The notes under the pieces: generated by a model
Told to the model about the DNA's origin: nothing
Seen by the model: the letters and a program-made list of their open reading frames with translations, nothing else
Database searches by the model: none
Made by a program: the position numbers and the translations under genes
Source: Amoebidium appalachense
Taxonomy: Eukaryota; Protista; Ichthyosporea
Length of the DNA: 64,000 nt
Reading direction: 5' to 3'
Assembly (NCBI GenBank): GCA_963693365.1
Contig: CAVNZM010000012.1
Location: 4,640,409 to 4,704,408, forward strand
Shown here: piece by piece, positions 1 through 64,000 of the stretch
Position numbering within the stretch: position 1 is the first letter of the stretch
How the letters are laid out: each line of letters begins with the position of its first letter

Positions 1-158
1 CTGTTCTTCCCTCTTCCCCCTCCCTGCTTCTCATCCTCGCTCCCTCGCTCACTCTCTCATTCTCTCATTCTCTCTTTATCCCCATCCCCCCCCCCCCCCC
101 CCCCCTCTTTCTCCCTGTACCTATTACTCACCAATGAAATTTAACCCTATGCCCACAG

Positions 159-13253
<13,095 letters not shown>

Positions 13254-14138
13254 ATCTCCGTAGCTACTTAATTCACCGATTATCATAGTTGTCTAGCTAT
13301 ATGGTAATCGCGTGGTGGAACAAGTGTATGGTTTTTCACGTTTTTTATGCTCTTGTCCTACAGTACCGTGTTGAAGTGGTATGCAATGTTTCGCTGATTG
13401 TGTCTGCATCTGTGATATGATGCGTTTTCGGCCACCATGAATACAATCCTGTAATCGAACCCTTTTGTGATGAATTTGTGCGTGGTTGGAAGTTTGTAGT
13501 AACATACCGTTTGTGATAAATAATGGGTACTTGTTACTCTTTTTCTGTACTCACGTTCTTATTTTAATAAGAACGTAACTGAAAATAATTGGAAACCCGT
13601 TAATAGAACTAGGCTCATTTTGGACAGGAGTACACTGGCAAACTATGTAGCCGGCTTAAGTTGGAAGGTGACAGCCATTTTGGCAACGTACACATTGTCA
13701 AACATGTGTACCTTTTTGGTAAATAAAAGCTACTGCATAAGCATTTAACAAATGACATTAATCGGGGGTGCACAAATATTTATGGCCTGTGCTCCGGGCC
13801 ATTTACTTCTGTGGCCTAGGCACGGCTATGAAATCCAACTTAGAGAAAAGTATTGGAATGTTTGAATGCACTTCCCATCCCCCCCCCCCCCCCCCCCACC
13901 ACCACCACCACCACCACCACACACGCGCGCACACGGCACACGCATCCAGGCACGCAAGGCACAATCAAGTACACATGCATGGCGGAGCATGTGTAAATTT
14001 TCTCCTCCCCCTCCCTCCGCCCCCCGCCCTCACCCCCCCCCAACACACACACACACACACAGGTAGTGATAAACGCACACGTGCACACACACACGCACGT
14101 ACACACGCGTCGGACTGCACACACACACACTCACTCAC

Positions 14139-14170
<32 letters not shown>

Positions 14171-14861
14171 GCGGGAAAAAAAAAAAAGCGAAAGTCGCAT
14201 GGCCGTCAAAAAAGAAGCCGTGAGGGGAGAGACGATAGTTGCTGTGTAAGAGCCTCACTGAGATGGAACAAGAGCGGGTACGGTTCTTGTGGATTACTAT
14301 TGTTTGTGAATCAGGTGTGTGTTCGTGTGTGTGCCTGTGTGTCTGTGTGTGTGTGTGTGTGTTTGTGTACATGTGTACGCGCGTGCACGTGTGTGCCAGT
14401 TTGCTTATCATGGCCATGGCTTGCTCTAGCTGTGCATACTTTGAATACATATGCCTAGCCTACGTATAATTAACCAGCGCAAAATAATTCTCCAGCCACT
14501 CTTTATTGAGTAACAGTCGCATCAGAGACACTCGGCTGCTAGTTTGGCATAGACGGCGTTCCCGGGCCTATGCCTTCTCCTACATGCTCCTGCATGCACG
14601 ACACTTTCGGCCAGAGCACCTTTAGATATTTCTGCGCCAATACAAACAATTACATATGTACAAGTTCGAAAGACTTCGCCTCGAAGGTAAAGCTGACAAT
14701 TGATCACTGGATTGTGCCACGAGAACCGGCAACTCAGAACTTGCGCCAAGGGGCATTGAGGAAGCAACTCAGTGGCAGAGAGAGAGAAGAAGATAATAAT
14801 GAAGAAATTTCGGATCTCATTACACATTGTGATAGACAATACATCTGGGCATTGCATGTCT

Positions 14862-14894
<33 letters not shown>

Positions 14895-15263
14895 AGGTAG
14901 GTAGAAAAGTTTACGTGTGTGTGCTCACTATATTTTGCTCGGTCACGATGCAATGTGTTTGGTGTGAGTTCCCTTACGGGAGATTCCCAATGTTACAAAG
15001 TGATCAATGAGGCGCATCCCAGAACATATGTGCCTGCGTATTGCGCGCCTATAGTGCCCTTAAAAATAAAAAAATAAAAAAAATAAAGATAACGGACACA
15101 CAAGAACAAGGGAGGGAAAAGAAAAACGGAAACACTGCTCAGGTGATAAAACAACGACAAAAAAAAAGTGGCACCCGGCCACGCCAAATACCCATGTCGG
15201 GAAGCCATTCTTAAAGACTCTTCTCCTCCTTCCCTTTTCTCCACTAAGTATTCCCGAATATTC

Positions 15264-16643
15264 TCAGAATATTCTTTGGTTTTCGAGTTGGTCGCCCAGA
15301 TGATTCAGTTTAAGGTAGACGTCCACTCCGTGACCGTGCATCGAGTAGAGATTAAGGGATCCCCCGAAATAGCGAGCGTACTCTCGCGCCATCGGCAGGC
15401 CGAATCCCAACCCGGCCATCGGTCCAAAACGAGCGCTGTGTGTGTGTGTGTGTGTGCGTGCGTGTGCGTGTGCGTGTGCGCGCGTGTGTGCATATTTGTG
15501 TGTGTGTGGCTTGTGTCTGTGCGTGCGCGCACATGCGCACACATGCCTGTGTGTGTTTCAAGATGTTGGATGGGCGTCATAAACAGGTGTTAGTAAAGCA
15601 TGTGTAGCATCTAATTATTCCTACTGTCCGGTTTTGAGTGTAGGGCGGCATCGGGATGATTTCATGAGAGTATCAATGAGGGGTAATCCAGCTTATGGCC
15701 ATAGACACGTAGTTGTGATTCGAAGAAAGCGGGATATGGGGATGGGGTGGGGTGGTGGGTATGGCAATGTGAGACCAAGCCACAGAGAATGTTGTGTGTG
15801 TGTGTTGTGTGCGAGCGAGTGCCTGCGCGTGTGCTTGAGAAGTTGACGTAGAGAGGAGGGCTGGGAGGGGGGGAGGGGAGGGGGGGAGGGGGGGGGGGGG
15901 GGGGGGGGGGGGGGAGAAGGGAGGAGAGGAGTACACCCAAAGAAAAAATGCAGCCAAAACGGGAAGAAGGTTCCAACTATTGACGCCTATCAGCCATTCC
16001 CATTCAAGTGCACACCACCGGGTGACCACCCACCTTGCATAAGCAGTCAGGGACAGACCCCCCTGGTCCAGTTTCTCGTTGTGCTCCTGTTTACGGCCCA
16101 CATACGTCACTCAAACAGCCCCAACCAGTCAATTTTGACATTCTTTTCCAAGGTTGTGCATAAAGCAGCCCCCCCCTCCCCCTCCCCCCCCCCCCCTTCC
16201 CCCCCCCCCCCCCCCCCCCCCACCCCCTCTCCCCCCTCTTCTGCCTGCACGCTTCAATTGTTTGATTTCAGGTTTTCCATTCTTGTGTGAAGCTTTGTAG
16301 TTTGTCCTTTGATGTCTCCTCCGTATTTCCAACCCTCTAACGCATACATCAACCATCCCCCTCCCCCCTCCCCCCGTCCTCCCCCCCCCCCCTCGTGCCC
16401 CGGGGTCACACAAACACCTCCGGGCAAGGATTGAAATATAATACAAAAATCGAACGTTTTCCGAGATCCCAACTACCCACTTCGGGCTTTCCCTCCCTCC
16501 CCTACTCCTCCCTCATCCATCCCCATGTTCAATTAAAAACACTACCAGCACACAACCCTCTCCTCCCTTCCCTCTCACCCCCGTCTCCCTCTCACCCCCA
16601 CTTCCCTCCCCCTCATCCCCCCTCCCCCCCTTCTTCCCCCCCC

Positions 16644-16675
<32 letters not shown>

Positions 16676-16857
16676 ACAAAGCCCCCCGCGCCTGCGAGTG
16701 CTGTTGGAGTCCGGTTATTCATCAACTTTCTATCAATGCCACTATTTTTCTTTCTTTCTTTCTTTCTATTTTACTATTCTCTCTCTTCCTTTTTTTCCTT
16801 TCTTTTTCTTCCTTTCTTCTTCTTCTTCGTCTTCTTTTTTTTTTGCTTTGTTGTTGT

Positions 16858-16890
<33 letters not shown>

Positions 16891-18365
16891 CAGTTTTCAG
16901 CACACCTTTGCAGTGGTGAATGCATAGTCGAACACCCGTGGGACCAGATGTGCCGGTATGCCACCCCCTGGTCAGATATCCTGCCAATGAAATTTGGAAT
17001 GTTAACATCTGCACTTGCAAATATCCCCCCTGGACTTGGCAAATATCTCCTCTCTCCCTTCGCGCACAAGAGAAAGGGAGAGAGAAGACCCCCTCTCCCT
17101 CTCCCCCCTTCAGCGCCACCCCCGCCCTAAGCATGCCTCCAAATTCATGCACGTGTGTGTTGACATAGCGTATGCACACATACCGAGTTGCACGCACCTT
17201 CACGTTTATACACATGCATGCGCACCCCCCCCCCCCCCGGATCCATTCAAAGACCTTCCTCACCCATTTAGCATGCTTACAGGTATGACACACCATGGCA
17301 CCTATACCGCCTGTACACGCCAAGACACACATCACACAAGCAAGCACACCTACTGGCACCCGCGACTATATGTGCCTAATTTAGCCATTTAAGAAAACCA
17401 CACACATATGGACAACAGCACAACCGGAACAAGACCAACACACAGACTATGCCTGTGGCACCCCCTCCCTCCCCCCTCCCCCCTTCCCTCCCTCCCAAGT
17501 CCCTTCTTTTCGGGTAACCTTTCTAATCACTATGGAAAATGAGATGTCACAGGGTCCAGTTGGGAAGAAATAAAAGGGGGGAGGGGGGGGGGGGGGGGGG
17601 GGGGGGCCAACAATAGTTCCCTTTTCCTTCATTACCAACAAGGAAAACGCAAAGTACACAACTTTGCAATCAAGAAGTTCCAATAAACGCACTCCGCCCA
17701 CACAGGCACATATACTCCCGCACGGACGCACACACGCACACCCATGCACGTATACCACGCACGCACGCACGCACCATGCAGCACACATCCCACCTCAGCG
17801 TGATCTCTTTCTTGCCCTTGCAGATTGTTATCTCTATGGGCGGCAGCTCCCCCTCGTACTTGTGCTTCTCCGTGACGGCTCGAAACGAGTTCTTGAGCAA
17901 TTCTGTGCACAAGATCACGAGGGGAAAAAAAGAAAGAAAGCGGGGGGAAAAAGGGGGGGGAAAATGGAACGGATGGTGGATGGTTAGCCAGGCAGGCTTG
18001 AAGAGACTCTGTTACAAGACAATGCCTTTCCCTCCCCCAACCCTCCCCTTCCTCTCCCCAACTTGCCGCCACCAATGCCACTCACCAAAAAGATTACACA
18101 AATGTTACACCGCTAAGAGGCAATAAGAGAGCATGTGTGTGTTGTGGTTGTGTGTGTGTGTGTGTGTGCATGTGTGCATGTGTGTACCTACGCCCGTGTG
18201 TGCGAGTGAGTTGTGCATGTGAGTGTGTGAGTGTGAGTGTGAGTGTGAGTGTGCGTGTGCGTGTGCGTGTGCGTGTGTGTGTGCGTGTGTGGTAGTGGTG
18301 CGGTCGCAGTGTTTGTGTTGATGGTGGGTGGGTACGTGTGTGTGGTGGTGATGGTGGTGGTGGTG

Positions 18366-18400
<35 letters not shown>

Positions 18401-19893
18401 GGGTGGGGAGGGTGGGGAGGGGGGCTGGTACCAAGAAGTATGTAGTCCAGGTGCATTGGGATGTAGGGAAACGTTGCGTCCTTGTGCCTGTAAGAGTACA
18501 CGTGTGAACAATAACAACATGGGTGCCAGTTATGATTACTGAACAGAGCCAAACAGTAGTCATTCACATCTGCCCATGGAAATAAACATAGAAGGTAATT
18601 ATGGAGGAGTGCGCTCTTATTGGCATGCCAGCGTATTCATTCGTTTAGTCCAACCGTTGCAATGCGCACGTGTATAACGCACACATGCATGCCCGCACCC
18701 ACACACAAACACCTGCACGTGCGCACGCATGCACACCCACCCGCGCGCCCGCGAGCCCGCCCGCCTGCACACATATATGCACGCGACTTATCTTGGTACT
18801 GTCGAGCAACAAACAATCGGGGGGGAAAACTAAACCGGGACCACATTTCCACCAGTTCCGTCATGACCTGTTCTTGGATTTTCGAATTGCTGGCATGGGG
18901 CACATTCCGAGAGTCTCATACGTAAACTCACAGACACACCATACGGATTTTGCAGCGAAAGCTGGATCAAACAGAGTACATGCTCGTTTGTGTGTTGGTC
19001 TCCTTATAACTCAGAAAATATTGTAAGATGGTGTGTGGCTTCTTTGTGCTTGTGTATGCTTGTGTGTCGTGTCGTGTTGTGTGTGTGCATTATGCGTGTG
19101 CACATGTACGTGCACATGCTGTTGTGTGTGTGTGTGTGTGTGCGTATGTGCGGAATGTCCTGTATGTTCGCACACGTGTGCGTGTGCGTGTGTGTGTGTG
19201 TGTGTGTATGCACGCGCGCGCGCGATCGCACACACACACACACGTGTGGACGTGTGTGCGTACTCCCAGAAACAGCAGCCGTTTTTTTTTGGGGGGGGGG
19301 GGGGGGGGGGGGGGAGGGGGGTTCTGGGGGGGGGGGGGCAGGAGAGGGGGTTCTGTATTATCGGTAAGAATCTTATGCCATGAAACATAGATGCCATGAG
19401 GTGGAAAAAGAAGGGGCGGAGGGGGGGGAGGGGGGGGGGGAAGGGGGGGAAGGGGGGGGGGGGGGGGGGGGAAGAAGGGGGTGTACCCCAAGATTTTGAC
19501 AGCGGGGGCTATGCCGTAGTTTGTCTCGCAGATGCTGGTTGCAAGGTGCACACTCTTTTCAACCGCCAACGCAGGTGACTGCAGACACACGAAGGGTGTG
19601 AGTTTTGAATGTGGCGGGGAAGCAAAGGTTGAAAAAGAAACTAGTTGTGGTGGTTGGAGATATGGTGATAGTGTGCCCAGTAAGGCAACTCAAGAGCATT
19701 TTCTCCAAAAAACCCCAAACTCCTTCTCTCTCTCTCTCTACCTCTCGAAGAGAATCCCCCCCCCTCCTCTCTCTCTCCTCCCTCCCCTCCCCCCCCCCCC
19801 CCCCCCACGCCCACGCCCTCCCTCCCCCCCTTCGCTCTGGTATATTTGTATGTGCTTGTGCTTGTGCGTGTGCGTGTGCCTGATCGTGCGTGT

Positions 19894-19931
<38 letters not shown>

Positions 19932-20395
19932 AGAGAGAAAGGGGTGCGGGGGGCGAAGGGGGGTTTTTTTTTTGGGGTGGGGGGGGGGGGGAGGGGGAGG
20001 GGGGAGGGGTTGCATTTTGCAAAACACTATACCAGGTTTTCACAGACGATGCCGATGAAGCCCTCCTTCTGGTGATTCATAGCAAGGTAGTGCTCGGCCA
20101 TCATGCGCACACCTATCCGGGACTGCAGGGATAAAGGGGGCAGGTAAGCATCGGTAAGAGAAACGTGCCCCAGATAACAAAAGAATACAAAAAAATAAAG
20201 ATGTAAAACAATAAGGTTGTAAAACAATATCACGCACACACCTACGCGCCACTGCAGGGGTTAAGGGGGCAGGTAAGCATATAGGTAAGAGAAATGTGTC
20301 CGAACAGGAGGAATGGATGCTAATATGGAAGAGATGTGCACCAACCAATAGGTACCAATAAAGAATATATACCCACCCACCCACCCATCCCTCCT

Positions 20396-20436
<41 letters not shown>

Positions 20437-20878
20437 AAAAAACCACCCCCCACCCACCCACCCACATCCACCAACCCACCCACCCATCACACACACACAT
20501 AACCCTACCCATCCCCACCAAAACACCCAATCCAACCCCCGCTTCCCCCCCTCGCACCCACCACGCCCCCTCCCGCCCTCCGCCCCCCCCCGCCCCCTCC
20601 CCTCCCCCCTCCCCCCTCTCCCACCCACCCACCCACACACACACACGTACACACACACCTGCAAGGTGCGGTCCAGGAAGTCAGCCAGCTCGTTGTGGGG
20701 CATGTGCCTCTGGCACTGGGTGATGCCCTTGGCCAGCAACTGCACTATCTCCGTGCTGTTGTCTGCACACACACACACACAGCCTGTTGAGTGCTCTTTT
20801 TCTCTCTTCATACCTCTCTCGCCCCTGGCCTCTCTCTCCCTCTTCTCTTTATCACCCCACCTTCCCCCTCACCCCCCT

Positions 20879-20919
<41 letters not shown>

Positions 20920-23033
20920 CCCTCCCTTCCCCTCCCCTTCCCCCCCCCCCTCCCTCCCTCCCCCCTCCCTGCCTCCTCCACCCCCCTCCCTCCCTCCCCC
21001 CTCCCTCCCTCCTCCAACCCCCTCCCTCCCTCCCTCCCTCCCTCCCTCTCTCTCTCGCAACTCTAGCTGTCTTTCTGCTCTTCTCGCTTTGGCCCTTTCT
21101 CTCTCTCCCTCCCCTCCTCCCCCTCCCCCTTTACCCCTCCCCCCTTCCTCTCCCCTCCCCATCATCCCATTTCCCTCCCTCTCTCCCTTTACCCCACCCG
21201 TCCCCCCCGTCCCCACCCCCCCCCTCCCCCCCCCCCCCCCCCCCCCCCCCCCAACCCCCCAAACCACCCATGACCTCCCCTCTCTCAGGTCCTACTAACA
21301 AATCTCTCCCTGACACACTCCTCCACCTTCTCTCCCTCCCTCACTTTTATATTTTGCTGCCACCCGGAAATTCTTTACCACGCCCCCGCCCTTTTGCCCA
21401 TTCGACCCAACCCATTTCCATCCGCCCACAGATCAAGATCAAGAAGGGAAGGGAGAGGTGGGGGGAAGGGGCGAGGGAGAGGCGGAGGGGAGGGGAAGGG
21501 GTAAAAGGAGAGAGGGAGCGAGAGAAGGGTGAAGAGAGGGAAGGAACGAGGTAGCAAAGAAGAGATCAAAGAGGGAGAGGGAGAGGGAGAGAAAAATATT
21601 CCAAAGAAGGGGGATGGGAGAGAGAAAGGAAGGAAAAATTGCAAAGAGTGGGGAAGGAAGAGGGAGAAAGAGATAAAAACAGTGACCTACTGACCCAATA
21701 TTTCTGTGATGGTTCGCTGAAACTGTTCGTTCTCCTCTGGTGTCGACACCATCGGCAACTGCAAAATGCACGTCAAACTTAGAGGTGTGTTTGGGGCTTA
21801 CACATTATGCCTTGGTTCTAGTTTATATCGTTCAAAGAAAGAAAACAAAGAATACGCACACAGATTCACAACAGGAGCATGTGCTAAATATCCATAAGGA
21901 GGCGAATGAAGATTTCAAGTTGCACATGGAAAAACTGGCCCAAGCATCTAGGTATGAAATTAGAGGAAAGCTTTTATCTTCCTTTCCAGCACCCCCCTCT
22001 CCGCCTCTCCCCCTCCCCCCCAACCCCCCTCCTCCACACACACACACACACCCTCTCTCTCTCTCCCCCTCCCCCCCCCCCCCCCCCCCCCTCCTTCCCT
22101 AGGGTGGAATGATGTCATTCCTGAATTAAAACGGCCCATAGTGCACGTGGTTTCAGCCTTAACACAAACGAGCCCCGGCCATGGGGACACAAACACTCCC
22201 CAACAATTACCACTAGCTGAGATAGTCGGGGGCGCACTTACTGCTCTCAGCTTTGCGTAGCTTTGCAGGTGTATCTCGTACTGTGGGTGCCATCACATCC
22301 ATGCCGTTAACAGATGCCTGCTCGTATGATCCCCCCTCCCCCCCCCATCCCCCCCCGGCCCACCCGGCCCCACTCCCTTCCCCCTCCTCCCTCTCTTTCC
22401 CCCTTCCTCCCCCCCCCCCCCCCTCCCCCCTTCCCTCCACCCCCCCTCAACAAAAAAAAAAAAAAAATACACACACAAGTTCAAGACATCCACCCTGCAT
22501 CCTCCTTTCTTTAAACCCCCTCCCCCCCCCCACTCCCCCCCCCCCTCCCCCACCACCACCACTCCTTCCCCCCCCCCCCACACACACACACTGACACTGC
22601 ATCCTCCCCCCCCCCCCCTCCCCCCTTCCCCCCCTTCCCCCCGCCCCTCGACTCCCCCCTGCACACATGCACACATTCGCCCTGGCCCGCCCCCCTGTCC
22701 CCCCTCCCCCCCCCCCCCCCCTCCCCCTGCCCTGCGCATTCGTCGCAACAGGCACCACATTTCCAACGTGGAATTGGGATATTTACCACAAACTTCACAC
22801 AACATACACAAGTAGCTTTTACCTTGTGCATTGATTGTGGCATTGAGAGAAGGGGGTTTTTTTTTGTTTTTTTTTTTTGAGGGGGGGGGGGGGGAGGGAG
22901 GGGGGGGGGGGGGGGGGGGGGGGACGGCACGCCCAGTACAGCTATAACAGGATCACCCCGTGTTCTGAGCTGTTCCCTGGCTTTTTCTTTCCCTTTCTTT
23001 CCTTCCTTTTTCTTCCTTTTCATTTAACTTTTT

Positions 23034-23095
<62 letters not shown>

Positions 23096-23259
23096 CGCGC
23101 GCGCGTGCATGTGTGCATGTGTGCATGTGTGTGTCTGTGTGTGCATGTGTCTGTGTGTGCATGCCCGGGCGTCGGTGTGTAGGTTTGTGTGACTTCGTGT
23201 GTGCATGTAGGTGCGTGTGTGTATGCCTGTCTGTGTTTGGTGGTGGCAGTGGGGGGGAG

Positions 23260-23295
<36 letters not shown>

Positions 23296-23632
23296 GGGGG
23301 ATGGAACTCACCACAGTCTTTATATATGGGTTACATCCAACAATAAATGGAAGTGCCTGGCAGGGAGATCAAAAGGTTAATAATAATACTTAAGGTTCTA
23401 GTTATATACTAAAATTTACAATTTTATATTATCGATTTCATCTCTACGTCAGATAACTGGGATGATGACTACAGTTACGCACCCCCCCCCCCTCCCCCCC
23501 CCCCCCCCCCAGCCCCTAAAAAGCTCACCCAGCTACACATCTAGCTTGCCATGGGCTCAGCCCCGGTTCGTCTTAGTATCATGTTATTTCTCTTTCTTCT
23601 TTCTCCCCCCCTCCCCCCTCTCCGTGTGTGTT

Positions 23633-23684
<52 letters not shown>

Positions 23685-23708
23685 CTCCATCCCATGCTCC
23701 ACCTCTCT

Positions 23709-23749
<41 letters not shown>

Positions 23750-23893
23750 TTCCCCACTCCTCCCCCAAACACCCCAACACTAACTCCCTCTCCTTTTGCA
23801 CAAAGAATAAATCCTTGACCCTGCTCTGGTAAGCACGTGACACACACACACACGTGCACGGACACAGCCACGCAAACACGCACACACACACGC

Positions 23894-23953
<60 letters not shown>

Positions 23954-24202
23954 CAGGAGAGAGAAAGAGAAAGGCATCAATTCCTTCCTCAATCTCCTTG
24001 CATCCACGCAACAGTCAACAAATAGTCCAACCTGCCCTCTCCCCATCCCCCCCCCCCCCCCCTCCCCCCCCCCCCCCCGTCCCCTGCATACTCTGAATTC
24101 CCTTCCATCCGCTGGAGACCCCCCTATCCCCAAACCCCCTCTCCTCCCCCCCCCCCAAAAACCCTTAACCCCACCCATAAAATCAACGAACATGCCCAAA
24201 CA

Positions 24203-24235
<33 letters not shown>

Positions 24236-24242
24236 CACCCAC

Positions 24243-24324
<82 letters not shown>

Positions 24325-24716
24325 ATACCCTCTAAACCACAAGCACACACACATGTATTTACACAGACAGACACACACAGGGAGACAAAAGAATAGACAA
24401 CCAAAGAAAGGACGGAAGAGACGAGGAAAGTCAAAAACGGGGCCTAAAAAGACATCTCCAAGCCTACCTGGAAATCCTTGATGCGATGGGCTAATCTGAT
24501 TGGTAGCTCGTGCTGCAGAAACTGTGCACTGAGCTGTACGCAACAGCAAAGAATGTGTTAGAAAGTGCCAGCAACACCGTGACCTAGGGACATATCACCG
24601 TGACTCACATAAGTGTGATGCATCATTAGCTTATTTTACCCTCCCCCCCCCCCTGCCCCCTGCCCCCCAGCCACCCTCCCCCCCAAAAAAAACAAAAAAA
24701 AAAACAGACACACATG

Positions 24717-24754
<38 letters not shown>

Positions 24755-25196
24755 ACACACACATCACACACATTGCACCTATGGCCACCCCACTCTCTTC
24801 CCCCCGCGCTCGCCCGTTTCCTACGTTAACCCATCTGAACCGATGCTATGGGTTTCGGTTTGCCTGCACGTCTCCCCCCCCCCCCCCCCCCCCCCCCCTC
24901 CCCCCCCCCCCCCCCCCCTGCTGTCTCTCTCTCTTCTTTCCCCCCTGAATATGCCTCCTTTTTTTCCCCCATAATATCCATCCTTGTCCCCCCTTGCTCT
25001 CCCATTCCCCCCTTTTCCACCTGCGTTCTCGGAGGACATGCAGAAATCACGGGATAATCCAAAAGCCCAAATACTGCGACGTTCTCCACCTGTTCTTTCC
25101 AATTCTTTTTCCTTCAGGACGAAAGATCCAAGGGACTAAACGCTTACATCTTACGGTGGCGGGGTGGGCAGGCCTTTTTCTTTTTCTTTTTCTCTC

Positions 25197-25237
<41 letters not shown>

Positions 25238-26421
25238 GGGGGGGGGGGGGGGAGAGGGGGGGGGGGAATACCTAAATGCATTGACGCAGAAAGACACTTT
25301 CGAATGCAAAAAAGGAACTGAATATGCAGACAACGATTTACACAACACACATGAGAAGAGCAACAAAACCCACAAGTGCGGTTCAGGGGACACAACGAGC
25401 GAGCCACACCTTTTGGGGGGGGGGGGGAGGGGGGGGGGCTGGGAGGAGATAAAAGGTGTTACAGAGAAAGAAGTACACTTTCGAGACATACAAATGATGC
25501 ATGAGAGGGGGTGGGAAGGGGTAACCTACGATGATTTGGCGCCCTGTCCTTTGCCGCCCAAACCTCAGCAAGCTTTTGAGCGTGACCAGCTGGGGTTTCA
25601 GCTGTACCGTTCTGTTGATATCTTTTTGGAGGTTGGACCTGGAGGGGGCAAAAAGGAAGGAAAGTAGTGAGATCATGGAGAAATTGGAGACAGTTGTAAC
25701 AACATGCATGAGGCGCTGAGAAGAAAGAGGGGGAGAGGGCCCGGCAACAGGGGAAGGAACCGGGGGTGGGGGGGGGGAGGAGAGAGAGAACAGAGAGAGA
25801 GGAAAGAATGGGGGAGGGGGGAGAGGGGGAGAGGAGGGGAGAGACAAAGGGGGGACGGGGGACAGGAGAGGGAGAGAGGGGGGGGGAGGGGGGAGGAGGT
25901 GCGGGGGGAGAAAGAGAGAGAGACATACTTTGTCTGTGTTTGTGTGTGTGTGTCAATGAGAAAGGGAGAGATAGGAGGGCTGGCAGGGAGGGAGAGACGG
26001 AGGGCAGGGAGGGAGGGAGGGAGGGAGGGAGGGAAGGGGGGAGGGAGGGAAGGGAGGGAGGGGGGGGGGGGGGGGGGAGAGGGGGAGAGAGAGATGGAGA
26101 ACAAGCAATGCCAAGAAAAACAAAAGGAGTTATTTATGAAACGAACGAAACACTGGAGCACACGGGCCTGCCCACCACATATAACAGGATATAAAACGAA
26201 GGCCATTCAAGCCCATGGATAACCTGCCGGGTCAGAAAGTAGCCAGTACGTTTCCCAATGATGCATCGGATCAACACATACCTGGAAAGTGCATCCTCTT
26301 TTTTATTTGCGTGGTGATGACTAGATCTGATCGGCACGACTGAAAACGGTGCGTTGGTTCTTGTTATCGTTGCTGCAGTGCGTGAGCGAAGTAGCTGTGT
26401 TGAAAGAGAATCAGCGTACAT
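15264..26421 (-). CDS. BCKDK: Mitochondrial branched-chain alpha-ketoacid dehydrogenase kinase / PDK-family kinase (~404 aa), with apparent 1-nt frameshift in exon 12
   Basis: 14 exons (minus): 26421-26282, 25638-25530, 24533-24468, 23356-23312, 22280-22242, 21758-21695, 20762-20659, 20122-20033, 19578-19487, 18487-18432, 17902-17794, 16980-16906, 16086-16034, 15435-15264. Motifs [48 protein letters not shown]-box [10 protein letters not shown]1 ISDQG, G2 [23 protein letters not shown]. Arg/Ser/Thr-rich N-terminus resembles a mitochondrial presequence. LPFIVGCNP favours BCKDK over PDK. Confidence 0.88.
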
Positions 26422-27822
26422 GCTCAGCTACCACGCCAAGCGTGTAACATGCACCCCTCCGCCAGAGTGAAAAGATCTGTTGCGAGCCTGGCCTACTACC
26501 CTTGCCTCTCACCAATCCCTCTGCACAAATGCTTGGGAATGGGCGACGTCTAAAATCTGTCTTTTTAGTGTTACAAATGGGACAAACCAAGTGAACGTTT
26601 TTGAAAACCGTGGGCTTTGGATCCCAACTTAGGGGCCTCACCTTTGCTGCTTTAACAGCCAGCCTTTCTGGCCCTAGCCAGCCTTGGCAGCCACGGCATA
26701 ACATTTTTCCTCAGGAAAAAACAAACGGATTTAGCCCCGGCAGCCTTTGTAATGGGAAATGCTGTGGCAGAATCTGCAGATCCACGAACACAACTTCCAC
26801 CATCAACTCACATACAAGCAAACCCGATGGTGCTGTGAATGTGTAGATTCTGCTTTATCAGGTCATTTCAAACATGCGAAAGAGACTGATACTCTTGGTA
26901 CATGAGTGCGTGTGTACGTGAGTGCGTGTGACTAAAATTTAAAAAAATCTAAATAGCTCCTCTTCAAAGTCATCGCGGCTTCATACGAGTGAAGGAATAA
27001 GACTGATTTGTAGATCTGATATGGCACTTCAGTCACGGCCCTCTGATCGAGAGGCCTCCCGTGCTTCAGTTGGCACAAGTTGACACACGGTGGCTCACAG
27101 ACTTTACACCGCTGGCCACTTGTGTCATTGCGCTAATAATAGGTCTGATCCTGAGAGAGTAGATAGGCCCTGTTGATGGCGAAAGATAAGAATGTGCAAG
27201 TTTGGTCGATACACCTGCCATAAATGGCAGGTAAAATGCTGATTGGCTACCCCCGAACTGCTCCAAAAGCAATATTAATCATCCGGATGGTCAACCCTCC
27301 TGAAATGCGAGTGTTGCTGTGCATATAAAGATAGCAACTTGGTACGGGTGTATATATTGATTTTTCCCATAAATTTCTACATTATTACTTGTTGTGTTTT
27401 TAGCTTTAACAATTTCTCTGTCGACGTGTTCCCTACAGTACTGTGCAAGGGCATATATGCATCCGTGCATAGTTCGAGTCTTTTGTTTGCGTCTCACGAG
27501 TCACGGACGGTGGCTTTGGAGCGAGTCGTGCAAATCCGCGCTAGCTGGTACAAATCTATATGAAGGCCTTCCGATACATAGACTGTAACAAAGTCGGCAA
27601 AGTTTCGTTTTTTCCTCTCAGTAACAGCTTTACGGGCCCTTTTGATGATAGCGGGATTGCTGGGACCCTGGCCAATCTTTTAGTGTGTTATTAAACTTTT
27701 CAAGTGCTAGTTGTGACTTATAAGAGCTGAAACGGTTAAAATTCAACGCTAACCCTCCTTTACCGTGCTTCCAGTGTGAATTAAGCATACAGTGCATCCA
27801 CTTCTTCATCTCATAAAAAATA
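26422..27822. promoter_or_regulatory. Divergent BCKDK/calpain intergenic region with a probable BCKDK 5' UTR intron (minus, 26641-26521)
   Basis: Head-to-head start codons 1.4 kb apart; region lacks long C/G runs; minus-strand AAG|GTGAGG donor and TGCAG acceptor upstream of the BCKDK ATG. Confidence 0.5.
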
Positions 27823-47327
<19,505 letters not shown>

Positions 47328-48504
47328 GCCGGGGGCGGTACCGCACTGGCTACAAACATATCATTGTAGCTGGGCTCGGCCCCAAAGCCACGAGGCTGCT
47401 ATGTAGGGCAAGAGAGTCAATCAAAGCCAAATACACCGTTCTGCCATCTTCTTACCCGATTTTGGTATATTCCTACTTTTTTACTTGTTTTATATAAACC
47501 TTTTTCTTGCGCGCCTGTGCTTCCCGCCCAAATTTCCATATTTGGCTAATCAGTGCGATCGCGCGCGAGTAATTGGTTCATACGAATTCTTTTTTGTATG
47601 TAGACAGGTTATCCTTCTTTGATACCTGTAGGAGATATATACAATTTCAAATTTGCCCCCTGTTTTGTGACTGCAATATCGTTATTTCAGAAGTGATTTG
47701 GTAAATATCTTTTCTTAGCCCACACAGAGTCTCAGACTCTTTAGTAATACTATGTTCAGACGCTTTAGTGATACTATGTGCTTGAGGGCACAAATTTCAG
47801 CATGTAGAAGATGTTAACCGTTCAGTCATTGATGATTTTATAATAAGGGTGAATAAACGTGGCACAGCACTGCATATGAATTCTTAATAATAAGTTCGTT
47901 TAACTGCTACCGCACAATGATAACGGTTAACGCGTACACGAGGGGAGGGGGGGGGGGGGGGGGGGTCGCACACTCACAGTATCCTATATGTTTCCGTGTA
48001 TTATCCAATAGACATGCCTAAACCCCAATCCGCGTACCAGCGCGTAGGCTGAGCATGCAAGTTCACAGCTGGTAATGTGGTGTTACACGGTCATTTTAAC
48101 AGCCTGAGGGCAGTGTATATGTATTGCACATAATAACACTTGGTGATCATATACATAGTGCTGATGGTGGGAGCAATTGGGTGTAACAGGTGGGCGTGGG
48201 AGATGTTGTGGGCGTGCGAGGGGATATTTCTACAAAAAAATAACTTGTCGAATGGATATCCAGAAGCAGTGATCCACATATATGTAAAGTTACACAACAC
48301 GCATGTTGGTGTACTCGCTACACATGTGAAGATTGCTAGGGGAAAGAGATTCCATGTGTGTGTTCATGAGTACATGGGTACATGTGCATGTATACAGGCA
48401 CACACACGTATACAGGCACAGGCACAGGCACAGGCACACACACACACACACACACTATATATATGTATCCCCCGGCGACTAAACTGGGGAAAAAAAAAAG
48501 CTTC

Positions 48505-57396
<8,892 letters not shown>

Positions 57397-58110
57397 CTTT
57401 ACGTCTTAGTTGCTGTAGGCACGCAATGATACCAGTAACACTGTTCTGGAAACAAGCACACGAAGGCAGGTCCCATTTTTGTACTTTTCGCGCGCTCGTT
57501 TCCGGAGGCATCACTGATCGGCCGGCGATACCGGGGTGTATAATAAAACAATCTACACCAATGAAAGCTCATTACAAAAACTAAAAAGAAAACAAGAAAG
57601 ATTGAAATTTTAAACAAAGATTCAGAAGCTTAAACTCATGCACTGTTGTTAGATGATGGGGTGGGAGACGAAACGGAATTTGAAAGGTTCGCGATCCTTT
57701 CAGGCATAGCCTGGCTGGTCCCCTCTCAGGACAAAAAGATGCGCAAACAATAAGACAGTTTAGTAAGCCAGAAATGAAAAGGATGGTAGTTGTAAAAAAC
57801 AAGTTTCGTGGGAATATGTTCTTCTTTTTAGGAAGCGAAGTTCATTTCAGTATGTACATTGTAGAGGGCGGCCCTATGATACCCCGGCGGCCGCTTTCAT
57901 GATCACGGCTTCAAGTTGAACTTTCCGGACAAAGACCTTCATGAACTTATATTGGGACAGCACTTACAAACCGATCTCTAAAATTTAAAAAACTTGTTAT
58001 TGCCCTTTAAACATACCTTTAACCAATTGAAAAGCGAAGCAGAATATACAATATCTCCGTATCCAATTCCTGCTAATGCCTACAAAAAGGCCCTTTGCAC
58101 GTGTGTCTCA
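57397..58110. promoter_or_regulatory. Probable bidirectional promoter between AHA1 and the snoRNA host gene
   Basis: About 700 bp of repeat-free spacer between the AHA1 ATG (minus) and the first exon of the host transcript (plus). Confidence 0.5.
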
Positions 58111-58287
58111 GCCACTTTTTCTTTTTCTTTGGTAAGTGAACTTGGTCGAGCCGAACTTGTGCGTCTGTGTTTTTCCGACCTCGTGTATCTTGTACTCCTT
58201 CTCCTTCCCTTGCAGTCATACCCACTTACTTACTCTATCCCTTTTGTTCTTTCCTTCAGTTTGTCTTTTCTTCCTTTCCTTTTAATA

Positions 58288-58374
58288 TCGGGTTGTTCTG
58301 ATGCCTAGCACTGGGAACTGATTATTATGATCGACACTCAAAGAAAAGCAGAAATTTCTTCTGAACGACCCCGA
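58288..58374 (+). ncRNA. Box C/D snoRNA, snR76/SNORD88-like (LSU rRNA Cm in CCCAGUGCU)
   Basis: Terminal stem TCGGGTTGT/ACGACCCCGA; C-like CTGATGC 58298-58304; guide AGCACTGGG 58307-58315; D' CTGA 58318-58321; C' ATGATCG; D CTGA 58361-58364, 75 nt before acceptor AG 58439. Guide is complementary to conserved LSU rRNA CCCAGUGCU. Confidence 0.85.
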
Positions 58375-58821
58375 GAACATGCATGCTTGATCTAGTTGTT
58401 GTCGAGCGTGCCCTAACCGCCTAATTGTCCTGTACACAGTTTTTGGGTCGAGGAACTCCCACCGACCCGGCGTTTGACTAGGCTCTGCACGTGTTCTGTG
58501 GTCCTTTCTTCCCCCCTTCCTCGTGCTCTTTCTCTCTTTCCCCACCTTCCCCGCGGAGGCCCCCTCCTCCTCCCTTGCCCTTCACTTCTCACTTCTTCCT
58601 TTGATGGTGCTTCTGGCACTTCATCACTTCCTCTCTTTAGCCCCTTCCCTTTTCGTTTCCTTTCCTTGTTTCCTTCTCTCTCCCCGTGTCCGTGGGCACG
58701 TGCAACAGCCTGACCACCTTGCTCCGTTATCTTCACCGTGTAAGGTAAGCAGCTGCTCCAGTCGTTTCACGGGCTCCAGTCACTTCACGTTACAGCATTG
58801 CGTTCTGCTCTTCTGTGTGTC

Positions 58822-58895
58822 GGTGCCGAGATGATAACAACACAATGGACTAGAGTTTCTGAATGCCTTTGTGATTATTTTGCTTACTGAGCACC
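58822..58895 (+). ncRNA. Box C/D snoRNA, snR78/SNORD52-like (LSU rRNA Um in GACUCUAG)
   Basis: Terminal stem GGTGC/GCACC; C ATGATAA 58831-58837; guide GACTAGAGTT 58848-58857; D' CTGA 58859-58862; C' GTGATTA; D CTGA 58887-58890, 72 nt before acceptor AG 58962. Confidence 0.85.
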
Positions 58896-59113
58896 TTGGT
58901 GGAGCAACTTGTTGTGCTTGCACACGTTGCCTTTTTCTAACTTTTTCCTATTGAACCTGCAGGTACTTCTATCCTGGTATCCGATTCGGTGAAGGGCAAC
59001 ACTTGATAGGTGAGCTTTCTGCCTGTGTATGTGCTTCTGTACCATGCCAGTAACGTATTTTTGGTTCCCTTTGCCATTTTGCTTGGTTCATAACCAGGTG
59101 CGGTGAAAGCCAT

Positions 59114-59183
59114 AGACTGAGTGATGGACACTTTTCAGCTTGGATGTCTATGAAGAGCTGCTAGATAGTATCTGACAAGGTCT
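59114..59183 (+). ncRNA. Box C/D snoRNA, snR65-like (LSU rRNA Um in UACUAUCUAGC)
   Basis: Stem AGACT/GGTCT; C GTGATGG 59121-59127; C' ATGAAGA 59150-59156; 11-nt guide GCTAGATAGTA 59160-59170; D CTGA 59172-59175, 76 nt before acceptor AG 59251. No clear D' box. Confidence 0.8.
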
Positions 59184-60144
59184 GCTTCAAGCTTGCTGTT
59201 GTCAAAAGTTTCGGTGAGCTATCCGGCTGACAAACGTTTCTCCCCTTGCAGGTTGAGGAAGCTGAGCTTGAAGCTGTCAACACCATCAGGCAGCAATATG
59301 AATAATAAAAATGAAGGAATTAGACAACTTTGCCGAGTGTTGTGGTGTCTTTTGTTCCCTCTTCAGTGTTCTTGGTATATGTTTGCATGCTGGGTATGAA
59401 CTGCGTAGTCAGGTGACTGTTTGTCGAGACAAATATGGAGTGTTTCGTCAAACATAATATATGCCAATAGTGTCAATAGCACAGAAGCATTCAATGCTCC
59501 GCTAAATGCTATCGGGTTTTTCGAAGTGCCTACTTTTACACGAACGTTCACAGAGTTAACCAAAGTGGCAATGGTGTGTTTTGGTTTGAGCTGCCACACT
59601 CGTCTCTGTGGAAAGTAAAGAAACCATGGTGTGAAGCACTTACAGGCCATGGCCGCGCAGAAAGTAAAGCTTGCACGCAATTACTTAAGACCTTACCTTA
59701 CCATAGTCACCGTACTGCTTCAAAACTAAGCTGGTGCCTTTTAGAGGTGGTTAGATTTTGTGATTCGTCGGTGCTACATAGCGTATAGGTTCACGGTTCT
59801 GAATTTCTAGTCACAACCCAACCTTACAACATAGCCATCATCCATCATAGATGAACAAGCCCTAGTTTTCTGAGTCATCCCAACGGCATACGGCAACGGG
59901 GGGGTTCATTGGAGTGCAGGTGCCATAGAAATTAATGCTCTGATTCATAGTAACCTAAAAGAACCACCCAAGCACACGGTACTCTCGTATACACATTGTC
60001 AGGAGCAGTTGCCTGAACACTGCCAGAACTTCAGTAGAATTAACACAAGTTGTAGGCCACCATGCATGTATAATGGGGAGGAATTCCTACTCCAAAGCAT
60101 AGTAAGATCTAGATAGTTGACGACCAGCACGGTCAGACGGGAGG

Positions 60145-64000
<3,856 letters not shown>

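What the first reader, a model, noticed from the sequence alone, without database searches (positions are those of the whole stretch)
58110..59330. Hidden non-coding host gene with three intronic C/D snoRNAs (snR76-, snR78-, snR65-like)
Seen in sequence: three C/D cassettes with terminal stems, one per intron, each D box 72-76 nt upstream of a branch-point/AG acceptor, separated by tiny exons with no ORF; the first exon is an oligopyrimidine run. Established knowledge: about 70-80 nt is the preferred position for splicing-dependent C/D snoRNP assembly, and GAS5/UHG-type hosts have 5'TOP starts. By the D+5 rule the guides hit the yeast 25S Cm2197, Um2421 and Um2347 equivalents (numbering from memory). 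Inference: a dedicated snoRNA carrier gene whose guides all target one ~230-nt stretch of LSU rRNA. snR76 and snR78 are also co-clustered in the fungal snR72-78 locus, so the linkage may be ancestral, here with an snR65-like partner.
Basis: partly seen in the sequence, partly recalled or inferred. Interest (0 to 1): 0.85.

Follow-up and report, generated by a model that had tools for sequence, protein, structure and literature searches.

The report
Three-snoRNA host gene in animal relative
A short, likely non-coding gene in a single-celled relative of animals carries three guide RNAs predicted to mark ribosomal RNA for methylation, likely one per intron (only the third intron was seen spliced), a layout already known from animals and fungi.

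Summary
Largely real, known kind. Three box C/D cassettes lie at 58288-58374, 58822-58895 and 59114-59183. Their guides pair (9, 10, 11 Watson-Crick bp) with other eukaryotes' LSU rRNA; the D+5 targets are 150 and 74 nt apart in 5 of 6 rRNA loci, matching yeast Cm2197, Um2347, Um2421 (snR76, snR65, snR78). No shuffle of 5000 gave two such hits. Rfam scores are below gathering; snR65 has no Rfam hit. D boxes end 75, 72, 76 nt before acceptors. One contig of a probable RNA run joins 59009 to 59252 (intron 3); introns 1-2 appear only unspliced. Exon 2 is not tiny (167-305 nt). The 5'TOP start is unmapped; the organism's own rRNA was not obtained. The neighbouring divergent AHA1 gene points to an ichthyosporean. 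Ancestral snR76-snR78 linkage is unsupported: order is reversed against fungi. The scan noted similar hosts before in fungal windows, not this trio or genome. My searches found no paper on ichthyosporean snoRNA hosts.

The parts
58081..58089 (+). TATA-like element about 34 nt before the candidate start (inferred)
   Evidence: sequence; function not tested
58115..58131 (+). candidate first exon: C plus 15 pyrimidines, then G and a GTAAGT donor at 58132 (5'TOP-like; start site unmapped)
58132..58439 (+). predicted intron 1 (308 nt); branch points CTAAC 58413-17 and CTAAT 58421-25; not seen spliced
   Evidence: retained in contigs
58288..58374 (+). snoRNA 1, snR76/SNORD88/snoR118-like: C box 58298-304, D' guide 58307-315, D' 58318-21, C' 58327-33, extra-pairing element 58348-55, D 58361-64; predicted target yeast 25S Cm2197 equivalent
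58440..58744 (+). predicted exon 2, 305 nt (167 nt if donor 58607 is used), 74% pyrimidine; holds the start of a 56-codon ORF at 58604 without homologues
58745..58962 (+). predicted intron 2 (218 nt); branch point CTAAC 58937-41; not seen spliced
   Evidence: retained in contigs
58822..58895 (+). snoRNA 2, snR78/SNORD52-like: C box 58828-34, D' guide 58847-56, D' 58859-62, C' 58871-77, D 58887-90; predicted target Um2421 equivalent
58963..59009 (+). exon 3, 47 nt; its 3' end is joined to exon 4 in a contig
59010..59251 (+). intron 3 (242 nt, GT..AG), seen both spliced and retained; branch point CTGAC 59227-31
   Evidence: table 5
59114..59183 (+). snoRNA 3, snR65-like by target only: C box 59121-27, C' 59150-56, D guide 59160-70, D 59172-75; predicted target Um2347 equivalent
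59252..59335 (+). last exon; AATAAA at 59304-09 and GT-rich tract from 59338 suggest a 3' end near 59330 (inferred)
48505..57396 (-). neighbour: AHA1 (Hsp90 ATPase activator), 13 exons, head-to-head, ATG 720 nt from the candidate start

Best explanation
This is a likely non-coding, spliced host gene whose three box C/D snoRNAs are predicted to guide 2'-O-methylation of large-subunit rRNA at the equivalents of yeast Cm2197, Um2421 and Um2347, each likely released from its own intron, with splicing seen directly only for intron 3. Mechanism: a polymerase II transcript starts near 58115 (inferred), head-to-head with AHA1. Core proteins would assemble on each C/D motif during splicing, helped by the 50-60 nt spacing to the branch point (spacing shown; mechanism from vertebrate work). 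Debranched introns would be trimmed to 70-85 nt RNAs (inferred). Fibrillarin would methylate the base paired to the fifth guide position (pairing shown against other eukaryotes' rRNA; methylation untested). snoRNA 1 has a second element that pairs just upstream of its target and would raise methylation efficiency, as shown for yeast snR76. The spliced exons are likely a by-product.
For: In the 64 kb, 8 CTGA boxes have 9 or more WC pairs to L003; the 3 on known sites are these; 8 of 5000 shuffles gave one such hit, 0 gave two. Rfam sub-threshold hits to the expected families. Guide, D' and AGAAA element invariant in 5 of 5 aligned snR76-type RNAs; extra pairing known for snR76 and HBII-180 (PMC3116282 passages). 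Acceptor spacing (about 50 nt to branch point optimal, PMC8162545 passage). GT..AG junction 59009-59252 in X1. Longest ATG ORF 56 aa spliced, 76 aa unspliced, no homologue.
Against: Introns 1 and 2 are retained in the only contigs that cover them (X1 58145-59011, X2 58291-58841); a 305-nt exon 2 spliced at a high rate should have split the X1 contig (inference). X1 is only guessed to be RNA and is one sample. All Rfam scores are below gathering; none for snR65. C boxes deviate from RTGATGA by 2, 1, 1 positions. Free folds are not more stable than shuffles (z -1.87, -1.57, +1.09). The rRNA tested is not the organism's own, and the loci were fetched with the guides' complements, so the pairing itself is by construction; only spacing and base identity are independent.
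Confidence: 0.72

Rival explanations
1. Same three snoRNAs, but not one per intron: snoRNA 1 and 2 sit in one long intron (58132-58962) or in a retained, polycistronic stretch and are separated by nucleases, as in plant and budding-yeast clusters; only snoRNA 3 has its own intron.
For: One unbroken contig 58145-59011 in X1 and 58291-58841 in X2, while intron 3 shows both forms. Predicted exon 2 is 74% pyrimidine, like the 5' part of intron 1 (73%) and unlike exons 3 and 4 (51%, 38%). Exon skipping in snoRNA hosts is described in Neurospora (PMC2780460 passage).
Against: Acceptor 58439 has two branch-point motifs and the same 75-nt D-box spacing as the proven intron 3 acceptor, against a 1% background. 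Donors 58132 and 58745 score 6.5 and 7.5, inside the 5.7-12.5 range of 12 AHA1 donors. A join from a 17-nt first exon would be a short tip that contig assembly drops (inference).
Confidence: 0.2
2. The host encodes a 56-residue peptide (ATG 58604, across exons 2-3) and the snoRNAs ride in a small protein-coding gene.
For: The ORF exists in the fully spliced model.
Against: No protein among 5.8 billion shares three 5-residue words with its 47-aa exon-2 part at lengths 25-83 (weak for a fast-evolving peptide). It lies in a pyrimidine-rich tract. ORFs of 159-267 bp occur in non-coding Neurospora hosts.
Confidence: 0.04
3. The cassettes are decayed copies or chance motifs and are not expressed as snoRNAs.
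For: Sub-threshold Rfam scores, imperfect C boxes; no small-RNA data seen.
Against: 0 of 5000 shuffles gave two known-site hits; boxes, stems, guides, extra element and acceptor spacing are all intact; intron 3 is spliced.
Confidence: 0.04

Closest known systems
Fungal snoRNA cluster I host (snR78-77-76-75-74-73-72), intronic form (PMC3596301 first two of six parts read; PMC2780460 passages and Background)
   Same: Non-coding host, C/D snoRNAs in introns before branch point and AG, only short ORFs, shares snR76- and snR78-type guides, both on D' boxes.
   Different: Three members, order 76-78-65 against 78-77-76; snR77, 75, 74, 73, 72 absent; snR65-type member is not in the fungal cluster; different lineage.
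Animal UHG/GAS5/SNHG 5'TOP hosts (PMC8162545 passages; details of GAS5 recalled)
   Same: Several intronic C/D snoRNAs, about 50 nt to the branch point, pyrimidine run at the likely 5' end, poly(A) signal.
   Different: No shared snoRNA set known to me; start site, TOP control and NMD turnover untested; organism is unicellular.
Rfam clan CL00071 (snR76 RF01209, SNORD88 RF00604, snoR118 RF01424)
   Same: Guide next to box C and before D', same target, AGAAA extra element 6-9 nt before box D.
   Different: 25.7 bits against gathering 46. Guide position 2 is A (C in the 4 others), so the rRNA G before the target pairs with a longer extra element (8 WC pairs) instead of the guide.
Rfam clan CL00063 (snR78 RF01176, SNORD52/U52, snoR37)
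   Same: D' guide, D' box and C' match the snR78 consensus; same target.
   Different: 29.2 bits against gathering 48; distal guide bases GG in place of AA, fitting rRNA with CC/CU after the site; no second (D) guide found on the LSU loci.
Yeast snR65 (25S Um2347)
   Same: Same target by D+5 on an 11-bp WC duplex.
   Different: No Rfam similarity at E up to 10; homology untested, only target equivalence.

Membership tests
Box C/D methylation guide snoRNA | Box C near 5' end and box D near 3' end, with terminal stem | tested here: met
   C boxes have 2, 1, 1 deviations
Box C/D methylation guide snoRNA | Antisense element of about 10 nt before D or D', D+5 on a known Nm site | tested here: met
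   9, 10, 11 WC bp on other eukaryotes' LSU; sites 2197, 2421, 2347. snoRNA 1 is one short of 10 but has the extra element
Box C/D methylation guide snoRNA | Pairing to the organism's own rRNA | not tested
   no genome held; own LSU not obtained
Box C/D methylation guide snoRNA | Stable small RNA bound by fibrillarin/Nop56/Nop58/Snu13; methylation at the site | not testable with these tools
   only contigs of three runs available
Rfam SNORD88/snR76 and snR78 families | Score at or above the gathering threshold | tested here: not met
   25.7 of 46 and 29.2 of 48 bits; filed as likely homologues that work like them, not as Rfam members
snR76/SNORD88 type | Extra pairing element next to the target, overlapping the guide duplex | tested here: met
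   58348-55, 9-bp duplex -11.1 kcal/mol on L003; AGAAA invariant; PMC3116282
snR65 family | Sequence similarity to the Rfam family | tested here: not met
   no hit at E up to 10
UHG/GAS5-type non-coding host | One snoRNA per spliced intron | tested here: inconclusive
   intron 3 joined; introns 1-2 only retained in contigs
UHG/GAS5-type non-coding host | No conserved protein product | tested here: met
   longest ORF 56 aa, no homologue; no ribosome data
UHG/GAS5-type non-coding host | Capped C followed by a pyrimidine run (5'TOP) and growth-dependent control | not testable with these tools
   motif present at 58115-30; contigs cannot show a start
Fungal cluster I | Members and order snR78-77-76-75-74-73-72 | tested here: not met
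   2 of 7 members, reversed order

The most novel reading that the evidence does not exclude
A GAS5/UHG-style 5'TOP non-coding snoRNA host already existed in unicellular Holozoa: it starts at C58115, shares a bidirectional promoter with the Hsp90 co-chaperone AHA1, and groups three guides because they act on one 224-nt stretch of LSU rRNA (1.2% of random yeast guide triples are that close), two of them a relic of a snR76-snR78 linkage older than the fungi-animal split.
Probability: 0.12. Interest if true: 0.62.

Novelty: new member of a known kind. Interest (0 to 1): 0.35.

Why it matters
It fills a gap between fungi and animals: non-coding intronic snoRNA hosts are described on both sides, and my searches listed no paper describing one in ichthyosporeans or choanoflagellates. 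It gives three predicted rRNA methylation sites and a compact locus for asking whether 5'TOP starts on snoRNA hosts predate animals and whether guides are clustered by target. It also shows the snR76 extra-pairing element in a further lineage, with a base handed from the guide to that element. None of this changes a mechanism.

Tried and rejected
No whole genome is held, so paralogues, own rRNA and LARP1 could not be sought; synteny in relatives was not tested. Run search gave 3 runs of one sample, none on record as RNA: no RNA holder listed. X1 and X2 have no cover at 57394-58144 and X3 none at all: a hole proves nothing. A control on the AHA1 first intron could not be run, so it stays open whether X1 contigs ever show joins from short first exons. 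Metagenome scan for snR76-type RNAs: 103 loci, 104 matches; most look like chance matches in bacterial genes; I judged 13 loci snoRNA-like by eye and checked those for the other guides (0 of 13; one GATAGTA match in L050 lacks the guide and D box); 13 loci, an overlapping set, went to Rfam, 10 with snoR118 or snR76 hits, none with snR78, snR65 or other cluster I members. Short flanks make this weak. A fourth snoRNA near the locus: none by Rfam at E up to 10 in 57500-60200 or by motif scan; SSU, 5.8S and snRNA targets were not tested. Second guides (snoRNA 1 D, snoRNA 2 D, snoRNA 3 D'): no target consistent across the six LSU loci except an 8-bp AU-rich match of snoRNA 1's D side to yeast 2219-2226 in 3 of 6 top-two lists, not a known site. 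A SNORD86-like switch in which snoRNA 1's 3' arm pairs with the start of exon 2: pair probability 0.01 or less, rejected. A 12-bp guide-like match at 24945: lies in a pyrimidine tract, no C/D Rfam hit, rejected. Free folding z-scores not significant. Search 'snR65' plus 'SNORD17' found 0 papers, so the human counterpart of snR65 is left unnamed. Supplementary figures of PMC3116282 with the snR76 pairing were not read.

Full report
Setting. The window is eukaryotic and rich in simple repeats. The gene left of the finding, on the minus strand, is AHA1 (Pfam Aha1_N, E 8e-20). One exon's best hits after the identical protein P0001 are an 'Ihof' protein (66%; read as Ichthyophonus from recall), a brittle star (59%), Sphaeroforma arctica (60%) and a 'CFRG' protein (56%; read as Creolimax from recall), so the organism is most likely an ichthyosporean; no tree was built. 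P0001 maps to 13 exons from ATG 57396 to 48505; its 12 introns gave local splice signals. The candidate host start lies 720 nt from the AHA1 ATG, head-to-head.

The cassettes. Rfam finds nothing at gathering level in 64 kb. At E up to 10 in 57500-60200 it gives SNORD88 at 58290-58371 (25.7 bits, E 0.011) and snR78 at 58824-58892 (29.2 bits, E 0.087), plus three weaker listed matches. The third cassette gets no snR65 hit even when scanned alone. With the interior held open, terminal stems form at -6.6, -4.9 and -7.4 kcal/mol; free folds are not better than shuffles, which is not unusual for C/D RNAs (own knowledge).

The targets. I searched genome contigs with the reverse complements of the three guides, leaving the gaps free (130-160, 50-80 nt). 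Six loci were returned of about 170 estimated; L003 was checked and is eukaryotic LSU rRNA (830 bits). The D+5 bases are C, U, U, spaced 150 and 74 nt in 5 of 6 loci and 164 and 74 in one. Yeast Cm2197 (snR76), Um2347 (snR65) and Um2421 (snR78) (PMC8307265, table read) differ by 150 and 74. With that offset, 10 of 10 yeast Nm positions in the stretch give the right base in L003. Across both strands of the window 8 CTGA boxes have 9 or more WC pairs to L003, and the 3 that land on one of those sites are these cassettes; in 5000 Markov shuffles of the region 8 had one such hit and none had two. Duplex energies are -17.8, -18.8, -17.4 kcal/mol. Caveats: the loci were selected by the guides, and none is the organism's own rRNA.

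snoRNA 1 has an element at 58348-55 that pairs with the rRNA just upstream of its target and overlaps the guide duplex by one base. Such extra pairing is reported for yeast snR76, where mutating it cut methylation 2-3 fold, and for human HBII-180 (PMC3116282, passages). Its AGAAA core is invariant in the window RNA, one plant snoR118 and three snR76-type loci. Here guide position 2 is A where the other four have C, and the extra element has C where they have T, so the same rRNA G is held by the extra element instead of the guide (read).

The host. D boxes end 75, 72, 76 nt before AG and 52/60, 50, 55 nt before a branch A; about 50 nt to the branch point is the reported optimum (PMC8162545, passage; the 70-80 nt figure is recalled). 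Background for this spacing is 3 of 297 other CTGAs (criteria post hoc). Run X1, guessed to be RNA, has one contig joining 59009 to 59252 with GT..AG ends (depth 137.5) beside a contig retaining the intron (33.5). The same run has one unbroken contig over 58145-59011, and X2 one over 58291-58841: introns 1 and 2 were not seen spliced. A join from a 17-nt first exon would probably be dropped in assembly, and a fully spliced RNA may be short-lived (inference), but a frequently spliced 305-nt exon 2 should have left a branch. Donor scoring finds only 58607 and 58745 after acceptor 58439, so exon 2 is not tiny. ORFs are at most 56 aa (spliced) or 76 aa (unspliced); no homologue. The pyrimidine run plus donor at 58115 is the only such pattern in the window (post hoc), but an acceptor-like CAG at 58111 allows an upstream exon.

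Linkage. Fungal cluster I is 78-77-76-75-74-73-72 and mostly intronic; its introns move and are lost (PMC3596301, parts 1-2 of 6). Another survey places its origin at the root of Ascomycota with members scattered before (PMC5824354, passages). Across eukaryotes snoRNA positions are not ancestral (PMC3511168, abstract and passages; PMC13736004, abstract). Here the order is 76-78-65. In metagenome loci plant snoR118 sits beside snoR66, and 0 of 13 snR76-like loci carried a snR78 or snR65 guide in the flanks held. Ancestral linkage is not excluded but has no support. Target clustering: 299 of 24028 random triples of yeast guides (1.2%) fall within 224 nt of one rRNA, 3.8% among LSU-only triples; suggestive for one locus noticed after the fact, and fungal clusters II and III are not clustered by target.

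Literature gap. Searches for snoRNA with ichthyosporea/host gene (1 paper listed, on RNAi, not read), with Capsaspora/Sphaeroforma/lncRNA (7 listed), with choanoflagellate (0) and with ichthyosporean terms (25 of 43 listed, none containing 'snoRNA') showed no description of such a host; the library lacks most subscription papers. LARP1 with its three domains is reported in choanoflagellates and filastereans (bioRxiv 10.64898/2026.04.18.719249, passage), so a TOP reader is plausible but untested here. PMC6171561 (passages) adds that snR65 and snR78 hybrids were hard to recover even in yeast.

Verdict. Real snoRNA trio in a likely non-coding spliced host; new member of a known kind in a little-studied lineage; interest 0.35.

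Noticed in passing
window 48505-57396 (-): AHA1 gene with 12 introns (241-1429 nt), head-to-head with the snoRNA host; Hsp90 machinery is used in C/D snoRNP assembly (recalled), so a shared promoter could be meaningful or chance.
   Followed up: partly
window 59710-60150: A 3248-nt X1 contig ends at 59710 and runs on beyond 60150; possibly the 3' end of a convergent minus-strand transcript. Gene not identified.
   Followed up: no
window 58960-58968: The intron 2 acceptor is followed at once by a donor-like GTACTT (score 5.6), a recursive-splicing-like site; the intron 3 junction shows exon 3 is kept at least often.
   Followed up: no
window 58445-58468: Stable 6-bp hairpin (pair probability 0.99) 5 nt after acceptor 58439; could affect use of that acceptor.
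   Followed up: partly
window 59098 and 59214: Two further donor-like sites inside intron 3 (scores 8.9 and 5.3); 59098 would shorten the intron and still leave snoRNA 3 inside.
   Followed up: no
window 24925-24948: 12-bp match to LSU before a CTGA; low-complexity, no C/D hit; chance.
   Followed up: yes
window 31810-32556 (+) and 3787-4002 (+): Frames holding short stretches that resemble a calpain catalytic domain and a von Willebrand D domain (resemblance recalled, not searched).
   Followed up: no
L001-L006: Eukaryotic LSU rRNA on contigs filed in bacterial MAGs (about 170 such stretches estimated): binning contamination.
   Followed up: partly
L011, L022, L026, L061, L072, L078: snoR118 lies 50-75 nt from snoR66 in all six plant-type loci.
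   Followed up: no
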